In this document: in pieces, positions 1 through 64,000 of the stretch
How the letters are laid out: each line of letters starts with the position of its first letter
Numbering within the stretch: the first letter of the stretch is position 1
Virus record (IMG/VR): IMGVR_UViG_2667527592_000002
Reading direction: 5' to 3' (one strand)
DNA: 64,000 nucleotides
Origin: a virus
Taxonomy: Duplodnaviria; Heunggongvirae; Uroviricota; Caudoviricetes
Program-made: the position numbers and the translations under genes
Notes under the pieces: generated by a model
Database searches by the model: none
What the model was told of the DNA's origin: nothing
Seen by the model: the letters and a program-made list of their open reading frames with translations, nothing else

Positions 1-2
1 GC

Positions 3-146
3 TTTGTCATGCTTCCTGAGCTGAAATACGCAATTTCAGACACTTTAAGCACTATCGTTACTTTTGTGTTTTATCTTTACTTTGATTACTTATTGAGCAC
101 TAAAATCAATGAATTATCCGAGGAAATGCAAGGTGGCTGTAAGTGA
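3..146 (+). CDS. 3' fragment of hypothetical membrane protein (start outside window)
   Basis: Frame open from window edge to TGA 144-146; hydrophobic translation; stop overlaps next ATG (TGATG). Confidence 0.25.
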   Translation, partial: FVMLPELKYAISDTLSTIVTFVFYLYFDYLLSTKINELSEEMQGGCK

Positions 147-274
147 TGGATTTTTGGGCGTTTGCCGATAAGAACCCTGGTTGGACATTTTTATTTTTGC
201 TGGTGGTTGCATATGGGGTCGAGCAAGCGGCTAAAGCCTTACGCGGTTCTGGCAAAAAGCGTAAGCGGAATTAA
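146..274 (+). CDS. small hypothetical protein, 42 aa
   Basis: ATG 146 to TAA 272-274; hydrophobic core and basic tail (GKKRKRN); below ORF-track size cutoff. Confidence 0.3.
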   Translation: MDFWAFADKNPGWTFLFLLVVAYGVEQAAKALRGSGKKRKRN

Positions 275-283
275 CAGTAATCT

Positions 284-359
284 GGCCCTTTAGCTCAGTG
301 GTTAGAGCAGGCGACTCATAATCGCACGGTCACCGGTTCAAATCCGGTAGGGGCCACCA
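284..359 (+). tRNA. tRNA with CAU anticodon (Met or Ile2/lysidine type)
   Basis: 76 nt cloverleaf read by hand: acceptor GGCCCTT/AGGGGCC, D-arm GCTC-AGTGGTTA-GAGC, anticodon loop CTCATAA, T-arm ACCGG-TTCAAAT-CCGGT, encoded CCA. Confidence 0.9.
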
Positions 360-813
360 TATTTGGTTGTAACACGGCGTATGGCACATGCGTCGTTAGC
401 GGTCTGGTGTAGCTGTTAGGTACCTTACTAACACTGCATGGGCACATCAGGTAGCCGGAATGTGCAAGTCACCGCTGGAGGGATAGCGGACTCAGGGACT
501 CACCATCCTGGCGATTCGGTGTGACAGCCGGAATAGCACGGCGCACAACAGGAAAAGGCGTTTAATTAACGCGAGCGCCGTTTCCGTTGTGGTAATTGCG
601 GCTATGCGCTCGTGACGAAGCCATTTTCATTCACTACGTTCTGATAAGTGACGTCGCCGGGAGTGGCTAACCTGGCAGGTGGAGGCACCACCGCCACAAC
701 TCCTTTCAATTCATCATATAGCCGCTCAGGCTGTACCCCTTAATTAATACGAAGTTACGACATCACTACCGGTACTTCCGGGGGATAGTCGCGCGTGTAA
801 AAAAGGAGACGTT

Positions 814-1389
814 ATGTTAATGGCGAACGATAACGCATATGCAGAAGAAGATCTCATTTTGAGTGACTTCATAGGGAAGCGGGAACGCTGGACCCAAAAG
901 CGAGAGGAACTTTACGCCTCATTAGTTCGCAAAGGCGTCAATATCGAAACCGCACAAAGCGGCGATATGACAGTGGTAAGCGTTGGATTGCACGGTGTAA
1001 GCGTGTCAGCAATCAATCATGAGCCATACGTTGCGTTATCCGAGTCAATGGTAAGGTTAGTTAAGTTCCTGAAGTACACAGAAGCGAATAATGTAATCAT
1101 TGGCAAAAAGAATATCCCTTTTTCCTCGGCTTTTTACTGGATGATGAAAGGGCTTGATGCCCGGCGGACATCATGGCCTAAAGGGAGCTATATATCGATG
1201 TTCCGTGGCAGCATTGGCAGCAAAGAAAAGCTCTTCGAATTCTTGCCGGAAGAGGCATTCGATATTGTGGAAGGGTGCGATGTGATGGTGATGCCTCGCC
1301 TGGTAATGATGAATGGGGATTTACAGGCGCAGACAGACTGGTTTGCAACTGGTGTGGATATTATCGCGACTGACTGGGAGGCTTTCTGA
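814..1389 (+). CDS. hypothetical protein (191 aa)
   Basis: ORF track; ATG preceded by AAGGAG; no recognisable motif. Confidence 0.55.
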   Translation: MLMANDNAYAEEDLILSDFIGKRERWTQKREELYASLVRKGVNIETAQSGDMTVVSVGLHGVSVSAINHEPYVALSESMVRLVKFLKYTEANNVIIGKKNIPFSSAFYWMMKGLDARRTSWPKGSYISMFRGSIGSKEKLFEFLPEEAFDIVEGCDVMVMPRLVMMNGDLQAQTDWFATGVDIIATDWEAF

Positions 1390-1781
1390 TGTACGGGACT
1401 ACCAAATTAAGCACTCAACAGGCCACCAATATGGAGTGGTCTATCGCTAACTGTAAGATTGTGTCATGCAATGCCACGCGTACTGATGTGGGCCATAAAA
1501 GCACTATAACAGGCTATCTAGTAATGACCACCAGGGGGATGAGGGTTAGATTTCGCTGGAAAGCAGAGCAAGTAACGCCATTCAGAGAGCCATCAATGCC
1601 GCTGCAGGTTGAGCAGGATTATCTATGTTTACCAGAAATAGATGGAGGAATGCTGGTGGAGTCTGATGGTAGTAAGGCTGATTTTGAAGCCAATTTGAAG
1701 CTGGCACAGGCCGTAATCAATAGTTATCGCGGAAAGTGGATCGCAAAAGTGAAACATGTTGTTCGTTTGTCTCGCTGGTAG
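1389..1781 (+). CDS. hypothetical protein (130 aa)
   Basis: ORF track; start overlaps upstream stop (TGATG), translational coupling. Confidence 0.5.
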   Translation: MYGTTKLSTQQATNMEWSIANCKIVSCNATRTDVGHKSTITGYLVMTTRGMRVRFRWKAEQVTPFREPSMPLQVEQDYLCLPEIDGGMLVESDGSKADFEANLKLAQAVINSYRGKWIAKVKHVVRLSRW

Positions 1782-1798
1782 CGTTAGGTATTTAATAT

Positions 1799-1814
1799 TA
1801 GTTTTCTAATATAA
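1799..1814 (+). promoter_or_regulatory. operator-like motif, variant copy (TAGTTTTCTAATATAA)
   Basis: Member of recurring asymmetric motif family; about 80 bp upstream of the 1890 operon. Confidence 0.35.
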
Positions 1815-1889
1815 TCATCTTTTTACCAGTCTATACAGTTTTAACATTCTCATTATCATCCCCTCGGTCATTTCCTGCCCGGGGGATTA

Positions 1890-2282
1890 ATGGAACAAAT
1901 CAGCAGCGCAGAAATTGCGGATATCATGATCAGGGCTGACTGCTATCTGACAGTCACTGAAATTACCACTCTCGCCAAAGAAAAATACCCTCATCTCCAT
2001 GTTTCACGAGTAAGTGTAACTAACATCATTCGTCATTTTGTTCGTTCAAGCAGGGCAATCTGTGAGCTGGATGATCGTGTGTATCCACGAAAATACTGGC
2101 TACATGGTCTGAACGGATATCAGTTCAAGGTGCGCGGGCGCACGCCTGAATACGGTAGCTTACTGGTTAAAAACTGTAGCAGGAAATCAGTCGAACAGGC
2201 GCGAAAAGAGCAACGAGAGCTGGTGGACATGGCGAATAAGCTGTGGAATGCCGCCGTTAAAAAGCGTGGTGTTGCTTTATGA
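1890..2282 (+). CDS. hypothetical protein (130 aa)
   Basis: ORF track; stop overlaps pacA-like start (ATGA). Confidence 0.5.
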   Translation: MEQISSAEIADIMIRADCYLTVTEITTLAKEKYPHLHVSRVSVTNIIRHFVRSSRAICELDDRVYPRKYWLHGLNGYQFKVRGRTPEYGSLLVKNCSRKSVEQARKEQRELVDMANKLWNAAVKKRGVAL

Positions 2283-3643
2283 GTCTGGTTAATTGGGAGG
2301 AGCACCGCGCCCGCTTTATAGCGTTGCGTGAAGAAAAAGGGATCACTGTAAAGGAATACTGTGAGGAGCATGGCCTTAGCTTCAATACAGCCAGAAAGCA
2401 TCTCAATATGAAAAAAAATGAGGTGCGGTCGCAGGTAAAGACAACAAAAAAAAGCACCAAATCACCTGAAAAAAAACGGGCGGGAAGAGCAACAAAAAAG
2501 CTGGAAGAGGGTGCAGAAAAAACAAAATTTACAGAAATTGACAATTCGCAGGGTGCAGGTTCTTTCCGAAGTATGCCAAGAAAGAAAACTTCGGATCATG
2601 AAAGTAATTCCAATAATAACAATGAGATAAAAGAATCTGTCAGGAGATCATTGCGCGAAAAAATGGCGAAAATGATCCCCGAAGAAGATAAAAGCGCCCC
2701 AAAAATTGAGGGATCTTCAGCAATGATCCCTGGCGGTGCTGTGCAACGTGCCACATTGCCCACTACGAATGTGGCTCGCGACATGATGAAGAACGGCGCA
2801 GAAGAACACCTGCGGTTAGCAATTCAAATGGCGCAAGAGCGCGCACTTCAGTATCAAAGCATTGTTGATCAGGAGGCCGAACGTCTACAGGCGGAAATAG
2901 ACGCCTTGGGCGATAAAGAGCCAGAAGGAATGCACCCTGGGCAGCGCCTTCTCGGTCTAATCAGTGACGCGGCCTACTACATGAATGATTTTATCAGTAG
3001 GTTGGCAGCTATATATCAGTCCGAACAAAAGCTGCGACAGGGGGATGAAAAGCTTCGTCAGAGCGCTCGCCAGCAAGCATTCAAAGAGGCTGAGGCCAGA
3101 GAAAAACTCGAATTAGCACGCCTACAGGCCGAACAGCGTGGCAAAGAGATTGAATATCGCATTGGCGCTGACGCACGCGCTGCCAGAGTTATCGCCGCCG
3201 CTATACGTATGCGTGAGCGCGAGGAACTGGATGATATCGGTGTTGCTGAATACATCGAGCGCCAGGGGGTCAGCGTCCCGGCTATCCTCGCGGCGCGCGC
3301 GGCGAAAGCTATCACTCTTCTCGAACCACCTGTTTCTGACGTCAATGATGTTGATGATGAACAGCTGGACAAAGAGGCAAGGGAGTTTGCAACGCTTCAG
3401 GCTAACCATCCGCAATGGCTGGCAGAGCGCCGGGCGGATGTGGCAACCATTGTTGAAGAATTGGGGTGCGGAGATTACGACCGCAATGGCGAGCGTAAAG
3501 CTGGAGAATTCGAGGCCAGCGACGAAGAGCTGGATATTGACCCTTCGGCAACGGCTGAAATTTACGGTGATTATGATGCATCTGATGCAGGGTATGACGC
3601 CGGAGATGATGATATCGCGATAGAACCGCCGGAGGATGATTAA
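2279..3643 (+). CDS. putative terminase small subunit (PacA-like), acidic C-terminus
   Basis: Immediately upstream of and overlapping the large terminase; N-terminal HTH-like segment; internal GATC cluster; assignment by position, not by recognised sequence. Confidence 0.45.
   Translation: MSLVNWEEHRARFIALREEKGITVKEYCEEHGLSFNTARKHLNMKKNEVRSQVKTTKKSTKSPEKKRAGRATKKLEEGAEKTKFTEIDNSQGAGSFRSMPRKKTSDHESNSNNNNEIKESVRRSLREKMAKMIPEEDKSAPKIEGSSAMIPGGAVQRATLPTTNVARDMMKNGAEEHLRLAIQMAQERALQYQSIVDQEAERLQAEIDALGDKEPEGMHPGQRLLGLISDAAYYMNDFISRLAAIYQSEQKLRQGDEKLRQSARQQAFKEAEAREKLELARLQAEQRGKEIEYRIGADARAARVIAAAIRMREREELDDIGVAEYIERQGVSVPAILAARAAKAITLLEPPVSDVNDVDDEQLDKEAREFATLQANHPQWLAERRADVATIVEELGCGDYDRNGERKAGEFEASDEELDIDPSATAEIYGDYDASDAGYDAGDDDIAIEPPEDD
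2594..2728. other. GATC cluster (5 sites in 135 bp), candidate pac-type packaging site
   Basis: GATC at 2594, 2646, 2674, 2712, 2725, mostly as TGATC[CT] hexamers; P1 pac lies within pacA and is built from Dam-methylated TGATC[AG] hexamers. Confidence 0.35.
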
Positions 3644-5151
3644 TGGCTGGCGGGCGCAAGATTAAATGCGTCACCAGCGATCCACGCTGGCGCGATATGG
3701 TAATCAAATACCGCTACAACTTTACCCAGGCTGTTGTCGATATTTTTGGGATGTTCCCCTCCCACCAGCAGCAGCAGATCATTCAGTCAGTGCAGGAAAC
3801 GGGGAGTAGGACGACCGTCACGTCCGGACACGGAACGGGGAAGTCGTCCCTTACCGCGATGTTGCTGTTGATTTTTATGATCCTGTTCCCCGATGCCCGT
3901 GTCATCATTGTTGCTAACAAGATAGGCCAGGTAAAAACAGGCGTATTCAAATACGTTAAACAGTATTGGGCGAATGCAGTTAAGCGTCATGGGTGGTTGC
4001 AGACCTATTTTGTCCTCTCTGACACCATGTTTTATGAGCGCTCCCGTAAGGGGATTTGGGAAGTTCTCTGCAAAGGTTATCGACTCGGCAACGAAGAAGC
4101 GCTGGCGGGGGAACACGCGGCACATTTGCTTCTAATTCTGGACGAAGCATCTGGTATATCTGATAAGGCGATCGGCGTAATGACCGGTGCTCTTACTGAA
4201 GAAGATAACCGGATGTTGATGCTATCCCAGCCAACAAGGCCAAGTGGTTATTTCTACGATTCGCACCATTCTCAAGCAAAAACCCCAGACAACCCGAAAG
4301 GGATCTGGACAGCAATTGTTCTTAACTCGGAAGAATCACCGTTCGTCACACCACAATTCATCAAGCAGAAGCTTCTGGAATATGGCGGGCGCGATTCTAT
4401 TGAGTACATGGTCAAGGTGCTTGGTCAGTTCCCACGAGAAATTAACGGCTATTTGCTTGGTCGTGATGAATGCGATCGCGCTGCTCGCCGCAAGGTGTTG
4501 TTGGAGAAAAACTGGGGATGGGTGGCAACGGCTGACGTTGGTAATGGGCGAGATAAGTCGGTCCTCAACATCTGCAAAGTATCTGGTCACAGGGATAAGC
4601 GGCGCGTTGTTAACTTTAAGGTAATGGAGATGCCTGGCACTATGGACCCATTGGCCTTTGCTGACTTCATATATAACGAATGTACGCCGGAAAAATACCC
4701 GAATATAACAATCGCGGTTGATGCTGATGGTTTTGGTTCTGATACGTGTGCGCAGTTGGTGCGTCGTGGTGCGAACCCGGTACGTATTCGGTGGGGAAAA
4801 CCCATGTTTGCGAACAAAGACAGGGAGCGATTTGTTAATCAGCGTGCCTACGCAAATATTATGGCGCGTGATGCCATAAAGTCAGGGCGTATGCGGATAG
4901 ACAGTGACCCTAAAACGGCAGAGCAAGCGTCAAAAATCCCCTTTTTACTGAATGAAGAAGGGAAAATGGCGATGATGCGCAAAGAGCACATGCGGCAAAA
5001 GCTAAACATCAAATCGCCTGACCGATGGGATACCTACTGCTTCACTATGCTGGTGGACTATGTGCCTGCTAATGAAGATATTGGTGCCGAAATGGCAACT
5101 TTCCGAGATCAGGTTCTGGCGGATATCGAAATGCCGGATCTGGATATATAA
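3643..5151 (+). CDS. terminase large subunit (PacB-like)
   Basis: 502 aa; Walker A SGHGTGKS, Walker B LLLILDEAS, C-terminal acidic nuclease-like region; start overlaps pacA stop. Confidence 0.7.
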   Translation: MAGGRKIKCVTSDPRWRDMVIKYRYNFTQAVVDIFGMFPSHQQQQIIQSVQETGSRTTVTSGHGTGKSSLTAMLLLIFMILFPDARVIIVANKIGQVKTGVFKYVKQYWANAVKRHGWLQTYFVLSDTMFYERSRKGIWEVLCKGYRLGNEEALAGEHAAHLLLILDEASGISDKAIGVMTGALTEEDNRMLMLSQPTRPSGYFYDSHHSQAKTPDNPKGIWTAIVLNSEESPFVTPQFIKQKLLEYGGRDSIEYMVKVLGQFPREINGYLLGRDECDRAARRKVLLEKNWGWVATADVGNGRDKSVLNICKVSGHRDKRRVVNFKVMEMPGTMDPLAFADFIYNECTPEKYPNITIAVDADGFGSDTCAQLVRRGANPVRIRWGKPMFANKDRERFVNQRAYANIMARDAIKSGRMRIDSDPKTAEQASKIPFLLNEEGKMAMMRKEHMRQKLNIKSPDRWDTYCFTMLVDYVPANEDIGAEMATFRDQVLADIEMPDLDI

Positions 5152-5170
5152 AGCCCCGCGATGCGGGGCC
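5152..5170. terminator. hairpin between convergent genes (GCCCCGC-GAT-GCGGGGC)
   Basis: 7-bp GC stem; T/A-rich run follows on the minus strand, so mainly terminates the 5179..6216 transcript. Confidence 0.5.
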
Positions 5171-5178
5171 GGTTGTGA

Positions 5179-6216
5179 TTACCAGAGCTTCGCGGCGTAC
5201 TGCGTTTGGGGGAATGTGTATCCGTAACGTTCTTCGATTGCTTTGCCGTATTTTTTACGAGCTTCATTCAGTTTAATGCCGGTCAGGTCGTCTCCAGAGG
5301 CCATCATTACCTCTAACAATTCCAGATCCATTTTATCCAGCCTTGCCATTGCTTCACGTGATGTACGTATCTTACGCTCAATGATATGGCGAATAGCCGG
5401 ATCGGCATCCTCCAGCATCTTAGCGGATTTCTGCTTAAGGCTTTCATTGCGAATATCGATGTTCCTTAAGATGTACGACTTCGCAACGTAGCTTGGCTGG
5501 TGTTTTTCCAGGTCACGAACACGATATAAGTTAAAATCGCCGAGAAGGCTGCAAGGTACCGATTCGACGCCAGAATAAATTGTAATGCTCCGGCGTTCAC
5601 CAACATTATTGACAACGGGGATCGTTGTCTTCGGTAGTCTTGCGAAAACCAATGCGCCATGTGCGCCAACTCTAAAGCGAGAAAGGGCATTGCTGCCTTC
5701 GATGTTTGTTGTCAGCACAACATCTGTATATGCCTCTTTACGCGCCCGGTAGATCTCGCCTTCAGGCTCAGCTTCAAAGAAGCGCTGTTCTTCTTCAAGA
5801 GCGCCTACGATTTGAGAAAAAACCCTATTTTTCAGGCTTTTCTTTATGATTTTGTCGTATTTTTTGAGCAATTGTTCACGTGTAAATGTACGTGTTGTTG
5901 TAGCGCTTTGCACAACAACATGCGTGCTTTGATTGGTGTCCTCAATGATGAATGGGATCGGAGAATATACAGACTCAACAATGTTCGACGCTTTGCCGTC
6001 GGCATCGCGGCACATGTCAACGAAGGCTTTCCATTCAGCAAGACATTTTTCAGCTTCTTCTAATATGTTTTGGTCATGCGTTAATGCAACATGGCGGAAT
6101 TCCTCGCCAGCATAACTGGTATCATGGAAAACAGAGTTTGCGACCACCAGCTCTTTCCACCGTTCAGCGGTTTGCAGGAACCGTTTGTACTCTTTCTCGA
6201 TCGACTTCTTACTCAT
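5179..6216 (-). CDS. hypothetical protein (345 aa); candidate lysogeny regulator by position
   Basis: ORF track; ATG with AGGA RBS; operator-like motif 16-33 bp upstream; sits between terminase and lox-cre. Confidence 0.55.
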   Translation of the reverse strand: MSKKSIEKEYKRFLQTAERWKELVVANSVFHDTSYAGEEFRHVALTHDQNILEEAEKCLAEWKAFVDMCRDADGKASNIVESVYSPIPFIIEDTNQSTHVVVQSATTTRTFTREQLLKKYDKIIKKSLKNRVFSQIVGALEEEQRFFEAEPEGEIYRARKEAYTDVVLTTNIEGSNALSRFRVGAHGALVFARLPKTTIPVVNNVGERRSITIYSGVESVPCSLLGDFNLYRVRDLEKHQPSYVAKSYILRNIDIRNESLKQKSAKMLEDADPAIRHIIERKIRTSREAMARLDKMDLELLEVMMASGDDLTGIKLNEARKKYGKAIEERYGYTFPQTQYAAKLW

Positions 6217-6231
6217 TATTCCTACTCGATT

Positions 6232-6249
6232 TAGTTTTCTAACATAAAA
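6232..6249 (+). promoter_or_regulatory. operator-like motif (TAGTTTTCTAACATAAAA)
   Basis: Recurring asymmetric motif; overlaps promoter region of 5179..6216. Confidence 0.45.
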
Positions 6250-6425
6250 TTACTATGACAAATTTATGTCGAATAACAGAGTGAGTAAAGGATCGAACTG
6301 TGATTTTTTGTCATCAATTTTAGAAAACCAACCGTAGAAACCACACTTCGCAAATTAAAGACCATGAAGGCAACGTGTTACTGGTCATCATCAATCTATG
6401 ATGGATTTAAAAAAATCGGCATTTT

Positions 6426-6459
6426 ATAACTTTAAATAATTGGCATTATTTAAAGTTAG
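6426..6459. other. lox-like recombination site (13-bp inverted arms, 8-bp spacer)
   Basis: ATAACTTTAAATA-ATTGGCAT-TATTTAAAGTTAG; arms 12/13 complementary and about 10/13 identical to loxP arms; 150 bp upstream of cre-like gene. Confidence 0.7.
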
Positions 6460-6610
6460 GCTATAATCATGTGTAGATGAACAGTGTTGACATCACTGAA
6501 AATACGTGCCTCGAATCAAAGGCTTGTATTTTGAAAATTAACTTATAGCTACCCTGTCATTTTTATATTTTTCGCGTAGCGTCATCTGTATATAGAGGTG
6601 TAATAGTTTC

Positions 6611-7639
6611 ATGGGTGAATTAATTATCTCTGGCAGTTCCGGTGGTTTTCTGCGCAACATTGGCAAAGAGTACCAGGAAGCCGCAGAAAACTTTATGCGG
6701 TTCATGAATGACCAGGGGGCTTATGCGCCGAATACTCTGCGCGACCTCCGGTTGGTGTTTCATTCCTGGGCGCGCTGGTGTCACGCTCGCCAGCTTGCCT
6801 GGTTTCCGATCTCACCAGAAATGGCCCGCGAGTATTTTCTTCAGCTGCATGATGCCGATCTGGCTTCGACCACCATTGATAAGCACTACGCCATGCTGAA
6901 CATGCTGCTTTCGCATTGTGGCCTTCCGCCACTTTCGGATGATAAAAGTGTTTCTCTGGCTATGCGGCGCATCCGGCGCGAAGCAGCAACTGAAAAAGGC
7001 GAACGAACAGGCCAGGCTATACCGCTGCGGTGGGACGATCTGAAACTGCTCGACGTCCTGTTGTCCAGGTCAGAACGGCTGGTGGACCTGCGCAACCGGG
7101 CTTTTCTCTTTGTTGCATACAATACGCTGATGCGTATGTCGGAAATCTCGCGTATTCGTGTAGGAGATCTGGACCAGACAGGTGACACTGTCACGCTACA
7201 TATTTCACACACGAAGACAATAACGACCGCCGCCGGGCTTGATAAGGTGCTTTCCCGTCGCACTACCGCTGTGCTGAATGACTGGCTGGATGTTTCCGGG
7301 CTTCGCGAACATCCTGACGCAGTGCTGTTCCCGCCGATACACCGTAGCAATAAGGCCAGGATCACGACAACGCCCCTTACTGCACCTGCAATGGAGAAAA
7401 TATTCAGCGACGCCTGGGTGTTGCTGAATAAAAGAGATGCTACGCCAAACAAAGGAAGATACCGGACGTGGACCGGGCATAGTGCACGCGTCGGGGCCGC
7501 TATTGATATGGCTGAAAAGCAGGTGTCTATGGTGGAGATCATGCAGGAAGGAACCTGGAAGAAACCGGAAACACTTATGCGGTATCTTCGCCGTGGCGGC
7601 GTGTCTGTGGGGGCTAATAGCCGCCTGATGGATTCGTAA
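6611..7639 (+). CDS. cre: Cre-type tyrosine recombinase
   Basis: 342 aa; long collinear similarity to P1 Cre including GHSARVGAA...W...Y active-site region and NTLMRMSEISRIRVGD block. Confidence 0.9.
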   Translation: MGELIISGSSGGFLRNIGKEYQEAAENFMRFMNDQGAYAPNTLRDLRLVFHSWARWCHARQLAWFPISPEMAREYFLQLHDADLASTTIDKHYAMLNMLLSHCGLPPLSDDKSVSLAMRRIRREAATEKGERTGQAIPLRWDDLKLLDVLLSRSERLVDLRNRAFLFVAYNTLMRMSEISRIRVGDLDQTGDTVTLHISHTKTITTAAGLDKVLSRRTTAVLNDWLDVSGLREHPDAVLFPPIHRSNKARITTTPLTAPAMEKIFSDAWVLLNKRDATPNKGRYRTWTGHSARVGAAIDMAEKQVSMVEIMQEGTWKKPETLMRYLRRGGVSVGANSRLMDS

Positions 7640-7642
7640 ATT

Positions 7643-7658
7643 AAATTTCTAACACATC
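7643..7658 (+). promoter_or_regulatory. operator-like motif (AAATTTCTAACACATC)
   Basis: Recurring motif; just downstream of cre stop, upstream of 7713 operon. Confidence 0.4.
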
Positions 7659-7712
7659 TTTTTAGATTAACGCCTTTGCTGTAAAGTACCCTCGCCTATT
7701 TAGGAGGGTGCT

Positions 7713-8057
7713 TTGCAGAGTCAAATCACGGAATCAAGACGCTTCAAGGTGGATGGTTACACCGTAACCTTCGCCGCTGGTGTTAAGAACAGTCATGCTG
7801 TCGTTGTGTTCGGCATCATGACCGGGCTTGAGGCCGTCCCTGTGTTTACCCTCGAAAAAAACTGGCGAAATCTGGAGGAAGCAGAAAGCTACGTCCGGAA
7901 AGTAACCATCATTGCCGCCGAAAAACTCCTGGCCCACTATCAGGAAAATTATCGCACTATGGTCGAGAAGATTAATCTCGCTTTCACTCGCCCCACTACC
8001 GGCTTTATTGCACCGGATACTAATGCAGGTCGATATCCTGCAAGGGGGCGTCGGTGA
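7713..8057 (+). CDS. hypothetical protein (114 aa)
   Basis: ORF track; TTG start 5 nt after AGGAGG. Confidence 0.45.
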   Translation: MQSQITESRRFKVDGYTVTFAAGVKNSHAVVVFGIMTGLEAVPVFTLEKNWRNLEEAESYVRKVTIIAAEKLLAHYQENYRTMVEKINLAFTRPTTGFIAPDTNAGRYPARGRR

Positions 8058-8530
8058 AAACTTATTACCCATCTCTGAATTGTTACCCGTCTTCCTATCC
8101 AGAATTATCCGGGAAGCTGTTAGCTCTATTAGCTAAAGCACCTACGGAATGGTTTAAGCCAGTCGTTATCAATCCACACTTCCTGGATTACGGATCTGTT
8201 CGCACTCGTAACGAACTCAAAAACCTACTGGCGCATGGATTCATTCGACACCGTGCCGGGAAAGGCTATCAGTTAGCGATTGCGCCAGAAGAGGCCATGC
8301 GGCTATTCGCATATCGTGACAGCCAGACAAAAGCTCGGGTAATAGCTCAAATACTTCATAACGGCAGCACCTATGCCCGCCAGTTTGGCGGCGACACGTC
8401 GCAGTTCTTGCGGGCGGTGCGATCGCTGGAGGAGCAAGGAGTTATTGAAAGTTCCTGTCTTCCTGTTCCTACCGTTCCACATATCAAACGTCGGGTTTAC
8501 ACCTTCACGCAGAGAGCTAAAAAACAATGA
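8054..8530 (+). CDS. hypothetical protein (158 aa)
   Basis: ORF track; GTG start overlapping upstream stop. Confidence 0.45.
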   Translation: MKTYYPSLNCYPSSYPELSGKLLALLAKAPTEWFKPVVINPHFLDYGSVRTRNELKNLLAHGFIRHRAGKGYQLAIAPEEAMRLFAYRDSQTKARVIAQILHNGSTYARQFGGDTSQFLRAVRSLEEQGVIESSCLPVPTVPHIKRRVYTFTQRAKKQ

Positions 8531-9021
8531 TTTACGTAAAAGTGAAACGCCTACATCCGGCAGCAAAACTTCCAGCTTATGCCACCTCCGGATCGGCGGC
8601 GATGGATTTTGAGGCTGTTGAAATAACACCATGCGTCGATAGCAATGGTGAAATTTCCTCAAGCTGGTGGGTGCATACCGGACTGGCTATGGAGATCCCG
8701 CCCGGCTGGTGTCTGAAACTCTATCCGCGATCCGGATTGGGCTGCAAAAAACATACTCGCCTGGCTAACTGCGTAGGAATTATCGACTCCGATTATCGCG
8801 GTGAAATCATGGCAAAACTGATTACTGATCCCGGCGGGGAAGGCGTTTGTCTCAAGCCTGGAATGGCTGTCATGCAAGGCATTTTTGAGCGTGTTGAACA
8901 AGTCTCACTAGTCGAGGTTGAGGAACTCAACGAAACGGAACGTGGTGCTGGTGGCTTTGGTAGCACATCGGAAGGCCACTTTGAAATTAAGCGTTCACCG
9001 CTTCAGTACGAAAAGTTATAA
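8527..9021 (+). CDS. dut: dUTP diphosphatase (dUTPase)
   Basis: 164 aa; motifs GIIDSDYRGE and RG(A)GGFGSTS typical of trimeric dUTPases; ATGA overlap with upstream gene. Confidence 0.85.
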   Translation: MIYVKVKRLHPAAKLPAYATSGSAAMDFEAVEITPCVDSNGEISSSWWVHTGLAMEIPPGWCLKLYPRSGLGCKKHTRLANCVGIIDSDYRGEIMAKLITDPGGEGVCLKPGMAVMQGIFERVEQVSLVEVEELNETERGAGGFGSTSEGHFEIKRSPLQYEKL

Positions 9022-9035
9022 GCAGAGAAAAGACT

Positions 9036-9713
9036 ATGAATAACATGACAACGAAAGAGCTTTTGACGGCACTTCCAAAATACAAAAGCCATAAAACAGT
9101 TCGTGCCTCAAAAATCAAAGATATCGAAATTATCGCCCTAATGGATGTGGTCCTTCTTTGCAACATCGAAGTCGTTGAGCCAGAAGGGGTAAAAGTCCAT
9201 GTTGATAAAATGTTTTTGCAAAAACACCGACCAGAAATTGGCGGATATCTGGTCGCTTATGAGGACGGATCTCTGTCCTATTCACCAGAAAAAACATTTG
9301 AAGAAGGCTTTAGTCGGACTAACGACTTCTTCGAAAATGGGGCATTGCTCAGCATTGAAGGTCACAATGGGGTGACATTCATTACAGCCAGGGACGTAAC
9401 TATTTCTGCTGGCGGTATCGCTACTCTACAAGAAGAAATCGACCTTGAAGCAGCCGACTTTTCTGACGCGCTGATGTGGCTGAAGGATGGCAAGAAAGTT
9501 GCTCGACGCGGGTGGAACGGCGAAAACCAATTCTGCTGGCTGGTTCCTGAAGGACAGTACCCGGCACGAATGGAAGCCATTAAGGGATATTTCCCCGGCG
9601 ACCTCGTTCCGTATGGTGCTTATTTCGCCTTAAAAAATGCACAAGGTGTAGTTGTTCCGTGGGTTCCTTCTGTAGGCGACTTACTGGCATGTGACTGGTT
9701 TGTAGTGGAGTAA
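9036..9713 (+). CDS. DUF2829-domain protein (Tad2-like C-terminal domain) with extra N-terminal domain
   Basis: C-terminal ALMWLKDGKKVARRGWNG ... DLLACDWFVVE matches the DUF2829 hallmark as I recall it; N-terminal 140 aa unassigned. Confidence 0.6.
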   Translation: MNNMTTKELLTALPKYKSHKTVRASKIKDIEIIALMDVVLLCNIEVVEPEGVKVHVDKMFLQKHRPEIGGYLVAYEDGSLSYSPEKTFEEGFSRTNDFFENGALLSIEGHNGVTFITARDVTISAGGIATLQEEIDLEAADFSDALMWLKDGKKVARRGWNGENQFCWLVPEGQYPARMEAIKGYFPGDLVPYGAYFALKNAQGVVVPWVPSVGDLLACDWFVVE

Positions 9714-9719
9714 TTTGAC

Positions 9720-10526
9720 ATGGAAAGCACCAAAACAATTCAATACCGCTTGCGTAATGGCCTGCTGGTGGCTGTTAACGCCGACATGTCACTGCCGTTT
9801 GACACGATTGAACGCACTATCATGACGTATCTCGGCTTTAATGAAGAACTGAATGAAGAGCATGGCGTAGCTATATGGAGTGATGCAGACAGCGGCGTTC
9901 GTCGTTACATCACCGCCAGGGGCAAAGACTACTCTCTGGAAGAACTGTTTGCCCTTGCGCAGTCTTTCGAATGTGTAGCATTAGACCTGTTTAATGATCC
10001 TGCTATAGCGCAACGACTTATACGCGAGCTTGGGCTATCCGTTACACCAATTATCTTTAAAAATGGCAGCCTGACTGGCACATGGCGCGTAGAACGCATC
10101 TCAAACTACCTTCCATATAACCGACAGTTAAATGGAGTAATCTCCGGCGTTAATCAGCCCGTAGCGTGTGAAAATGTAAATCTGGTTGTCGCTGTTTTGG
10201 CAACCGCATGTCGTGTTATCGGTTTGGCTAAACAGGCATTTATTCATTTCCCAAATGGTGCAGAAGGTAGCGCAGAGATTATCGCGTGTGATTTCGAATT
10301 TACCTGGATGCTACGCGAATATCTGGACCAAACAGTGTTCCGCGCCGAAGAACTGGATATGTATATCACGTCAACGATTCCTGATGATGTGCGTGCTGAA
10401 GCAATCGCCACAGCAAGGGCCAAATGCCGTGCGGCGATTGCAGAACAGGCCAAAGAAGAACAGTCCGATGAAGTCGCGGCAGATGTGGAGGCAGAGGTAG
10501 CGGAGGATGCTGATGCTGACGCCTAA
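9720..10526 (+). CDS. hypothetical protein, acidic C-terminus (268 aa)
   Basis: ORF track; GGAG RBS. Confidence 0.5.
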   Translation: MESTKTIQYRLRNGLLVAVNADMSLPFDTIERTIMTYLGFNEELNEEHGVAIWSDADSGVRRYITARGKDYSLEELFALAQSFECVALDLFNDPAIAQRLIRELGLSVTPIIFKNGSLTGTWRVERISNYLPYNRQLNGVISGVNQPVACENVNLVVAVLATACRVIGLAKQAFIHFPNGAEGSAEIIACDFEFTWMLREYLDQTVFRAEELDMYITSTIPDDVRAEAIATARAKCRAAIAEQAKEEQSDEVAADVEAEVAEDADADA

Positions 10527-11613
10527 AAACATCACCGAATTACCAGAGTGGAGAGAGCTGGTAAGCAAATATAGCCATGACTGGGCATTAGCAGCAGAAG
10601 AGTTGATGGGTGTTAAGTTAACCCACCAGCAAAAGCTAATTGTTGAGGCGATTCAACAAAAAGGTTCAGCAGTCAGCGTCACCACTCCTGAAGGGATAGG
10701 CCAAAAGACGGTTATCGCTATAATTAGTATTCTTTATACAATCCTGATGCCTGAGTCTAAAACGGTTATTGTTTCCCCAAAGTTCTATAATTGTCGCAGG
10801 CAAGTTATCCAATACATAAGTACGTATTGGGATAGAGTCAGTAACAGAATCCCATTGCTGGGAGAATATTTTAAAGTCGATGGAAACGGCATCAATCATC
10901 GTTACCGGGAATATTGGGGCTGCGAAATTAAGCCATATCACCGAAATTATGAGGAAGGTTTCGGTGGATATTATGCTGAACATCTTTTAATCATTGTTAC
11001 GGAGGCGGCTCTTGCTGGCGATCGGCTATTCAGCATGTTAAGAGCATCGTTAGTAAGTGACGATTCACGTATACTTTTAATGTCCGCTCCTTCAGAGGAG
11101 GAGCATGGACACTTTTACGATTCCCATCATGGTCGTGCTAAATCAGAAGAAAATCCATGTGGTATTTATACAGCCATCAAGCTGAACGCAGAAGATACCC
11201 CCATTATTTCTCAAGGTTATCTTGATAACATTGCAGAAATATATGGTGGTAAAAACAGCGATTACTACCGTCGTATGGTTCTTGGTGAGTTTCCTGGTAT
11301 TAGGGGGGCTGTTCTTGAATCAGATATGCCGAAGACAATGCGCTTTTCGATGCCTGATGGTAGTGAATGGATAATGCCATTACGAGTGATAGCCCGGCAT
11401 CATGCACAGCACCACGCCAAAAAACATGGCGTTACAACATTGGAGTGGTTGAAATCGCACACCATTCCACTCTTCACTGCAGATCACAATGCTATCGTTG
11501 AGTGGGCAAAAACAATTCCGTGGGAGAATGTTGCTGAATACGCCCACATGCTAAAACCGCCGAAAGACAGGCAAGAAATTAGCTGGCTGACAGCAGAAAA
11601 AATCATTGAGTGA
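10507..11613 (+). CDS. terminase-large-subunit-like ATPase-domain paralogue with degenerate Walker motifs, no nuclease domain
   Basis: 368 aa; collinear blocks shared with 3643..5151 (HLLII.TEA, RILLMS.P, GHFYDSHH, YGG, GEFP); Walker A GIGQKT, Walker B IVTE. Confidence 0.6.
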   Translation: MLMLTPKNITELPEWRELVSKYSHDWALAAEELMGVKLTHQQKLIVEAIQQKGSAVSVTTPEGIGQKTVIAIISILYTILMPESKTVIVSPKFYNCRRQVIQYISTYWDRVSNRIPLLGEYFKVDGNGINHRYREYWGCEIKPYHRNYEEGFGGYYAEHLLIIVTEAALAGDRLFSMLRASLVSDDSRILLMSAPSEEEHGHFYDSHHGRAKSEENPCGIYTAIKLNAEDTPIISQGYLDNIAEIYGGKNSDYYRRMVLGEFPGIRGAVLESDMPKTMRFSMPDGSEWIMPLRVIARHHAQHHAKKHGVTTLEWLKSHTIPLFTADHNAIVEWAKTIPWENVAEYAHMLKPPKDRQEISWLTAEKIIE

Positions 11614-11648
11614 TAGTAGGAAGCCCGCCTGGTTGAGCGGGCTTCTTT

Positions 11649-12029
11649 TCAAATATTGGAACCATATAGTTCACGTAGTTTTTCCGCTACTGAAGATACG
11701 GGGATTTCACCAGTTGCAGCCCCCACCGCAAGTTCCACCAGCACGGGAGAATCATATACCTGTATACCGTTACGGCGTAGAAATAGCAGCGCACTGTTTA
11801 GCGCGGTACGCTTATTGGCATCATTGAATATATGCCCTCTCGCAGTAGCCACCAGGTAGGTTGCGGAGACTTCGAAAAGGTCGGTGATCTCTTCGTAGGC
11901 AACTCTGGCCTGAACTCTCCCGATAATGGCCTCTGCCCTACCCGGATCTGACATTCCCGGCAGGCCGCCGTAGCGGCTTATATTCGCATCATGAAGCGCA
12001 ATAAGTTCTTCCGGTGATATATGCCTCAT
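11649..12029 (-). CDS. doc: Doc toxin (Fic-family kinase), phd-doc addiction module
   Basis: 126 aa, near-identical to P1 Doc as I recall it ([22 protein letters not shown]... [11 protein letters not shown]). Confidence 0.95.
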
Positions 12030-12250
12030 TATCGGTTAACCAGTTCCTTGTTGGTGGAGTCCAGGGTGTCAAACAGGGATGCAAATTCAGCATCCAGCGC
12101 CGCCTTTTTGTAGGCTTCGAAAGTAGCCTTGCTGACAATTACTGCTGGTTCACGGCCTCTGCGGGTGATTTCAACCTCTTCCCCGGCTTCAACATTGTTG
12201 AGCAATTCAGAAAGGTTGCCGCGCGCGGTACGGAAGTTAATGGACTGCAT
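12029..12250 (-). CDS. phd: Phd antitoxin
   Basis: 73 aa from ATG 12250 ([15 protein letters not shown]...), matches P1 Phd; the track's GTG at 12256 is a 2-codon extension; overlaps doc start. Confidence 0.9.
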
Positions 12251-12322
12251 AAACACCTCGTGTACTCGTTATGTGTACACAATCATAAACTTCACAGGCA
12301 TAAAGCACCAGCACTTTGCAGC

Positions 12323-12712
12323 TTAAATGACCGGACAATCATCAAACTCCCCACTTCGGGCATCATTGATGACATGAGTGATCACACCAAAAACAGCATT
12401 ACTACCCGTGTAACCATCGTCATCTACTGGTAACGCCTCTTTCTTCCCGGTGCTTAAATCCTCCAGGTGCTGGCGCGGATACTTTCGGTATCTCTTTATG
12501 CGATATTCACCCTCCATAGCGCACACAAGCAGCGAACCATCAACTGGAGTAAGCGAAGAATCAACCACCAGCAAAGCACCCTGCAATATTCCCTCACGGT
12601 GATGGCTGTCTGCCGCCCGCATGAAGTATGTCGCTGATGGATGCCTGATTAGTTGCTGATCAAGAGAAATTCTGCTTTCAACATAGTCCGCCGCAGGAGA
12701 AGGGAAGCCCAT
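12323..12712 (-). CDS. humD: UmuD'-like protein (HumD-like, peptidase S24 fold)
   Basis: FPSPAADYVESRISLDQQLIRHPSATYF resembles UmuD; directly upstream of phd-doc as in P1. Confidence 0.8.
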   Translation of the reverse strand: MGFPSPAADYVESRISLDQQLIRHPSATYFMRAADSHHREGILQGALLVVDSSLTPVDGSLLVCAMEGEYRIKRYRKYPRQHLEDLSTGKKEALPVDDDGYTGSNAVFGVITHVINDARSGEFDDCPVI

Positions 12713-12799
12713 AGCGTTTTCACCTCAATAATACTGTTCATTTATACAGTATACATTAAAGAGACACCTTTGGTGCAAACGCGTTATCGCCGGTCATCA

Positions 12800-13084
12800 T
12801 TAACTCCTACATTCAGGGCAAGAGTTCCCTTCCGCAAAATAGGGGAAACTGCTATCAAGCTCATCACACCATCTGCGATGGTCGTAGCACCAAAACGCCT
12901 CCCACGGTGCACGGAAATACTTCATCCACCAGGACACTCGATCAGGTATATCTGCTGGTGGCAGCTCTTCTGGCAATAATTTGCCTGATAATTCCCTTTC
13001 CGCCCGCGCCAGCATTCCTTTTAGACTCGCATTCTCTTTTTCAAGAATCTCTATGCGCGCCTGTAACTCAGCTTTCGTTGGCAT
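12800..13084 (-). CDS. hypothetical protein (about 94 aa, coiled-coil N-terminus)
   Basis: ORF track frame; start placed at ATG 13084 after GAGG RBS rather than the longer overlapping extension. Confidence 0.4.
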   Translation of the reverse strand: MPTKAELQARIEILEKENASLKGMLARAERELSGKLLPEELPPADIPDRVSWWMKYFRAPWEAFWCYDHRRWCDELDSSFPYFAEGNSCPECRS

Positions 13085-13835
13085 GGTCCGCCTCATGTTT
13101 ATCAGCCACCAGCGGCAATAAAGCCTTCGCCATTTCATGAACCAACATGGCATCAATGACGCCTAGCGTATGGCCCGGCTTAATCTTTAATGCGGCCTCA
13201 AGATAGCCTCTTTCCAGAGTGGTTTTTACGCTTTTCCTGGGCGCTTGTTGGGAACTATCCGGAAAATCCGGATGGTTCCCAGCCTCATAAGCTACCCGCA
13301 ACCAGTGCATGAATGTTTCCGCAGACACACAACCGCAGTCCACATCGATTTTCCCGCGTTGCTGTTCCAGCCATTGCTCAAAATCTAACTTGTAAGCCTT
13401 ACTTTCAGACTTAACTTTCTGAGACGCTATGCGAGCTGCTTCATACTGTTCACGAGTGACAACCGATGTAAACGCACTGCGATCAAGGTCACTGATATCG
13501 CAAATAATGCCATCAATGGAATAATTCTTTGATGATTGGTAATTTTTATGGCGCGTACCAAAAAGAACCGTAGCGCGACTACTACCTGGCATCGTAATGG
13601 ATAGATGGCAAAAATCTTTTCCATCAGGCCATCCACGCCCCTTAGATAATTCCTTCACTAACAAGTCAATCAGTGTCATAGCTTTACCATCCTTGCAAGG
13701 CGCTAAAGCTATTTTGGCAAGCTCCAATACTTCATCTGCTGTGTATCCAGCACCGTGACCATACATTTCGATACGGGAAATAATATCTGAAATACGCTCT
13801 TTAGTGATTCTTGTCATAGTTTTATTTCCTTGCAT
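13068..13835 (-). CDS. hypothetical protein (255 aa)
   Basis: ORF track. Confidence 0.5.
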   Translation of the reverse strand: MQGNKTMTRITKERISDIISRIEMYGHGAGYTADEVLELAKIALAPCKDGKAMTLIDLLVKELSKGRGWPDGKDFCHLSITMPGSSRATVLFGTRHKNYQSSKNYSIDGIICDISDLDRSAFTSVVTREQYEAARIASQKVKSESKAYKLDFEQWLEQQRGKIDVDCGCVSAETFMHWLRVAYEAGNHPDFPDSSQQAPRKSVKTTLERGYLEAALKIKPGHTLGVIDAMLVHEMAKALLPLVADKHEADHANES

Positions 13836-14023
13836 GGTTCGCCTTTACGGCAAACAGCTACACGGTCATTTCTTACATTAACCACAGTCACCGTTCCGTC
13901 ATCGCATTGAATAACGATGAAAGAGTGTTCATTCTCTTTTGTGCAATGTTGCTGTTCCCCTGCTGTAACAGTGAGGGGAATTAATAAAATAATAATTACT
14001 GCGAATTTACTAAATGTTGCCAT
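13814..14023 (-). CDS. small secreted protein with signal peptide and 4 Cys (69 aa)
   Basis: N-terminal hydrophobic signal-like segment; ORF track. Confidence 0.4.
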   Translation of the reverse strand: MATFSKFAVIIILLIPLTVTAGEQQHCTKENEHSFIVIQCDDGTVTVVNVRNDRVAVCRKGEPCKEIKL

Positions 14024-14047
14024 AGCAATCTTTCTTTCTGTTTTTCA

Positions 14048-14341
14048 TTATGGTTGAATCCAGTTATCTTCAATAGCAATGCTCAATCTTTGTAACCATT
14101 CTGCTAATTTCAGCATTGCTTCTCTTTCGCTTAAACCACGAGGAAAATCATCAAGCGATATTGTTGGCTTGAAGTTTCCCAAATTATCCATTTCAACGGT
14201 CAGATTTTGCTCCAGCACGGTATTCCTTACGCGGCTATTGTGCCGAAGCAAATATACTGAACGTGATTTATTGGTTTTGTGGTCGAACGTATATTCGGTA
14301 AGTATCATCTGGCTTCCGCCATGATTATTACCGCGCCACAT
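14048..14341 (-). CDS. hypothetical protein (97 aa)
   Basis: ORF track. Confidence 0.4.
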   Translation of the reverse strand: MWRGNNHGGSQMILTEYTFDHKTNKSRSVYLLRHNSRVRNTVLEQNLTVEMDNLGNFKPTISLDDFPRGLSEREAMLKLAEWLQRLSIAIEDNWIQP

Positions 14342-14648
14342 AATTACTCCGTGTTAATTTTACCTTTATCGCGAACACCTTTACCGGTTTATCGCCGAAG
14401 TGCGGGTGTGTGATTATCTTGATTTCATAGCCGTCATACGGAACATCAATTCTGCGGCTGGAATCGTCGCGCTTCGGATATCCCTTTGTGATAATCAGGC
14501 GGTCATACTTACGGTTAACGAGGCGCTTATTCCAGTAGTCATTACACAGGCGATACTCTTCCGTTTTCTCCCCGCGAATCATGGCATCGAAGTATTCACC
14601 TTTAACGGCAAGTTGCAGGTTAGCCATTACCTCACCTCCAGTCTCCAT
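14328..14648 (-). CDS. hypothetical protein, possible ASCH/PUA-like fold (106 aa)
   Basis: ORF track; weak resemblance only. Confidence 0.45.
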   Translation of the reverse strand: METGGEVMANLQLAVKGEYFDAMIRGEKTEEYRLCNDYWNKRLVNRKYDRLIITKGYPKRDDSSRRIDVPYDGYEIKIITHPHFGDKPVKVFAIKVKLTRSNYVAR

Positions 14649-14887
14649 ACCGCCTGACCAATCCGGCTGGCATGGGTATCTTTGGATACTGTTCCGTCTT
14701 TAGCCAGCTCCATAAGAATTTTGCGCAAATCTGCCGAACGCCATTCTTCATCAGGAAATTCCTTCTCCATTGCCAACCGCAGATTCCAGGTTGCCATCCT
14801 GAATGGATATTCCCCGCCGAGAGCTTTATCTTGCAGGGCAGCCCGGGAACGCATCACCTGCAAAACCTTCTCTTTTACATCCATCAT
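14627..14887 (-). CDS. hypothetical protein (86 aa)
   Basis: ORF track. Confidence 0.4.
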   Translation of the reverse strand: MMDVKEKVLQVMRSRAALQDKALGGEYPFRMATWNLRLAMEKEFPDEEWRSADLRKILMELAKDGTVSKDTHASRIGQAVWRLEVR

Positions 14888-15897
14888 TTCGCCTCCTGCG
14901 GCGGTTCTGGTAGCGGCATCCAGTGAGTTACTTTCGATGCCGGTTCTTCCCCATCGTCAGTAACTGCCCACCATTTGTTTCTCGACCAATCGTAATACCC
15001 TTCGAAGGTATTGCACTCAGTCCAGCCGTAAGACTTACCCCAACACCAAACATACTGTTTATCGTTCGGCATTCGCTCACTACAGCTTATCCAACTATCC
15101 GGAATGACCGGAGAGTTGCCAGTCAGTCTACGCAAAATAGCCTTAACAGCCTCAATACGGTCATCATCGCAACTTTCCAGCGTATCTATGCGATCGAGCA
15201 TGATGATGGCGTTATCAATATCAGGATTGCCGGTCCACTCATTACCGCGATTGGATTCGGCAGTCTGGTTGCCGCGTACTGGTTGATTCTCGGCTTTACC
15301 CTGTCTGTCGTTGCTGCATGAATGCCCTTCCAGCCAGGCCAATGCTTGTCGCATGAAATACGCAATATGTTTGCCGTGGTAATCGTCTTCATTGATGTGA
15401 AAAGCGATACTGCGGATGTATTCAATTGCGTTTTCAATGGCCTCCGGCGTTATCGGCGCTGACATATTTTGATTTTGGAGTGCCAAGACGCGGCTGGCAT
15501 CCTCAACACCTTTAACGGCATCTGCGCAGTAGTTATAGCGATTGCATTCCACTAACTTTTGCTTTAGGTTTTCAATTGCTTGCGCGACATCAGCCTGTAT
15601 TACCGGCGCTGGCGGTGCGGTATAAAACTTCGTCCCCAACGGCAACAACTTCATCGCTTTTTCTCCCTTAATGATGCGATAAGTTGATTTCCCGCCAAGG
15701 TCTACCGTTCCATCCATAACAAGGCCATATCGCTTCTCTGAAACTTCACCAATAGGCTCTGCTTCCAGCGATGCCAGTGCGATACGAAACACATTGGCAA
15801 GCAGGCTGTCTGAAGATTGGTTATCGTGCGCCGGGTCGCTCAGGAAACCAGTGATGAATGATTTAATCTCCGCGTTTTCTCTGGTAATAGTGATCAT
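14884..15897 (-). CDS. hypothetical protein with DUF551-like C-terminus (337 aa)
   Basis: C-terminal W-rich segment ending THWMPLPEPP typical of phage DUF551 proteins. Confidence 0.55.
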   Translation of the reverse strand: MITITRENAEIKSFITGFLSDPAHDNQSSDSLLANVFRIALASLEAEPIGEVSEKRYGLVMDGTVDLGGKSTYRIIKGEKAMKLLPLGTKFYTAPPAPVIQADVAQAIENLKQKLVECNRYNYCADAVKGVEDASRVLALQNQNMSAPITPEAIENAIEYIRSIAFHINEDDYHGKHIAYFMRQALAWLEGHSCSNDRQGKAENQPVRGNQTAESNRGNEWTGNPDIDNAIIMLDRIDTLESCDDDRIEAVKAILRRLTGNSPVIPDSWISCSERMPNDKQYVWCWGKSYGWTECNTFEGYYDWSRNKWWAVTDDGEEPASKVTHWMPLPEPPQEAK

Positions 15898-16103
15898 TTG
15901 TTAATCCTTAAAACTTTATGCCCTGGCGCAAAAGCACGTGTTTTGTCTTTGCTTATTCGCCACCCGTCTTTACGGGCCTCTTTTGCACAACCAGACCATG
16001 ACGTACCGATATACTCACCGAAGTCTGGCACTGGATATACACCTTCCGTACACTGGCGGCAGTCACAATAGAGATGCATGGTGTAACTTGCGGCAATAGC
16101 CAT
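15894..16103 (-). CDS. small Cys-rich hypothetical protein (69 aa)
   Basis: ORF track; ATGA overlap with upstream gene. Confidence 0.4.
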   Translation of the reverse strand: MAIAASYTMHLYCDCRQCTEGVYPVPDFGEYIGTSWSGCAKEARKDGWRISKDKTRAFAPGHKVLRINK

Positions 16104-16104
16104 A

Positions 16105-16296
16105 TCAGTCTCCTTTAGTGCGCAGGTGGTTTTTCCAGCGGTTTTGCGCCGCGCTGCGCTTATCTTTTACTCCCTCTCTGGCAATTCCAGAATATAAGTA
16201 CAACACCACACGGCGATTGCTAACTCTCAACCACTGGCTGGGATAGCAACGTCTGTATACACGGGAAATAAGCATCTTTGCTTTACGGTTTTTCAT
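16105..16296 (-). CDS. small basic protein, tandem paralogue 2 (63 aa)
   Basis: Starts MKNRKAK; about 20 nt at the 5' end identical to neighbouring paralogue. Confidence 0.4.
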   Translation of the reverse strand: MKNRKAKMLISRVYRRCYPSQWLRVSNRRVVLYLYSGIAREGVKDKRSAAQNRWKNHLRTKGD

Positions 16297-16469
16297 CTTA
16301 CTGCGTACCCTTTCTTCCGCCTGTTCTGTGACGCGCTAGGCTTACGCTTTGCGGCAAAAGCCACCTGACCAAATGGATGGAGTACCGCTATCTTATGGTT
16401 GCTGATAACCAGCTCCACCACACGCACAGGTCGCTGTAAAAAAAGTCGTTTTGCTTTACGGTTTTTCAT
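16293..16469 (-). CDS. small basic protein, tandem paralogue 1 (58 aa)
   Basis: Hand-translated: MKNRKAKRLFLQRPVRVVELV...; stop overlaps next ATG (ATGA); below track cutoff. Confidence 0.35.
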   Translation of the reverse strand: MKNRKAKRLFLQRPVRVVELVISNHKIAVLHPFGQVAFAAKRKPSASQNRRKKGYAVR

Positions 16470-16641
16470 CGTTTTGCTCTCCTGCGTTTCTTTGCTGCTC
16501 GTCGTGCCGCCGCAATACCTGTATGGCGGCGCTTTGGTGCCGGGATGATGTTGTCAGCCATCAGGACATGCGGCTTTGTAATTAGCGCAGAAGCCCAAAA
16601 ACGAGTCGGATACGGTAACAAGCCGATACATGCCACACGCA

Positions 16642-17121
16642 TTACTCACCTTCTTTGATGCGAATGCCTGCGGCGCGTGGCACATTAACTTCCACGATGC
16701 GCACTGTTGGTTTGTACATCTCAATCGCTGTCAGCCAGTCAGCGCCGGTCATACGCTTTTCTGCATCGCCATTAGTCCACTTAACCGGTACACCAATAGC
16801 CTTCATCGCAATTTCTATTTCCCCGGCAATGGCGCTTTTCCCGCAACCAGTAAAACCAGATACAACGACAAGAACTTCGCCTTTTGCTGGTTTTATTTCC
16901 CGCGCCTCCACCTCTGCAATTCGGCACATAGCATCGATATTTGTGTCTTCCTGGCGTTTAACTTCATCCAATAATGCCAACGCGATATCTGGCGAAAAGT
17001 GCTTCATAAAATCGTTAAGCGCATTAATTCGCTGATCGAAAGGCATTACAGGCGCTTCACCAGCAATTTTTGTTTTTTCAGCAATTTCACGAAGCTTTTG
17101 ATAGTCAATTTTGTTTGTCAT
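16642..17121 (-). CDS. P-loop NTPase-like protein (159 aa)
   Basis: Walker A-like VVVSGFTGCGKSA; start overlaps stop of PAPS-reductase-like gene. Confidence 0.5.
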   Translation of the reverse strand: MTNKIDYQKLREIAEKTKIAGEAPVMPFDQRINALNDFMKHFSPDIALALLDEVKRQEDTNIDAMCRIAEVEAREIKPAKGEVLVVVSGFTGCGKSAIAGEIEIAMKAIGVPVKWTNGDAEKRMTGADWLTAIEMYKPTVRIVEVNVPRAAGIRIKEGE

Positions 17122-17996
17122 GCCACTACCTCTTCGAATTTCAACTCCAATTGGTCACCCCAGATTTCACATGATTCGGAACACGAACCAGTATCAAACC
17201 GCTTGGCCTGCACCATCGCCTGATACAAATTTCTGTAGTCGCTGTCGGCATACATTCTGGCAATCCCGTCAAGCGTCAGGTGACCACGGTACATAACGTC
17301 TTTACCTGTTCTGCGATGACCATCCCTGACGTGTTTGCCTGTAACCAGTTCATTAAAAACCCGCATCAGACCTGGTTCGTCTTTACATGCAAGCCCCAGC
17401 TTTTGCGTTGACTTTTTGATGCAAAAAACACAGTTCCCGAGGTGCTCCGGGATTTGCAAATCAAAAGGTTGTTTTCGCCACCACCGGATAACATCCGACT
17501 TATCAAAATCTGACAGCTCGGCAAGATACCGGACGCCCGGTTTCGGTTTCAGCCTACGGGGTTCGTCCGCACGAATACCCAGCCATGTGATGTAATTCCC
17601 TCGCCCAAAATGGTCATCGCAATATTTCGTGAAAGGGGTGAGTTTTAGCCTGTCAGTACAGAACGCGCCGCCGATGTATGGCGTACCGTACTTTTTAACC
17701 ATGTCCATAAACGGTTTAAGCACCGGCATTCGCGTCTGAATATCCTTTGGTTCCCATTCCGTATAACCATTTGGCTGCCCAAGTTCTGGATTTATATCGA
17801 CCTGCAACACCGTTAGCGGTACATTCCAGAACTTCACAACCTCACGAATAAAGCGATACGTCAGAGGATGTTCACAGCCGGTATCCATAAAAATGAAATG
17901 GACGCTAGCGCCAGCTTTTCGCTGTGCTTCCATCAGATGAACGAGATAAGCCGATGTTCGTCCACCTGAAAAGCTGACGACTTGATGCATACTCAC
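17118..17996 (-). CDS. PAPS reductase-family protein (PP-loop ATP pyrophosphatase fold)
   Basis: VVSFSGGRTSAYL ... IFMDTGCEHPLTYRFI parallels the CysH N-terminal region. Confidence 0.8.
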   Translation of the reverse strand: MSMHQVVSFSGGRTSAYLVHLMEAQRKAGASVHFIFMDTGCEHPLTYRFIREVVKFWNVPLTVLQVDINPELGQPNGYTEWEPKDIQTRMPVLKPFMDMVKKYGTPYIGGAFCTDRLKLTPFTKYCDDHFGRGNYITWLGIRADEPRRLKPKPGVRYLAELSDFDKSDVIRWWRKQPFDLQIPEHLGNCVFCIKKSTQKLGLACKDEPGLMRVFNELVTGKHVRDGHRRTGKDVMYRGHLTLDGIARMYADSDYRNLYQAMVQAKRFDTGSCSESCEIWGDQLELKFEEVVA

Positions 17997-17999
17997 GGT

Positions 18000-18692
18000 T
18001 TATTCCTGAACGCGCTTAAACTCGATTACCCATACCCACGGGTTAGATAGCCAGTTATCCTGCCCGTAAATACTGCGCCAGATATCACCAAAACCAACGC
18101 GATAAACAGCTTCCGGCGGCGTAATTTTGTACATCGCCGGAGATGCGCCTTCTGCTTTAGCATCTGCCTCGCTCATATCACGCAGCCGTTCCACACGCAC
18201 GTCGGTAATTTCCAGCAAAATGCGCGATGCCCAGCGCGGCATGTGAATTGATGGACGCCACCCGCCATCAAATTTTTCATTCACAGTGTGAGGTTTCCAG
18301 TCGGCATCATCGGGTATCGACCACAAGCCGTAATCACCCGGCTTTTGCTCACAACTGGCCCGATAAATCCTTGCTGCGTTCTTCTCATCGCCACGACAAA
18401 GGTTGTCGTTCCAGTCCACACTGCAACCATCCTCATTGCCTAATATCGCCCACGCCTCACGGACCCATATGCGATCACCAACGTTACCGAACGGGCATAA
18501 ACCATGTTCAGGTGCATCCATAACGTGGGTATAGACACCATTGCGTTTCTTGGTCGGTTTACGGATAACCAGGCAGTTATCGGCCCTGACATTTTTTACA
18601 GGTCGGCGAGTCTGCGTCTTCCTTCCTTCGAGGATGGCCCTGACCATCTCATCGTTAAAAATCATCCCGCGTTCTTTCATTTTTTGATCCAC
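18000..18692 (-). CDS. hypothetical protein (230 aa)
   Basis: ORF track; N-terminal MIFNDEMVRAILEGRKTQTRR motif common in phage proteins. Confidence 0.5.
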   Translation of the reverse strand: MDQKMKERGMIFNDEMVRAILEGRKTQTRRPVKNVRADNCLVIRKPTKKRNGVYTHVMDAPEHGLCPFGNVGDRIWVREAWAILGNEDGCSVDWNDNLCRGDEKNAARIYRASCEQKPGDYGLWSIPDDADWKPHTVNEKFDGGWRPSIHMPRWASRILLEITDVRVERLRDMSEADAKAEGASPAMYKITPPEAVYRVGFGDIWRSIYGQDNWLSNPWVWVIEFKRVQE

Positions 18693-18696
18693 CTCA

Positions 18697-19692
18697 TCAG
18701 TTATTGAACGTGATCACTCCGCGCTCGATGGCGAAGTCGAAAAGCTGGTTAGCTGCTACGTAAAGGCGTATGCCATGTGCTTTTTCCCATGCCCGGACAT
18801 CGTTTTCTGCGCTTCTGGCGCAGTCATCGCAAAGAGGAACAGCCCAGCGGTCGTGTTCGTTTAACGAGCGGGCGCGGTACATGAATGGGTGATTAACCTT
18901 GCCGCCGCAGCCTACACACGGGCGAGACACCACAAACCGGAGATAAGCCGGGCTTTTTCCGAGTAAGGTTTTTGGACGGCGCATATATAGGAGGCCAGAA
19001 TCTTCATCGACGGACAGATTGACGATCTGCTCTGCGGAAATATCCACCAGCTCGCGGGTACTATGCTCCCAGGTAATATCCGACTCTTTCAGAGTGCCGG
19101 TAGGGATTTCAGTTTTTGGCTGACAAAATGCAATGCGACCAGCTTCATCAGGCAGTTCGTCTTTAAGATTCCGGCGAATGGCCCAAAAGGTGAGTTCAAC
19201 CATGCTCAGATCGCGATCTGGCGGAAGTTTTAACTCGCTGGCAGCCCAGTTCATAATCCAGTTGGCGCGATTCAGTGACAGTTGGTCTTCCAGCTTGCCG
19301 TATCCCTTCATCATGTATTCCGCATCATGCTTCCAGCACAGGCGAACGGCAGAACCGTTATAGAAATGGGTGGTTAACTGGTGGCTGCAATCGCGCTTAT
19401 CATGCGCCTGGCAATCGTGAATGTTGGTGCTAACCCAGTGAACGAGAGAATCCTCACCACCTAACGCGTTAAATACGCGCTCACTTTGAAAAAAGGGTGC
19501 CAGTGACTGGTTGGTAACCAGTGAATAATTCAGGTCAACGACACCATCAGGGGTGTTTTCAGCCTGTTCACGCGGCAATGGGGATATAAGAAAACGACGT
19601 CCTGCGCCGATGTAATTGCTGGTGGGCTTATCTACAGGAAAGACAGCCACACCAGTTTCATTTACGACATATGGGGTGATTATTGCACTCAT
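18697..19692 (-). CDS. hypothetical protein with C-terminal Cys-rich zinc-ribbon-like motif (331 aa)
   Basis: ORF track; CVGCGG ... CDDCA. Confidence 0.5.
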   Translation of the reverse strand: MSAIITPYVVNETGVAVFPVDKPTSNYIGAGRRFLISPLPREQAENTPDGVVDLNYSLVTNQSLAPFFQSERVFNALGGEDSLVHWVSTNIHDCQAHDKRDCSHQLTTHFYNGSAVRLCWKHDAEYMMKGYGKLEDQLSLNRANWIMNWAASELKLPPDRDLSMVELTFWAIRRNLKDELPDEAGRIAFCQPKTEIPTGTLKESDITWEHSTRELVDISAEQIVNLSVDEDSGLLYMRRPKTLLGKSPAYLRFVVSRPCVGCGGKVNHPFMYRARSLNEHDRWAVPLCDDCARSAENDVRAWEKAHGIRLYVAANQLFDFAIERGVITFNN

Positions 19693-19731
19693 AATGCATA
19701 CCGACTCTGTTTTGTTCCGAGTGGTAAAATA

Positions 19732-19750
19732 ATATGTTAGAAAACTAAAA
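19732..19750 (-). promoter_or_regulatory. operator-like motif (minus strand TTTTAGTTTTCTAACATAT)
   Basis: Recurring motif 40-58 bp upstream of 18697..19692 operon. Confidence 0.45.
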
Positions 19751-19789
19751 TCAATGTTCTAACGCATTTTGAGTGCGTAAATGATTTGA

Positions 19790-20482
19790 TCAGACTTTAA
19801 GCTGCCCTCCCTTCACATGCATTAGCGTCAGATTTCCGCAAAAAACCGCGCCCGTGTCTATGTAGTGCTGATTCCAGTATGCTTTTGGTCTTCGTACCGG
19901 TGTGTGCCCAAAGATAAAGCGATCTGCGCCTGTGATTTCTCCACCAATGCCATCTATCGAATCACCGACGCGACTGCGCGACCAGACAACATCAAAAAGC
20001 GACACATCCTTACCGAACTGGTACTCTCCACCTGGATAGTCGGCATGGGCTATAACGATAGTTTCATGCCCGGTGTTCAACTCAATGATATAGGGCAGAC
20101 GTCTTACCAGCTCCACCAGCGCCCTGGCTAATATTTCCCGATCAGCGTCCAGCATGAAGAACCATTGACCACCATTCATTAGCCAGTTATTCACGTTGCC
20201 TGCGGGACTTAACGCATCGATCATTAATCGCTCGTGGTTTCCCATAACCGACCGAAACCAGGGCATCTGCAATAGCTCCAGGCATTCAACATTTTCGGTG
20301 CCGCGATCGATAAGGTCGCCAACCGATATCAGTAAATCCTGCGCCGGGTCAAAATCCACACGATGGAGTTCGGACATCAGTCTGGTGTAGCAACCATGCA
20401 GATCACCAACAACCCATATGTTTCTGTAGCCAGAACCATCAATACGGCTATATAAATTCACTTCATGCATAGCCTGGATCAT
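19790..20482 (-). CDS. Ser/Thr protein phosphatase (lambda PPase family)
   Basis: [29 protein letters not shown] metallophosphatase motifs; start set at ATG overlapping upstream stop. Confidence 0.85.
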
Positions 20483-20790
20483 GCGGCAACCTTCTCCCGC
20501 AGCCAGATACAAACTGGACCATCTTCAGTGTCATGGATAGAGCCAACAAACCAGCCTTCACCCTCTGGTCGCTCCGGTTCCCAGGCGGCAATATCGGGTC
20601 CATCTGCGTCCAGATCAAAATCATCTTCATCCATACTGCGAATAGTCCACTGAAGATTATTTTCCTTCATCCAGGCGTCAAATTCCTCAGTGGAAATATA
20701 TTCACGACCTGCGCAAAACTTCTCATACTCCGGATGTGTCCAGCAGCCATATTCATCACGTTCTACCGGCATTTTTTTAATGATGCTCAC
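20479..20790 (-). CDS. hypothetical acidic protein (103 aa)
   Basis: ORF track. Confidence 0.45.
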
Positions 20791-21011
20791 TCTTCATCCT
20801 CCAAGTCGGCAACGGCCTCCATCACATCAGAACCGCGAATAACCTCAAAAGCACGGCAGGCCATTTCAAACACCTGTTGTTCTTGCGGATGCGGTGACTC
20901 CCAATACTTAAAACCAGGTCGATGCTCGTAACCCATCATGGAATAAAAATCGCCAGCAAGTTCAATCGCGGCATCAACAAGTTCGCGATTTGTCATCGTC
21001 TGTTCTGTCAT
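20787..21011 (-). CDS. hypothetical protein (74 aa)
   Basis: ORF track. Confidence 0.4.
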   Translation of the reverse strand: MTEQTMTNRELVDAAIELAGDFYSMMGYEHRPGFKYWESPHPQEQQVFEMACRAFEVIRGSDVMEAVADLEDEE

Positions 21012-21283
21012 TTGGTTTTCTCCTGTCTGAACATCACTATCATCAGGTCGCCTTTTGTCGCTATCCTGGCTGTTGTGCCTGGTTCAATGCGGCTAAGTTC
21101 AAATGCGTCATAGAACGCTTCTAATGCCTTCTGGCGTAGTTCCTGTTTGCGCCGTTTTTTCCACTCTTTTAGGAAAATGGAACCCAGCCATCGCCAGGTA
21201 CGGGACATGATGTAAAGCCAACCGAAAAGTGCCAGACCGGTATTTAGGGCCGTATCGATTGTTATCGTGGTGTCGATATTCAC
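21008..21283 (-). CDS. small membrane protein (91 aa)
   Basis: ORF track; hydrophobic segment LALFGWLYIM. Confidence 0.4.
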   Translation of the reverse strand: MNIDTTITIDTALNTGLALFGWLYIMSRTWRWLGSIFLKEWKKRRKQELRQKALEAFYDAFELSRIEPGTTARIATKGDLMIVMFRQEKTK

Positions 21284-21528
21284 TGTGGTGGCTCCTGCTT
21301 TTCTGCCTTCAATACCATGCGCGAACCATCATCCAGCTCCCAATTAATTTCACCGCCTTCAGCCATGACTAGATGCCAAACGAGTTGTGCGGCCTCGTTG
21401 GTTACATCACGACCGCGATCATTGCCGACACGACGTTTTGTTCCATCCCCTAAGTCACGCATTTTTGCCAACACGATGGTTTTTGATAGCGGTGAAAAAC
21501 CAAGCTGTAGTCGTGCGGTATTACTCAC
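21280..21528 (-). CDS. hypothetical protein (82 aa)
   Basis: ORF track. Confidence 0.4.
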   Translation of the reverse strand: MSNTARLQLGFSPLSKTIVLAKMRDLGDGTKRRVGNDRGRDVTNEAAQLVWHLVMAEGGEINWELDDGSRMVLKAEKQEPPQ

Positions 21529-22322
21529 TGTTTACCTCCTTTTCGAAGCTGTTCGGCGATATCTTCGAGAACGCCATCAGAGAATGAGCGGTCAAAATCG
21601 CCTTCCCGCGCATTAGCCATAAACTCAGTAGAGGTAAGAATCATCCGGGCAATATCCGCGGCGTTCTTCGCAGTATCATCAATAAAACCAGCTTCCCAAG
21701 CAGCCAGCATCCTGTTCGCCACAAAGTAAGCGCCCTCCTTGCGTGCTTCAGTCTTCACTTCATCCAGGAAAGTGTCGGTCGCAGGAGTGGTTTTTTGTGG
21801 TGATAGGGCGATACGAATTGTTTCAAGAGCTGGATCTATTTCCACTGTTGGCACCTTGATAAAACCAAGCTGCACGCCATTCATAATGAACGTGCGGCGA
21901 TCCTCACATATCGCCTTCAGTCTCGCATTCTCCGCAGCCAGCGCCGCGCGATTACCCTCCAGCTCTGCAATGCGCTGTTTTGCGGCATCAAGTTCAATCG
22001 ATAATTTTTCCAACTGCTCTTTATGCTTCTTGTATTCCTGATATGCGTGCCAAGACTGACCTTTGCGCACACTATCAGTAATATCAGTAATCTGTTCTGG
22101 TGTTAGCGTGGTCAGTGGCTGTGCTGGGAAAATCAGCACTTTCCCGGAATCCCAATCAAAACCAGCGTGAATTGACTGAACCTCAACTGAGGGTGTTGAA
22201 CCAATGCTGCCAGGCGAATGAACAACGATCGTTACATCCATATCGCGACGATGGCTGTGGTTATTGGACAAAATACGATTCACCAACTCAGAAAATTTGG
22301 AGAATTTCATGCGGAGCCTCAA
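21525..22322 (-). CDS. coiled-coil protein; C-terminal domain paralogous to 22726..23229
   Basis: Shared block AAENARLK / AAENALARK and similar C-terminal halves. Confidence 0.5.
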   Translation of the reverse strand: MRLRMKFSKFSELVNRILSNNHSHRRDMDVTIVVHSPGSIGSTPSVEVQSIHAGFDWDSGKVLIFPAQPLTTLTPEQITDITDSVRKGQSWHAYQEYKKHKEQLEKLSIELDAAKQRIAELEGNRAALAAENARLKAICEDRRTFIMNGVQLGFIKVPTVEIDPALETIRIALSPQKTTPATDTFLDEVKTEARKEGAYFVANRMLAAWEAGFIDDTAKNAADIARMILTSTEFMANAREGDFDRSFSDGVLEDIAEQLRKGGKQ

Positions 22323-22729
22323 TATGCAAAATAGACAGTTGCCACACCGTTATAGTGATCAAACGATACGGCGTTTACTTCATAGCTGGCAGGAAGCTTC
22401 GAGCCGAGAACGTATCCGGGCCACGTTTTCCATGGAATTTCTCTACTCTCACTATCCCCATATACCGTACATCCAAGCGAACCTACAGCCTCGTCAGAAC
22501 GTTTGCCGCATGTTATGAAACCTATATTTTTCTTGCTGGCCTTAATGGCGATTGGGTGAACACTGGCTGATGCATTGGCAGCACGCTGTGACTGTTGGTT
22601 TGCGATATTCGCAGAGTTCGCAGCAGCTACAGCAGCCGTGGTCGCGGCGGTAGATGCCACAATAACTGCTGAAGCCTGCGCCTGTTGGGTAATGGTCAGC
22701 AATGCCGCCACAAAAATCATCTTCTTCAC
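22319..22729 (-). CDS. secreted protein with signal peptide, C-terminal aromatic residues (136 aa)
   Basis: MKKMIFVAALLTITQQAQA signal-like N-terminus; ends VYFAY. Confidence 0.5.
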   Translation of the reverse strand: MKKMIFVAALLTITQQAQASAVIVASTAATTAAVAAANSANIANQQSQRAANASASVHPIAIKASKKNIGFITCGKRSDEAVGSLGCTVYGDSESREIPWKTWPGYVLGSKLPASYEVNAVSFDHYNGVATVYFAY

Positions 22730-23229
22730 TTGTCAGCTCCTTTGCGAATCTGTTCCGCCCATTCTTCAAGGGATTTCTCCGCATATTCACCGGACAGGCC
22801 ATCAATCGGGTGCGATTCATTAGCCAACTCTTCTTTCGCTGACAGAATCATGCGCGTAACGTCGAAAACTTCACGTAAAGACTTATTGATAAATCCGTGG
22901 TTGAAAGCAGCAGCAAGACGGCTTGCGGTATAGTTAATCCCCTCGTTGCGAGCCTCCGCACGAATTTCAGCCAGGAAAGCATCGGTGACTGGCATATTTC
23001 CTGTTGCCTTCATGGCCTCCAAAATAACCAGAACGCCATCTCTCCCTACCACCTCGCAGATAACCTCGGTGTTGTCGCCAACAACATCGCAGAATGCCTG
23101 AACTGCTTTACGAGCAAGTGCATTCTCCGCCGCTAGCGCAGCACACGCTTTCTCAAGTCGGGAAATTTCCGTTACATACTCAGCGTTACGCTCTGCCAGT
23201 TGCGCGGGCGTTAAACCTTCAGACTTCAT
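22726..23229 (-). CDS. coiled-coil protein, paralogue of 21525..22322 C-terminal domain (167 aa)
   Basis: ORF track; paralogy seen by eye. Confidence 0.5.
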   Translation of the reverse strand: MKSEGLTPAQLAERNAEYVTEISRLEKACAALAAENALARKAVQAFCDVVGDNTEVICEVVGRDGVLVILEAMKATGNMPVTDAFLAEIRAEARNEGINYTASRLAAAFNHGFINKSLREVFDVTRMILSAKEELANESHPIDGLSGEYAEKSLEEWAEQIRKGADK

Positions 23230-23536
23230 ACACTCTCCTTTCGAAATAAACGTACTGATTAATCATGCCCAGGGGCATTTCGAGTTTTTCCGCGATCTCA
23301 CGGCGGGGAACGCCACACTGATGAAGCTGCCGCGCCAGCTCTATATCGCTCTGCCGGTATTTGGCTGACTGGTGAAAGTCACCTTTCAGAATCATGCTGA
23401 TCCCAAGCTCTCGCGCTTTAGTCCTGACGGCATCACCGGTACGACCGATCAGCTTCCCAATACTCTCGACCGTCATAGTTCCGGCGCACTGGCGGAGTAT
23501 CATGACTTCTGCCCTTCCCCATCCCCGCCAGCTCAC
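23219..23536 (-). CDS. HTH DNA-binding protein (105 aa)
   Basis: Two HTH-like segments (IGKLIGRTGDAVRTKARELGI; REIAEKLEMPLG). Confidence 0.5.
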   Translation of the reverse strand: MSWRGWGRAEVMILRQCAGTMTVESIGKLIGRTGDAVRTKARELGISMILKGDFHQSAKYRQSDIELARQLHQCGVPRREIAEKLEMPLGMINQYVYFERRVYEV

Positions 23537-24144
23537 GCAGAACTCCTTCTAACCAAAAGAACGCCATCTTCAGAAACAACGTTGCAGGACTTCAGGTAAT
23601 TCATTGCCTCTTTCGGTAATGGATTCTTTGGATCGGCGTTTGCCAGGGATTTCGATAACCTCATGATAAATTTGATCATTACCTTCTGGCGGAGCTTGTG
23701 CTCATGAGATAAAGAAAGGTAATAGGAAATGGTATGGGCTAAACGCTCACGAAGCTGTTCTGTGCCGTGATATACAGCAGCGATATCACGCAGTGCATTG
23801 ACCAGTTCCCGGTAAATATGTGGAGCAACCTGGCATTCAATGTTGGTTGGTGACTCATAAATTACAGTCAGCCCCAGCTTTTCAGCCAGCGCGTGCTCTG
23901 CACGAGCACCAACCGATTCTTCCCATCGATTGAGCAAATAGATCGCATCAGCAGAACGCACCATTGCCAGGCAAATATCCATGTATTCACTCTGGCAAAG
24001 GCCACCAGGTAACACCGCTGGATTCAGAACGATATGCCCTTCAGCCATCAGCTCGCTCGCTTTCGCATTAAACGCCGCACGGTTGTAATCTGGATAACCA
24101 GTCATCGGCCCCGCGATGTAAATTTTCAAAACACGTTTCACCAT
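23533..24144 (-). CDS. DUF4406-like protein (nucleoside 2-deoxyribosyltransferase-like fold), C-terminal extension
   Basis: N-terminal KIYIAGPMTGYPDYN ... NPA ... WEES.GA motifs; start at ATG 24144, not the longer track extension. Confidence 0.55.
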   Translation of the reverse strand: MVKRVLKIYIAGPMTGYPDYNRAAFNAKASELMAEGHIVLNPAVLPGGLCQSEYMDICLAMVRSADAIYLLNRWEESVGARAEHALAEKLGLTVIYESPTNIECQVAPHIYRELVNALRDIAAVYHGTEQLRERLAHTISYYLSLSHEHKLRQKVMIKFIMRLSKSLANADPKNPLPKEAMNYLKSCNVVSEDGVLLVRRSSA

Positions 24145-24299
24145 CAAAATTTCCCCAAAATCGTGACGCAAAACATAAGCACTGCGAAAAGCTCAATACC
24201 AAGCTCAAGTAGCGCCAACGCCCCGAAAAACAACACATAGAACAGGCCAATCTCATTCACAGATGGCTGGTGGATCGCACTTAAAGCTATAAGCATCAT
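24144..24299 (-). CDS. small membrane protein (51 aa)
   Basis: Hand-translated MMLIALSAIHQ...IGLFYVLFFGALALLELGIELFAVLMFCVTILGKF; stop overlaps next start (ATGA); below track cutoff. Confidence 0.4.
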   Translation of the reverse strand: MMLIALSAIHQPSVNEIGLFYVLFFGALALLELGIELFAVLMFCVTILGKF

Positions 24300-24332
24300 G
24301 TCCTCCAAACAGTTATCAGGAATGATATTAAT

Positions 24333-24350
24333 GTTTTGTGTTAGAAAATC
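24333..24350 (-). promoter_or_regulatory. operator-like motif (minus strand GATTTTCTAACACAAAAC)
   Basis: In divergent promoter region between 24299 operon and ref-like gene. Confidence 0.45.
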
Positions 24351-24416
24351 AATTTTGAATATCTAACTATTTTGATCAATCATAGAAAAATCGCTGAAAA
24401 GTAAGAGGCAGCCATC

Positions 24417-24995
24417 ATGCAGAAACAGAGCTATTGGGAGAAACAGAGACAAAAAGCCATGCAAAAATTGGCTGACCCGGCCTGGCGAGAGGAACAAAGG
24501 GCAAAGCGCCTTCAACAAGCTCAACGCCAGCAGCAGCGAGCGAGAGAAAAAGCCGCATCGCCTGAATATCGGCAAAAAAAAATTGAAAAAGCAAAGCAAT
24601 ATGACCAGCGGAGAAAAGAGAAAGCTGTATCCGCTCCGTCCAAAAAAACACGCACGTCACGCGGCCTGAAGGGCAGATCACTCACAGCCGATGAGCGCCG
24701 GATACAGACCGCTATCGGTACTCTCCCCTGCATTGCCTGCCATATTCACGGGCAACATAGCCCAGTAGTATCCCTGCACCATATCTTCGGGAGAACGGCA
24801 GAGAACGCGCATAAATATGTCCTCCCTTTGTGTAAATGGCACCACCAGTACGCAGCGCCAGCCGAGGTCCGAGAACAATATCCCTGGCTGGTCCCTGTTC
24901 ATGCTGATGGAAAAATAGGCGGAAAAGCAGATTTCATACGGCACAATGCCGATGAAATGGCGTTGTATCAGATGGCAATTGAATTGATAAATTAG
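24417..24995 (+). CDS. Ref-like HNH-motif protein with basic disordered N-terminus
   Basis: 192 aa; K/R/Q-rich N-terminal half, C-terminal CIACHIHGQH ... HHIFG ... CKWHH; resembles P1 Ref architecture. Confidence 0.5.
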   Translation: MQKQSYWEKQRQKAMQKLADPAWREEQRAKRLQQAQRQQQRAREKAASPEYRQKKIEKAKQYDQRRKEKAVSAPSKKTRTSRGLKGRSLTADERRIQTAIGTLPCIACHIHGQHSPVVSLHHIFGRTAENAHKYVLPLCKWHHQYAAPAEVREQYPWLVPVHADGKIGGKADFIRHNADEMALYQMAIELIN

Positions 24996-25010
24996 TTTTC
25001 TAACATTTTA
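24993..25010 (+). promoter_or_regulatory. operator-like motif (TAGTTTTCTAACATTTTA)
   Basis: Overlaps stop codon of ref-like gene. Confidence 0.45.
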
Positions 25011-25326
25011 AGTTGAATTGAAAATTTCTCCGATGTACATTCACTACCGATTGGCACACCGGTCAACTTTTTGAGACAAACTATTTAGTTTTTCGTATTA
25101 TTGCCGCCGCCATACCTATGGCGGTGCAATATAGGTGGCTGAAAAGCCCCCGTTGACTCACGGTGTTCCAGCCTTTATTGCGCCGCCACCAGACCGTGGA
25201 ACAGTCGATGGCGGCTCCGAAAGCAAGGAGTCACTACACTATGAACAACTACAGTCTTTTCCCATCACTCGTCGTCCACCACTCACGCGATAATCTGCAT
25301 TCTTTACTCGCGCTGGGGGTGTCAAA

Positions 25327-25494
25327 ATGACTGTTCGCTACCTCAACTTTCAAATCAAGAACATTACTGGCGGTTGCTATGACTGGTTTGTCACTCTCGG
25401 AAAAGAAGTGATCACCGGGAAGCTGGATGAAGTGAAAGCTAAAGCAATGGCCTACGCCTGCAAGCAAGCCCGGAAAAAATCCGCCAAAGCATAA
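25327..25494 (+). CDS. small hypothetical protein (55 aa)
   Basis: Hand-translated MTVRYLNFQIKNITGGCYDWF...; followed by terminator; below track cutoff. Confidence 0.35.
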   Translation: MTVRYLNFQIKNITGGCYDWFVTLGKEVITGKLDEVKAKAMAYACKQARKKSAKA

Positions 25495-25597
25495 AATACT
25501 GACTGTTGCGCCCTGGCATTATCGTGGGGTATATTTCTACGGCACCTTAGAAAAACGGGTGCCGGGATTGGAACCCCGGATAATGCAAAAGGCGACA

Positions 25598-25622
25598 CAG
25601 ACGCCGAAAGCGTCTTTTTTTG
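25598..25622 (+). terminator. rho-independent terminator (GACGC-CGAAA-GCGTC then T7)
   Basis: 5-bp GC-rich stem, 5-nt loop, seven T. Confidence 0.6.
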
Positions 25623-25806
25623 TGTCATGCCATCGCACAGCCATACGTAGCGTTTAGCTCAGAGATCAATGGTAGTGCTGGCTGGGCTGCCGAAAGGCAG
25701 GCCGGTTCCCTTTTGCGCCGGTAGTTCCAACCCAGTCAGTGCTACCGCCATTGAGATTGGAACCTCACGCGGTAGCTCCTTAAATTAGCAAAAGGAGGCT
25801 GCCAAT
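25623..25806 (+). ncRNA. candidate structured regulatory RNA (immI/c4-like position)
   Basis: GAAA-tetraloop hairpin CTGCC-GAAA-GGCAG; repeats CGGTAGTTCC / CGGTAGCTCC; inverted GTTCCAA / TTGGAAC; immediately upstream of icd-like RBS. Confidence 0.25.
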
Positions 25807-26022
25807 ATGGCTACTATCCCTACCCCAACTCATTCTGAATTTATCTGGCGTTTCTATTCCTGCCAAAAACACCTGTATATCTGCGTAATGGCTGCTACCG
25901 AAGCAGAAGCTCGTTCATACCTTCCTGAAGAACCCTGCATTTTTGCCGCACGCTTCACTCTTGATGCGATGGAGATCCTCAATTACTGGAATCTGCCGAT
26001 GAACTGCGTGGAGGTGCACTGA
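25807..26022 (+). CDS. small protein overlapping antirepressor start (Icd-like position, 71 aa)
   Basis: Strong RBS AAGGAGG; stop overlaps next start (TGATG). Confidence 0.45.
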   Translation: MATIPTPTHSEFIWRFYSCQKHLYICVMAATEAEARSYLPEEPCIFAARFTLDAMEILNYWNLPMNCVEVH

Positions 26023-26963
26023 TGAATCTGCCCATCTCTCGCAAAGCGACAATGACCAGTATTGAGATCGCGAAACTGGTGGGAAGTCGTCACTCTGATG
26101 TTAAACGCAGCATCGAAAGACTTGTTGCTAAAGGTGTTATCCAACATACGCCATTGGCTACAGTTGAGAATAATCAATCACTTAGCCCTAATAAATACAC
26201 AAAAGCCTATGTCTTCGAAGGCGAACAAGGCAAACGAGACAGTATCATTGTCGTCGCACAGCTCTCTCCGGAATTCACCGCCCGGCTGGTGGACCGCTGG
26301 CGCGAACTGGAGAATGCCAGGGGACCGTTAAAATCAAAAGCCGAAATCCTGGCTGAAATGGCGCAAATGCATCTTGAGCATGAACGCCGGATCAACGCCG
26401 TAAATGCCCAGGTAGCCGAGGTATCAGCACAAGTATCGATGGTTGCTGAAACACTCGAGCAAATAAAGAAAGGCAATATTCCGGAAGGCTACATTGGCTA
26501 CCGCCAGCTGGCGGCGAAATGCGGCCTGACTGAAGCCAAATGCCGAAACCTGGTCAACGCTTACCGGATTCCCACCGATACGCATGAGTTTTTAACTCCA
26601 GATGGTTTGCTTGCGCGACGCTCCATTGTGGCCCTGGCCCCCTTCCGGAAAGCCTTTAAGCAGGTGATGTCGGAGGCAGAACCACGCAATAAACGCTGGT
26701 ATCATCCAAAGATGGGGATGTTTCAGGCAATCCACCATCCTGTGCCTGAAAGCCCAAAGGATAATCTGTCACTACATACCGCCAGAGAGAAGATCAGGAC
26801 TGGATACGCAACAGTGTGTCGTCGTTCTTCCTGGCCTGAAGGTGTATGGGTATGGCCCGAAGGTGGATCACGAAAGCACTGGCGCACCATCCGGGACGGA
26901 AAAATCCATGCTATTGATTTAGCTCCAAAGGATGTTATTGCTATGGACTGGATTGTTAGTTAA
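26022..26963 (+). CDS. Rha-family phage regulatory protein / antirepressor-like
   Basis: N-terminal TSIEIAKLVGSRHSDVKRSIERL matches Rha-domain pattern; 313 aa. Confidence 0.7.
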   Translation: MNLPISRKATMTSIEIAKLVGSRHSDVKRSIERLVAKGVIQHTPLATVENNQSLSPNKYTKAYVFEGEQGKRDSIIVVAQLSPEFTARLVDRWRELENARGPLKSKAEILAEMAQMHLEHERRINAVNAQVAEVSAQVSMVAETLEQIKKGNIPEGYIGYRQLAAKCGLTEAKCRNLVNAYRIPTDTHEFLTPDGLLARRSIVALAPFRKAFKQVMSEAEPRNKRWYHPKMGMFQAIHHPVPESPKDNLSLHTAREKIRTGYATVCRRSSWPEGVWVWPEGGSRKHWRTIRDGKIHAIDLAPKDVIAMDWIVS

Positions 26964-27022
26964 ATGCTGCATCCCCGGCGACTCCGGGGATTTAACTGCC
27001 AAATAATCGGATTATCCGCACG

Positions 27023-27334
27023 ATGAAAAAAATAGATTTCACTTATTCTGCCGCCACAATCCAGCGACGTTTCAGTCTCATAAGGGAAGTGGAACTATCA
27101 AAAAACTTGTATCAAATTCTACTGGATGAAGAGTTTTCACTGATGGTTATAGCAGAAAAATTAGCTATGCCGAACGACCGGCACAAGGTCATAGCCAGCC
27201 TCGATCTGGTGACAAACAGATACTGGGAGAAAGAGGAACTACATGAGGCGGGAGTAATTCGTGACCTGATGGAGAATTCCGTTCCCCGCCGCTATCGTGC
27301 AGGGAACGGCATCTCCGTGGTTAAAGGTGTTTAA
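27023..27334 (+). CDS. hypothetical protein (103 aa)
   Basis: ORF track. Confidence 0.4.
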   Translation: MKKIDFTYSAATIQRRFSLIREVELSKNLYQILLDEEFSLMVIAEKLAMPNDRHKVIASLDLVTNRYWEKEELHEAGVIRDLMENSVPRRYRAGNGISVVKGV

Positions 27335-27723
27335 AGCTCACCTGCGCGCTGTTTTTCAAGCACAGATTTAACATTTGGCGCTTTCCCTTTAAAAGAATGG
27401 AAAGTGCCACATTTTTCTGTTTTAACCTCGCGCAGAGCTTCGCCATCGGCGTTCTGCCATTGATGGGATAATGTCATATCACCGCGAGAAGGAACATCCA
27501 GCGAGTACAGCGTGTAAGTTCCCCCCATCTCCGCATACTCCTGGAACACATAGCTCATTACGTCAGATTCAGTTTTTCGGTGTGCGTTATCAACCTTATT
27601 CCCATTCAGAAATATGGCATCTGGATAGATTTTTATATCAAACCGACCGCACTTAACTTGTAAATTTCCGGCGCTCGCGATCAAAGGGAAAGACGCCAGT
27701 AAAGCAATAGCCAATCTTTTCAA
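27331..27723 (-). CDS. secreted protein with signal peptide (130 aa)
   Basis: MKRLAIALLASFPLIASA signal-like N-terminus. Confidence 0.5.
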   Translation of the reverse strand: MKRLAIALLASFPLIASAGNLQVKCGRFDIKIYPDAIFLNGNKVDNAHRKTESDVMSYVFQEYAEMGGTYTLYSLDVPSRGDMTLSHQWQNADGEALREVKTEKCGTFHSFKGKAPNVKSVLEKQRAGEL

Positions 27724-27743
27724 TTCTGCCTCCGCTGCGTAAC

Positions 27744-28367
27744 TTATTGCCCGTATTTTTTACACCATTGCTCTGCCATTTGTTTGGCTAAAGGCCCGGC
27801 TACTGCACTGTATTCTGCTGTTTTACTTTGCACACATGAAGCAGATGGTTTTTTATTTCGCTGCTCGGTTAGTTTGCGCTCATAAGCCATCATGCTATCG
27901 AACCCGGCAATATCACTTTGGCGAAGCATTCCCTTTTTAACCAAAAATTGCTGCCCCTCTGGCACCAACGCAAGCATAAAAAGTGGTTGCAATAACTCAC
28001 CTAATCCTTGCTGGCGATACACTTCGAATTGCTGCCATCCCTGACTTAATCTGGAAAGAGTATCTTTGGTTGAATAACCTGTTTTTGTTATAGCTTTGTC
28101 CGTCAGATATGCTGTATATGCAAAAACGCAAAAGTCAGTTTTACCAATAAACTGAGTTCCAACAGGCCGTAATGGAATGCCCTCCCTCTTGCAAAAGTCC
28201 ATAATTGCCGCTTGTGAATGATCCCCACCAGCGTTATTCATAACCTGCTGCCCTGCCCTGAATTGTGCAGGTAACGCAGTTGCATTGGCAGTATTAACAG
28301 ATACGCATCCCAACATAGCCGCGAGCGCGGCCCCTAAAACCCTTAACTTCACTACACCATCCTTCAT
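27744..28367 (-). CDS. secreted/periplasmic protein with signal peptide (207 aa)
   Basis: Hydrophobic N-terminus ending ANA; ORF track. Confidence 0.5.
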   Translation of the reverse strand: MKDGVVKLRVLGAALAAMLGCVSVNTANATALPAQFRAGQQVMNNAGGDHSQAAIMDFCKREGIPLRPVGTQFIGKTDFCVFAYTAYLTDKAITKTGYSTKDTLSRLSQGWQQFEVYRQQGLGELLQPLFMLALVPEGQQFLVKKGMLRQSDIAGFDSMMAYERKLTEQRNKKPSASCVQSKTAEYSAVAGPLAKQMAEQWCKKYGQ

Positions 28368-28582
28368 GTAAACAAAATGAAGTTTTATGTTATAAAAACA
28401 ATTAACTACATCAACATGATTTAGGCCAAATTTCGGTCAAAAAATAAAATCCACAAAAAGTGGTTGACACTATTTTGGAAATCACAAACTACACATAATC
28501 CATCGCGCTAACGGCTCCCGTTGAAGGTTCTTTTGACGATTAACTTTCAGCCGAAGCGCGGTAGGGAGTCATAACGCCAAAG

Positions 28583-28609
28583 CAGGCCGCCATGTGCGGC
28601 CTTTTTTTG
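28583..28609 (+). terminator. rho-independent terminator-like hairpin directly upstream of a gene
   Basis: GGCCGC-CATGT-GCGGCC followed by TTTTTTT; start codon of next gene 27 nt downstream. Confidence 0.55.
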
Positions 28610-28635
28610 TATCCGTCATCCGTGAAGGAAGGACA

Positions 28636-29289
28636 ATGGAAAAGATCGCAATATTCAGCCTGACCACCAGCAAGCCTCAAATGCTCACTGCAATACTGAA
28701 AGACGGTGCTCTCATTATTAACGAAGTAAAACCCCTTCCCGCGTCAGCATTGGAGCAAAAGCAAAAAATTCCTCCAGCTATAGCAGCCCTGCGGAAAAGC
28801 AAATTTAAGGTACTGGTAGACGAAATTACGCCAACGATCTCCGCTGGCACCGGAGCAAGCCAGGTGACTCTCAAGACCCGTCATGCCGATGGCAGAGCAG
28901 CAATCATCGTCGGGATGGAAAGATACAGAGAGTTAAAACTCCAGAAGCTATTATCCCTGCCGCAAAATAACAAAGGTGCTTTCGAAATCCCCGACTCTAT
29001 CGTTGATACCGAATACAACGGTAACGGAGAAGAAGTCTACAGGGTGAACTGGCAGGATATCAGGCCGGAGCATATTCTGATGATCCTGTGTTGCTACGCG
29101 ACCGTATACCAAAACGTTGCCAGTGCAGATTACGTAGAGCAGATGACCGGGACAGTCGAGAAAGAGCAAAAAACAAGCATACTCGCTTCGTTCCTTTCCA
29201 TTATTGGGCATGAAAAAGTTAAAGCAGGCACCTCCCAGCCAAAGTCACTGGCTGGGAAAGAAGTTGATGAAGATACCGTGATACTTTGA
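28636..29289 (+). CDS. hypothetical protein (217 aa)
   Basis: ATG 28636 after GAAGGAAGG RBS; the track's GTG 28594 start lies inside the terminator hairpin. Confidence 0.55.
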   Translation: MEKIAIFSLTTSKPQMLTAILKDGALIINEVKPLPASALEQKQKIPPAIAALRKSKFKVLVDEITPTISAGTGASQVTLKTRHADGRAAIIVGMERYRELKLQKLLSLPQNNKGAFEIPDSIVDTEYNGNGEEVYRVNWQDIRPEHILMILCCYATVYQNVASADYVEQMTGTVEKEQKTSILASFLSIIGHEKVKAGTSQPKSLAGKEVDEDTVIL

Positions 29290-29424
29290 TCACATTAGTA
29301 GCTTTGTTAACTCCCTCAATACCAGGTAGAAGAGTAACAAAAATATTGACGCGAGTATTTGAGTGGTCAATGAAGCGTTCATAAACAGATCAATTAGCAT
29401 TAATAATTCGAAGATAACATCCAT
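29290..29424 (-). CDS. small hydrophobic protein (44 aa), type-I-toxin-like
   Basis: Hand-translated MDVIFELLMLIDLFMNASLTTQILASIFLLLFYLVLRELTKLLM; GGAG 8 nt upstream; abuts stop of convergent gene. Confidence 0.35.
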   Translation of the reverse strand: MDVIFELLMLIDLFMNASLTTQILASIFLLLFYLVLRELTKLLM

Positions 29425-29617
29425 GTCATTCACTCCGTTTAATTTTTAATCTAATGCCAGCAAAGGAAGCTGGCCCCCGCATAAAGATTAATGAAAGTCA
29501 CTTGTCACCAGTGAGGGGATTTATGAACCACATCCCCCTGAACTGGTGGCCTGTCTGTTTCTCGCATTTCACACCCTGCATACAGTTTCCCCCAGGTTAT
29601 GACTGAGAGGCTTTGTT

Positions 29618-29947
29618 ATGGGCTATAGCAGACTCGACGATAGGTACATTGAAGACGATATTTTTCGTGCGCTGTTTCACCAGGAAATGATTAAGCGGGT
29701 ATCGGAGTATCACTCTGATAATTTCCAGTACACGATAAAGATTGATGAAGTATATCGTTCAGACCTTGCAGCCTACAGGGCGTATGGCAATGCAGATTTG
29801 CGCTGGGTATTCCGGGTGCTGGTGGGCCATGAGTCAGAAATGGAAGAAATGCCCGCCGGGACCACGTTAACTCTTCCTGATGTGGCATGGCTGAGGAACA
29901 AGATCCGTGATTACGCGAGCGCGGAACCGGAGATAGAAAATGCCTGA
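29618..29947 (+). CDS. hypothetical protein (109 aa)
   Basis: ORF track. Confidence 0.45.
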   Translation: MGYSRLDDRYIEDDIFRALFHQEMIKRVSEYHSDNFQYTIKIDEVYRSDLAAYRAYGNADLRWVFRVLVGHESEMEEMPAGTTLTLPDVAWLRNKIRDYASAEPEIENA

Positions 29948-31133
29948 TTTCCTGAAAAACCAGGACGGGCGCTATATCACTGACGGCCTGTCCTCTAAGG
30001 ACTTCACGCGTTTATTCGACCTTATCAGGAAAGAACAAACCCGTAAGCGCCGACAAGCTCACCGGACGCTGACGCCAGGCAGACTTAGGAACAAATCCGC
30101 CGAAGATATTCTCAAGTTAGGGAAGAAAAAAGGCGGCACGTTCTTCACGCGAGACGACCTGAAAGGTTTCGAAAAGCTACGGAGTAAAACGCGCGAAAAA
30201 TATGACAGCAAGACGGCTGGCATCACATACGCCCAGCTGGTGGCATCCAGCCAGGCAATCGATATTAAGCGTGCAAATAACGCCGTGGATGACGGATCTG
30301 GTATCAAAAGAGCTACACCCGTATCTCTTCGCCACAATGTGATTAATATCCGCGTAGAAGCATCGGATATATCCGTCCACCAGCACCATATCGTCCGGAT
30401 ACGCTTTGAAGAATGGGATCAGATGGTTGATGACATCGCAGAAGACGATAAATCAGCTCTCAAAATAACTAAATCACTGTGCGCCGGGCGAGTGTCTTTC
30501 GATTGTGACTGTGGTCGCCATCAATACTGGTATCGCTACATCGCCACTGCGGGTAACTTTGCCCTGGCACCGCCAAAAGAATACGCCTATCCAAAAGTTC
30601 GCAACCCTAAGCTGCAAGGTGTCGCCTGTAAACACGTGATTCACGCAATGACGCGGTTACAGTCCGCCAGTTGGCAAATGAGTATTGCTCGTGCGCTACA
30701 AAAGGCTGCAACGCAAATTGCATTTGGTGACGATCGCCGCCGTACAACCAAACACTTCTCAAAAGAAGACGAGAAGGAGTTTAATCGCAATCGTAGCAGT
30801 AAAACGAACGTTGAAGCCGCCAAACGCGAATGGAGGCTCTATCAGAAGCGCCAGGCAGCTTTAAGTACAAAACTGGCAAAGGACAACGGCAAGATCGACA
30901 AACTACGTGACCAATTGACCAAGGCCAGAAAGTTGTCAGACGCACAGAAAAAACGGGCGGCAGCAAAAGAAGCGGCCTTGCAACGTGAGAAACAGAAAAA
31001 CAAGGAGCTTCAGCAACGCCTTGCCGATCAGTTCGCACTGAAGAAGCAGGCGTTCATTGATGCGCTTGTCATGGCTGGAACACCACCAGCACAAGCTGAA
31101 AAAATGTTCATGGAGTATGTAAAAAAAGCATAA
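29940..31133 (+). CDS. hypothetical protein with SWIM-type zinc-finger-like motif and basic coiled-coil C-terminus
   Basis: FDCDCGRHQ ... ACKHVIHA (CxCx(n)CxH pattern); 397 aa. Confidence 0.5.
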   Translation: MPDFLKNQDGRYITDGLSSKDFTRLFDLIRKEQTRKRRQAHRTLTPGRLRNKSAEDILKLGKKKGGTFFTRDDLKGFEKLRSKTREKYDSKTAGITYAQLVASSQAIDIKRANNAVDDGSGIKRATPVSLRHNVINIRVEASDISVHQHHIVRIRFEEWDQMVDDIAEDDKSALKITKSLCAGRVSFDCDCGRHQYWYRYIATAGNFALAPPKEYAYPKVRNPKLQGVACKHVIHAMTRLQSASWQMSIARALQKAATQIAFGDDRRRTTKHFSKEDEKEFNRNRSSKTNVEAAKREWRLYQKRQAALSTKLAKDNGKIDKLRDQLTKARKLSDAQKKRAAAKEAALQREKQKNKELQQRLADQFALKKQAFIDALVMAGTPPAQAEKMFMEYVKKA

Positions 31134-31142
31134 ACCACACAT

Positions 31143-31176
31143 AGCCTAGCTGCCTAGGCTAGGCTTTCATCTTTTT
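31143..31176 (+). terminator. hairpin AGCCTAGC-TGCCTAG-GCTAGGCT followed by T-rich run
   Basis: 8-bp stem; T-tract overlaps stop codon of convergent AT-rich gene. Confidence 0.5.
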
Positions 31177-31895
31177 GAAAAATCAATTTCCGTTTTATCA
31201 AATAAATTTGAAATATCAGCAACCAATTTATTAAAATCATGATCGCCATTATAAAGCGAAGTCTTCTTTATTGCCATTACAAAATCATATAACTTTTCTG
31301 GGGAGTCAATACCAACCCCTCTACTTTTAAAAAGCTCAATGATAACTCCAACATCATCATATAATAACTTTATTGCCGCTATAATCTCTTTTTGCTGCCT
31401 AAGAAATCTCTCAAGTTCATTTTTATTTTCATCCATAATTCTTTTGTTGAATTGTGTATCATTAATACTTTTTATTATTTCAGTCTCTTTTATTTGCAAC
31501 GCCTTTCTTTTATTTTGATCCATGTCGGCATCCAAATACCTTATCTCTGTATATATTTTACTTGTTAGCTTTGATACGCAAAGAGTGACAATCGGAGCTG
31601 CAATTGATGCAATAATTCCAAAAATAAATGGCAAGCCAAAATGATAAAACCAAGGAGACAAAACGCCTTCATAAACTAGAGGAATCTTACCTCCAACAAA
31701 TGTTACAGATAAAGTATATAGGATATCATCCTTTGACTTCATCAATATTAGTATATCTTTCCAATTAATAATTAAAAAAGAAATGAATATATATGCAAAC
31801 ACTTTATTAAAAAGCTTGTCTTTTATGGCATCTCCAAAAGATACTTTGATTAGATCATTTTCAGTCAATTTTTCTGTTGATGAATCTGTATTCAT
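31167..31895 (-). CDS. AT-rich two-TM membrane protein with cytoplasmic coiled-coil domain (242 aa); candidate exclusion/abortive-infection protein
   Basis: Locus visibly far more AT-rich than flanks; TM segments VFAYIFISFLIINW and FGLPFIFGIIASIAAPIVTLCV; K/E/I/N-rich coiled-coil C-terminus. Confidence 0.6.
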   Translation of the reverse strand: MNTDSSTEKLTENDLIKVSFGDAIKDKLFNKVFAYIFISFLIINWKDILILMKSKDDILYTLSVTFVGGKIPLVYEGVLSPWFYHFGLPFIFGIIASIAAPIVTLCVSKLTSKIYTEIRYLDADMDQNKRKALQIKETEIIKSINDTQFNKRIMDENKNELERFLRQQKEIIAAIKLLYDDVGVIIELFKSRGVGIDSPEKLYDFVMAIKKTSLYNGDHDFNKLVADISNLFDKTEIDFSKR

Positions 31896-31957
31896 ATAAA
31901 CTACCGGGATTACTAATATCTATTTTATGAAAATAGCGGTCATCCAGACCGCCAAAC

Positions 31958-32317
31958 TCAAATACCAACCAAGCTTTCAAGAGGAATGCCAAACTGGGAA
32001 TGTAAACGGCGAATCATAGGTAACGTCAAATTTCGTGTCCCATTTAGCACTTCGTAAACACGATTTGACTTACCAATCGCCGGTTCCAGATCCTTCACGG
32101 TCAGCCCTTGCTGTTCCATACGGAATTTAATGGCCTCAATAGGTGATGGTGGCTCAATTGGGTAATGTTTTTTCTCGTACTCCTCAATGAGAAGACACAT
32201 GACCTCAAAGAAATCACCTTCCGGGGTGTTCATTTCCGGTTCGTTATCGAACATCGGTTCGACCGCACGCAGTGCGGCCTCATAATCTTGTTCTGTACGG
32301 ATAGGTTTAATGTTCAT
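31958..32317 (-). CDS. higA: HigA-family antitoxin (HTH)
   Basis: C-terminal GKSNRVYEVLNGTRNLTLPMIRRLHSQFGIP matches HigA HTH region; downstream of higB. Confidence 0.8.
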   Translation of the reverse strand: MNIKPIRTEQDYEAALRAVEPMFDNEPEMNTPEGDFFEVMCLLIEEYEKKHYPIEPPSPIEAIKFRMEQQGLTVKDLEPAIGKSNRVYEVLNGTRNLTLPMIRRLHSQFGIPLESLVGI

Positions 32318-32320
32318 GAT

Positions 32321-32623
32321 TTACTCCAGTTCTATTGTATCCGCGTCAATGGCATCGTATTCCTTGTGTGTTCCAATAAATTTAACGAACATCCATCCTC
32401 GCTGATAAGCAATTGCGACAATTAACCTGTAATCATTTCCCTTAATATTGAACACCACGCGCCTGTTTTTAAGGATGCTGGCTGTCCGGTACTGTTCTTT
32501 GATCTCAGCCGGATTTTTCCAGTCAGCCTTTGTTGCTTCATCAACCCATGCCTTTAATGGCTGTTCTGCATCGGGATTCTTCGCCCAGAAATCCCTTAGT
32601 GTCTTTACCGAAATTATTTTCAT
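32321..32623 (-). CDS. higB: HigB-family toxin (RelE/ParE fold)
   Basis: FNIKGNDYRLIV ... KFIGTHKEYD parallels E. coli HigB; ATG 32623 after GAAGGA RBS. Confidence 0.8.
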   Translation of the reverse strand: MKIISVKTLRDFWAKNPDAEQPLKAWVDEATKADWKNPAEIKEQYRTASILKNRRVVFNIKGNDYRLIVAIAYQRGWMFVKFIGTHKEYDAIDADTIELE

Positions 32624-32653
32624 CACAGATTCCTTCTTTCTGAAAGTATAGTA

Positions 32654-32699
32654 GTCCCAATATGGGACAATGTAAAGTACTTTAGTCCCATGCTGGGAT
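32654..32699. promoter_or_regulatory. two palindromic operator-like sites in higB promoter
   Basis: TAGTCCCA-ATA-TGGGACA (32654-32668) and TAGTCCCA-TGC-TGGGATA (32685-32699), 31 bp apart. Confidence 0.45.
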
Positions 32700-32726
32700 A
32701 TGAATTGAAATCACAATCTCCAGACA

Positions 32727-33560
32727 ATGCACCCTCGATACCTGATAAATCGACCTTTGAGGATGCTTATGGGCCGTTTTGACGAATGGTTTGCTGACGA
32801 TGCAAACCTGGCAAGTAAGGAGTCAGAACATGACAGCACGCAGAGAGAAACGCCAGCGGCGGTTGAAGCGGATGCAGGAAGCGCGCCGGAACATGGCAAT
32901 GCCGGACCGGATTCATTCAGCATTCTGGAAGAGCAATCCACCGCCGAAGCTGATAGCCATGATAATTTTGCTGATAGCAACGGTGGCCTTACTCCGGACG
33001 CTGGCGAATCAAATATAGCCATACTTCCACCTTCCCTGGCTGGCAGAGAACCGACTCCACAGCTAAAAGCACGCTATAACGGGCATAAAGCCTTTAACGA
33101 CCAAATCCGCGCAGACTGGATGCTGATTATTGAATCCAGCCCAGACGCGTTTCAGGCTCTCTTATATCGACCAGATGTTGGCACATATGGGGTAGTCAGC
33201 GACGAAACAGGAGAAGAGTCATTCACTGAACTGGATAACAACCAACGCGAACTGACTTACCAGGAACCTGAAATCGTTTATGTGCTGGATAACCCGGACG
33301 GGCGTGACTCTTTCCATGCGATTGACGCAGACGGTGAGCAGGATGGCTTAACCGATGATGTTCTGATTCTGCGTATTGCAGCAAATAACGTCCCCGTCGG
33401 ATCAATTCTTGAATGGAATGAAGAGATGGTAAACGGCGTAGCCCGCCGCTGGTTGTACGTGCACCGTATTTTTAGCTACGGCACACAGCATGTTGGTTCG
33501 CTTTACTACTGCATACCGGCCAGGAATTTTGATACGACTCAAAACGGAGTGATCGAATGA
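32727..33560 (+). CDS. hypothetical protein, acidic N-terminus (possible virion protein)
   Basis: ORF track; alternative start ATG 32769 has the better RBS. Confidence 0.45.
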   Translation: MHPRYLINRPLRMLMGRFDEWFADDANLASKESEHDSTQRETPAAVEADAGSAPEHGNAGPDSFSILEEQSTAEADSHDNFADSNGGLTPDAGESNIAILPPSLAGREPTPQLKARYNGHKAFNDQIRADWMLIIESSPDAFQALLYRPDVGTYGVVSDETGEESFTELDNNQRELTYQEPEIVYVLDNPDGRDSFHAIDADGEQDGLTDDVLILRIAANNVPVGSILEWNEEMVNGVARRWLYVHRIFSYGTQHVGSLYYCIPARNFDTTQNGVIE

Positions 33561-34324
33561 CTTCAAATAAAACCCTCCTGGCGCGAACAGGTGAATGGCA
33601 AACCTCACGCACAGGAAAATTCCAGACCACGGGCTTTGAAAGCGTGGATAACGCGTTTGCTACGCTAATCAGCAATATCTTTTCTGATATCTTACTGGTG
33701 GCCCCCGCGCCGGAAGAAAAACGCTTTGCGTCATTCCTGAATCGTCCACCAGCAGAGCGTGTCTATGTGGCCCGTTTCGACAATGCGATCGAGTTTCTTA
33801 AAGCAGTTCGTCGCGCAAATGCCGGGCAAGGGAGAAAACCTGAAAACCAGAACATTAACCGGGATGCTCTCCCCCTGGTCAATATCTCACGCACTATGGA
33901 TATCAATTATATCAACGATGATCAGCAGATTGACCGCAAAAAAGTAGCCAGTTTTTGCGAACCGGATACCGGAATGCCTTTAGCAGAACTGGAATACACC
34001 CAGGCCATTCTGACGTATGACGTTACGTTAATGGCAACTGATAAAGCGACCATGAGTCTGATGTGTAATTCGCTGGGCGCACGGCTTCGCCTGATGACAG
34101 GTACACAATTTGAAGCAACCACTCACCTTGTTCGTGTCCCGGTCCCGCTGATTTGCTCGATACAGGATGCCAAAGAAGTCGGCTTTACGGATGTTTCAGC
34201 ACCAATTGGAGAAGAGCGTATTTATGCCACACAAGCGCCGATAAGTGTGATTGCAGACGTGATCACAGCATGGGAGTTGGACGCAAAACGTATTATTACC
34301 GAAACCTCGATATCTATGGGGTGA
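33557..34324 (+). CDS. hypothetical protein (possible baseplate component)
   Basis: ORF track; ATGA overlap; upstream of spike gene. Confidence 0.45.
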   Translation: MTSNKTLLARTGEWQTSRTGKFQTTGFESVDNAFATLISNIFSDILLVAPAPEEKRFASFLNRPPAERVYVARFDNAIEFLKAVRRANAGQGRKPENQNINRDALPLVNISRTMDINYINDDQQIDRKKVASFCEPDTGMPLAELEYTQAILTYDVTLMATDKATMSLMCNSLGARLRLMTGTQFEATTHLVRVPVPLICSIQDAKEVGFTDVSAPIGEERIYATQAPISVIADVITAWELDAKRIITETSISMG

Positions 34325-34327
34325 TAA

Positions 34328-35308
34328 GTGGCCCAGGAGTTACAACAATATTTTCTACAGTCAGTGCTCATTAACGATAACAAAGTGCCACGAGACTGGA
34401 TTTTTACCGCAGTATATGTAGAAAAAACCAGCCTCAAAGCCCCTTTGCTAAAACTGGAAATTCATGACGCTACCGGCACCGTAATTGATGACTGGAAAGC
34501 CAAATACGGTGCATCGCTGGTGGCTGAAATGGGCGATCCAAACGGTAATGCAGGCACTTTTAAAACAGATTTCTTTGTTACGTCTGCAATGCTGGCTGGT
34601 GATGTTGTTACCGTTATTGCTGTCAGTGAAGACGTGCGCAGGTTTAAGATCCCCTCCCCGCGCACAAATTTACATACCAACAAAACACCAGACGCTATAT
34701 TCAAGGCATATTCCGGCAAGCTTAAAATTACCAGCAGCGTGCTAAAACGCGCAGTTACATATCATCTGAATGCTGGTGACAAACCGTCAAAAATGCTTTC
34801 GGAGATAGCGCGAGACAAAGGTGCATTGTGTTGGGTATGTCGGGGGGAATTTAACTTTTACACCCTGGCTGATCTGATGAAGCAAACGCCATCATTTACC
34901 TACGAGGGGAATAACCCTAAAGCAGAATACACTTTGTCAAAAATGCGCCTACTCCAACAGGAACATGCGTCAACAGCAAAGAATCAATATCGTTTTGTTG
35001 GGTATTCCATGACCGATGGCTACGTCGAATATGGCGATAGCTCACTCCCAGTGCGTTATATATCCGACTCTGATATGGAAACTCTTCGCAATATGCAGCT
35101 GTCTCTCGTCCCCAAAATGGATATAGAAGTCGCAGGCAATCCTGATATAAAACCGGGGATGGTAATAGAGATTATCGTATACCGCTATGACCAGGAAAAC
35201 CGCATTGATGAATCAATGCCCCGTAAGCTGATAGTAAAAAATGTTGCGCACTTTGAGGACCGCGTAGGCTACACAACACGAATGATATTGGGAGTGCCGA
35301 ACAAATGA
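34328..35308 (+). CDS. hypothetical protein (possible baseplate hub component)
   Basis: ORF track; immediately upstream of spike gene. Confidence 0.45.
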   Translation: MAQELQQYFLQSVLINDNKVPRDWIFTAVYVEKTSLKAPLLKLEIHDATGTVIDDWKAKYGASLVAEMGDPNGNAGTFKTDFFVTSAMLAGDVVTVIAVSEDVRRFKIPSPRTNLHTNKTPDAIFKAYSGKLKITSSVLKRAVTYHLNAGDKPSKMLSEIARDKGALCWVCRGEFNFYTLADLMKQTPSFTYEGNNPKAEYTLSKMRLLQQEHASTAKNQYRFVGYSMTDGYVEYGDSSLPVRYISDSDMETLRNMQLSLVPKMDIEVAGNPDIKPGMVIEIIVYRYDQENRIDESMPRKLIVKNVAHFEDRVGYTTRMILGVPNK

Positions 35309-35958
35309 AGCGTAGAGCGCAAATTGTTGGAACTGTGCACCCGGCAGGGCTTATGCGTGCTCAAGTCCGTGTTTTACCTGACTGGAATGGCGTTCCTGAT
35401 GACGATCTCCCATGGGCAGAATACCTGTTACCCATAGGTAACGCGTTTGTACCTACAGTAAAAGGCGACCTAGTATGGGTAGAGTTTCCTTATCTGGATG
35501 TTAATGGTCGAATTGATACCAGACGCCCAATGATAGTTGGCGCGGCTCAGGATGCGCCAGGCGGAATTCCAAACGTTGCACCAGAAGCATCTGGCAAAGG
35601 CAACGGCTGGACGCCGCCGGAAGTAGATGGAGCACCTCCCCGCCCCCAAATCTCAGCAACGAAAGACTTCGTTATTCACCGCAACAATATTCTTGAAGTA
35701 CGAACTGCTGGTGGCGGCTATGAAATTGCCAATACGGCAGCTGGCTCAAGGATTGGCATGAATGAGTCCGGGCAGATATATATCATTGGTCCGGCTGATG
35801 TAATCGTGAATGCAGGAGGGAGTGTTAACGTCAAATCAGCCAACAACATCAATGTTAATGGGGAAAATATAGCTGTCACCGCTAACGGGGACATAGCTTT
35901 CAAGGCAGGAGGAACCTTTCAGGCCACTGCTGGCAACTTCGATTTCAAGAAAGGATAG
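35305..35958 (+). CDS. baseplate spike protein (gpV-like OB domain plus beta-helix repeats)
   Basis: N-terminal VGTVHP ... DLPWAEYLLPIG ... GDLVWVEFPYLD; Gly/Asn/Val-rich C-terminal repeats. Confidence 0.55.
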   Translation: MKRRAQIVGTVHPAGLMRAQVRVLPDWNGVPDDDLPWAEYLLPIGNAFVPTVKGDLVWVEFPYLDVNGRIDTRRPMIVGAAQDAPGGIPNVAPEASGKGNGWTPPEVDGAPPRPQISATKDFVIHRNNILEVRTAGGGYEIANTAAGSRIGMNESGQIYIIGPADVIVNAGGSVNVKSANNINVNGENIAVTANGDIAFKAGGTFQATAGNFDFKKG

Positions 35959-35968
35959 AAAACGCACC

Positions 35969-36010
35969 CATTTGTGTTAGATAATTAACATGCATTTTCT
36001 AACACAAATG
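35969..36010. promoter_or_regulatory. inverted pair of operator-like motifs (13-bp perfect arms CATTTGTGTTAGA / TCTAACACAAATG)
   Basis: Arms 16 bp apart; right arm ends 8 bp before rdgC start. Confidence 0.5.
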
Positions 36011-36017
36011 GTGAGAC

Positions 36018-36923
36018 ATGAGATCAGTCGCTTTCAAAAATATCTTCATCTATCGTCTTTCACGCGAAGTTAACTGGGATACCGCAGAAGTAAATGCTGC
36101 CCTTAGCAAGTTTGTGTTTACCCCATGCGGTTCTCAGGATATTGCTAAAGCTGGTTGGACCCCCGTCCTTGGCGACAACCTCACCCATGAATACAAGGGT
36201 TTTCTTCTGATACAGCATAAACGAGAGGAAAAAATCCTACCTTCTCAAGTGCTCAAAGAAGAGCTACAGAAAAAAATCCTGAAACTTGAAGAAGAACAAG
36301 ACAGAAAGCTGAAGAAGACCGAAAAAGATTCGCTGAAGGATGAAGTGCTTCACTCTCTTCTTCCTCGTGCTTTCACGAGAAAATCAGTCGCTAAAATCCT
36401 GATAGACCGAAGCAATCATCTGGTTTTTGTCGAGGCGAGCAGTGCTAAAAAAGCAGAGGATCAGCTGGCTTTGTTACGGAAATCTCTTGGCAGCTTGCCC
36501 GTTGTCCCCTTCTCTCCGAAAGACCCATTAGAACTGACCATCACTGGCTGGATTAAAAATGGCTTCCCGAACGGTTTCCGTGCCGGTGAGGAAGCGACCT
36601 TAAAAGCATTGCTTGATGATGGCGGCGCGGTCCGCTGCAAAAAAGTGGACCTGCTATCCGACGAGATCATGAGTCATATAGAAGCTGGTAAGGTTGCAAC
36701 CACAGTTGCGGTTAACTGGCAAGACCGTGCATTTTTCAGACTGAATGACGATATGAGTATCAAGGCTTTGTCGTTCAGCGACGAATTGTACGACCAGAAC
36801 GACGATATTGATCGAGAGGATGTTGCTCAACGATTTGACGCTGACTTTATCCTGTTTACTGCTGAATTATCAGCGATGTTCACTTCGCTGGTGGAGGCCG
36901 TTGGTGGTGAAGCAGAACGTTAA
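36018..36923 (+). CDS. rdgC: recombination-associated protein RdgC
   Basis: Collinear with E. coli RdgC as I recall it: [45 protein letters not shown]. Confidence 0.85.
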
Positions 36924-36936
36924 CAATAGACCTCTT

Positions 36937-37587
36937 ATGGTGAGTCTTTGTGATTTCACGGGGAAAATGGTCGCCCCCTGGCTGGAGCATGGTATAGATG
37001 CTGTTATCGTCGATCCACAACACGCAAAGACCACAGATGAGCTGATGCAATCAGGCGCAGTTCTGACACGTATCAGTGCGATTATCGATAGTGATGAAGT
37101 TTATGCTTTTCTCCGAAATAATTTACAACGTATTGTGTTTTTAGCTGGTTTTCCGCCGTGCACGGACCTTGCTGTTTCCGGTGCGCGCTGGTTTGCACAT
37201 AAGGCTGACAAAGATCCGGTTTTCCAGTTCAAAGCGATGCAAGTCGTCTGGCAGTGTTACGACATTGCAAAGATGATTGGTTGCCCGTACATGATTGAAA
37301 ACCCGGTCAGCCAAATATCGACATTCTGGCGTAAACCTGATCACATCTTCCATCCTTACCACTTCACTGCATATTGCAAGGAAGACAATTACACCAAAAA
37401 AACATGCCTCTGGAGCGGGCAGGGCTTTGTCATGCCTGATGCCCTAATGGACGAATCATTAGGCAAGCCAGATAACAGAATCCATACCGCGCCACCTGGG
37501 CCTGAAAGGGCTAATTTTCGAAGTGCTACTCCGAATGGATTCGCAAAAGCAGTTTTCGAAGCAAATAAGGGGGTGCTCTATGAGTAA
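36937..37587 (+). CDS. short DNA (cytosine-5) methyltransferase-like protein
   Basis: GFPPC (PC catalytic motif), MIENPV (ENV motif); only 217 aa, no obvious target-recognition domain. Confidence 0.45.
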   Translation: MVSLCDFTGKMVAPWLEHGIDAVIVDPQHAKTTDELMQSGAVLTRISAIIDSDEVYAFLRNNLQRIVFLAGFPPCTDLAVSGARWFAHKADKDPVFQFKAMQVVWQCYDIAKMIGCPYMIENPVSQISTFWRKPDHIFHPYHFTAYCKEDNYTKKTCLWSGQGFVMPDALMDESLGKPDNRIHTAPPGPERANFRSATPNGFAKAVFEANKGVLYE

Positions 37588-38485
37588 ATCTCTAGTAAGC
37601 ACAGCCATAGAAAGACATGATTCGATGGCGGAAATTAGCTATATGCGCACCATTCGGACTCCGGATGAATACGAGCGTCCGATCTTCAAATGGGTAGGCG
37701 GTAAATTTTCAGAGTTGCCTATAGTGCTTGAGCATCTACCACACGGTAAGCGGTTAATAGAACCATTCGTTGGTGGCGGTTCCGTATTTACGAATGCAGG
37801 ATTTCGCCACAACCTGCTTAATGATATTAACGGTGACTTGATTAACTTCTATCAGACATTGCAGCGAGAAAGACATTCTCTAGTCACGCTGTCATATAGT
37901 TTTTTCCAAAATTACAACAACGCTGACGCTTACCTCGAAGTGCGTGAGGCATTTAACAGAGGAAAGTATGACCAACTACATCATGCTGCTGCCTTTTTGT
38001 ACCTTAATCGGCACTGTTTTAATGGCGTAACACGGTACAACCAAAATGGCGAGTTCAACGTAGGGTATGGTAAATACAAAGCGCCCTACTTCCCACATGC
38101 AGAGATGGAGGCATTTTTGGCTGATGACGTACTCAAAAACACTTCCTTTGTATCAGGTGACTTTGCTGGCGTCATCGAGGCGGCTGGTGAAGGCGATGTG
38201 ATTTTTTGCGATCCGCCGTATGAACCGCTGCCGGATACAGAAGGGTTTACCAGTTATTCAGGAAATAGCTTCCGTTTCGACGAACAGAAACGGCTGGTAT
38301 CTCTATTGGTGGAAGCCCACCAGCGCGGCGCTAAGGTAGTGATTACAAATAGTGGTGCTCCAAACATCCGTGAACTATATGAAGGAAACGGGTTTAAAGT
38401 ACATCATATGGCAGCCAGACGGTCGGTTTCCTGCAAGGCGTCAACACGTGTAGTTGCTAACGATATAATTGCAATAATGAAGTAA
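37580..38485 (+). CDS. Dam-family DNA adenine methyltransferase
   Basis: KWVGGK, EPFVGGGSVF and DPPY motifs; start overlaps upstream stop. Confidence 0.85.
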   Translation: MSKSLVSTAIERHDSMAEISYMRTIRTPDEYERPIFKWVGGKFSELPIVLEHLPHGKRLIEPFVGGGSVFTNAGFRHNLLNDINGDLINFYQTLQRERHSLVTLSYSFFQNYNNADAYLEVREAFNRGKYDQLHHAAAFLYLNRHCFNGVTRYNQNGEFNVGYGKYKAPYFPHAEMEAFLADDVLKNTSFVSGDFAGVIEAAGEGDVIFCDPPYEPLPDTEGFTSYSGNSFRFDEQKRLVSLLVEAHQRGAKVVITNSGAPNIRELYEGNGFKVHHMAARRSVSCKASTRVVANDIIAIMK

Positions 38486-38486
38486 A

Positions 38487-38516
38487 AAACGCCGCAGTAG
38501 CGGCGTTTACTTTTTC
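38487..38516. terminator. bidirectional rho-independent terminator between dam-like and glnS
   Basis: AAACGCCGC-AGTA-GCGGCGTTT with T-runs on both strands. Confidence 0.6.
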
Positions 38517-38533
38517 ATGTGGCGAAATACCTA

Positions 38534-40195
38534 TTAACCTAACTTCGCCCAGGTATCACGCAGCCCAACGGTGCGGTTAAATACCGGTTTTTCCGCCGTA
38601 GAATGGCGGCTGTCGAGGCAGAAATAACCTTCACGCTCAAACTGGAATGCTTTACCCGCTACCGCTTCTTTCAGCGACGGTTCAGCAAAGCCTTGTTTGA
38701 TCACCAGCGATTCCGGGTTAATCACCGACAGGAAATCATCCGCAGCACCTGGGTTCGGTACACTGAACAGACGGTCGTACAGGCGAATTTCAACCGGCAG
38801 CGCATGTGCCGCGCTCACCCAGTGAATAACGCCTTTCACTTTACGACCATCTGCCGGATCTTTGCTTAAGGTGTCGGCGTCATAAGTACAGAAGATGGTG
38901 GTGATATTGCCTTCGGCATCTTTCTCCACGCGTTCAGCCTTAATGACGTAAGCATTACGCAGACGCACTTCTTTACCCAGCACCAGACGTTTGTACTGCT
39001 TGTTAGCTTCTTCGCGGAAATCGGCGCGGTCGATCCAAATCTCACCGCTAAACGGCACCTGACGGCTACCCATTTCCGGTTTGTTTGGATGGTTCGGCAT
39101 GGTGACCATTTCGCCTTCGCCCTGGTAGTTTTCGATAACCAGTTTCACCGGATCGATAACCGCCATTGCGCGCGGGGCATTTTCGTTGAGATCTTCACGG
39201 ATGCAGGATTCCAGCGACGCCATCTCAATGGTGTTGTCCTGCTTGGTCACGCCGATGCGTTTGCAGAACTCACGAATAGAAGCCGCAGTGTAACCACGAC
39301 GACGCAGACCGGAAATGGTCGGCATACGCGGGTCATCCCAGCCTTCAACGTGCTTGTCGGTCACCAGCAGGTTCAGCTTACGCTTGGACATCACGGTGTA
39401 TTCCAGATTCAGGCGCGAGAATTCGTACTGGCGCGGGTGAACAGGAATGGTGATGTTGTCCAGTACCCAGTCATACAGACGACGGTTGTCCTGGAACTCA
39501 AGCGTACACAGAGAGTGCGTAATACCTTCCAGCGCATCGCTGATGCAGTGGGTGAAGTCGTACATCGGGTAGATGCACCACTTGTTGCCAGTCTGGTGGT
39601 GTTCAGCAAACTTAATACGGTACAGCACCGGGTCGCGCATCACGATAAACGGCGAAGCCATGTCGATTTTCGCACGCAGGCAGGCTTTACCTTCTTCAAA
39701 ACCACCGGCACGCATTTTTTCGAACAGCGCCAGGTTCTCTTCAACGCTGCGGTCGCGGTACGGGCTGTTTTTACCCGGCTGCGTCAGGGTGCCGCGGTAT
39801 TCGCGGATCTGTTCCGGCGTCAGTTCGTCAACATACGCCAGGCCTTTGTTGATCAGTTCAACAGCATAGGCATGGAGTTTGTCAAAATAATCGGAGGAGT
39901 AACGGATGTTGCCAGACCAGTGAAAACCTAACCATTCAACGTCGTTTTTAATCGACTCAACGTACTCGATATCTTCTTTTACCGGGTTAGTGTCGTCGAA
40001 ACGCAGGTTGCACTGGCCTTTATAGTCCTGGGCGATCCCGAAGTTCAGGCAGATAGATTTCGCATGACCAATATGCAGATAGCCATTCGGTTCCGGCGGG
40101 AAACGGGTATGTACTGTGGTGTGCTTACCACTGGCCAGATCTTCATCGATGATCTGACGAATAAAGTTAGTCGGGCGGGCTTCTGCCTCACTCAT
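38534..40195 (-). CDS. glnS: glutaminyl-tRNA synthetase
   Basis: 553 aa; near-identical to E. coli GlnRS from memory ([17 protein letters not shown]...; HIGH in YLHIGHAKS; MSK in VMSKRKL). Confidence 0.95.
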
Positions 40196-40369
40196 TGTGG
40201 ATTCCTCAAAGCGTAAACAACGTATAACAGCGTATGATCTTATAAGCCGAATAGGCTGACAACCACTAGTTGATTAGAAATTGCTTTCTATCGTTATTTC
40301 AATAATGAGCTTTTTCATGAAGCCCACTTTTGCGCATAAGTAAATTAATGATAAATGGTACACAATCGG

Positions 40370-40428
40370 AACCAAAAAGGATGTAAAGGTGCACCAAATT
40401 AGTGGTGTATTGGTACACCTTTGGTTCA
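40370..40428. promoter_or_regulatory. long imperfect palindrome (GGTGCACC / GGTGTA..TACACC), candidate centromere or terminator
   Basis: AAAGGTGCACC ... GGTACACCTTT inverted arms with outer GAACCAAA / TTTGGTTC. Confidence 0.3.
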
Positions 40429-40463
40429 AGACTTTTTAAGTTCTAAAACCAACCTGAAAGACT

Positions 40464-40751
40464 TTATTTTGCTTCCTCAGACTCCGCTAACATGAGGATA
40501 GCATGGCGGATCATATTCAATTTGCTGCGATTATGCTTTTTACTTAACGCATCAAGTACTTGGTACTCGTATTCATTGAAACCAACACGAATAGATTTAA
40601 AATCACGTGGAGCGTCCTTATCGAGCACTTTGTTGTCTTCTGGTTGCTCACCCGGCACCAAATCAGCCTTACTGGCAAAATCCTCAATTCGGCGTTCAAG
40701 ATCGGGGTCTTTTACTTCGGGGGCTTTTACCGATTTACGAGGCTTAATCAC
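40464..40751 (-). CDS. ribbon-helix-helix centromere-binding protein (ParG-like)
   Basis: 95 aa; C-terminal RHH-like RVGFNEYEYQVLDALSKKHNRSKLNMIRHAIL; overlaps parA stop. Confidence 0.6.
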   Translation of the reverse strand: MIKPRKSVKAPEVKDPDLERRIEDFASKADLVPGEQPEDNKVLDKDAPRDFKSIRVGFNEYEYQVLDALSKKHNRSKLNMIRHAILMLAESEEAK

Positions 40752-41385
40752 TTAATAACTCCTTAACCAACATCTGGATTTCACCTTTAGCTTTCCCGTT
40801 GTCCATCTCAACAACGCCCTTCCCTTCAGCCATGCAATCGCGGTAAACCTTACGATCACGAATGATGGTTTTCAGCAACTTCAGTTGCGGATATTCAGCC
40901 AGGTACTCTTTGGCCTCATTAGTTTCATTCACAACCGGATTGGATGGGGCCATTGTTAAGACTGCGAACGCCTTAATGCTAGGATTAGGCATCAGGTCCA
41001 AAGCCTCTTCAAACACTTCAACAAAGTGTGCCAGCGTGTCTAAATCTGGTTGAGATGGTCTGAATGGGACCAACACAATATCTGCAGCGGTTATGCCTGT
41101 ACGCATCTCTTTGCTATCGCGCCCGGCTGTATCAACAACTACAAATTCATAACGCTTATCCAGATCGAGAAGTGTTTCTCGAATATTACCAAACTTCTGG
41201 ACACAATGAATTACAGGAGAAACCTCTGCCGTGTTACGGTCAGCTGCCCAGCGGGCAGCTGTTCCTTGCTTGTCTGCATCTAGTAACACTACATCCTTAT
41301 TTGCGCGGGCAAGCTCCGCACAGATGTTTACGCTTGTGGTTGATTTTCCACAGCCACCTTTTTGGCTGACTACCAATATAATCAT
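40744..41385 (-). CDS. parA: ParA-family partition ATPase (small type Ib, ParF-like)
   Basis: Deviant Walker A SQKGGCGKST, VVVDTAG Walker B; ATG 41385 after GAGGAA RBS. Confidence 0.85.
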   Translation of the reverse strand: MIILVVSQKGGCGKSTTSVNICAELARANKDVVLLDADKQGTAARWAADRNTAEVSPVIHCVQKFGNIRETLLDLDKRYEFVVVDTAGRDSKEMRTGITAADIVLVPFRPSQPDLDTLAHFVEVFEEALDLMPNPSIKAFAVLTMAPSNPVVNETNEAKEYLAEYPQLKLLKTIIRDRKVYRDCMAEGKGVVEMDNGKAKGEIQMLVKELLSD

Positions 41386-41625
41386 ATCCGTTCCTCGGTG
41401 TGATTTTGGTATCAAAACGGTTCCAGATAAGAGCCTTTTTGATGCGGGACAGGCTCTATAATGGAGTCATGAATGTTTGGCAAAGTATAACATCAATCAG
41501 ACCAAATACACCTTATATTGCATCCTATTTAACACGAAATCAGCCCTAAATTGGAACCAGATACAAAATTGCACCATAACAGCACCTAACTGGTGCCAGA
41601 TTAACACTAATTAGACACCATTAAG

Positions 41626-41654
41626 GCATAAAAAAGGCTGCAATTTGCAGCCTT
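41626..41654 (-). terminator. rho-independent terminator downstream of parR
   Basis: AAGGCTGCA-ATT-TGCAGCCTT perfect 9-bp stem; T5 follows on minus strand. Confidence 0.6.
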
Positions 41655-41672
41655 ACACCAGCACATCTTCTG

Positions 41673-42017
41673 TCAATCAGGTAGAGAGTCAGCCAGATTG
41701 CGCGCCGACGCGCTTTTGGCAACAACTTGCTCCTTCACTGGCTCAATGGAGGCAGGGCGCTCCTCAACCGCAGCTGGTAGTTCCAGGAAGGATGCCAGCA
41801 TTTTTCGGATCAGCTCCGGGTTGTTGTCTTCGGTCAGCAGGGAAGCCAGTAATCCTGGAAGCCTGCTATCGACTTCTCCCAGCGCAAGCCCTGCCAACAA
41901 TGCGGTTCTTGCCATATCGCTATGTTTTTTTATCTTCTCGCTCGCCGCCTTTTCATTGGCATAAGCCTCTGGGCGAAGATAAATCATCACTTTCTTACGT
42001 TCCTGAGACATGGACAT
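41673..42017 (-). CDS. parR: ParR-like adaptor (type II partition)
   Basis: 114 aa directly downstream of parM; ARTALLAGLALG resembles ParR N-terminal region. Confidence 0.6.
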   Translation of the reverse strand: MSMSQERKKVMIYLRPEAYANEKAASEKIKKHSDMARTALLAGLALGEVDSRLPGLLASLLTEDNNPELIRKMLASFLELPAAVEERPASIEPVKEQVVAKSASARNLADSLPD

Positions 42018-42024
42018 TACCTCG

Positions 42025-42981
42025 TTAACCGATTGCTTTCAGGCCATGAACAAGAGCAAGTTGCGGGTCATCCGCCACGAAGAAACGGTCATCACGAATA
42101 TTAACTTGCTCGCGAATTGCATCTGCCACCAGCGGTGCGCCACCACCGATCACCATGACATGCGTATATCCTTTAAAGTCGCCAATCACATCAAGAACTC
42201 GGGTACGCAGACGGTCAATGCTTGCGGCAATGGCCTTTTTCACATCACCAATCGCTGATGGGTCATTGATATTGTCGTTCAGATAATCTTCATCGTGGCG
42301 GTTAATAATGAGCTGATCAACATTGTAATTTGACGTTTCGGTATTGGCCCTTGCAAGTGCTTGCCTTACTTCCCTGGTGACCAGTGATACACCAAGATTC
42401 GAATCGCCAAAAACACGGGAAACTGCCGTCATTTGCCCGGCGACCATTGAAACATCAAGGGTAGTTCCACCCAAATCGACGATAAGAACAGAATGGGCAG
42501 GGTTCAGATTGTCGCACAGGCCAATTCCTGCCGGAATAGACTCCGGTCGTACCGTAACTTTCTTAATCGTGAACACATTGCCTTTATTCAGCGTGACGGG
42601 GCGCATAAGGCTGGCTTTCTTGCGCTCGATGTTATCGAGATTGTATTGCGCGTCGTCGTCGTAAAACTCCGCCAGAGGCAGCGTGACCACAATTTCTACT
42701 TCCTGCGGCTCAATACCGCTTGTCAGCAGGGCATGGTGAACAGCCAGGACGTTAAGCGGGCTGTATTGCCATTCCACGTTATTCGTCGGCAGAACATCTG
42801 GCGAGATCAAATCATACGAATACTTCTCGTCGTCAATGACATAGTTAAACGGCTTGCCAGCACCAAATGTTGCTGACCATCCGCGCTTAAAGCTGTTAGG
42901 ACTGATGTGAGTGCGAGTTTCCCCGTCGTGCTCCCACAGCATTTTGATATTGGTTGAACCATCATCGATAAAAATGCGCAT
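42025..42981 (-). CDS. parM: ParM/StbA actin-like segregation ATPase
   Basis: MRIFIDDGSTNIK ... HISPNSFKRGW ... VLAVHHALLTSG collinear with R1 ParM; ATG 42981 after GGAG. Confidence 0.85.
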   Translation of the reverse strand: MRIFIDDGSTNIKMLWEHDGETRTHISPNSFKRGWSATFGAGKPFNYVIDDEKYSYDLISPDVLPTNNVEWQYSPLNVLAVHHALLTSGIEPQEVEIVVTLPLAEFYDDDAQYNLDNIERKKASLMRPVTLNKGNVFTIKKVTVRPESIPAGIGLCDNLNPAHSVLIVDLGGTTLDVSMVAGQMTAVSRVFGDSNLGVSLVTREVRQALARANTETSNYNVDQLIINRHDEDYLNDNINDPSAIGDVKKAIAASIDRLRTRVLDVIGDFKGYTHVMVIGGGAPLVADAIREQVNIRDDRFFVADDPQLALVHGLKAIG

Positions 42982-43007
42982 CTTCTTGCTCCACTTCTGA
43001 GACACAT

Positions 43008-43162
43008 TTGAGAATCAAAATGTAATTTTAAAAGAGAAGCACCCAAAAATCCACACCAAACGAGACAAAAAAGAGCGCTTGTTGAGTTTATTTTGAGAAT
43101 ATCTTAATCACCCACTGAATGATGGCCTGATAGTGAGATTTATTTGAGAATGAATTGAGAAT
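43008..43162. repeat. parC-like centromere repeats (TTGAGAAT x4 plus degenerate copies)
   Basis: TTGAGAAT at 43008, 43093, 43144, 43155; variants TTGAGTTT (43082), GTGAGATT (43132); upstream of parM. Confidence 0.45.
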
Positions 43163-43248
43163 ACAAAAAATATTCCGAAATTTAACTCTCCGTTTGAATG
43201 ACGAAATAACAAAGTGATGACAATAGGAGGATAACCAGGAGGTGAAGA

Positions 43249-43533
43249 ATGAGCGCAATAGCCACCAGCGACACCCTTTGTTCTGGTCACGGAGGATTTC
43301 CGCCGCGACTGGTAGCTGAAACCGTTCCCTGGTTCACCGTTAACGGTAAGCCAGTTGTTGTAGATGGTGCCATGTTTCCCAGTCACACTGACGGTAACAG
43401 TGCACACCCAGGGGCAGCTGTATCGACGCGAGTATGGTTTTCGATAGGTGGAAAGGGAGTTGTCTGTGTAGGCGATCCGCTTTCTTGTGGTTCTGTTATC
43501 GCCAACGGCGAGGATATTTTTCAGGTTGCATAA
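43249..43533 (+). CDS. PAAR-motif spike-tip protein
   Basis: 94 aa; CSGHGGFPP ... PSHT ... GSVIANG pattern; AGGAGG RBS. Confidence 0.6.
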   Translation: MSAIATSDTLCSGHGGFPPRLVAETVPWFTVNGKPVVVDGAMFPSHTDGNSAHPGAAVSTRVWFSIGGKGVVCVGDPLSCGSVIANGEDIFQVA

Positions 43534-44339
43534 TGCTTGATTCAATAGGTGAAGTTAAAGCCTTCAAAATTCTGTCAGATGCCGGTATCTCTACACCAGA
43601 ATCTATAACCATAAGCCGGGCAGCTTCTGTAAAAGCCTCATCGCTCGCCAGCGCCATACAGGGAATAGTTCACGCCGATAAAACCTATCCTGATTCTGTT
43701 TCGGCCTGGGCTACTCAATTGCTTGGCTTTTCTGAACAGCTCAATGAGGCCAGCAAAGCGTCTTCATTACTGGCTGATTCTCTTTCCCCATACACCAAGC
43801 CATCAGAGCTGTTACAGATGAAGATTGGCTGGGAATGCTACGCAAAAGGTAACGAGCTGCCCCTCATACCTGCTTTCGCCCTTGTTGAGGGAATGGGTAA
43901 TGTTTCCATTCCGCAATCTCTAACGGACGCATTGACGGCGCTAAAACTTGATGCTCTGAAAACCGCCATGAACGCCATTAACGCAAAAATTGAAGCTGCC
44001 GGAAGTGCTGGTGGTGGTGATAGCAATGGTGGACAGGGTGGTGCTGGGGGCGCTCAGGCTCCAGTCATTACTCAGGATGAAATTGATGCTTTACGGGAAG
44101 CAGTGACAGCCGCCGAAGCTTTACTCTCCGAAATTAACTCAGCAAGTGAGAGTGTCGTAGCCCTTACAGGTCGCATTAAAACGTCAACCACTCAGGCAAC
44201 CAAAGGTTTAGAGAACGCTGTCGCCATCACGTTAACTGGTTCTCTACTGGATGATGCAGTAATGAGTCCGGCAATCAGTTTAATCATGCCACAAGGCGTT
44301 ATCGATGCACTCCAAAAGAACACCAAAAAGGAACCATAG
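43533..44339 (+). CDS. hypothetical protein, Gly-rich central linker (268 aa)
   Basis: ATG overlaps PAAR stop (TAATG); track's longer 43434 start is an out-of-context extension. Confidence 0.45.
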   Translation: MLDSIGEVKAFKILSDAGISTPESITISRAASVKASSLASAIQGIVHADKTYPDSVSAWATQLLGFSEQLNEASKASSLLADSLSPYTKPSELLQMKIGWECYAKGNELPLIPAFALVEGMGNVSIPQSLTDALTALKLDALKTAMNAINAKIEAAGSAGGGDSNGGQGGAGGAQAPVITQDEIDALREAVTAAEALLSEINSASESVVALTGRIKTSTTQATKGLENAVAITLTGSLLDDAVMSPAISLIMPQGVIDALQKNTKKEP

Positions 44340-44394
44340 CAACACCACTTAGGAACACAAAAGGATGTGAATTGGTACATGTTTAACACCAAAA

Positions 44395-44868
44395 ATGAAC
44401 CTGAAGAGGATGGTTTTGAAAAAGATAATTTTGATTGTAATTGCGCTTTTAGCCATTTCTGGAATTTACCGAACAACGACGGCAGTTATCGAACACATCA
44501 GGTATGTCCGATCGCTTGAAGACTCAAAATCACAACTGGAAAGCACGAACAACACGCTTTCTACCGCATTACAGTTAAGTGAGAACGCTCGCTCAGCCAT
44601 GCTGACCGAAAACGAAAGAATTAAAGCACTGGAAAAGGAGTACCAGCGCAAAACAGCAGAACTGAATGCCAACCTAATCAAACAACGGGAGGAAAGCCAG
44701 AATGAAATCACTCGCCTTGAAAATGCGTTACGCCGTGCTGGGATTAACGATGTGCGTGTGCCTGATGACGTTATCAGGATGCAGCGGGAACGGGCAAAAG
44801 CCATCAACCAGCGTGCCAGTGAAAATTACCGTAGAAGCCACCAGCAAGCCGCAGGCAAATCTGATTGA
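44395..44868 (+). CDS. Rz-like inner-membrane spanin (i-spanin)
   Basis: N-terminal TM (IILIVIALLAISGIY) then coiled coil; alternative start ATG 44410 has better RBS. Confidence 0.55.
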   Translation: MNLKRMVLKKIILIVIALLAISGIYRTTTAVIEHIRYVRSLEDSKSQLESTNNTLSTALQLSENARSAMLTENERIKALEKEYQRKTAELNANLIKQREESQNEITRLENALRRAGINDVRVPDDVIRMQRERAKAINQRASENYRRSHQQAAGKSD

Positions 44869-45034
44869 TTACTCCCCTTGTTTAGTGCCAGAAGACACGC
44901 CAGTGCTGTTAAACAAGTATCCGACATACGCTGAACAGTTATTCAGCACGATCGACGAATGCAACCAACGAAACGCACTGAATAACCAAAGAAACAGGGA
45001 GATTTGGGAAGGGAAGGGGGATCAAGGCTCCTGA
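44702..45034 (+). CDS. Rz1-like outer-membrane lipoprotein spanin (o-spanin), overlapping Rz in +1 frame
   Basis: Lipobox LMTLSGC after short signal; Pro-rich; starts inside Rz and extends past its stop. Confidence 0.5.
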   Translation: MKSLALKMRYAVLGLTMCVCLMTLSGCSGNGQKPSTSVPVKITVEATSKPQANLIDYSPCLVPEDTPVLLNKYPTYAEQLFSTIDECNQRNALNNQRNREIWEGKGDQGS

Positions 45035-45480
45035 AGCCAGATGTCCTGGCTGTCAGCTTCTTCGAAACCGTGACAGACGTTAAAGTCACTCAAACGATAC
45101 TGACGCTGACGGCCCCTATTTCGCTCATGCCAATGCATATATCCACCAGCAAATGCCAGCGGACAATCGCTATAGTCTATGTAACCAATACCATTCCCCA
45201 AACGTGCTTCGCGCGCACCAGCTTTCCAGGACAGTAGAAAAGAGTCACGATCCGCCAGCATAACAACAAAATCGTCCGGATCTCCGATACAGTGAAGAAT
45301 ACCTGCCTTACATAACTGCTTGAGCGCTTTTGACTGGCTCAGGATGTCTTCTCCGTAATACTGAAAACAATCATCAACAACAGCGGGATAGCCTGCCGGG
45401 GGATTCAGGCTGGTTGGTATAGCTGACGCGATCGCCAGCATTAAGCGATATTGTGTTTTTGATGGGTTAACGTGACTCAT
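45022..45480 (-). CDS. hypothetical protein (152 aa)
   Basis: ORF track. Confidence 0.45.
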   Translation of the reverse strand: MSHVNPSKTQYRLMLAIASAIPTSLNPPAGYPAVVDDCFQYYGEDILSQSKALKQLCKAGILHCIGDPDDFVVMLADRDSFLLSWKAGAREARLGNGIGYIDYSDCPLAFAGGYMHWHERNRGRQRQYRLSDFNVCHGFEEADSQDIWLQEP

Positions 45481-45496
45481 TTTGTCCCTTGTTTAC

Positions 45497-45889
45497 TCAT
45501 TGTCGCCATGCATTTTTTAACTCAGGAATATCTGCCATTTCAATTAACTTGCGAAGTCCAGCACTGACTTTCCCATTGCCAACCATAGCAAGCCAATCTC
45601 TTACAGCTTTCGGCATGTAGAGCGTTGCAGTTACCGGCTCTTCAACCCTGGCAGGACATCCGCATACAGGCCATTTAATTGATTCCATAACTTCGGATGC
45701 CGGGGTGAGGGCGGGGACATTGAGTATATCTCTACCAGAAAACTGGATAACGATCCGTTCAGCGAGCGAGAGTATCTCACTTTCGGCAAGAATTGATGCC
45801 AACTGCGCCTCAACAAGAAAGCGACTTGTTGTGTTCAGAGAGTGGCTCTTAGCGCCATTTTTATACGAAACAAAGATTCGATACGCCAT
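45497..45889 (-). CDS. hypothetical protein (130 aa)
   Basis: ORF track; operator-like motif 12-31 bp upstream. Confidence 0.45.
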   Translation of the reverse strand: MAYRIFVSYKNGAKSHSLNTTSRFLVEAQLASILAESEILSLAERIVIQFSGRDILNVPALTPASEVMESIKWPVCGCPARVEEPVTATLYMPKAVRDWLAMVGNGKVSAGLRKLIEMADIPELKNAWRQ

Positions 45890-45900
45890 AACTCTAATGA

Positions 45901-45920
45901 TTTGTGTTAGAAAACTAAAA
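45901..45920 (-). promoter_or_regulatory. operator-like motif (minus strand TTTTAGTTTTCTAACACAAA)
   Basis: Recurring motif between divergent 45889 and 46048 genes. Confidence 0.45.
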
Positions 45921-46047
45921 TTAAATCACATAACAACATGCGTGTTAATAGATTTTATTTTACTAAACCTATTGACTAAATCACAAAGTAGGTATTGTTA
46001 GCCCGTCAAAAGAACCTTCACGCCGCGCCCGAATTTAGGGCTTAACC

Positions 46048-47745
46048 GTGAATAAAAACATTCAGCCAGCTCGTGATCGCGAGCGCGAGATTATGAATCG
46101 GGCGGCAAGCGTCATGGCTATGACCGTCGATCCGACCACCGATGCAGCAGGCAACATGATTGCTGACCAGGCAGTAATGATGGAAAACCTGGATAAAGCA
46201 ATCCAGAAAGTGCCTATGTTTGAAGGCGTAAATCCAGAGGTCGCTCGTCAGATCACTGGTGGGTGGGCTATGTCTCTGCATGAGTATAAACGTCAACATG
46301 GTCATTACCCGGCAAGTGACATCCTGGCGAACGCACACATGGCTCTTGAACGCCTGATGACTGAATGTGCCAGTGATACCCATGAAGGCACGGGTAAGGC
46401 AATGTTTGAGTCTGTCGCGCAATCAATGCGTAGCTCTGACGGCGTAATGAAAGTTGCTCAATATGCTGCTCTAATTCTGCCTGCCTCTCTGGGCGCTGCT
46501 ACCAGTGATGCCTGTACTTTTGTTCCTTGTGATCGTGACGAGTCAAATATTTATGAACTGGTCAACGTAGCAGGCACAAAATTCGGCACCTTCAAACAAG
46601 GTGACGAACTGAATATGCAGTCAGCTGGTGTTTATTCTCAAATGAAGCGCCTGTATACCCTTTCCACTAAAGGGGATGGCAGCACCAAAACCTTCCAGTT
46701 CGACATCCAAAATTTTGAGGGACAATCCTGCCCGCTTCGCGCTGGTTATAACAAACTGCTGATCAACCGCAAACCGTCCAAAGTTGACGACGGCGATGGC
46801 AACCTTTATTTCAATGCTAAAGACAGCAAAGGCAATGCTTTCTCAGCGACTGCCAAAGTTGCCTATGACACTGGTGTCATTGACATTACATTTACCCAGG
46901 CTCCGCCAGAAGGTACTGAAATTGCTGTTCAGGTCGAAATTAACATCGAGCGCAATCCAAGCCTGATTCCTGTGATCAACCAGGCTATGCGTAAGTACGA
47001 AGTTCGTCCGTCCCAGTACGTAATTGCTTCCGAACACACGGTAATGTCCGCATCCGATTTAAGCCGTGAGCACGGCCTTGAATTAGCGGCACTTCAGTTC
47101 TCCGCGATGCGTAACTGGATCTCCCATGAAACCGACATCATGCGTCTGCGCACCCTGGTATTCCATACCGTTTATGGTCGTGAATTTGATGTGGCTCTGC
47201 CGGAAGCTCAAAACTATGAGTCCTGGGTCGGCCTCCTGCGTCACGTAGTAAACGCTCTGTCTCAAGAAATGGCAAATCGTACCCTGACAACGGGTATTCG
47301 TGGCGGCTTTGCTGGTGGTGACGCCGCGAACTTCCTGCGCTCTCTGCCTCCACAGCACTTCCAGATCGCACCAGGTTACGTTCAGTCGCCGTATGTACAG
47401 TACATCGGCACCCTGTTTGGCACGATTCGTATTTACGAAGTGCCGCAACCTGTCTGTGAGCAATTCCAGGCACAGGGATATGACTTCGGGCTGGATGACA
47501 TCTTCTTCTATGGGCGTGGCGAAGGCATCGGTAAAGCCGGTCTGATTGCTGGTGATGCAGTCCCTGCAATCCCTTACGTGCATGAAACCAATCCGTCTCT
47601 CGTTAACCGTACCACTCTCTGGGGCAGTGCCATCAACGAAGTACATCCTCGCAACGGTGAAAACTACTTCACCCGCCTGCGTCTGACTCGTGCCAAAGAA
47701 GGCGCTATCGACATGCTGTCAGGCAAGGTTAACGAAAAAAAGTGA
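46048..47745 (+). CDS. putative major head (capsid) protein
   Basis: 565 aa; first large ORF of virion block, followed by Ig-like ORF; by size and position only; GTG start uncertain. Confidence 0.4.
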   Translation: MNKNIQPARDREREIMNRAASVMAMTVDPTTDAAGNMIADQAVMMENLDKAIQKVPMFEGVNPEVARQITGGWAMSLHEYKRQHGHYPASDILANAHMALERLMTECASDTHEGTGKAMFESVAQSMRSSDGVMKVAQYAALILPASLGAATSDACTFVPCDRDESNIYELVNVAGTKFGTFKQGDELNMQSAGVYSQMKRLYTLSTKGDGSTKTFQFDIQNFEGQSCPLRAGYNKLLINRKPSKVDDGDGNLYFNAKDSKGNAFSATAKVAYDTGVIDITFTQAPPEGTEIAVQVEINIERNPSLIPVINQAMRKYEVRPSQYVIASEHTVMSASDLSREHGLELAALQFSAMRNWISHETDIMRLRTLVFHTVYGREFDVALPEAQNYESWVGLLRHVVNALSQEMANRTLTTGIRGGFAGGDAANFLRSLPPQHFQIAPGYVQSPYVQYIGTLFGTIRIYEVPQPVCEQFQAQGYDFGLDDIFFYGRGEGIGKAGLIAGDAVPAIPYVHETNPSLVNRTTLWGSAINEVHPRNGENYFTRLRLTRAKEGAIDMLSGKVNEKK

Positions 47746-47892
47746 TGGTGGCGAACGTGTCGGTATCACCAACGTCACTTGACGTAGATGAAGGTGAAAC
47801 TATCGCCGCGAACACTTCAAAGGCACAGAAAAAAACAAAGCAGAAGTAAGGCAAAAACACGCCCCTGAATAAGGGGCGTTCAGGAGAAAAGA

Positions 47893-48171
47893 ATGGCAAA
47901 CATTCAAGTAACTATCTCGCCATCTGACGCAACAGACAAATCTTTCACTGTTGAGTCCGATCACCCTGAAATTGTCCAGGTTGATGGCACTACATGTACC
48001 GCTCTTAAGGCCGGGCAGGCAGTGCTGACAATCAAAACCAATGACGGCAATAAAACCGCACAGTGCACAGTCACTGTTAGGGAGGCACCTAAAAGCGTAA
48101 GCGCCGTCAGTGTTGAACCAACTACGAAAGAAGTAACCGTAGGCGACAACTTCACGGTAAGCGAATCCTGA
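47893..48171 (+). CDS. bacterial Ig-like (Big_2-type) domain protein
   Basis: 92 aa; TISPSDAT ... VTVREAPKSVSAVSV pattern. Confidence 0.5.
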   Translation: MANIQVTISPSDATDKSFTVESDHPEIVQVDGTTCTALKAGQAVLTIKTNDGNKTAQCTVTVREAPKSVSAVSVEPTTKEVTVGDNFTVSES

Positions 48172-48238
48172 TCAGAGGCTGCCCATTAACCGTGGGTAGC
48201 CTTGCCTCGTTCTCTCGCTTTAGAGGATAAGAACCAGC

Positions 48239-49897
48239 ATGAATAAGATTAGTTTTTCGGTAGGGCAGGCAGCTGGCGTTGCTGTAATGTCAGTAAATGC
48301 TGACGCTACCCTCACCAATACCAGCGGTGGCGCTTCCGTCTTTGCTGGGCTTGTAATATCGCGTCGTGGCGCACCGGGTAAGGTACTGAAAGTTGACGAT
48401 ACGACTTATCAAAGCGTATTAGGTTCACCGATTCACCCTCGCCTGGGCGCGGCATTTGAACCATACCGCCACGTGGAGCGTGCAGTAAAAGGCGGTTCTG
48501 GATATGTCGTTCGAGTTTGCGCTAAAGACATGAAGGTACCGGGTATTTCTGTTTCCGTTGTGGGCAGAGCAAAAGCGGCAAAGGCGAGTAAAGAACTTTC
48601 CGTTGAACCAACTGAAACCACAGTAAATCCAGGTGACACATTAAGCGTTGGTGTTGCTTCAACAGCAACGACTCAATCAGTGGTCTTCACACCAAAAGAG
48701 ACGCCTCAGATAAAAGGTGATGAGAAAGCATTATTCTTCATCAAAGATGGTGATGCATCTCAAAATCGCACGTTATCACTAACCCGCGATAATGAAGAAA
48801 GCGAACTCTTTACGCTGACGCTGAAAGAAAAACAAACTGATGGGTCCATTGAGGTACTGGAAAGCCACCAGGTGTCCTTCAATCCAGAAGGCACTAACGA
48901 CATGGGCCAACCTGCATGGATTCCGACACTGCTTGAAAGCCAGTCCACTCGCATTGGTGCCGTGCTGGCAGATGATGCAGAAGCATCTGCTGCTCAACTC
49001 ATTTTTGAGGATGTAGCTTTTGAAGGTGGTACTGATGGCGATCTGTCCACAATTAACACTGAAGACTATCTGGAAGCATTAAAGGTTCTCGAAGCTTCAG
49101 AGGTTAATTACACCGCATTGCTGTCACTGGGTTGTTATGACGCATCCGCCTTAGCCGCAATCAAAAAGCTGGCTGAAGATGTTCGCGTAGACATGTTCTA
49201 TGACCTGAAGGGTAACCAGACACCTGAAAACGCTATTTCAGAAGCGAAAAGCCATAGTTTTGGCGGCTCACATCAACCAAGCCGTTACTACTTCCCGCTT
49301 TCCTGCCGAGATACCTTCACTGGGATGAATGTCGTCTATGGCATTAGTTGCGACGCATTCGTAGCGAAAGCAAAAGGAGTTGCGCTGGTACCGGATGTTG
49401 GTGGTTGGCATTACGCACCCGCAGGTATATCACGCGCGATTATTGATCGACAGAACATTGCCCGAATTCCAAATATCGGTGCGGTTGATCGTGAAGCGTT
49501 CGTTCTTGCGCGCATTAATCCAGTTTCAGTTGCTGCTGACGGGTCCGTTTACATTGACGACTCTTTAACAACTTACAGCAAAAACAACTATCTGCGATTC
49601 CAGCATGTGTCTTCCTTGATGAACGCCATCGCCAGAAATTTCTATGACGTAGCTCAGGCGATTAAGCACGAACCGGATGGCATTACCAAAGAAACGCTCA
49701 TGAAAGCAATGACTGAATTGCTTGACCGTTACGTTGCAGCCGGTGCGCTGGTTACTCCACGTGACAAATCCCAGGGCGAAGATCCATATGTTGTTCAGGT
49801 TGTCCAAAAGGACATCGATCTGTGGGAAGTGTCCTGGTCTGTTTGTCCGACCGGTACAGCTCGCCGAATCGTCGGTAAGCCAATTCTGATGCGCTGA
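48239..49897 (+). CDS. putative tail sheath protein
   Basis: 552 aa; AGAGG RBS; by size and position in a contractile-tail gene set only. Confidence 0.4.
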   Translation: MNKISFSVGQAAGVAVMSVNADATLTNTSGGASVFAGLVISRRGAPGKVLKVDDTTYQSVLGSPIHPRLGAAFEPYRHVERAVKGGSGYVVRVCAKDMKVPGISVSVVGRAKAAKASKELSVEPTETTVNPGDTLSVGVASTATTQSVVFTPKETPQIKGDEKALFFIKDGDASQNRTLSLTRDNEESELFTLTLKEKQTDGSIEVLESHQVSFNPEGTNDMGQPAWIPTLLESQSTRIGAVLADDAEASAAQLIFEDVAFEGGTDGDLSTINTEDYLEALKVLEASEVNYTALLSLGCYDASALAAIKKLAEDVRVDMFYDLKGNQTPENAISEAKSHSFGGSHQPSRYYFPLSCRDTFTGMNVVYGISCDAFVAKAKGVALVPDVGGWHYAPAGISRAIIDRQNIARIPNIGAVDREAFVLARINPVSVAADGSVYIDDSLTTYSKNNYLRFQHVSSLMNAIARNFYDVAQAIKHEPDGITKETLMKAMTELLDRYVAAGALVTPRDKSQGEDPYVVQVVQKDIDLWEVSWSVCPTGTARRIVGKPILMR

Positions 49898-49941
49898 TTT
49901 ATAACCCCCCGCTAAATGATGCGGGGGAAAGAGGTTTGAAT

Positions 49942-50676
49942 ATGAAAAATTATACTGCTGATCCTTTTATGCGTGCGATTTTCGGTTCTGGCTGCTTTGA
50001 AAGCGGTGATAAATCCACGCAGGACAATAATGATAACGCCATGCTGGAAAGCGCAGGACAGAAAGGGAAGGACACTCAACCAAAGCCCAAAGACGACATT
50101 GAAACCGCAATGATGGAAGCGGTTGAATCCCGTGCACAAGGTGATATGCGCAGCCTGGCAGCTTCCATGCTTGCTGGTTGGGTTGAAGATGGTGATCCGG
50201 AGGCTGACTCATTTGATGCATTAGCAATCACTATGGCTGGTCTGGCTGATATCGATGAAGACACCGATTTCACCGATGAGCAAATCGATGCTTATAACGA
50301 TGCTCTCGCAGCTCTTGCTGATGCAGCTGTTGCGCTTGGCGCTGATCAGGACGATGTAACCGAAATGATCGACGATGAAGATGACTCAGCTGCCGAACGT
50401 GTTTATGACGCTCTTTCCGAAAGCGACACCGACATGATGGAAACAGCTATTGCCATTTACACCGTTGCTGGTGGTGATAGCGCAATGCTGGAAGCGGTAC
50501 GTAAAAAAGTGGTTCGTGATGGCAAGGTTACCATCATCCGTAAACGCCCGCGTCCTCGCCGCATGACGTCATTGCAAAAACAGGCGCTGAAAAAAGCACG
50601 CCGCAAAGCACATACATCCGTAGCGAATATCAACCGCAAAAAATCAATGCGCATTCGCAAAAAACGCGGTTTGTAA
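49942..50676 (+). CDS. highly acidic protein with strongly basic C-terminal tail
   Basis: ATG 49942 after GAGG; long D/E-rich segment then RKRPRPRR...RKKSMRIRKKRGL. Confidence 0.5.
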   Translation: MKNYTADPFMRAIFGSGCFESGDKSTQDNNDNAMLESAGQKGKDTQPKPKDDIETAMMEAVESRAQGDMRSLAASMLAGWVEDGDPEADSFDALAITMAGLADIDEDTDFTDEQIDAYNDALAALADAAVALGADQDDVTEMIDDEDDSAAERVYDALSESDTDMMETAIAIYTVAGGDSAMLEAVRKKVVRDGKVTIIRKRPRPRRMTSLQKQALKKARRKAHTSVANINRKKSMRIRKKRGL

Positions 50677-50725
50677 GTGACATAGGCCGCCTGCAAAGGT
50701 GGCCTCTACCTGGGAGAAATAGCGT

Positions 50726-51316
50726 TTGATTTGCGGCGCGATAATGCCTGACGGAATAAGTCCGTTAATGAAGGTTTATATCCTCTCTTCAGAGGATATG
50801 GTCGTCGGTTATATCGGTGAAGGATCTACCGCAGAACTGTCATCAATGTGGCAATCACCATTTGAAAACCAGTCAGTAGGAGGTTTGCTTGGCGGTATTA
50901 GCGCTGCGGCTGGCTCTCTTGCAGATACGCTTCAGACCGCAACCGGCGTAACAACAAAAACCCTCTTCAACTCAATGCTTGTTTGGGAAGGTCAGCAACC
51001 GCCTGAATTTAATCTGGTAATTGATTTCATGGCGACAACGAACGCGCAACTTGAAGTGAACGCAGCCATTACAGCATTGCTGAAGATGGAATCGCCGGAA
51101 CTGAACAATGTAGCGCCATTCGGTCGTCGCCCTGAGACAGTAACGTTAAACATAGGTAGGAACATAGCCCTTACCGACGTTGTTATCAAAAGCGTGAGTT
51201 ACCAACTGGACGCCCCACGCACACCGGAAGGCTATTTCACTCATAACACGGTAACCCTGCAATGCAGCGGAAACACCTCGATTAACCGTAGCAACATATC
51301 ATCTGTTTTTGTGTAG
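50726..51316 (+). CDS. hypothetical virion protein (196 aa)
   Basis: ORF track; start uncertain. Confidence 0.4.
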   Translation: MICGAIMPDGISPLMKVYILSSEDMVVGYIGEGSTAELSSMWQSPFENQSVGGLLGGISAAAGSLADTLQTATGVTTKTLFNSMLVWEGQQPPEFNLVIDFMATTNAQLEVNAAITALLKMESPELNNVAPFGRRPETVTLNIGRNIALTDVVIKSVSYQLDAPRTPEGYFTHNTVTLQCSGNTSINRSNISSVFV

Positions 51317-51324
51317 GAGTATTT

Positions 51325-51816
51325 ATGTCCGGTTTTGCAAATACAAAAGCCGATATCGCTTTTCTGAAATCCCGGTTGAACAAAAACCTGGCAGCGGGCG
51401 AAAAACTTATTGGTTCAGAATTCTGGATGACTATTAAAGGTTACGAAAAACTATCTGTACTTGTTCGTACCACTCAGTTGCCGGAAATGACACGCGAAGA
51501 CGTGGAAGACTATGGTCCTGGCGGCATGAAGATCAACCAGCACGGGCCATTGCGTAACTCAGGTGAATTCCAGGTCACCTGCTCTGAAACCATCGAAGGG
51601 GATGTTCTGGCAGCCGTAAAACAAATGGTATATGGCAAAGAATATCTGGAAATTACCTTACAGGCAGCGGCTGAATCCAATAGCGGTAACCATAAAGGTC
51701 TGATCCGCACATATTATCACTGCAAAGTGTATTCCGACGCAGTGGACTTCTCCACCGAAGACGTAACAGCAGTCGTTAAGCCTTCCCTGCGTATTGTTTA
51801 CAACTGGGTAGAGTGA
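51325..51816 (+). CDS. putative tail tube protein
   Basis: 163 aa; size and position only. Confidence 0.4.
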   Translation: MSGFANTKADIAFLKSRLNKNLAAGEKLIGSEFWMTIKGYEKLSVLVRTTQLPEMTREDVEDYGPGGMKINQHGPLRNSGEFQVTCSETIEGDVLAAVKQMVYGKEYLEITLQAAAESNSGNHKGLIRTYYHCKVYSDAVDFSTEDVTAVVKPSLRIVYNWVE

Positions 51817-51868
51817 TCTCTTTCCCGCCCTTGTGGCGGGAACTCCTTGTATTTGAGTTGTAGGTACG

Positions 51869-52420
51869 ATGACACCAACCGAATTATTAGAAAGCGTTAA
51901 AGCACGATTTAATCCACTGCTTGTGCGTGAAGAAGAAACGCTGAAAGCCTTCTTGATCAAAGCTCTGACCACGTATCAAGACAGGGCAGGGGTAGTGAAA
52001 ACGTTAAAACTTGAAAGAGCTGGTGGTACTGCAATCCCGTTGCCAGAAGATTATCTCTCTCTGGTTCATGTTACCGACAACAACGGCCTGTTGGTCTATT
52101 CGGATGAATTATCCGGCTTTATTGAATTAGAGCTAACAGGTTCAGAACGCTGGCCTTTTCGAATGCTGTATCTGGTTAATCTACGCGACAGAAAGCTGGA
52201 TGAATGGCAAGTGCCTCCTGCAATCATTGGAATGCTGGAGGAATATCTGGAGGCGCTTATCAATGTAAGAAATGTCGCCCGGCAGCGTAGAGCGTCCATC
52301 GACGGGAAATTTGACTACTCCGATCTTCCCGATGAAGCCACGCTATATGCCCGCGTGCAGGAGATTGAGGAAAAAATGTCCTCAAACCGGGCCATTATTC
52401 CGGGGGCTACCATTTTTTAA
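51869..52420 (+). CDS. hypothetical tail protein (183 aa)
   Basis: ORF track. Confidence 0.45.
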   Translation: MTPTELLESVKARFNPLLVREEETLKAFLIKALTTYQDRAGVVKTLKLERAGGTAIPLPEDYLSLVHVTDNNGLLVYSDELSGFIELELTGSERWPFRMLYLVNLRDRKLDEWQVPPAIIGMLEEYLEALINVRNVARQRRASIDGKFDYSDLPDEATLYARVQEIEEKMSSNRAIIPGATIF

Positions 52421-52435
52421 CGCTGGAGGCGCAGA

Positions 52436-53143
52436 GTGAGTATTTTCAGCAGCGTTGGTAGAACGTTGACCACCGCATTGTCATTCAACACGAAATCATT
52501 CACCAGCAACCTCATTAGCGACATTCTTGATAAAGCCATATCAGGCGGCGGGGTAAGCGGGAATTACAGTAGCGATATTGTCTACGGAAAAAATATTGTT
52601 GCTGCCGCTATGCGTATCCGTTACGCCCAGGGGTGGCAGTGGACCGTTGAAGTGGATGGTCTGAACGGCTTCGATATGTTCGTGAAGGATATCACCTACA
52701 GCAGTGGGAACATCGAGACAGAAAGCAAGGTGATCGGCAGCGTAGAATTCAGCAAGCCAACCTATGTTAGCGCCGGACCGGTCACTATGACCGTGAGGGA
52801 TACCGAAGATGGCAAGATCATGGACTGGTTCAAAGAGCGTCGTTCTCGTGTAACAAATCCTGATGGAACAATAAACCTTCCTCCGGAATATCTGATGAAA
52901 ATCCGTGTCTACCGGGTAACTCAGGACGGCGGAAAAGAACTGGAAGAAGAAATGCGCGTATTTCCTACACAACTTGGGGAAATCACTCGCTCACGTGATC
53001 AGGTGTCAGAGTTCTTGTCATACCCAATCACTTTCCAGAAATACACATCCGCAGGCTCAGGTGTTTCTGCTTTGGTCAACGGTGCCGCTGGAATGGCTAC
53101 AAGTGCGTTAAAGGGGGCTGTGAGTGGAGTGATCAAATTCTGA
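52436..53143 (+). CDS. hypothetical tail protein (235 aa)
   Basis: ORF track. Confidence 0.45.
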   Translation: MSIFSSVGRTLTTALSFNTKSFTSNLISDILDKAISGGGVSGNYSSDIVYGKNIVAAAMRIRYAQGWQWTVEVDGLNGFDMFVKDITYSSGNIETESKVIGSVEFSKPTYVSAGPVTMTVRDTEDGKIMDWFKERRSRVTNPDGTINLPPEYLMKIRVYRVTQDGGKELEEEMRVFPTQLGEITRSRDQVSEFLSYPITFQKYTSAGSGVSALVNGAAGMATSALKGAVSGVIKF

Positions 53144-53233
53144 ATAGCTTTAATTATGTGTGCTGGAGGGTTGCTCATTTCCCGTCAGCACCCACGCCCT
53201 CAACGATAGCGGGTAGGGAAGGAAGCGCAATTT

Positions 53234-53528
53234 TGAGGGCATTTTTTACATCATCAATCCATCTGTAATGAAGGCATTCTTTACACATTTCAATAATATC
53301 AATCAGTTAACACCGTGAATGATAATGAAAAAGCACAATAAGAATGCCAGAAACACACGATATTGGTTGAGGGCAATTTTTACATAAACCTTAAATATCA
53401 ATAGGTTATATAAAAACACAACTTGCTAATAACAAGATACATGCAATTAAGATGTAAAAATTGCCCTCAATTGCCGATCGTTAAGGGCAAATTCTACACC
53501 TTGAGAGGGGTGTAAAAATTGCCCTTAA
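53234..53528. repeat. incA-like iteron array downstream of repA (about 6 copies, both orientations)
   Basis: 19-bp units TGAGGGCA(A/T)TTTTTACA(T/C)C at about 53234, 53270, 53367, 53451(rev), 53482, 53509(rev); last overlaps repA stop. Confidence 0.6.
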
Positions 53529-54280
53529 GACTGCTGATAGGTAAATTTTATCCTGGTAACTTTGCCGCCTTCCGTCACCTCTGAGAAGACTATTTTCATT
53601 TTTGTATTTTTTTCAATCTCTGCTACAGCCTTCGTTAAAAAACTTCTCTTAAATTCGGCATACCGCTGATAGCTTTTTGGTAACCCATAACGCTCCCGCA
53701 TCCATTCGACGCCAAGTATGGCAAAGCCGCTTCCATCATCCTTCCTGTACTGGCATAAGGACTCATAAAGCCGCATAGAATAAGGATTTGTAAGGCGAGA
53801 CACTTCGGTAAAATTCAGCCTTGTGAATCTCTTATCAAGCAGAGTAAAAAACGGCATGAGATATGGATTAAGATGAATAATGTAAGTCCCGCGCCGTGGT
53901 GAATAGGCATCCTTAATCATCCAAGGATAAGACTCATAACTATCTTCTGATTCGGTCGATTCATCAGGGTTATATATCGTAACTTTCTTCTCGCTAAGCC
54001 CTGAAATGGCCTTACGAATATCCTTGCTGGCTTCAGCAGAGGGCAAATTATACATCTCTGCATATTCGTTGACCGTCAACTCACAGGCACCTGAACCAAG
54101 AACGCCATCCTTAGAAGCATAGCGAAGTCTTCCCACCACAATAAACAACAGTCGCTTTTGGTCGCGAGTCAGGTGATAAGCAGCCTCCGTGATCTCATTG
54201 GCTTGTGCCAAACTACGACTAATAGGTGTCGCTGACTCAATCAGGCTGACGGCTTTTGCTGTTAATTCCGCTCTGTTCAT
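53525..54280 (-). CDS. repA: iteron-binding replication initiator RepA (Rep_3 family)
   Basis: C-terminal MRERYGLPKSYQRYAEFKRSFLTKAVAEIEKNT ... KVTRIKF typical of Rep_3 initiators; flanked by iterons; ATG 54280. Confidence 0.85.
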   Translation of the reverse strand: MNRAELTAKAVSLIESATPISRSLAQANEITEAAYHLTRDQKRLLFIVVGRLRYASKDGVLGSGACELTVNEYAEMYNLPSAEASKDIRKAISGLSEKKVTIYNPDESTESEDSYESYPWMIKDAYSPRRGTYIIHLNPYLMPFFTLLDKRFTRLNFTEVSRLTNPYSMRLYESLCQYRKDDGSGFAILGVEWMRERYGLPKSYQRYAEFKRSFLTKAVAEIEKNTKMKIVFSEVTEGGKVTRIKFTYQQS

Positions 54281-54304
54281 AACCCTGTGTGATCCTTCAA
54301 ATGG

Positions 54305-54421
54305 TGAGGGCAATTTTTACATCACTTTGAGGGCAATTACTACACCTTTTGAGGGCAAATCTTACACCTTTTGAGGGCAAATCTTACACCGATCGTATTT
54401 AATTGAGGGCAAATCTTACAC
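54305..54421. repeat. oriR-like iteron array: five direct 19-bp iterons
   Basis: TGAGGGCAA(T/A)T(T/A)(T/C)TACA(T/C)C at 54305, 54327, 54349, 54371 (22-bp register), 54403; inverted copy at 54545-54564. Confidence 0.7.
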
Positions 54422-54517
54422 CAGTCTCCTCTACAGCCCGCGCCACTACTGGCTCCAGCGACGCCTAAAAAGGATCTAAAAAGGATTAAAAATGGAAAAA
54501 GGTTTATAAAAATACTC

Positions 54518-54526
54518 TGTGGATAT
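54518..54526 (-). promoter_or_regulatory. DnaA-box-like 9-mer (ATATCCACA)
   Basis: 8/9 match to TTATCCACA in AT-rich stretch between iterons. Confidence 0.35.
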
Positions 54527-54668
54527 GTGAGTAGCGTCACTTAAGGTGTAAAAATCACCCTCAATAATCGCTTCACGACCGGCAAAGATCTTCATTCAAT
54601 CCCCATCGCAAATCACACACTCCCTATCCTCTGGAAAATGAACAGATACCTGCTTTTCGGAGGAATAA

Positions 54669-55490
54669 TTGAACATTCCAAAATTCCCATTGCCTTCCCG
54701 TCCTGAGACAGAAATTCAGTTCCACGCCCCTACCGTGAAGGATGCGCTGAAATATTCTGACCTGAACCCGGCAGAAGATGAGGCAACTACTACAGAGTAC
54801 CTTAACTCTATGCAGGATGGTGAAATTAACGACAGTGCTAACTGGACAGTTCAGGATCGCAGAACTGCTCTTTGGTGGATATTTGTTAATTCGCGCCCCG
54901 ATGCAGTAATGACTTACTCCTATGAGTGCAGTCACTGCGGTAATACGCATCACGCCGATATAAACCTGGGCGATCTGGCTCAAACAGTAGAGATACTCAC
55001 TGTACCGCCTTACGTAAAAACCAACGTACCGGTAAACGGTGTACCAACTGACTGGATACTTAAACCATTAACCGGGAAAGGCGCGGAACTCCTTGAACGT
55101 ATGCGTGCGTCACTTCCTGATATGAAAAGCCCTGAATACAGTGCAGGCGTGGCCCGTATGCGCATTGCAGAACTCGCTTTATGCACGGCACTGGACGACG
55201 ATCCGGAAGACTTCACTCAAGCAGCTAACCGACGCTTCGACATCATTGAAAGCATGGCGCTTGAAACCGAGTTTACACCGCTTGTGGCTCGCATACAGCT
55301 TATGCAAAAAGACCTACGCCACGGCCTGAAAATGTCTATTGAGAGAGGCACAAGCCGACTGATCCTGCCTCCGCAACATTGCAAAAACGCTAAGGAGGGT
55401 GCAGATGTGACAACCACACTGTACGTCCCCTTTCTCAATAGAGAGTTTATCCCATCAATTAGATCTGAATGGATGGCTAACCATTATTAA
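54669..55490 (+). CDS. hypothetical protein (273 aa)
   Basis: ORF track. Confidence 0.5.
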   Translation: MNIPKFPLPSRPETEIQFHAPTVKDALKYSDLNPAEDEATTTEYLNSMQDGEINDSANWTVQDRRTALWWIFVNSRPDAVMTYSYECSHCGNTHHADINLGDLAQTVEILTVPPYVKTNVPVNGVPTDWILKPLTGKGAELLERMRASLPDMKSPEYSAGVARMRIAELALCTALDDDPEDFTQAANRRFDIIESMALETEFTPLVARIQLMQKDLRHGLKMSIERGTSRLILPPQHCKNAKEGADVTTTLYVPFLNREFIPSIRSEWMANHY

Positions 55491-55504
55491 CAACCTGACT
55501 CTAT

Positions 55505-58500
55505 ATGGATATCAGCCCGTTAGCGACGTTGAACAATTACCGCAATGGCGAGCACTCCATATGTCAAAAGCCCTGGAAGAAAAATACAAAGCTCAAGCCG
55601 GGAAACGTTGATCGCGCTGGTAAAAGAGAGGTTATTTTGAAAGAAAATAAAGACCGTATCGCAATAATTGACGCTATTCAGGAAGCGAGCACAAACGAAC
55701 TTAAAGCTCTTGCTGAGGTAAAAGACGCCATTCTTTCTGGGGCAAGCACCATAACTCAACAGGACGAAAGGCAAGGCAGAGTTAGCAACAGACTATCACG
55801 CAGGCGTAAAGACTACGAGCAAAGTACATCTGATAGCGTTAGAGATGTCCAAACTAACCCATATAAAAAACGTCTCCCTGCTAAAAAGGAGAGGGCACCG
55901 ATAAACCAAACCGTGGACCGCTCTATCGTTGCAACGAACACACCAGAAAGTGTTCGTTCTGTGCAATCACGTCAGAACATCCGAAAATCGGACGGTTCTA
56001 TACCGGTAGCTGCTAATTCAACTCCTCTTGAACCACAATCCCCCCAAAGTCTAAAAGGCCCGCTGCGGGATAGTAATGGACGTTTTGTATCCCAGAAAAG
56101 CAATGAGGATGTAGCCAGAAAAAAAGAACTGCAGAACGCACGTAAAGCCGACGCAAAATTACAAGCTGGCTTTCTCAGAAAGCTGGGTTCCATTATGGGG
56201 GTAGATGGCAATCAGTCTTCCAGTGAAGAGTCTTTAACAAATGCAGCTGGTGTCGGTGCTGGTGGGCCGTTATGGATGGCAGCTCGTGGCATGTACGACA
56301 TAACTAAAGAGATCACAGGTAAAGCAGAATCTCTTAAAGAATGGGTAGAAAAGGGGAAAAAAGAAACATCAACCTCGAAAGCGATATCACCAGTAATTAC
56401 TTATCCGGCGGCGGTGAATTCTCAAAAAGCAACATCTGCAAAAGCGTTCAATAACGCTGTTGAGACAAAATCCGCACAAGCAGTAGAAGAGCAAACCAAA
56501 ATCCTTCAGACCAATGACAACAAAATAATTGATGGTCTGGAAAATGTTTCTGACGAGATAGTTAAGCTTCGGAAATCAGTGTCTTCTGGAAATAAGTTCG
56601 GCTTAAGTGATCTCTGGAAAAATCGAGCAAGCAGAAGAAATAAAATCAATATTGGTGATCAGACGGGAAAAAATAAACGGAACAAATCGAAAAGGAAAGG
56701 CCGCAATCTTGGGAAAAAAGCACTCTCCGCTGGCGAAAAAGTTGCTGCCGGTAGCGCTGCGGCTGGCACTGGTGTCGGAGCAGCAAAAGTAGTTAAAAAT
56801 AAGATCAGCAAACCCAAAGATGTAAGCACTATCAGCGATACATCAAAGGGGATTGCAAAGGAAACAAAAAATACTGCTAAGGCCGTGAAGTCAGCTGGTG
56901 TTGTGGCTGAAGATGCCACCATTAAAACCGGCGAAGCCATTGCAAAGAAAAAAACTGAATCTGTAGCCCTCAAAAGTGCAGCAAAAATAGGTGTTAAATC
57001 AGCAGCATCCACAGCGGCAAGAGCGGTCCCTATCATCGGTTCGCTGGCAATGGCTGGATATGACGCCATAGATGGTTACACAGATACAGAGGCGCAAAAG
57101 GCAGCCTTTGGTTTAAGTGACGATGATGCTGTATCCGAACAGAAAAAAACGGCTTACGCAACAGCTAATGTGCTCGATATGGGGGGCTTGGTGTCGGGCG
57201 CAACGAACTTGATAGGAAAAGGAATTTCTGCGCTAGGATTTGAAAGAGCAGGTGAAAAACTTCAGAATTTTGATACCGGAGATATTGCTCGTGGTGTTAA
57301 CGGCGCGGTAGATATCACCAAATCTGTTTTTGGTAGCCTTAAGGATACATTTTTATCCACTGACGAAAACACGAAACAAGTAAAAAAAGCTGTTGAAGAC
57401 GGCACCAAAAAAACTGTCGATGCGATTCATTCTCTAGGTGAACAATTACAAGGTGGGCGTAATGGCGAGGATGGAGTTGGTGAGCACGGATATACTTCTC
57501 CAACTGAATTTAGTGCACCTGCCAACAACACCATTGCAGCGGATCTGAATATTGGCGGCAGCAACGCTAAAAACCGCAATTACCGAAATAATAATCTCGG
57601 CAATCTTGTTTTTGCCAACCAGGAAGGGGCGACGCTGGAATCGCCAAATGCAAAAGGGGAACAACGTTTTGCGCGATTTAACACACCTGAAGAAGGGATC
57701 AGGGCACTGGCAAACCAGGTTTCCAGCTATTACAACGGCACCAGTGCCGCAGCGGGATATCAGAAGTTACAGACGGTATCCAGCATCATTTCAAAATGGG
57801 CACCGCCAAATGAGAACAATACTAACCAATATATTGATAACGTCAGTAAATATCTTGGTGTATCGCCTAATGAAAAAATAGATGTCAGCAACCCAGAGGT
57901 TATGACGCAATTAGTTCGTGCAATTGCGACGAAAGAAGGCGGAAATCCGGCAGTTAATAATGAGTTCATTAAGAATGCACTTGGAGCATTTAACACAAAC
58001 ACTGGTCGATGGGAGGGACAATTCTCTGACGAAACATTGGCGCGGATTAATAAAATTCAGAAAGAAAATGGTGGTCAGCTAATTGCCCGCGATTCGCAAT
58101 ATAGTGTTGGTCGCAAGGTAAAATATGCTAATGGAAAATCTCCAGCTCAACCAGTTTTGAATGCCGTTCCGACAGCAACACAACAGCCAATTGAGGTTGC
58201 ACAACATGCCCAGGCAGTCAAAAAGCCACAAAAAACAGGCAATCAATCGCAACCGATTAATCCAGAGAATGTTGATGTTAATACTGGCTCGCCATCAAGT
58301 CTGCTTGAGAGATTAATCGCTATAAATGACAGCGGGGTAGGTAATTTATTTGGAGGTGCGGCTACCAGCCTTGCTGGTACAAGCCTTGGCCTGATTAAGG
58401 ATTTTGCGTCGGCGACTTCGTTTGGTTCTATATCTTCGCTTTCCGAAAAAGCGAAAGGAATGGATCAGGCTCTTACTGAAAAGATATCCAGCTTAACCGG

Positions 58501-59287
58501 TAAATCTTTTGGATTTCAAAAAGCAAGCCAGGTAACTGATATAAGAGACGCTTTACAAAAAAGACCAAAAGCTGAACGCGATATGCCTTCAGTGGATCTT
58601 CTTTCCGGTGTTTCTTCGGCAAGTGAGAGTGAAAAAATCTCTGTAAACTCAAGGGGGATTCCAGTTTATGACAATGGATACAAGGTAATTGATGGTGAAG
58701 ATAAGGGGGTACTTGGCTCTTTGTTTGACTCGTCATTAACAGGTCTGAAACGTATTAGCTCTGCTGTGTTACCTGCAATTGGCGATAACGTTTCACGACT
58801 TATTGGTGGGGTAGATGGCACTGGCATTGTTAATGATTTGGTTTATCAGGCTACTGGGCAGAACTCAACAATTGCCAGGGCTATTAGCCCGCTTACCAGG
58901 AGCGCCGGTAGTTGGCTGAATAATGGTATTCAACAAACCGCAGATAGCATTAGAGGTATATCAAACGAAGCCAATAATGCCATATTTGGCTCTGCGTCAG
59001 CCGTGCAAGAACCTTTTCTTGCTATGCCACCACAGCTTCCTACTGTAACAGATCTCGCACGAAGCGGAATAAGACAACCATTAACTACTGACACTATAAA
59101 TAACGATCCTGCTATGTTGAAGGCGCTGGATAACATCTGCTCTATCCTGAACGACCTTCTGAATGTGAACAAGAACAATACAAAAGGCGATCCGGATAAG
59201 GTTGTCAAAACATCGCAGCCGCAACCGCGACCACGTGCTAGCACAACTATTAATGACCCGTCGCTGGATGCTCTGCTTGAGGATTAA
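55505..59287 (+). CDS. tail tape-measure-like protein (Sit-like), possible cell-wall hydrolase region
   Basis: 1260 aa, largest ORF, just upstream of baseplate genes; Ala/Gly/Lys-rich repeats; central NRNYRNNNLGNLVF... block. Confidence 0.55.
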   Translation: MDISPLATLNNYRNGEHSICQKPWKKNTKLKPGNVDRAGKREVILKENKDRIAIIDAIQEASTNELKALAEVKDAILSGASTITQQDERQGRVSNRLSRRRKDYEQSTSDSVRDVQTNPYKKRLPAKKERAPINQTVDRSIVATNTPESVRSVQSRQNIRKSDGSIPVAANSTPLEPQSPQSLKGPLRDSNGRFVSQKSNEDVARKKELQNARKADAKLQAGFLRKLGSIMGVDGNQSSSEESLTNAAGVGAGGPLWMAARGMYDITKEITGKAESLKEWVEKGKKETSTSKAISPVITYPAAVNSQKATSAKAFNNAVETKSAQAVEEQTKILQTNDNKIIDGLENVSDEIVKLRKSVSSGNKFGLSDLWKNRASRRNKINIGDQTGKNKRNKSKRKGRNLGKKALSAGEKVAAGSAAAGTGVGAAKVVKNKISKPKDVSTISDTSKGIAKETKNTAKAVKSAGVVAEDATIKTGEAIAKKKTESVALKSAAKIGVKSAASTAARAVPIIGSLAMAGYDAIDGYTDTEAQKAAFGLSDDDAVSEQKKTAYATANVLDMGGLVSGATNLIGKGISALGFERAGEKLQNFDTGDIARGVNGAVDITKSVFGSLKDTFLSTDENTKQVKKAVEDGTKKTVDAIHSLGEQLQGGRNGEDGVGEHGYTSPTEFSAPANNTIAADLNIGGSNAKNRNYRNNNLGNLVFANQEGATLESPNAKGEQRFARFNTPEEGIRALANQVSSYYNGTSAAAGYQKLQTVSSIISKWAPPNENNTNQYIDNVSKYLGVSPNEKIDVSNPEVMTQLVRAIATKEGGNPAVNNEFIKNALGAFNTNTGRWEGQFSDETLARINKIQKENGGQLIARDSQYSVGRKVKYANGKSPAQPVLNAVPTATQQPIEVAQHAQAVKKPQKTGNQSQPINPENVDVNTGSPSSLLERLIAINDSGVGNLFGGAATSLAGTSLGLIKDFASATSFGSISSLSEKAKGMDQALTEKISSLTGKSFGFQKASQVTDIRDALQKRPKAERDMPSVDLLSGVSSASESEKISVNSRGIPVYDNGYKVIDGEDKGVLGSLFDSSLTGLKRISSAVLPAIGDNVSRLIGGVDGTGIVNDLVYQATGQNSTIARAISPLTRSAGSWLNNGIQQTADSIRGISNEANNAIFGSASAVQEPFLAMPPQLPTVTDLARSGIRQPLTTDTINNDPAMLKALDNICSILNDLLNVNKNNTKGDPDKVVKTSQPQPRPRASTTINDPSLDALLED

Positions 59288-59292
59288 TACAG

Positions 59293-59667
59293 ATGCTTTA
59301 TGAAATAGACGCAAGACTTCAAACGAATGAGAGCGGTGTCATTATTGCAGAAGGAAGTACCGCAGCATGGATGGCCCGACTTGACGAGTGGCTACGAACC
59401 CCTGAAGGGAGTGTTTATGGTTTACCCTCTTGGGGGAATCCAATGGAAGAATTTAAGCATGAACCATTCGGCTCTGAAACTTCGCACATAGTTGAAGTGG
59501 CTATTGAAGGGAGAATGATGAAAAAACTACGACAAGACTTGCCAGGTTTGGATGTGCAGGGGATTCGTTGCACATCAATTTCTGAAGATTCTTTATTAAT
59601 TAGTTTTTATGCGAAAGGTGGGAGCATGGATATTGTTATGCAGAAATCAAGTGGGGTGGGCGCGTGA
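59293..59667 (+). CDS. putative baseplate wedge protein (gpW/gp25-like by size and position)
   Basis: 124 aa; ORF track. Confidence 0.4.
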   Translation: MLYEIDARLQTNESGVIIAEGSTAAWMARLDEWLRTPEGSVYGLPSWGNPMEEFKHEPFGSETSHIVEVAIEGRMMKKLRQDLPGLDVQGIRCTSISEDSLLISFYAKGGSMDIVMQKSSGVGA

Positions 59668-61094
59668 CGATTACAGAATTACTGGACAAATTTAACGCCA
59701 AGTTAAATGAAAACACATGGTGGTCACGATTTGTAAATAGTCAGTTTGTGCAGATGCACGCGATATTCGGATCACAGCTTATTTATATTGCCCGTACATT
59801 TGCAAGCCGCGGCCTCACTGAGGGACTTATTTCAACGGCTACGCGCCGCTCAAGTATTTTAGCGGTTGCTGAAGACCGTAGCTACGTAGGGCGATTTGTT
59901 AGTGCTTCATACGGAACAACGTCTATAACCAATAAAACTGATCGGGATATTACGTTACCAGCCGGGGCTGAATTGCTTGCCAATGACCAAACACCTTTGG
60001 CAATTATTAACAGTGTTGTAATTCCTGCTGGAGGAACTGTTTCTGGCGTAGAAACTAAACAGCATGAAGCTGTTAGCGTTACATTTGATATTGAGAAGGA
60101 AACTTTATTTCTGACATTGTTGCTTTCCAGAGAGTTAACAAAAGAAGTCTCTAGCCTGGATGTTTATGTTATTACAGATGGCGTAGAAGAAAAATGGACA
60201 TATAACCCATTATTTAGAATGTCCAGAGACAAGAGTAAGCACTATTCATTGGCATATAAACCTACAGAACAACTTGGAGTCAAGTTTGGTGATGGTTCTA
60301 TGGGTATGATGCCTCCAGCAGGCTGTCAGGTTCGAATCGATGTTATGGCTAGCCTTGGCGACTATACTTTGGCTGAAGGACAAAAGTTAGAACCGGCTGG
60401 AAATATCGCTCAATATGTGGAGTCACTAGAGTTTAAAACTGATTCGATCATTACCGGTGGTAGTGGTATGGAAACTACAGAAGAAACTCGAAATCGTGCT
60501 CAGTATTATGTTGCATACGATGAACAAGTGGTATGGGGCGGTGATTATCGCCAATTCATTCAGAATGTTGTTCATGGAACTTCATGGTTGAACGTTTGGG
60601 GCGAAGCGTTACAAGAGAAAATAACTGGGTTTGACGTTCGAAACATCAACAAGATTTTCTTTTGCGGACATAAGCCAGGTGTAAGCCAGGCTCAGCTAAA
60701 ATCAGAAATACTGAAAGCTCTAGAGAATGTTCCAAATGAGTTGAACAAGCGGTTTGAGTATGTAGATACAAATGAACAACCATTTACTATAAAATTTACA
60801 GGTATTGCACGTAAAAATGTTCTGATAGACGACGCTCAAAATGCTATTAAAGCAGCGTTGGAAGATAATTTTGGTCGTGATTCGTCATCATTCAGTTTAT
60901 TACTACAGAGTGATGATGATTCTCAGCAATGTTATGCACAGGTAAAAGTTAAAGATATTTGGCGAGTAATAGAGTCGCTGGATATGTTTCTCTCTTATGA
61001 CATAACAATACAAAATATGAAAGATGCAGTTTACTTTAATGACTTCATTTATCTTGACGTGAAATCTTCAACGTTCAGTATTTCTTACCCGTAA
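59664..61094 (+). CDS. putative baseplate protein (gpJ-like by position)
   Basis: 476 aa; ATGA overlap. Confidence 0.45.
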   Translation: MTITELLDKFNAKLNENTWWSRFVNSQFVQMHAIFGSQLIYIARTFASRGLTEGLISTATRRSSILAVAEDRSYVGRFVSASYGTTSITNKTDRDITLPAGAELLANDQTPLAIINSVVIPAGGTVSGVETKQHEAVSVTFDIEKETLFLTLLLSRELTKEVSSLDVYVITDGVEEKWTYNPLFRMSRDKSKHYSLAYKPTEQLGVKFGDGSMGMMPPAGCQVRIDVMASLGDYTLAEGQKLEPAGNIAQYVESLEFKTDSIITGGSGMETTEETRNRAQYYVAYDEQVVWGGDYRQFIQNVVHGTSWLNVWGEALQEKITGFDVRNINKIFFCGHKPGVSQAQLKSEILKALENVPNELNKRFEYVDTNEQPFTIKFTGIARKNVLIDDAQNAIKAALEDNFGRDSSSFSLLLQSDDDSQQCYAQVKVKDIWRVIESLDMFLSYDITIQNMKDAVYFNDFIYLDVKSSTFSISYP

Positions 61095-61104
61095 TGAGGT
61101 TAGC

Positions 61105-61950
61105 ATGAAAGATAATTGGCTTAAGGAACGATTAACTAAAGTAAAACAGGATTCACATCTCTGGAGTGCATTTATAGACGCTTTACAGGATGTCTGGAAT
61201 GAGGCAGTAGAACCAATATTAACAAGAATAAGTAACAGAAAATCCTTCTTCACTATGGACAGTGAGGATATGGATGCCCGCATTGCTGAATACGGGCGTT
61301 TTTTCGTTATCACTGAAAAAGATAAGGCTCGTAGGCCAATGCTGCTGGCACAACGTTTAGATGAAGTGCACTTTAAAGGCACTATCTTGCCAATTGAGCA
61401 GACATTCTGGCGTGAATTCGGTTGTATTCCTGTTAGTTGGGAACCGCTGTATGCACCTGTAAATATAGAAAAACACCCCTATGGTTCATATTTTGCGACC
61501 GAAATAGAAATACCTACGGCACAGGCTCAATTCGGTGAGTTCTTCCTGACATCAAGGGGGCTGGTCGTTGTTGATCAGAACAAGCTATATCGCTCATATG
61601 GAGAGCAGGATAAAGAAGCCGCTGTACAGAAATTGTTATCTGACTTCGAAACAGTAATAGCCCCTTTATTGCCATTGCATATTGTTTTTGATGGCGTCTC
61701 GTTTCGGCTTAGTGCTGTATTCCCTGAAGTGGCAGAAATACTAAATTGCTTGTCTACGGATGTTTCGGTAATTGAAGGTGTTTATGTTACTGAGAGTATG
61801 GCTGATATGCTATCCCGTAGTGATACCTCCTGCCAGGTAGACAATATTTCTCTTAACGCCATACCGAACCGAACGGCAGAAAAGCAATTACATCTTGATG
61901 TAACCCCACTCGATGCGTGGCCTTTGGATTACCACCTTCAACCTGTTTAA
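61105..61950 (+). CDS. putative baseplate/tail protein
   Basis: 281 aa; ORF track. Confidence 0.45.
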   Translation: MKDNWLKERLTKVKQDSHLWSAFIDALQDVWNEAVEPILTRISNRKSFFTMDSEDMDARIAEYGRFFVITEKDKARRPMLLAQRLDEVHFKGTILPIEQTFWREFGCIPVSWEPLYAPVNIEKHPYGSYFATEIEIPTAQAQFGEFFLTSRGLVVVDQNKLYRSYGEQDKEAAVQKLLSDFETVIAPLLPLHIVFDGVSFRLSAVFPEVAEILNCLSTDVSVIEGVYVTESMADMLSRSDTSCQVDNISLNAIPNRTAEKQLHLDVTPLDAWPLDYHLQPV

Positions 61951-62044
61951 TAATTCTTCCCCCGCATTTGGGGGAAGAACAACGGAAATCACAAACTGAG
62001 CATACTCTCCTTTGGTTCATTGCTTATGAAGGAGCTATGTTCGT

Positions 62045-62491
62045 ATGGCTGAAAATTTAAAGGCAAGAGATGGTAACCGCCTGTATAAGGCGCAATTGCT
62101 TTCCTACTATTATTCACGCCGCGCAGAGTCGGCGATCGGCAAAGGTGCGCGTTTTGTTATCTCTAAGGCGTATTGGTGCAAATCTAGTCTGGTAACTGCT
62201 AATGGTGCAGGAGGCTGGAATATAGCGGACATTCCACTCGATTTTAAATTGAGTGACGCTCAACAGTTTGCCGTGTCCGATCTGATATTATCCAGCGTGG
62301 ATGGGATTATCACTATCAATGCAGCCTTCCCTCAAGAAAGAATGCCGGATAACACGCCTTACGACTTTAACACGCTTGTGCTTGTTGATGCTGAGGAACA
62401 GGCTTTTGGTGTGCTTTGCACCCAGCAAGATACCCTCTATAAAGGTAAACGTTACAGTATTCTCATGACAATCGAGCAAGTTGAGGGTTGA
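62045..62491 (+). CDS. hypothetical tail protein (148 aa)
   Basis: ORF track; directly upstream of tail fibre. Confidence 0.45.
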   Translation: MAENLKARDGNRLYKAQLLSYYYSRRAESAIGKGARFVISKAYWCKSSLVTANGAGGWNIADIPLDFKLSDAQQFAVSDLILSSVDGIITINAAFPQERMPDNTPYDFNTLVLVDAEEQAFGVLCTQQDTLYKGKRYSILMTIEQVEG

Positions 62492-62493
62492 TT

Positions 62494-64000
62494 ATGGGGG
62501 CTGATAAAACGAACAACATAATGACACTATCCTCTGGTGTCTCACAGCCTTTGCTTGCTGATGTTCAATATTTCGAACTCTATAGTAGTTCGGCTCTTAA
62601 CAGAAAACTAAAAAATATTGTTTTGCCTGGCTTTTACTGTGGATTTGAACCAGTTCCCGGCACAGGGTTGAGCGTCCGTATAACTTCTGAAAATTCAGAA
62701 GGTAAAGGGGCTGCTTCAGTAGATGTAAATAATGTTCAGATATCCGTTCAGCAAATAGAAGATGTGACTGTCTCGGTAAAGGCAGGGGCTACCAACATTA
62801 TTGTGCTGGAAGCCAATTTTGAACATGGTGTAAAAACGACACAGGTAGATAGCACATCTTCTGTCAGTGCTGCAAGAATTTACGCGCGTACGGACAATAC
62901 TATTGGGCAGAATCAAATTGAATTATGTCGAGTTATCGTGCCTAGCGGCGCAACGGCTGTGACTAAAGAAATGATTGTGCTTAAATACCGGGTTAACCGT
63001 GCTGTTGGTGTCGAATTCTCTAATGAAATAAGCAGTACAGAAGAAAGAAAAGCGGCTACACCTCTGGCTGTCAAAACTCTCCATGATTTGGTTGATACAA
63101 AAGCTCCGCTCGATAGTCCGCATCTGTCAGGTACGCCGACTTCGCCAACACCTGAACCCGGTACAAAAAACACACAGATCGCAAATGCGGCCTTTGTCTA
63201 TGCAGCTATAAATGCGCTTATCAATGGTGCTCCGGGAACGATGGACACGCTGAAAGAAATTGCAGCAGCCATCAATAACGACCCAAAATTCAGCGAAACT
63301 ATCAATAACGCACTGGCTCTTAAAGCTCCTTTGGCAAGCCCTGCATTAACGGGTGTCCCTACTGCGCCGACCGCCGCACAGGGCACAAATAATACGCAGA
63401 TTGCTACGACCGCTTATGTAAGAGCTGCCATTTCCGCATTGGTTGGTTCATCACCAGAAGCTCTTGATACCCTGAATGAGCTTGCCGCAGCACTTGGCAA
63501 TGACCCGAACTTTGCGACAACAATGACAAATGCGCTGGCAGGCAAACAGCCTCTGGATGCAACTTTAACCGCGCTTGCTGCCCTTGCGACTGGTGCAAAC
63601 AAACTGCCTTATTTCACCGGTAAGGATACGGTAGCGCAGACTGATTTAACGTCAGTCGGTCGCGATATTCTGGCTAAAACAAGCACACTGGCCGTTATCC
63701 AATACCTTGGTTTAAGAGAACTCGGTACCAGCGGTGAAAAGATCCCCCTGTTGAGCACGGCTAACACATGGAGTGCGCGCCAGACTTTCAACGGCGGGAT
63801 CACCGGGGCGCTGACAGGGAACGCCGATACCGCGACGAAATTGAAAACAGCCAGAAACATTAATGGCGTCAGGTTCGATGGTTCGGCTGACATTAATATC
63901 AATACTCTGGTATCACGCGGTCGAGTAACTGCTCTGGCGTCGAATGCGCAGGGGACATCCGGGATTCAGCTGTATGAGGCATACAACAATGGCTACCCTT
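62494..64000 (+). CDS. tail fibre protein, 3' end beyond window
   Basis: Open from ATG 62494 to window end; repeated NTQIA..A(F/Y)V...AP(L)xSPxLTG.PTAPT motifs typical of P1/Mu/P2 tail fibres. Confidence 0.7.
   Translation, partial: MGADKTNNIMTLSSGVSQPLLADVQYFELYSSSALNRKLKNIVLPGFYCGFEPVPGTGLSVRITSENSEGKGAASVDVNNVQISVQQIEDVTVSVKAGATNIIVLEANFEHGVKTTQVDSTSSVSAARIYARTDNTIGQNQIELCRVIVPSGATAVTKEMIVLKYRVNRAVGVEFSNEISSTEERKAATPLAVKTLHDLVDTKAPLDSPHLSGTPTSPTPEPGTKNTQIANAAFVYAAINALINGAPGTMDTLKEIAAAINNDPKFSETINNALALKAPLASPALTGVPTAPTAAQGTNNTQIATTAYVRAAISALVGSSPEALDTLNELAAALGNDPNFATTMTNALAGKQPLDATLTALAALATGANKLPYFTGKDTVAQTDLTSVGRDILAKTSTLAVIQYLGLRELGTSGEKIPLLSTANTWSARQTFNGGITGALTGNADTATKLKTARNINGVRFDGSADININTLVSRGRVTALASNAQGTSGIQLYEAYNNGYP

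Follow-up and report, generated by a model that had tools for sequence, protein, structure and literature searches.

The three minus-strand genes considered here are best explained as the promoter-proximal start of a repressor-controlled early operon that would encode a membrane peptide, a DUF4406 enzyme of the nucleoside 2-deoxyribosyltransferase (NDT) superfamily and an HTH protein; as a whole, this explanation was given a probability of about one in two. In the lysogen, a D6-type C1 repressor would occupy the operator TTGATTTTCTAACA, and because the −35 element and spacer of the leftward promoter coincide with this operator, the genes would remain off until induction or infection. Derepression would then yield three accessory products that are coupled in translation but independent in function, of which the first would be a 50-aa membrane peptide and the third a bipartite HTH DNA-binding protein. 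The second, a minimal NDT-superfamily member, would work like DNPH1/Rcl, MilB or the phage enzyme DmtZ: Glu83, placed by Tyr9 and with help from Asp66, would be the residue that attacks C1′ of a (deoxy)nucleoside 5′-monophosphate, the 5′-phosphate being held by Ser77 and the GPMTG loop. Release or exchange of the base would reshape or sanitize the nucleotide pool in early replication. The C-terminal 100 aa of this protein would serve as a non-catalytic helical adaptor, composed of modules that Ea/nin-type proteins of enterobacterial phages have shuffled among themselves.

Gene content and layout of the locus

Judged by nucleotide identity, the window, that is, the whole 64,000-nt stretch of DNA analyzed, is a D6-like (P1-related) phage-plasmid or plasmid prophage of E. 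coli: the region was 97% identical to phage D6 and 99% identical to plasmid pE2863-2, and was found in 112 PLSDB plasmids. The three genes correspond to D6 orf88, orf89 and orf90 (NC_050154; H7U15_gp039-037), and Escherichia phage D6 and D6-like plasmids such as pE2863-2 share the genes, their order and overlaps, the divergent ref and the intergenic region. No material difference was observed, although the PGAP version of the HTH protein is shorter there (94 aa), and the small ORF is not listed in the PLSDB version of the pE2863-2 gene table. Since phage D6 records already list all three genes, the finding, though genuine, is ordinary phage accessory biology and leaves current understanding unchanged.

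All features described for the three leftward genes in the initial annotation were present at the coordinates given there, and the genes are real, each having a Shine-Dalgarno sequence, a PHROG match and a dN/dS value within 0.03–0.45; two plasmid loci (L014 and L015) were excluded from the dN/dS analysis because their genes were fragmented, probably by assembly errors. No Rfam family was detected within the three-gene feature. The divergent neighbor outside the operon (24417..24995, plus strand) encodes a Ref-type RecA-dependent nuclease (Pfam RecA_dep_nuc, E=1.3e-34).

The first gene (D6 orf88; 24144..24299, minus strand) encodes a small hydrophobic protein of 50–51 aa matching PHROG 8890 (E=2.5e-35), which among phages was confined to the D6 lineage. 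Its Kyte-Doolittle hydropathy in 19-residue windows exceeded 1.6 over residues 12–50, in agreement with the transmembrane protein proposed earlier, but the proposed length of 51 aa, counted from the first ATG, is less likely than 50 aa as in D6 orf88, given that the spacing between a GGAGG at 24302-24306 and the ATG is only 2 nt for the first and 5 nt for the second. Nine synonymous and one non-synonymous changes separated the small ORF from a diverged relative (dN/dS 0.03–0.18).

Translational coupling, expected from ATGA overlaps, held in general but not in that form, as the overlaps among these genes were TGATG (1 nt), GTGA (4 nt) and one of 11 nt, and ATGA overlaps start farther downstream in the leftward gene run. 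Likewise, the three genes do look like the head of an operon, but the single long leftward operon once assumed was not recovered: another pair of operators, together with a gap of 97 bp at 19.7 kb, divided it into at least two operator-bearing units.

Putative operator, promoter and repressor

An operator motif was derived by a k-mer recurrence scan. Allowing ≤2 mismatches, TGTTAGAAAACTAA occurred at nine sites in comparison with 0.48 expected, and none of 100 shuffles reached nine. One 14-mer site of this type was located at 24339-24352, within a putative D6-type repressor operator (24334..24357, minus strand; core TTGATTTTCTAACA reading from 24352 to 24339) that faces the leftward operon, scored 29.9 by PWM and ranked second among 11 strong sites. 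A first operator guess, ATTGATCAAAATAGTT, was rejected, as it occurred only once, which equals the chance expectation.

The operator covers the −35 and spacer of a putative sigma-70 promoter (24325..24352, minus strand), composed of a −35 TTGATT (24352-24347), a 16-nt spacer and a −10 TAATAT (24330-24325). This leftward promoter was fully conserved but scored just 8/12 to consensus, for which reason it was not called by the scanner. The operator/promoter block was 100% identical in five diverged D6-like elements, whereas its flanks were variable. The enrichment of the motif and its position over the −35 and spacer bear out the earlier remark that an operator-like motif sits in the promoter.

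Further sites connect the motif with the repressor. The D6-type C1 repressor gene (5179-6216), 99.7% identical to D6 c1, is flanked by two operator sites, others were found 5′ of ref and across its stop codon, the same positions as P1 Oref and Omat, and in at least 8 of the 11 sites the ATT-to-CTAACA direction aims at the adjacent gene start. Such a repeated, asymmetric operator, above chance and over early or regulatory promoters including the surroundings of c1, is what a C1-type operon should display, and we infer that D6-type C1 binds the asymmetric TTGATTTTCTAACA. The arrangement resembles the P1 C1 regulon (Oref, Omat, OpmgT and others), in which many asymmetric single operators likewise lie over early promoters, with sites at ref 5′, ref 3′, lpa and around c1 in both. 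In contrast, the operator sequences differ, since the P1 C1 operator consensus gave 0 matches at ≤3 mismatches; D6 C1 had no tblastn match in P1 at E≤1e-5; and the D6-like site upstream of ref aims leftwards, away from ref.

As operators of this type cluster around D6 c1, the three genes are probably not expressed in the lysogen and would function early in the lytic cycle, and the expected silence makes a role in lysogen immunity unlikely. The operator map itself offers a first-draft repressor regulon for D6-like phage-plasmids, elements that are frequent in E. coli and Salmonella.

The DUF4406 domain and its predicted reaction

The second gene (D6 orf89; 23533..24144, minus strand) encodes a 203-aa protein that is 99–100% identical to RefSeq entries named 'DUF4406 domain-containing protein'. 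The DUF4406 assignment, first made from the motifs KIYIAGPMTGYPDYN, NPA and WEESVGA, all of which were found in the protein, was confirmed by Pfam PF14359, which matched residues 7–96 over profile positions 2–91 of 91 (E=7.8e-34; 116.4 bits vs. a cut-off of 22). This predicted catalytic domain (23857..24126, minus strand) also matched PHROG 355, 'nucleoside 2-deoxyribosyltransferase' (E=3e-43). The expected enzyme fold was recovered as well: the predicted model displayed the flavodoxin-like alpha/beta fold of the NDT/DNPH1/MilB superfamily and matched MilB, NDTs and Rcl. In this monomer model the domain has about 95 residues and four strands, ends after strand 4, and lacks the C-terminal segment that in NDTs and DNPH1 gives the second-subunit active-site residues.

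The catalytic residues of the superfamily were retained. Neither of the sequence outcomes named beforehand as counting against the initial proposal, a lack of DUF4406 or deoxyribosyltransferase similarity and a loss of conserved catalytic residues, was observed. In the profile alignment, kiYIAGP, aDAiy and SxGAxxE fell on the Tyr, Asp and Glu of T. brucei NDT and on the DNPH1 motifs, so that Tyr9 (24118-24120), Asp66 (23947-23949) and Glu83 (23896-23898) aligned with the triad of 2a0k and of DNPH1, at weak E-values (0.11 and 0.19) and with a DNPH1 sequence not drawn from a database record. Ser77 (23914-23916) aligned with an Asp of 2a0k and a Ser of DNPH1. Among 35 homologues, Glu83 and Ser77 were invariant and Asp66 was conserved in at least 90%, while Tyr9 was Phe in several. 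The loop G12-P-M-T15-G16, with nearly invariant Thr and Gly, occupies the position of GSIRGG in DNPH1 but differs in sequence.

In DNPH1, the phosphate is bound by Ser87, which stands six residues ahead of Glu93 (PMC3834327); NDTs hold the 5′-OH there by Asp or Asn, whereas hydrolases carry small uncharged residues (PMC12884076). The DUF4406 protein follows DNPH1 and MilB, with the small, uncharged Ser77 placed six residues before Glu83 and replacing the NDT Asp. An invariant Ser at the position that contacts the 5′-phosphate in DNPH1 favors a predicted dNMP/NMP N-glycosidase. Together with the recurrent fusions of DUF4406 to MazG/PRA-PH-like and DUF550 dATP/dGTP pyrophosphohydrolase domains, it points to free nucleoside 5′-monophosphates as the substrates, which are the products (dNMPs) of such domains. 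The suggestion that the protein could modify or degrade a base in DNA or a signalling nucleotide becomes only one of several readings. The favored one combines the NDT triad, the DNPH1-like Ser and the fusions into a concrete hypothesis that can be tested cheaply.

DNPH1/Rcl, MilB and BlsM are (deoxy)nucleoside 5′-monophosphate N-glycosidases of the same superfamily, from which the DUF4406 domain differs by having no significant sequence similarity, a length of about 95 vs. about 150 aa, no C-terminal segment, a GPMTG loop in place of GSIRGG, and an activity that here is a prediction. A phage precedent is the DutZ-DmtZ pair, in which DmtZ is an NDT-like dAMP hydrolase/deoxyribose-5-phosphate transferase of PurZ0 phages (PMC12884076). 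DmtZ is an NDT-fold enzyme that acts on a dNMP and occurs either next to a dNTP pyrophosphatase or as a fusion with one (PMC12884076), much as DUF4406 is found fused to MazG/PRA-PH-like and DUF550 domains. DmtZ belongs to a different family, detected by a hand-made HMM, and no sign of a modified-base pathway was observed in the D6-like element.

The DUF4406 domain was found in 715 of 50,697 phage records and is common in actinophages, beside replication genes; stand-alone genes also adjoin replication genes in the sampled lambdoid and P2-like prophages. No experimental or functional work on DUF4406 was found in the literature, where its mentions were non-functional. Arthrobacter phage genes named 'deoxycytidylate deaminase' were considered as DUF4406 fusions and rejected, as Shambre1 gp62 is a stand-alone 109-aa DUF4406 protein, and the name is thus a mis-annotation.

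Three other activities were weighed against the predicted N-glycosidase. A counter-defence enzyme or sponge, which early in infection would use a TIR/NDT-type Glu to hydrolyse, or would simply bind, NAD+ or immune signals that are NAD-derived or cyclic nucleotides, comes near the idea in the initial annotation but is unlikely: the best fold and profile matches were NDT, MilB and Rcl rather than TIR, the TIR family model and signature loops gave no match to the protein, the only PADLOC match (CARF2--CARF_HEPN, 16 bits, E=1.2e-3) was weak and taken as chance, and both the dNTP pyrophosphohydrolase-type fusion partners, as opposed to signalling domains, and the actinophage neighborhoods point elsewhere. 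We consider it quite unlikely that the protein is a true NDT swapping bases between deoxynucleosides in salvage, even though PHROG 355 and many database names so label DUF4406 and the closest PDB sequence matches were protozoan NDTs; the best PDB profile matches (2a0k and 6qai) were likewise Lactobacillus and trypanosomatid NDTs (PF05014), which share with it IYIAGP, including the NDT-like AGP, and the G-x-x-E nucleophile motif. The names, however, were transferred by similarity, the 5′-OH-holding Asp is an invariant Ser, the C-terminal NDT segment is missing, and PF05014 did not match the protein at E≤0.1 (one DUF4406 homologue fell just under its cut-off). A single-sequence PDB search returned chance matches only, and an NCBIfam search nothing useful. 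It is very doubtful that the domain lacks catalysis and serves to bind nucleotides or other proteins, or that it acts on a polymer, such as on a base in DNA or RNA. The small domain without second-subunit residues, the replaceability of Tyr9 by Phe and the fusion to an adaptor-like tail would suit such a role, but the invariance of Glu83 and Ser77 under strong purifying selection fits an active site, and to our knowledge the substrates of all characterized members of the fold are free nucleosides, nucleotides or NAD.

C-terminal extension and HTH protein

The 100-aa extension that had been noted after the N-terminal domain is present, and, as judged from sequence comparisons, is a shuffled helical module followed by a tail rather than a catalytic domain. 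The module (residues 105–140, PHIYRELVNALRDIAAVYHGTEQLRERLAHT; 23725..23832, minus strand) is about 35 aa long, carries the nearly invariant motif H.YRELVN.LRD.A..Y.GT.QLRER, and shares 56% identity with the N-terminal part of Eaa2 from ST64T. Matches were found in 82 phage records and 218 protein-cluster representatives, and no Pfam model covered the extension or the module. The module is shared with P22-family EaA/Eaa2, P1 PmgU and KP34-like 'Eaa' proteins, in which it is joined to other domains (DUF551, DUF550 upstream in EaA, ASCH/DUF3850, DHFR_2 and exonuclease); elsewhere Ead/Ea22 was also found as a partner. The PmgU assignment rests on the annotation frame of the P1 match, and PmgT was rejected since the match lies not in its frame but in that of the overlapping pmgU annotation. 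A degenerate MazG domain was also rejected for the extension, which neither resembled the MazG-like half of KashFlow gp162 nor had a Pfam match.

The tail (residues 141–203; 23536..23724, minus strand) was modelled as helical at low confidence (pLDDT 37–70), exists as two alleles differing by a 4-aa indel, and follows the same module in P0242 and P0246, both of which lack DUF4406. Both parts are under purifying selection, with dN/dS of 0.34–0.40 for the module and about 0.5 for the tail. As a long shot, the module might be a common docking or oligomerization handle that brings many unrelated accessory enzymes of temperate enterobacterial phages to one host or phage partner; the DUF4406 cargo would then act in counter-defence, by destroying a nucleotide that is toxic or serves as a signal.

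We regard it as highly improbable that the three genes form one unit of membrane anchor, enzyme and dedicated autoregulator. Their tight, translationally coupled arrangement, conserved in the 112 plasmids, and natural in-frame deletions that fuse the DUF4406 and HTH genes (P0058 and P0237) would fit such a unit, but common descent accounts for conservation inside a single phage lineage. Among the contexts sampled, D6-like elements were the only ones in which the HTH gene adjoined the DUF4406 gene; in the sampled lambdoid and P2-like prophages their homologues sit apart, with HTH homologues lacking DUF4406 in the lambdoid ones and DUF4406 genes lacking the HTH. This separation suggests that the three genes are not one system. 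The restriction of the small protein to the D6 lineage and the mosaic breakpoints inside the DUF4406 gene also speak against a single unit.

The third gene (D6 orf90; 23219..23536, minus strand) encodes a predicted tandem-HTH DNA-binding protein, with a GcrA-DBD-like HTH followed by a resolvase/sigma-r4-like one. The three-helix HTH units matched solved DNA-binding domains, while Pfam HTH matches stayed under their thresholds. The closest known domains were the GcrA DNA-binding domain and the Tc3 and resolvase-type HTHs; unlike GcrA, the protein has no sigma-interacting domain and no Pfam GcrA match. The length of 105 aa given in the initial annotation, which counts from a GTG, was upheld: in 32 HTH homologues Trp6 and Glu10 were nearly invariant, and both lie upstream of the alternative ATG chosen by PGAP, indicating that the long form is correct.

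Gene structure and phage lineage of the operon head

All three minus-strand ORFs described at the operon head were present, encoding a small hydrophobic protein (24144–24299), a 203-aa DUF4406 protein (23533–24144) and a 105-aa HTH protein (23219–23536). The small product was proposed to be a membrane protein, and its hydrophobic stretch was indeed unbroken, with residues 12–50 scoring >1.6 (Kyte-Doolittle); a GGAGG lies 5 nt ahead of its second ATG, the ORF matched a PHROG at E=2.5e-35, and it differed from a diverged relative by 9 synonymous and 1 non-synonymous changes. The overlaps of the three genes are TGATG, GTGA and 11 nt rather than the ATGA given in the initial annotation. RefSeq/PGAP records take an internal ATG as the start of the HTH gene, giving 94 aa, and the D6 record a GTG, giving 105 aa. 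Because Trp6 and Glu10, upstream of the PGAP-preferred ATG, are near-invariant among homologues and the GTG has a good Shine-Dalgarno sequence, the comparison favours the GTG start (23503–23536, minus strand; 105 aa). The dN/dS values were 0.13–0.19 for the DUF4406 domain, 0.41–0.45 for its extension and 0.08–0.29 for the HTH gene.

Escherichia phage D6 is a plasmid prophage related to P1. Positions 23121–24700 were 97% identical to D6, and E. coli plasmid pE2863-2 showed 99.2% identity across the full 23000–24700, which 209 PLSDB plasmids matched. Given these identities, together with the D6 c1 repressor gene (5179–6216; 99.7% identity to AY753669 c1), Dre, pacAB and P1-like tail genes, the feature belongs to a known, sequenced phage lineage. 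In D6, orf88–orf90 are divergent from the Ref-like nuclease gene; orf88 and orf90 are annotated as hypothetical, and orf89 as a DUF4406 domain-containing protein, 'similar to N-term half gp57 of phage N15'. Records of D6 and of >100 plasmids already list the three-gene feature.

Predicted chemistry of the DUF4406 domain

A formal profile search bore out the DUF4406 assignment (Pfam DUF4406, E=7.8e-34, residues 7–96 of the middle gene). A profile built from 35 homologues gave a weak but coherent alignment with the T. brucei and Leishmania NDTs, in the register kiYIAGP = KIYIAGP, aDAiy = CDAVI and SaGAraE = DCGTAFE, and hhalign to human DNPH1 (its sequence not drawn from a database record) gave the identical register. 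Glu83 and Ser77 were invariant among the homologues, Asp66 was kept in at least 90% of them, and residue 9 was Tyr or Phe. In DNPH1, Ser87, six residues ahead of the nucleophile Glu93, binds the 5′-phosphate (PMC3834327), while at the equivalent position NDTs carry Asp or Asn for the 5′-OH, and nucleotide hydrolases and phage DmtZ carry small uncharged residues (PMC12884076). Ser77 aligned at the DNPH1 Ser87 position.

The domain was present in 715 phage records. Mycobacteriophage KashFlow gp162 joins it to a PRA-PH/MazG-like domain, as does PHROG 12019, and uncultured phages have fusions with DUF550 dATP/dGTP pyrophosphohydrolase domains; both kinds of partner enzyme yield dNMPs. Stand-alone copies follow the replication genes in lambdoid prophages; in P2-like prophages they are flanked by the Dam methylase on one side and gpA on the other. 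Several Arthrobacter phage records label stand-alone DUF4406 proteins 'deoxycytidylate deaminase'; for Shambre1 gp62 (L026, 1507–1836), Pfam showed only DUF4406 and NDT similarity, so that name is apparently a mis-annotation. Taking the active-site residues, the Ser77 position and the fusions and contexts together, an N-glycosidase reading is preferred, and the protein may be a nucleoside-5′-monophosphate N-glycosidase (or phosphodeoxyribosyl transferase), to which we assign a probability of about 0.45. Such an enzyme would act early in lytic growth, with the nucleotide pool as its target. The initial interpretation is partly supported, and the underlying observation was confirmed. A literature search found no experimental test of any DUF4406 member.

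A shuffled module in the C-terminal extension

The 100-aa extension had no Pfam match. Its residues 105–140 (23725–23832, minus strand) form a helical module of ~35 aa, also in proteins P0241–P0388, with the near-invariant motif pH.yRELVN.LRDtAvkY.GtqQLREri.rtl (abbreviated H.YRELVN.LRD.A..Y.GT.QLRER), which no Pfam model covers. The module shared 56% identity with the N-terminus of ST64T Eaa2, a protein that then runs on into DUF551. It also matched 'Eaa' proteins from Klebsiella phages of the KP34-like group and, in P1, a stretch lying in the reading frame of the N-terminal region of PmgU. An exhaustive search returned 218 cluster representatives carrying it, at the N-terminus, middle or C-terminus, and once in tandem (P0241). 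Pfam partners included DUF551 (10), DUF3850/ASCH (5), Ead_Ea22 (2), DHFR_2 and an Rv2179c-like exonuclease; the majority of partners had no Pfam domain. Two proteins carried the whole extension, module and tail, without DUF4406. In D6-like plasmids the extension occurs as two alleles (~60% amino-acid identity, 4-aa indel), with recombination breakpoints within the DUF4406 gene (23795–23935, minus strand; loci L011–L013) and the flanking HTH gene back at ~97% identity. Even so, the dN/dS of the extension was 0.34–0.53. It is read as a shuffled, non-catalytic helical adaptor that might serve oligomerisation or docking.

In two natural E. coli variants, P0058 (191 aa) and P0237 (106 aa), DUF4406 sequence runs into the second HTH encoded by the gene downstream, the P0058 junction lying inside the extension; they look like in-frame deletions producing DUF4406-HTH fusions.

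Operator map and accessory-gene context

A recurrence scan of intergenic 14-mers yielded the motif TGTTAGAAAA(C/T)(T/C)AA. The consensus occurred at 9 sites with ≤2 mismatches (0.48 expected), and a PWM gave 11 strong sites with the asymmetric consensus aTT(a/g)(g/a)TTTTCTAACA(c/t)Aa. PWM matches lie at 1793–1816, 6226–6249, 6313–6336, 7636–7659, 24334–24357 (pointing leftward), 24987–25010, 28383–28406 and 45900–45923, and as inverted, overlapping pairs at 19730–19769 (one arm weaker) and 35970–36009. The start of c1 has a site on either side, the lpa-like gene is preceded by one, and at least 8 of the 11 are directed at an adjacent gene start. The divergent ref gene (24417–24995) has one site upstream and another over its stop codon, exactly where P1 carries the C1 operators Oref and Omat. 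The operator-like motif placed in the operon promoter was upheld, the first six bases of site 24334–24357 being TTGATT, a -35 hexamer, with TAATAT 16 nt further on. This putative leftward promoter is weak by consensus and was not called by a promoter scanner; the block ATTGATTTTCTAACACAAAACATTAATATC is unchanged across five elements that differ by up to ~13% in their flanks and coding regions. From these sites we infer repressor binding, and together they sketch a putative regulon for the repressor in D6-like phage-plasmids, parallel to the C1 regulon of P1. If regulation follows the P1 pattern, lysogens should keep the operon off and derepression should switch it on early. A 97-bp gap at 19.7 kb, with another operator pair, breaks the gene string of the 'long leftward operon'.

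For the HTH protein, Pfam gave sub-threshold matches only, PHROG 323 ('transcriptional regulator') matched at E=1.7e-27, and the structure model (pLDDT 85) contains two three-helix units. Its homologues are common in lambdoid prophages, immediately after the replication genes and DUF1627, with no DUF4406 near them there. HTH-DUF4406 adjacency occurred only in D6-like elements among the contexts sampled, and among phage records the small protein matched only D6. The three genes are probably not one functional system; they resemble accessory genes of the lambdoid nin/ea type set behind a promoter under D6 repressor control. What the feature offers is a substrate hypothesis, open to testing, for a widespread DUF, together with the operator map and the unrecognised shuffled module.

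Downstream, under a separate operator, the leftward string 13068–19692 (minus strand) encodes DUF968, a PAPS-reductase-family protein and a 337-aa protein ending in DUF551, with an ASCH-domain protein in addition in the matching region of the closest relative; this is a further set of nucleic-acid-related accessory genes. Rfam isrK (25542–25620, plus strand; 62.5 bits) and C4 antisense RNA (25665–25752, plus strand; 76.7 bits) lie directly upstream of Icd-like and anti-repressor genes, a second immunity region of the immI type, as in P1. The phage-plasmid also carries a full-length class I glutaminyl/glutamyl-tRNA synthetase gene (38534–40195, minus strand; Pfam tRNA-synt_1c, E=6e-130), annotated as glnS in pE2863-2.

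Follow-up and report, generated by a model that had tools for sequence, protein, structure and literature searches.

Evidence for an immI-type c4-icd-antirepressor operon with an IsrK-type small RNA in the a1/b1 position of a D6-like plasmid prophage

It is already known that P1-family phages use a C4 switch to silence a cell-division inhibitor and an antirepressor during lysogeny. In P1, processing of the operon transcript, with RNase P acting at the 5' end, releases C4 as a stable RNA of ~77 nt. The immI operons of P1 and P7 (c4-icd-ant1/ant2) are arranged in the order of promoter, a1/b1, C4, a2/b2, icd and an overlapping antirepressor gene, and the a and b boxes differ between the two phages. 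These box differences underlie the heteroimmunity of P1 and P7. In Gifsy-1 (isrK-orf45-anrP), a terminated IsrK-type small RNA (sRNA) is followed by a C4-family element and then by an antirepressor gene, and read-through gives rise to a long mRNA. IsrK supplied in trans raises the translation of the downstream antirepressor more than 100-fold (139-fold) and a transcriptional fusion 8-fold; the authors of that work accounted for the effect by alternative cis structures and a translated ORF inside the C4 homologue, not by the titration of a processed antisense RNA. A review of 2025 treats C4 and IsrK as separate entries without linking them. The c4-icd-ant region of D6-like plasmid prophages has also been described previously and is ordinary; it was reported in the paper on pYU39_89, a D6-like plasmid.

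The window examined here, which is the whole stretch of 64 kb, is a D6-like plasmid prophage, and we regard the region 25506-26963 as very probably the immI-type secondary immunity operon of this D6-like (P1-family) element. Since the RNA families are in Rfam, the proteins are publicly named and the D6-like region is published, the locus itself adds little biologically. It does illustrate that a P1-type antisense immunity module is recognisable from sequence alone by a reader working without tools. The first-pass annotation had set the start of the module at 25623; we place it ~115 nt further upstream, where a promoter and an IsrK-type sRNA carrying a1 and b1 are located. The features of the main module are as follows.

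25506-25535, plus strand: putative module promoter, read from the sequence (TTGCGC at 25506-25511, an 18-nt spacer, TATATT at 25530-25535)
25542-25620, plus strand: IsrK-type sRNA, the a1/b1 element (Rfam RF01394 isrK, 62.5 bits against a gathering score of 50, full length)
25665-25752, plus strand: C4 antisense RNA (Rfam RF01695, 76.7 bits against a gathering score of 45, E of 3e-13)
25669-25788, plus strand: leader ORF of 39 aa, starting at a conserved AUG inside C4
25757-25763, plus strand: a2 target box TTGGAAC, complementary to a' (7 of 7 pairs in 24 of 24 loci, 12 alleles)
25769-25776, plus strand: GCGGTAGC, able to pair with GCTACCGC at 25741-25748, which is part of the 3' strand of the C4 stem
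25788-25795, plus strand: b2 target box GCAAAAGG, overlapping the icd Shine-Dalgarno AAGGAGG (25792-25798)
25807-26022, plus strand: icd homologue encoding a cell-division inhibitor of 71 aa (NCBIfam NF033153 phage_ICD_like, 49.4 bits against a cut-off of 25)
26022-26963, plus strand: Rha-type antirepressor gene, 313 aa (Pfam PF09669 Phage_pRha; PHROG 63 'anti-repressor Ant', E of 2e-59)
26973-26989, plus strand: stem-loop CCCCGG-CGACT-CCGGGG 3' of the ant stop, taken directly from the letters

The membership of the RNAs and proteins in their families, the complementarities and the covariation described below are established for this window. The C4 and isrK matches are both full-length, both exceed the gathering scores, and lie on the same strand with 44 nt between them. 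The match to C4 spans model positions 1-87 of 87, and the covariance search thus bears out the c4-type antisense RNA that had been proposed from the arrangement of the leader. The RNA comprises a closing stem of 17 bp, hairpin 1 with a GAAA loop (the previously noted CTGCC-GAAA-GGCAG, at 25687-25700) and hairpin 2, the loop of which holds the box b' CCTTTTGC (25709-25716; CCUUUUGC in RNA form), while the box a' GTTCCAA (25724-25730) sits in the unpaired junction. Folding gave a minimum free energy (MFE) of -46.4 kcal/mol with a z-score of -5.5. In 12 sequences, every position of the helices of 17, 5 and 5 bp was paired (100%), and 8, 4 and 1 of the pairs, respectively, showed compensatory changes (13 in total). 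A CC.CCA conserved in the alignment 3' of the 3' strand of the closing stem is the one hint of excision in the sequence itself. By homology with the 77-nt RNA of P1, mature C4 would occupy about 25671-25749 (~79 nt).

The pairing of C4 with a target downstream in its own operon, another element of the initial proposal, was strongly supported by comparison among loci. The a'/a2 and b'/b2 helices were paired in 100% of 180 alignment cells, with compensatory changes in 10 of the 15 pairs; the covariation score between C4 and its target was 0.725 against 0.177 in shuffles, and only 23-48% of cells were paired in slid controls. The box b' is complementary to b2 over 8 bp, and the predicted b'/b2 duplex of -12.4 kcal/mol compares with -3.6 to -7.5 kcal/mol for non-cognate targets; in the cross matrix of duplex energies, the cognate duplexes were the most stable. 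In every locus examined, b2 overlaps the Shine-Dalgarno. This b'/b2 pairing on the Shine-Dalgarno, the stronger of the two interactions, and the upstream IsrK-type sRNA were absent from the first-pass annotation, which had noticed the inverted pair GTTCCAA (25724-25730) and TTGGAAC (25757-25763). The pair is there, but taken alone it does not exceed chance, as 146 of 300 shuffles contained an inverted repeat of 7 nt or more without a mismatch. On the other hand, the combination of two box complements, of which only half had been seen, does exceed chance: not one of 5000 shuffles had sequences complementary to the two C4 boxes, correctly ordered, downstream of C4, and the count was again 0 of 5000 for both complements inside the upstream IsrK-like RNA.

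A direct repeat pointed out in the same leader is likewise present (CGGTAGTTCC at 25719-25728 and CGGTAGCTCC at 25770-25779), but we reject it as a functional element; a 9/10 repeat arose in 63 of 300 dinucleotide shuffles of the leader (21%), and the two copies are not a repeat in other phages. The second copy is better explained by its pairing with the 3' strand of the C4 closing stem, through which it changes along with the 5' strand. The GCGGTAGC site overlaps this second copy, and its pairing with GCTACCGC held in 94.8% of cells with 3 compensatory pairs, against 32-58% of cells in slid controls. The GCGGTAGC/GCTACCGC hairpin is present in the MFE fold of 25736-25812, and could present a2 in its loop in the unprocessed transcript.

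The IsrK-type sRNA folds into three hairpins, with a1 TTGGAAC (25568-25574) in the loop of hairpin 2 and b1 GCAAAAGG at 25585-25592. In the window, a1 is identical to a2 and b1 is identical to b2. Across the loci, a1 and b1 pair with a' and b' of C4 in 99.4% of cells with 10 compensatory pairs. The consensus scan predicted a terminator-like hairpin at the end of the element, with a stem at 25599-25615 followed by a T run to ~25622. The c4-a1b1 model RF03163 stayed below its gathering score on the a1/b1 element of the window (22.4 against 46.7), and the a1/b1 elements of P1 and P7 gave the reverse pattern; the two models are therefore two branches of one element. Because the sRNA holds exact copies of both target boxes, it is likely a decoy for C4, on the analogy of Gifsy-1. 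Here the a1/b1 position of a canonical c4-icd-ant operon is occupied by an IsrK-type sRNA, which ties the work on P1, in which C4 blocks a2/b2, to that on Gifsy-1, in which IsrK activates, and supports the view of IsrK as a target mimic of C4.

The protein-coding part of the operon agrees with what had been assigned from the letters, namely a small Icd-like ORF of 71 aa and a Rha antirepressor. The icd product is 62.7% identical to P1 Icd and 97% identical to D6 orf83, and matches PHROG 1426 with an E of 4e-41. The noted TGATG overlap is formed by the icd TGA (26020-26022) and the antirepressor ATG (26022-26024), and the antirepressor gene has a GGAGG of its own at 26009-26013. The counterpart of the 313-aa ORF is D6 orf82 'anti-repressor Ant'; its match to Phage_pRha over residues 11-98 is marginal (32.3 bits against a gathering score of 29.9). 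The protein is not a homologue of P1 Ant1/Ant2: tblastn gave no match and BLASTP aligned a stretch of only 67 aa with an E of 0.01. P1 Ant1 bears PF03374 (ANT/KilAC), whereas the protein of the window bears PF09669.

The putative promoter ends 6 nt upstream of the IsrK-like RNA, and was not flagged by the consensus scan because its -35 hexamer matches at only 3 of 6 positions. Other loci carry TTGACT, TTGATT or TTGACC with TATATT, TACACT or TATAGT at this position, and P1 has an annotated promoter there, P1c4 (formerly P51b). At the other end, the operon may finish at the stem-loop at 26973-26989, which lacks a strong T run and was not flagged by the terminator scan. The next gene 3' of the antirepressor gene is pmgF-like. 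It had been remarked that no kilA-repL follows as it does in P1, and indeed tblastn with P1 KilA, RepL and RlfA found nothing at E <= 0.01 in the whole 64-kb window. Neither a homologue of P1 Coi nor a match to the P1 C1 operator consensus (up to 3 mismatches allowed) was found anywhere in the window. The repressor itself has a distant homologue.

5506-6198, minus strand: C1-like protein, D6-type

A k-mer count yielded a candidate D6-type operator motif, TAGTTTTCTAACA, which flanks the distant C1 homologue; it is absent from the region of the IsrK promoter (25497-25541), with the nearest copy at 24993.

Altogether, the locus is the same element as that of D6, which is 90.7% identical over 25500-27000 (97% in the leader) and shares the gene order ref, orf86, orf85, c4, icd, ant and pmgF-like. 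The b-box is common to both, while the a-box of D6 is UUGAGAC/GUCUCAA against UUGGAAC/GUUCCAA here at all three sites. The D6 record annotates icd and ant, and in place of RNA genes has a minus-strand orf84 in this region. With the operons of P1 and P7, the module shares the order of parts, the Rfam family of C4 and the position of b2 on the icd ribosome-binding site. It differs from P1 in the spacer from a1/b1 to C4 (44 nt here, 25 nt in P1) and in having a Rha-type antirepressor and neither kilA-repL nor a P1-type operator, in contrast to the ANT/KilAC-type antirepressor, kilA-repL and C1 operator of P1. In the GenBank record of P1, the counterparts a1, b1, c4, a2, b2, icd and ant are all annotated together with their roles.

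On the model of P1 and Gifsy-1, from which RNA processing, the translational block, decoy action and antirepressor activity are all inferred, the module would work as follows. Transcription would begin at ~25542 from the promoter at ~25506-25535, and most transcripts would end at the intrinsic terminator (25599-25621) to leave the IsrK-type sRNA of about 80 nt. Read-through transcripts would carry C4 (25665-25752), which would be cut out as a stable RNA of ~79 nt as in P1. C4 would then pair with the leader of its own operon, through b'/b2 (CCUUUUGC/GCAAAAGG) on the icd Shine-Dalgarno and through a'/a2 (GUUCCAA/UUGGAAC), so that the translation of icd would be blocked; in P1, premature termination is also involved. 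Expression of the antirepressor would drop together with that of icd because the two genes overlap (UGAUG). The IsrK-type sRNA, with its copies a1 and b1, would titrate C4 and turn the operon on, an activation shown for IsrK in Gifsy-1. Upon expression, Icd would arrest cell division and the Rha-type protein would counteract the C1-like repressor of the phage.

The account given for Gifsy-1 differs from this antisense action of C4. On that account, the C4-like element acts mainly in cis within the long mRNA, in which a1 of the leader pairs with a' to form an inactive fold; short IsrK in trans displaces a1/a', the C4-internal ORF is translated, and ribosomes continue to the genes downstream, which here would be icd and ant. 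We consider such a cis structural switch with a translated leader ORF (25669-25788) possible but rather doubtful as the main control at this locus. The a1/a' helix of Gifsy-1 was verified by the compensatory mutants G28A/C162U and G31A/C159U, which by position fall in a1 and a' (the positions were matched through the published nucleotide numbers), and a1/a' pairing is conserved among the loci. The start of orf45, at transcript nucleotide 107, corresponds to the AUG at C4 position 5, which is invariant in 24 of 24 loci; a tagged version of the orf45 product was detected, and full translation of the antirepressor required the orf45 start codon. The conservation of the AUG is, however, already explained by its location within the strongly covarying closing stem of C4, and the C4-internal ORF varies from 14 aa in P1, 15 in Tyrion and 31 in P7 to 35-39 in others, or is fused in frame to the downstream gene, so that translation into the next gene is not conserved. 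Gifsy-1 as described has no icd and its C4-internal ORF abuts the antirepressor gene, whereas in the window icd lies between the two and 18 nt separate the end of the ORF from the icd AUG, a distance within reach for re-initiation. A purely a1-based cis switch does not need a2 and b2 to covary with C4, yet their covariation with it is no less precise than that of a1 and b1, and a processed C4 RNA of 77 nt is annotated in P1. The antisense model and the cis switch are not exclusive.

A control of the P4 type, in which the C4-type RNA would act on a1/b1 and a2/b2 to terminate transcription prematurely like the CI RNA of P4 with seqA and seqC, appears unlikely to us. The authors of the Gifsy-1 work named SeqA of P4 when listing what IsrK is structurally homologous to and raised termination as a possibility, the transcriptional fusion did respond 8-fold to IsrK in trans, and a1/b1 lie directly 5' of a predicted intrinsic terminator. 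Against this, the translational effect was far larger (139-fold), the constant placement of b2 on the Shine-Dalgarno suggests that translation is what is blocked first, and termination secondary to the loss of icd translation would give the same outcome. It is highly improbable that the 184-nt leader (25623-25806) acts by encoding a small protein, with the RNA features being secondary. The leader had been described as 180 bp of non-coding sequence, but an ORF of 39 aa is present in it, one that is not conserved as a protein. An identical 39-aa ORF is called 'ash family protein' by RefSeq/PGAP in sister plasmids of E. coli, its translation matches several PHROGs, and D6 minus-strand orf84 covers the C4 DNA. 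Those PHROG matches are confined to the N-terminal parts of 'regulator' families, several phage records draw a regulator CDS across isrK/C4, and no NCBIfam model matched the ORF at E <= 0.1. Moreover, the ORF of P1 and that of Tyrion end early, within C4, orf84 is broken into pieces of 58 aa and 30 aa in the window, and the substitutions in the leader obey base-pairing rules. Public annotation often puts protein genes over these RNAs, as in 'ash family protein', D6 orf84 and N-terminally extended Rha genes.

Among 24 loci drawn from P1, P7, D6-like, Stx, lambdoid, Klebsiella and Enterobacter phages, there were 12 a-box alleles, each of which was matched at a1, a' and a2. The combination of alleles in the window recurs in the E. 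coli plasmid NZ_CP031917 and in IMG/VR contigs; hits in plasmids numbered 455. D6-like and P1-like plasmids display all four combinations of two alleles each of the a and b boxes, as well as a third a-allele, which suggests recombinational shuffling of immunity specificities. The alleles include the b2 variant GUCAAAGG against GCAAAAGG here and the a2 variant UUGAGAC against UUGGAAC, each with a matching natural C4 allele; the box alleles of D6-like plasmids offer a natural series with which antisense heteroimmunity could be examined.

Just upstream of the main module, at 25073-25494, there is a second, divergent C4-like module.

25114-25193: divergent C4-like paralogue; its promoter is conserved, and its own a2/b2 sites coincide with the ribosome-binding site that serves a small ORF (25241)

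This paralogue would gate the small ORF together with an uncharacterised protein of 55 aa encoded just before the main module. Five variants of the second C4 contained no compensatory pair; the changes were one-sided and the pairing was kept. As an a1/b1-like decoy upstream of it, we considered UGGCACA and GAGACA, each one base off a2 or b2, and rejected both: the former varies in relatives while a'/a2 of the second C4 is constant, and the latter is the conserved -35 hexamer of a promoter. We put forward with some hesitation, as an idea with the odds against it, that the immunity region of the D6 type is a two-tier antisense system, in which a second riboregulator is combined with allele shuffling of immunity specificities. 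The a' box of the second C4, GUUCCA, matches the a1 and a2 boxes of the main module in the window, not in D6, and cross-talk between the tiers is therefore possible.

The entire window was scanned against Rfam with the curated gathering scores as thresholds, and three matches above them were found, namely tRNA-Met, C4, and isrK. The tRNA-Met gene (anticodon CAT; 284-359), on which ARAGORN and Rfam agree, resides at the window start, and the other two RNAs belong to the following module of the P1 immI type, in which a' and b' are the exposed boxes of C4, a2 and b2 their complements in the icd leader, and a1 and b1 the copies in the IsrK-type RNA.

25542-25620, plus strand: isrK (RF01394; 62.5 bits against a gathering score of 50), directly upstream of C4
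25568-25574: a1, in a hairpin loop of the IsrK-type RNA; same target sequence as a2
25585-25592: b1, in the IsrK-type RNA; same target sequence as b2
25665-25752, plus strand: C4 antisense RNA (RF01695; 76.7 bits against a gathering score of 45, full model covered)
25709-25716: b', CCUUUUGC, in the loop of C4 hairpin 2
25724-25730: a', GUUCCAA, in the unpaired junction of C4
25757-25763: a2, UUGGAAC, downstream of C4; exact complement of a'
25788-25795: b2, GCAAAAGG, downstream of C4; exact complement of b'
25807-26022, plus strand: icd homologue, 71 aa; its TGA overlaps the ATG of the next ORF
26022-26963, plus strand: Rha-type antirepressor gene, 313 aa; its start overlaps the icd stop

The first-pass annotation had placed an immI-like module at 25623-26963, and its start therefore sits just past the first RNA of the module, which ends in a terminator hairpin and a T run. 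The c4-type antisense RNA it expected upstream of icd-ant was recovered at full length by the covariance model, and the GAAA-tetraloop hairpin it described (CTGCC-GAAA-GGCAG) lies at 25687-25700. P1 and P7 scored above the threshold for Rfam c4-a1b1 but below that for isrK, and the window showed the opposite pattern; the two models thus cover two branches of a single element. The labels given to the two genes agree with the protein matches: the 71-aa ORF was hit by NCBIfam phage_ICD_like (49.4 bits, cut-off 25) and shares 62.7% identity with P1 Icd, and the 313-aa ORF carries Phage_pRha at its N terminus (a marginal 32.3 bits against 29.9) and matched PHROG 63 'anti-repressor Ant' (E 2e-59). 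The stop/start overlap between them was verified at 26022.

In the region 14000-38000, 73% of the window aligns to phage D6 with 94.9% identity, and approximately 96 plasmids of E. coli, Salmonella, and Shigella carry most of this D6-like region. The window as a whole is a D6-like plasmid prophage. The module is 90.7% identical to that of D6, in which orf83 (Icd-like) and orf82 (Ant) are annotated, and for the D6-like plasmid pYU39_89 a region related to immI, comprising c4, icd, and an antirepressor, is already published. Altogether, the module belongs to a known type: close relatives already have it annotated, and its RNAs are curated in Rfam; the initial observation is confirmed and its interpretation supported. 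The antirepressor is of the ANT/KilAC type in P1 but of the Rha type in the window. No homologue of kilA, repL, or rlfA was found anywhere in the window, in agreement with the earlier remark that, unlike in P1, no kilA-repL follows, and the window contains no match to the P1 operator consensus.

The pairing of C4 with its own downstream target had been recognized at a'/a2, of which the inverted pair GTTCCAA/TTGGAAC is present, and had been missed at b'/b2. The b2 box runs into AAGGAGG (25792-25798), the Shine-Dalgarno sequence of icd, whose AUG is at 25807. A perfect inverted repeat of at least 7 nt is not remarkable alone: when the 184-nt leader was shuffled by dinucleotides, 146 of 300 shuffles contained one. 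Both box complements in the correct order were found in none of 5000 shuffles, either for the leader or for the IsrK-type RNA (0/5000 each). We assembled 23 further loci from D6, P1, P7, three other P1-like phages, five D6-like plasmids, Stx and lambdoid phages, phiV10, ST64B, and Klebsiella and Enterobacter phages, and placed isrK/a1b1 and C4 by Rfam in each of the 24 loci including the window. In a 12-sequence alignment, on which covariation was measured, all 180 cells of a'/a2 and b'/b2 (100%) held a standard pair (slid controls, 23-48%), and 10 of the 15 pairs had changed on both sides. The corresponding figures were 99.4% paired with 10 compensatory pairs for a1/a' and b1/b', and 100% with 13 compensatory pairs for the three C4 helices. 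Among the 24 loci there were 12 different a-box alleles, with a1, a', and a2 perfectly matched in each locus.

The best-supported account combines, by analogy, the findings on P1 and on Gifsy-1, a Salmonella prophage with an isrK-orf45-anrP locus. A promoter placed like P1c4 (P51b) in P1 would yield mostly the short terminated RNA, and read-through transcripts would give rise to C4, which would cover a2 and, through b2, the icd ribosome-binding site and thereby keep icd and the overlapping antirepressor gene silent. The short IsrK-type RNA could compete for C4, because its boxes equal those of the target, and so switch the operon on. The homologous a1, b1, c4, a2, and b2 sites are annotated in the P1 GenBank record, according to which icd-ant translation is repressed when C4 binds. 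In Gifsy-1, antirepressor translation rose more than 100-fold with IsrK in trans, and, going by the published nucleotide numbers, G28A/C162U and G31A/C159U, the compensatory mutants, map exactly to a1 and a'. Experiments have shown that P1 Icd binds FtsZ and prevents the Z ring from forming, and P1 Ant binds the C1 repressor. We infer RNA processing, translational block, decoy action, and antirepressor activity for the window element from these precedents. Separately, CUCCUU (25776-25781) can pair with the AAGGAG of the icd Shine-Dalgarno (25792-25797) in the leader MFE fold; this anti-SD hairpin (25776-25797) was found in D6-type leaders only.

Public annotation puts protein genes over the C4 RNA in RefSeq plasmids, D6, and several Stx/lambdoid records. 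A 39-aa ORF (25669-25788, plus strand) is named 'ash family protein' in sister plasmids (cf. L014, 1838-1957), and D6 orf84 is annotated on the minus strand over the same DNA (cf. L001, 5953-6252). Neither looks like a genuine gene. The AUG of the 39-aa ORF is invariant because it is located in the C4 closing stem, no NCBIfam model matches the ORF, and the plus-strand leader ORF varies from 14 aa in P1, 15 in Tyrion, and 31 in P7 to 35-39 in others, and elsewhere continues in frame into the next gene. The orf84 frame is interrupted in the window. In several Stx/lambdoid records, a Rha/regulator CDS is called across isrK and C4, which is likely why the leader translation matches 'regulator' PHROGs. 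On the other hand, the leader ORF may be translated as a regulatory device, as in Gifsy-1, which would be compatible with antisense control. [quoted passage not shown]

Both copies of the proposed 9/10 direct repeat are present (25719-25728 and 25770-25779), but dinucleotide shuffling of the 184-nt leader produced a repeat of this kind 63 times in 300, which is the chance level. The downstream copy does not resemble the hairpin-2/a' segment with which the first-pass annotation had paired it. It overlaps GCGGUAGC (25769-25776), the complement of GCUACCGC (25741-25748), which lies in the closing stem of C4, on its 3' strand, and so resembles the 5' strand of that stem (GGUAG here, GGUGG in other phages). 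Of the cells for GCGGUAGC/GCUACCGC, 94.8% remain paired, with 3 compensatory pairs, and in the unprocessed transcript this helix would expose a2 in the loop of a hairpin, much as a1 in the IsrK-type RNA.

Depending on the phage, the isrK-C4 cassette is followed by an ANT, ORF6N, Rha, or Bro-N protein, and icd may be present or absent; the cassette acts as a portable control unit. The P1-like phages JL22 (L002) and RCS47 (L003) carry a D6-type isrK-C4-icd-ant cassette at another genome position, between pacB and c1, with 88-95% identity to the window leader. In the Stx-type phages GER2 (L009, 2223-2306) and Ss-VASD (L013, 2216-2299), Rfam sRNA-Xcc1 (RF02221; 79.6 bits against a gathering score of 53) matched just 3' of the Rha-type gene after isrK-C4.

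The a-box of D6 (UUGAGAC/GUCUCAA) differs from that of the window (UUGGAAC/GUUCCAA) at all three sites, and the b-box is shared. Across D6-like and P1-like elements (L001, L003, L014-L018, L024-L056), all four combinations of two a-alleles (GGAAC, GAGAC) and two b-alleles (GCAAAAGG, GTCAAAGG) occur, each allele matched at three sites, which suggests recombinational shuffling of antisense specificities. A third a-allele, UUGGUCU (TTGGTCT), is on a different C4 backbone (L025, L050, L054). The predicted duplex of the window C4 a-box is -8.8 kcal/mol on its own a2 versus -2.3 on that of D6; D6 C4 discriminates weakly (-7.8 on the window a2 versus -9.1 on its own). The common b-box would still pair across elements. 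In L035 (IMG/VR 2579778873_000001, approximately 1740-1800), a natural deletion fuses a1 to the sequence after a2 (both TTGGAAC) and takes out the remainder of IsrK and the whole C4; the icd ATG is ATC and the downstream region is rearranged, which looks like operon decay after antisense control was lost.

A protein distantly homologous to P1 C1, the repressor, is encoded at 5506-6198 (minus strand; 21% identity, E 3e-6) and flanked by two copies of TAGTTTTCTAACA, of which the window holds nine (1799, 6232, 6318, 7642, 19735, 24339, 24993, 35975, and 45905). No copy was found at the IsrK promoter. The motif recurs in the ref promoter region and at the ref end, just before a second C4-like module, and is so a candidate D6-type C1 operator. 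The second module comprises the following features.

25073-25494: second, divergent C4-like module, upstream of the main module
25073-25078 and 25096-25101: promoter-like hexamers GAGACA and TATTAT
25114-25193: second C4-like RNA (40.2 bits with Rfam C4, under its gathering score of 45; E 1.7e-5 when 3.2 kb were searched)
25197-25203: its own a2, UGGAACA, complementary to the second C4-like RNA
25228-25233: its own b2, GAGUCA, on the Shine-Dalgarno of the 29-aa ORF
25241-25330: 29-aa ORF, overlapping the ATG of the 55-aa ORF
25327-25494: 55-aa ORF, hypothetical

No compensatory pair was found among five variants of this RNA. Its fold has a z-score of -4.6, both complements appeared in order in 1 of 5000 shuffles, and the promoter hexamers are conserved in relatives with a variable spacer. 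The ORF that follows the second C4-like RNA is Icd-like in one IMG/VR relative (L047).

Follow-up and report, generated by a model that had tools for sequence, protein, structure and literature searches.

An exchangeable pair of predicted exported proteins beside the immI module of a D6-like phage-plasmid: a candidate sim-type envelope module

Two small genes lie side by side on the minus strand just beyond the immI module of a temperate phage-plasmid, and both appear to encode exported proteins of no known family. What might such a pair do for the element that carries it? An earlier note on this DNA had described two adjacent minus-strand genes of 130 and 207 amino acids, and both ORFs are indeed present, at positions 27331-27723 and 27744-28367 of the window (the whole stretch of DNA analysed, 64,000 nt). 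The note had also assigned them to a temperate element. The flanks of the pair share 96% identity with Escherichia phage D6, and about 131 plasmids of roughly 90 kb each, from E. coli, Salmonella and Shigella and nearly all non-mobilizable, match the window. By these matches, the window is a D6-like, P1-family temperate phage-plasmid, in agreement with that assignment.

The local gene order is ref, the C4 antisense RNA, icd, ant, a pmgF-like gene, the pair on the opposite strand, mat, and homologues of P1 gene 26 and gene 25. Between ant and the pair lie about 370 bp, which include the pmgF-like gene. The features are as follows.

25665-25752, plus strand: C4 antisense RNA of the immI module (Rfam RF01695, 76.7 bits)
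25807-26022, plus strand: icd, immI module
26022-26963, plus strand: ant, immI module
27023-27334, convergent with the pair: pmgF-like gene, 103 aa
27331-27723, minus strand: ORF130, second gene of the operon, 130 aa, TTG start
27744-28352, minus strand: ORF207, first gene of the operon, 202 aa from the GTG start (207 aa from the ATG at 28367)
28353-28635, no strand assigned: divergent intergenic control region between ORF207 and mat
28636-29289, plus strand: homologue of mat (maturation control)

All D6-like loci examined have mat as the divergent neighbour of the ORF207-family gene, without exception. The description of the pair as set apart by non-coding spacers on both sides proved half right: upstream, about 270 bp of non-coding DNA separate it from mat, but downstream the ORF130 stop overlaps the convergent pmgF-like stop by 4 nt. 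From about position 28316 onward, the ORF207/mat control region is 94-100% identical to D6. A very conserved RNA-like block is also found within this region. No consensus σ70 promoter was recognised upstream of the pair, and the P1 C1-operator consensus is absent from the 64-kb window.

For ORF207, the GTG at 28352 (202 aa) is a more likely start than the ATG at 28367 (207 aa), because an AAGGA Shine-Dalgarno sequence lies 7 nt upstream of the GTG and none precedes the ATG. Database records agree: the GTG is used in the NCBI records (P0001), and D6 shares the same start. ORF130 begins 20 nt after the ORF207 stop and has a GGAGG Shine-Dalgarno sequence at 27729-27733, 5 nt before its TTG. Therefore, the two genes form one operon. 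Pairwise dN/dS was mostly 0.08-0.15 for both ORF207 and ORF130, with one ORF207 pair at 0.39, and dS was saturated between ORF207 alleles. ORF207 and ORF130 are real genes under purifying selection (dN/dS around 0.1). Change at the protein level is about three times faster in ORF207 than in neighbouring mat, and the two genes of the pair can diverge to different extents; between the window and one related plasmid (L015), ORF130 is 97% identical and ORF207 67%.

Signal peptides had been proposed for both proteins. We judged these by rule, considering K/R residues, the hydrophobic core, an AXA-type site and any later transmembrane segments. By this rule, ORF207 and ORF130 each carry K/R residues at the N-terminus, followed by a hydrophobic core of 10 residues (mean Kyte-Doolittle value of about 2.4) and an AXA-type site, namely ANA before TALPA in ORF207 and ASA before GNLQ in ORF130. 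The coding parts are as follows.

28281-28352, minus strand: ORF207 signal-peptide coding part, MKLRVLGAALAAMLGCVSVNTANA followed by TALPA
27670-27723, minus strand: ORF130 signal-peptide coding part, MKRLAIALLASFPLIASA followed by GNLQ

No transmembrane segment follows the signal peptide in either protein. Nearly all full-length homologues, including those of only 25-30% identity, show this layout too, so that the proposed signal peptides are borne out as conserved, rule-based predictions of export. Sec-type export of both proteins is well supported in silico. The first 12 or so codons of ORF207 (to about position 28316) are common to D6-type plasmids. The ORF207 allele of the window also fits a PROSITE-like lipobox (AMLG before C16, with Val at +2), but the cysteine is Gly in ORF207 alleles of 67% identity and is missing in remote members. 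The exported ORF207 product could thus be either soluble or a lipoprotein. ORF130 contains no lipobox.

Conserved positions of the 207 family (ATG numbering) include an LP motif just after the signal peptide, a GYS(T/Y)xDT motif at residues 97-103, and P128, G138 and D152. C59 and C80 are conserved throughout the family, with C178/C202 added in the long forms; the 130 family has two conserved cysteines, C25 and C105. Structure prediction had been suggested as a check on the pair. It returned a confident, all-alpha AF2 model of nine helices for ORF207 (pLDDT 83), in which residues 1-27 are disordered and the remainder is confident, and a mostly beta model for ORF130 with a pLDDT of 64. Neither has a fold match in the PDB. 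A Foldseek search of the ORF207 model against the PDB and BFVD found nothing with E < 0.8. The ORF130 model gave only generic beta-meander matches in the PDB (TM < 0.36), which, at a pLDDT of 64, is a weak negative.

Sequence searches gave a similar picture. ORF207 matches PHROG 12786 (E = 2.5e-134, profile positions 1-207) and ORF130 matches PHROG 13864 (E = 2.9e-90, profile positions 1-130), both families of unknown function. Neither protein had a match in Pfam or NCBIfam, in a tblastn search of 50,697 phage records, or in a sequence-profile search of the PDB, and the PADLOC anti-phage defence HMMs gave zero matches at E <= 1. The absence of a recognisable phage function, as first reported for the pair, thus holds across the family searches. 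Periplasmic inhibitors of lysozymes and transglycosylases (Ivy, MliC/PliC and PliG) were considered as candidate relatives and rejected, as there was no Pfam match and Foldseek against the PDB gave nothing with E < 0.01 and all TM values below 0.36, with the ORF130 model at pLDDT 64.

The families are also small. Among 5.8 billion proteins, the 207 and 130 families account for 10 and 11 clusters, respectively, and when 1.84 billion representatives were searched exhaustively with a profile, 21 proteins of the 207 family were recovered. Within 185,579 species-representative genomes, the 130 family had a single match (a Citrobacter contig) and the remote 'AMPANRAEA' subfamily of the 207 family had none. 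By all of these searches, ORF207 and ORF130 are members of sequence-novel orphan families.

We next consider where these genes occur. Of 5,426 complete E. coli genomes, 38 carry the pair at 80% coverage or more, in most cases on a plasmid. In PLSDB, 69 plasmids have an ORF207-family match and 87 an ORF130-family match; 67 of those 69 carriers are non-mobilizable phage-plasmids. Intact homologues extend across Escherichia, Salmonella, Shigella, Enterobacter and Citrobacter. Some family members occur alone: 207-family genes on a large ETEC-like virulence-type plasmid, beside Ail/Lom, and on a chromosomal-looking contig, and 130-family genes on Citrobacter plasmids. Overall, the families are almost confined to P1/D6-type phage-plasmids.

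Several lines of evidence tie ORF207 and ORF130 to each other. Where the genes are separate, their order and adjacency are kept in about 60 plasmids and in 14 of 17 IMG/VR contigs. A Vibrio plasmid typed as conjugative carries a decayed pair, one copy having lost the signal peptide and the other being frameshifted. Natural fusions were also found, of 277 aa (P0024), 281 aa (P0027) and 287 aa (P0041), together with another 277-aa protein from the Enterobacter hormaechei plasmid p60214CZ_1. Each joins a 207-family core, through a short linker, to a mature 130-family domain. PHROG 12786 covers residues 2-168 of the fusion and PHROG 13864 covers residues 164-276; the latter match starts at profile position 15, and the internal ORF130 signal peptide has been dropped. 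The fused genes occupy the same place as the pair, divergent from mat. By the Rosetta-stone argument, fusions that lack the internal signal peptide indicate that ORF207 and ORF130 act together in one compartment. The two proteins probably form a complex in the periplasm.

Comparison with D6 revealed that the pair occupies an exchangeable slot. D6-type sequences are 96-100% identical to the window on both sides of the slot, and identity collapses between about 28316 and about 27290. The right junction falls within ORF207 (codon 12-17) and the left one inside the 3' end of the pmgF-like gene.

27290-28316, no strand assigned: exchangeable cassette, with D6-type identity at background level between the junctions

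Three slot types can be told apart. The window has ORF207 followed by ORF130. In pS143-4, and in the three IMG/VR contigs with the same slot type (L032, L034 and L035), a 207-like gene is followed by a gene for a 273-aa SimB-domain protein. D6-type plasmids carry orf80 and a 273-aa exported protein (PHROG 13054), whose N-terminal half is homologous to P1 SimB (PHROG 14329); at 80% coverage or more, this gene is found in 56 plasmids. The 273-aa genes of the pS143-4-type and D6-type slots are 91% identical. In D6 itself, orf79 is annotated as a 'putative superimmunity accessory function protein' and shares with ORF207 the slot, the promoter region and the first 12 or so codons.

Alignment of D6 with pS143-4 accounts for this relationship. 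The two sequences agree up to and including 'GCGGCTA' (codon 12), and the match picks up again in D6 about 25 nt upstream of the ATG of the 273-aa gene. By this alignment, the D6 slot is a deletion derivative in which only the first 12 or so codons of the 207-like gene remain. The 298-aa protein annotated in D6 is therefore a chimera of the remnant N-terminus and the real 273-aa ORF. Thus, D6 has lost the body of the 207-like gene, whereas the window keeps a full ORF207, and the 273-aa protein of orf79 type is an alternative second gene behind a 207-family gene, as seen in pS143-4. The window and pS143-4 have nearly the same mat (99% identity, dS 0.03) but share only 58% identity in ORF207, which points to allele replacement by recombination.

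In all of the loci examined, the gene next to mat belongs to the 207 family or is a remnant of such a gene, and the second gene is either ORF130 or one for a SimB-domain protein. The type of ORF207 C-terminus does not predict the partner gene. Phage D6 and 56 D6-type plasmids do not have the pair, which by this distribution is accessory. A published comparison noted that simB of pSL26_91 is 'substituted by ... uncharacterized hypothetical proteins' (PMC6799933); we found that pSL26_91 carries the ORF207/ORF130 pair (H127 and H184). The same study reported divergence both near simB and in sit (PMC6799933), whose position in the window is given below.

55505-59287 of the window: sit, injection transglycosylase

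Co-variation of slot type with sit allele was considered and rejected. Alleles of sit at least 97.5% identical to that of the window are found with both window-type and D6-type slots, and window-type slots occur with sit alleles of both about 99% and about 90% identity. The slot reassorts independently, and sit gains no support as a candidate target.

The connection to SimB extends beyond the D6-like slot. A 94.8-kb P1-like plasmid of Citrobacter freundii with DarA- and DarB-like genes carries a remote 207-family gene (P0040) between the genes for a 123-aa exported protein and a 113-aa SimB homologue. This homologue shares 42% identity with P1 SimB (E = 4e-31), a match that served as the positive control for our SimB search. 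Directly downstream of the operon are icd and a KilA-N antirepressor gene. A second contig has a YfjT-like exported protein, a SimB homologue and another 207-family member (P0038), in that order, with icd/ant downstream. In both cases, the operon sits where P1 has simA-simB-simC. 207-family genes thus share an operon with SimB-domain genes in more than one independent architecture, the pS143-4-type slot included. SimB-type matches were found in about 144 further plasmids, most of them P1-like.

As judged by the same rules, P1 SimA, SimB and SimC all carry signal peptides. The sim operon resembles the pair in several further respects: it is a small, non-essential accessory operon for exported proteins, it belongs to a P1-family phage-plasmid, and it lies near immI (c4-icd-ant). 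There are also clear differences. P1 has three genes (simA-simB-simC) against two in the window, and sim is divergent from c4, whereas the pair lies on the other side of immI, past ant and pmgF, and is divergent from mat. Sim was described in the 1980s and, to our knowledge, neither its mechanism nor the roles of SimA and SimB have become known since.

According to the two original reports (Kliem and Dreiseikelmann, 1989; Maillou and Dreiseikelmann, 1990), as cited in PMC9177967 and PMC2409434, only simC of P1 has experimental support for exclusion; in the same citations, Sim is processed and exported and stops infection after adsorption. SimB is regarded only as a 'putative accessory' protein (PMC6799933), and simABC are non-essential (PMC10695390).

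Direct homology between the pair and Sim was not found. Alignment of ORF207 and ORF130 with P1 SimC by hhalign gave a probability below 1%, and the pair has no similarity to SimA or SimB (hhalign for both, BLASTP for SimB). The sequences of ORF207 and ORF130 are likewise unrelated to the D6 273-aa protein. A tblastn search of the window with SimC detected nothing, and simC lacks a homologue in D6-like elements.

Other phages and prophages also encode small envelope proteins that prevent DNA entry or block receptors, such as Sp/Imm of T4, Llp of T5, Cor of phi80/N15 and Ltp of TP-J34, and some proteins of this kind are lipoproteins. Family scans gave no PHROG, Pfam or fold match between any of these and the pair. 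The lipobox-like site of the window ORF207 might recall lipoproteins of the Llp/Cor type, but it is not kept in the 207 family. In addition, the window pair has a two-component, fusion-linked architecture, which is not known from Sp/Imm, Llp, Cor or Ltp.

Taking the likeness to sim as a guide, we propose that the pair may be a sequence-novel form of a sim-type accessory envelope module, with superinfection exclusion as its likely role (probability roughly 0.5). Both genes would be expressed from the prophage as one operon. Both proteins would be exported by Sec and would then act together as a periplasmic complex, in which the ORF207-family protein would be the constant first component and the second would be interchangeable, either ORF130 or a 273-aa SimB-domain protein. 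The complex may stop related incoming phages after they adsorb and before their DNA enters the cell, as was shown for P1 Sim. The earlier note had put forward exported conversion factors such as receptor blockers or entry-exclusion proteins. The exclusion part of this proposal is favoured by the predicted export, the accessory status, the simB-like slot and the operons shared with SimB-domain genes, while receptor blocking gains no support.

That the locus is an exported, jointly acting, accessory cassette is much more secure than its exclusion function. We keep the latter near 0.5 because the link runs through SimB-type proteins, whose own function is putative, and there is no simC homologue. 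The lack of homology to Sim, the lack of a recognised promoter or C1 operator, and the occurrence of some members alone outside phage-plasmids weigh in the same direction. A further possibility, which we raise tentatively, is that the ORF207 family could be the conserved core of an unrecognised modular two-component envelope exclusion system of P1/D6-type phage-plasmids. Its constant all-alpha subunit would be paired with, or fused to, exchangeable partners (ORF130, SimB and the 273-aa protein), and swaps of alleles and partners at a recombination hotspot would set which rival phage-plasmids are excluded.

Among the other explanations, the one that survives best, although we regard it as somewhat doubtful, is that the pair is an envelope 'moron' that helps the host and is unrelated to phage exclusion. 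It could be a periplasmic immunity protein or inhibitor acting against toxins that target peptidoglycan, such as colicins, T6SS effectors or lysozymes, or else a surface or stress-related conversion factor. Small exported proteins with conserved cysteine pairs, encoded by an accessory, allelic and recombining cassette, would suit such a role. So would the 207-family genes that stand alone, beside Ail/Lom on the virulence-type plasmid and in the chromosomal-looking context, and the persistence of a decayed pair on the conjugative Vibrio plasmid. However, no known inhibitor or immunity family was matched in Pfam, PADLOC, the PDB or BFVD, the families are almost restricted to phage-plasmids of the P1/D6 type, and the genes are found repeatedly beside SimB-domain genes next to immI.

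An unlikely explanation is that the pair serves the lytic cycle from the periplasm, through lysis timing, modulation of the virion transglycosylase or endolysin, or a function linked to mat. The constant divergence from mat across a highly conserved shared control region is consistent with such a role, as is the failure to recognise a lysogenic-type promoter. Against it, the pair is missing from the viable phage D6 and from 56 D6-type plasmids; the second gene is exchanged freely; slot type and sit allele do not go together; and the P1 sim genes, which occupy an analogous locus, are non-essential.

It is very improbable that the pair excludes conjugative DNA or other mobile elements rather than phages. 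The inferred envelope location and the relative on a plasmid typed as conjugative would fit, but the Vibrio copies on that plasmid are decayed, Pfam revealed no TraS/TraT-type similarity, and nearly all carriers (67/69) are phage-plasmids that are themselves non-mobilizable. Finally, the idea that the ORFs are non-functional or decaying hitch-hikers has only the missing annotation in its favour, and is effectively refuted by the low dN/dS in most pairs (0.08-0.15) with saturated dS between alleles, the intact homologues in five genera, the good Shine-Dalgarno sequences at both genes and the confident AF2 model of ORF207 (pLDDT 83).

Resistance genes are carried by D6-like and P1-like phage-plasmids, which are frequent in E. 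coli, Salmonella and Shigella, and the rules by which they co-infect or displace one another are poorly understood. Our analysis defines a dimorphic, recombining locus in these elements, in which ORF207 stays constant and is paired with either ORF130 or a SimB-domain protein. If the reading of this locus as a modular exclusion system is true, it would provide the first functional context for SimB-type proteins. Should the function prove to be a different one, the locus would still be a clearly bounded accessory cassette that encodes two orphan exported proteins. A locus of about 1 kb with natural allelic controls offers a cheap experimental handle.

Between the ORF207 start and mat lies a conserved RNA-like block:

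28500-28612, + strand, conserved RNA-like block

Among D6-like plasmids with only ~75-85% identity in the flanking genes, this block of ~110 nt is 96-100% identical, and the Enterobacter-type relatives are ~80% identical to it. The + strand fold is stable (-42.3 kcal/mol, z = -2.9), and the 3' end consists of a GC hairpin followed by T7, immediately 5' of the mat ribosome-binding site. The terminal hairpin is retained in the Enterobacter variants with a different sequence. Covariation in the block is sparse, and an Rfam search with it returned no match. Candidate roles for the block are an sRNA and a terminator/attenuator leader for mat.

Three RNA matches were found in and near the immI region of the window:

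25665-25752, + strand, C4 antisense RNA, immI region (clear match, 76.7 bits)
25542-25620, + strand, isrK-like Hfq-binding RNA, immI region (62.5 bits)
25114-25193, + strand, second C4-like match (weaker, 40.2 bits, below the gathering score)

The weaker C4-like match is directly 3' of ref, ~550 nt upstream of the clear C4 RNA.

On the other side of mat, the short stretch leading to the gene-26 homologue (29290-29617; compared with 671-1242 in L016 and 659-1230 in L017) is also variable. A HigA/RelE-ParE toxin-antitoxin pair occupies it in several relatives; the window has no such pair at this spot.

In phage D6 (L001, NC_050154), 5141-6037 is annotated as a 298-aa 'simB-like' protein. Comparison with L016 (2516-3995) shows that the annotated start is a remnant GTG belonging to a deleted ORF207-like gene. 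The true product is probably a 273-aa protein with the N-terminus MFFIKNGK, a form that has its own signal peptide.

Genes neighbouring the 207-family or lying in sim-like operons elsewhere were also recorded:

L007 2629-4047, - strand, 472-aa protein gene adjoining a stand-alone 207-family gene
L004 7609-7980, 123-aa exported orphan protein, no family, sim-like operon
L012 7180-7632, 150-aa YfjT-like exported orphan protein (PHROG 3429), sim-like operon

L007 is a chromosomal-looking contig from a Logan sample; its 472-aa protein contains an HExxH-like motif (ILHEIKH) and had no match in Pfam. As L004 and L012, both P1-like Citrobacter-type plasmids, add further exported orphans to their operons, our data suggest that the sim-like locus gathers varied small envelope proteins.
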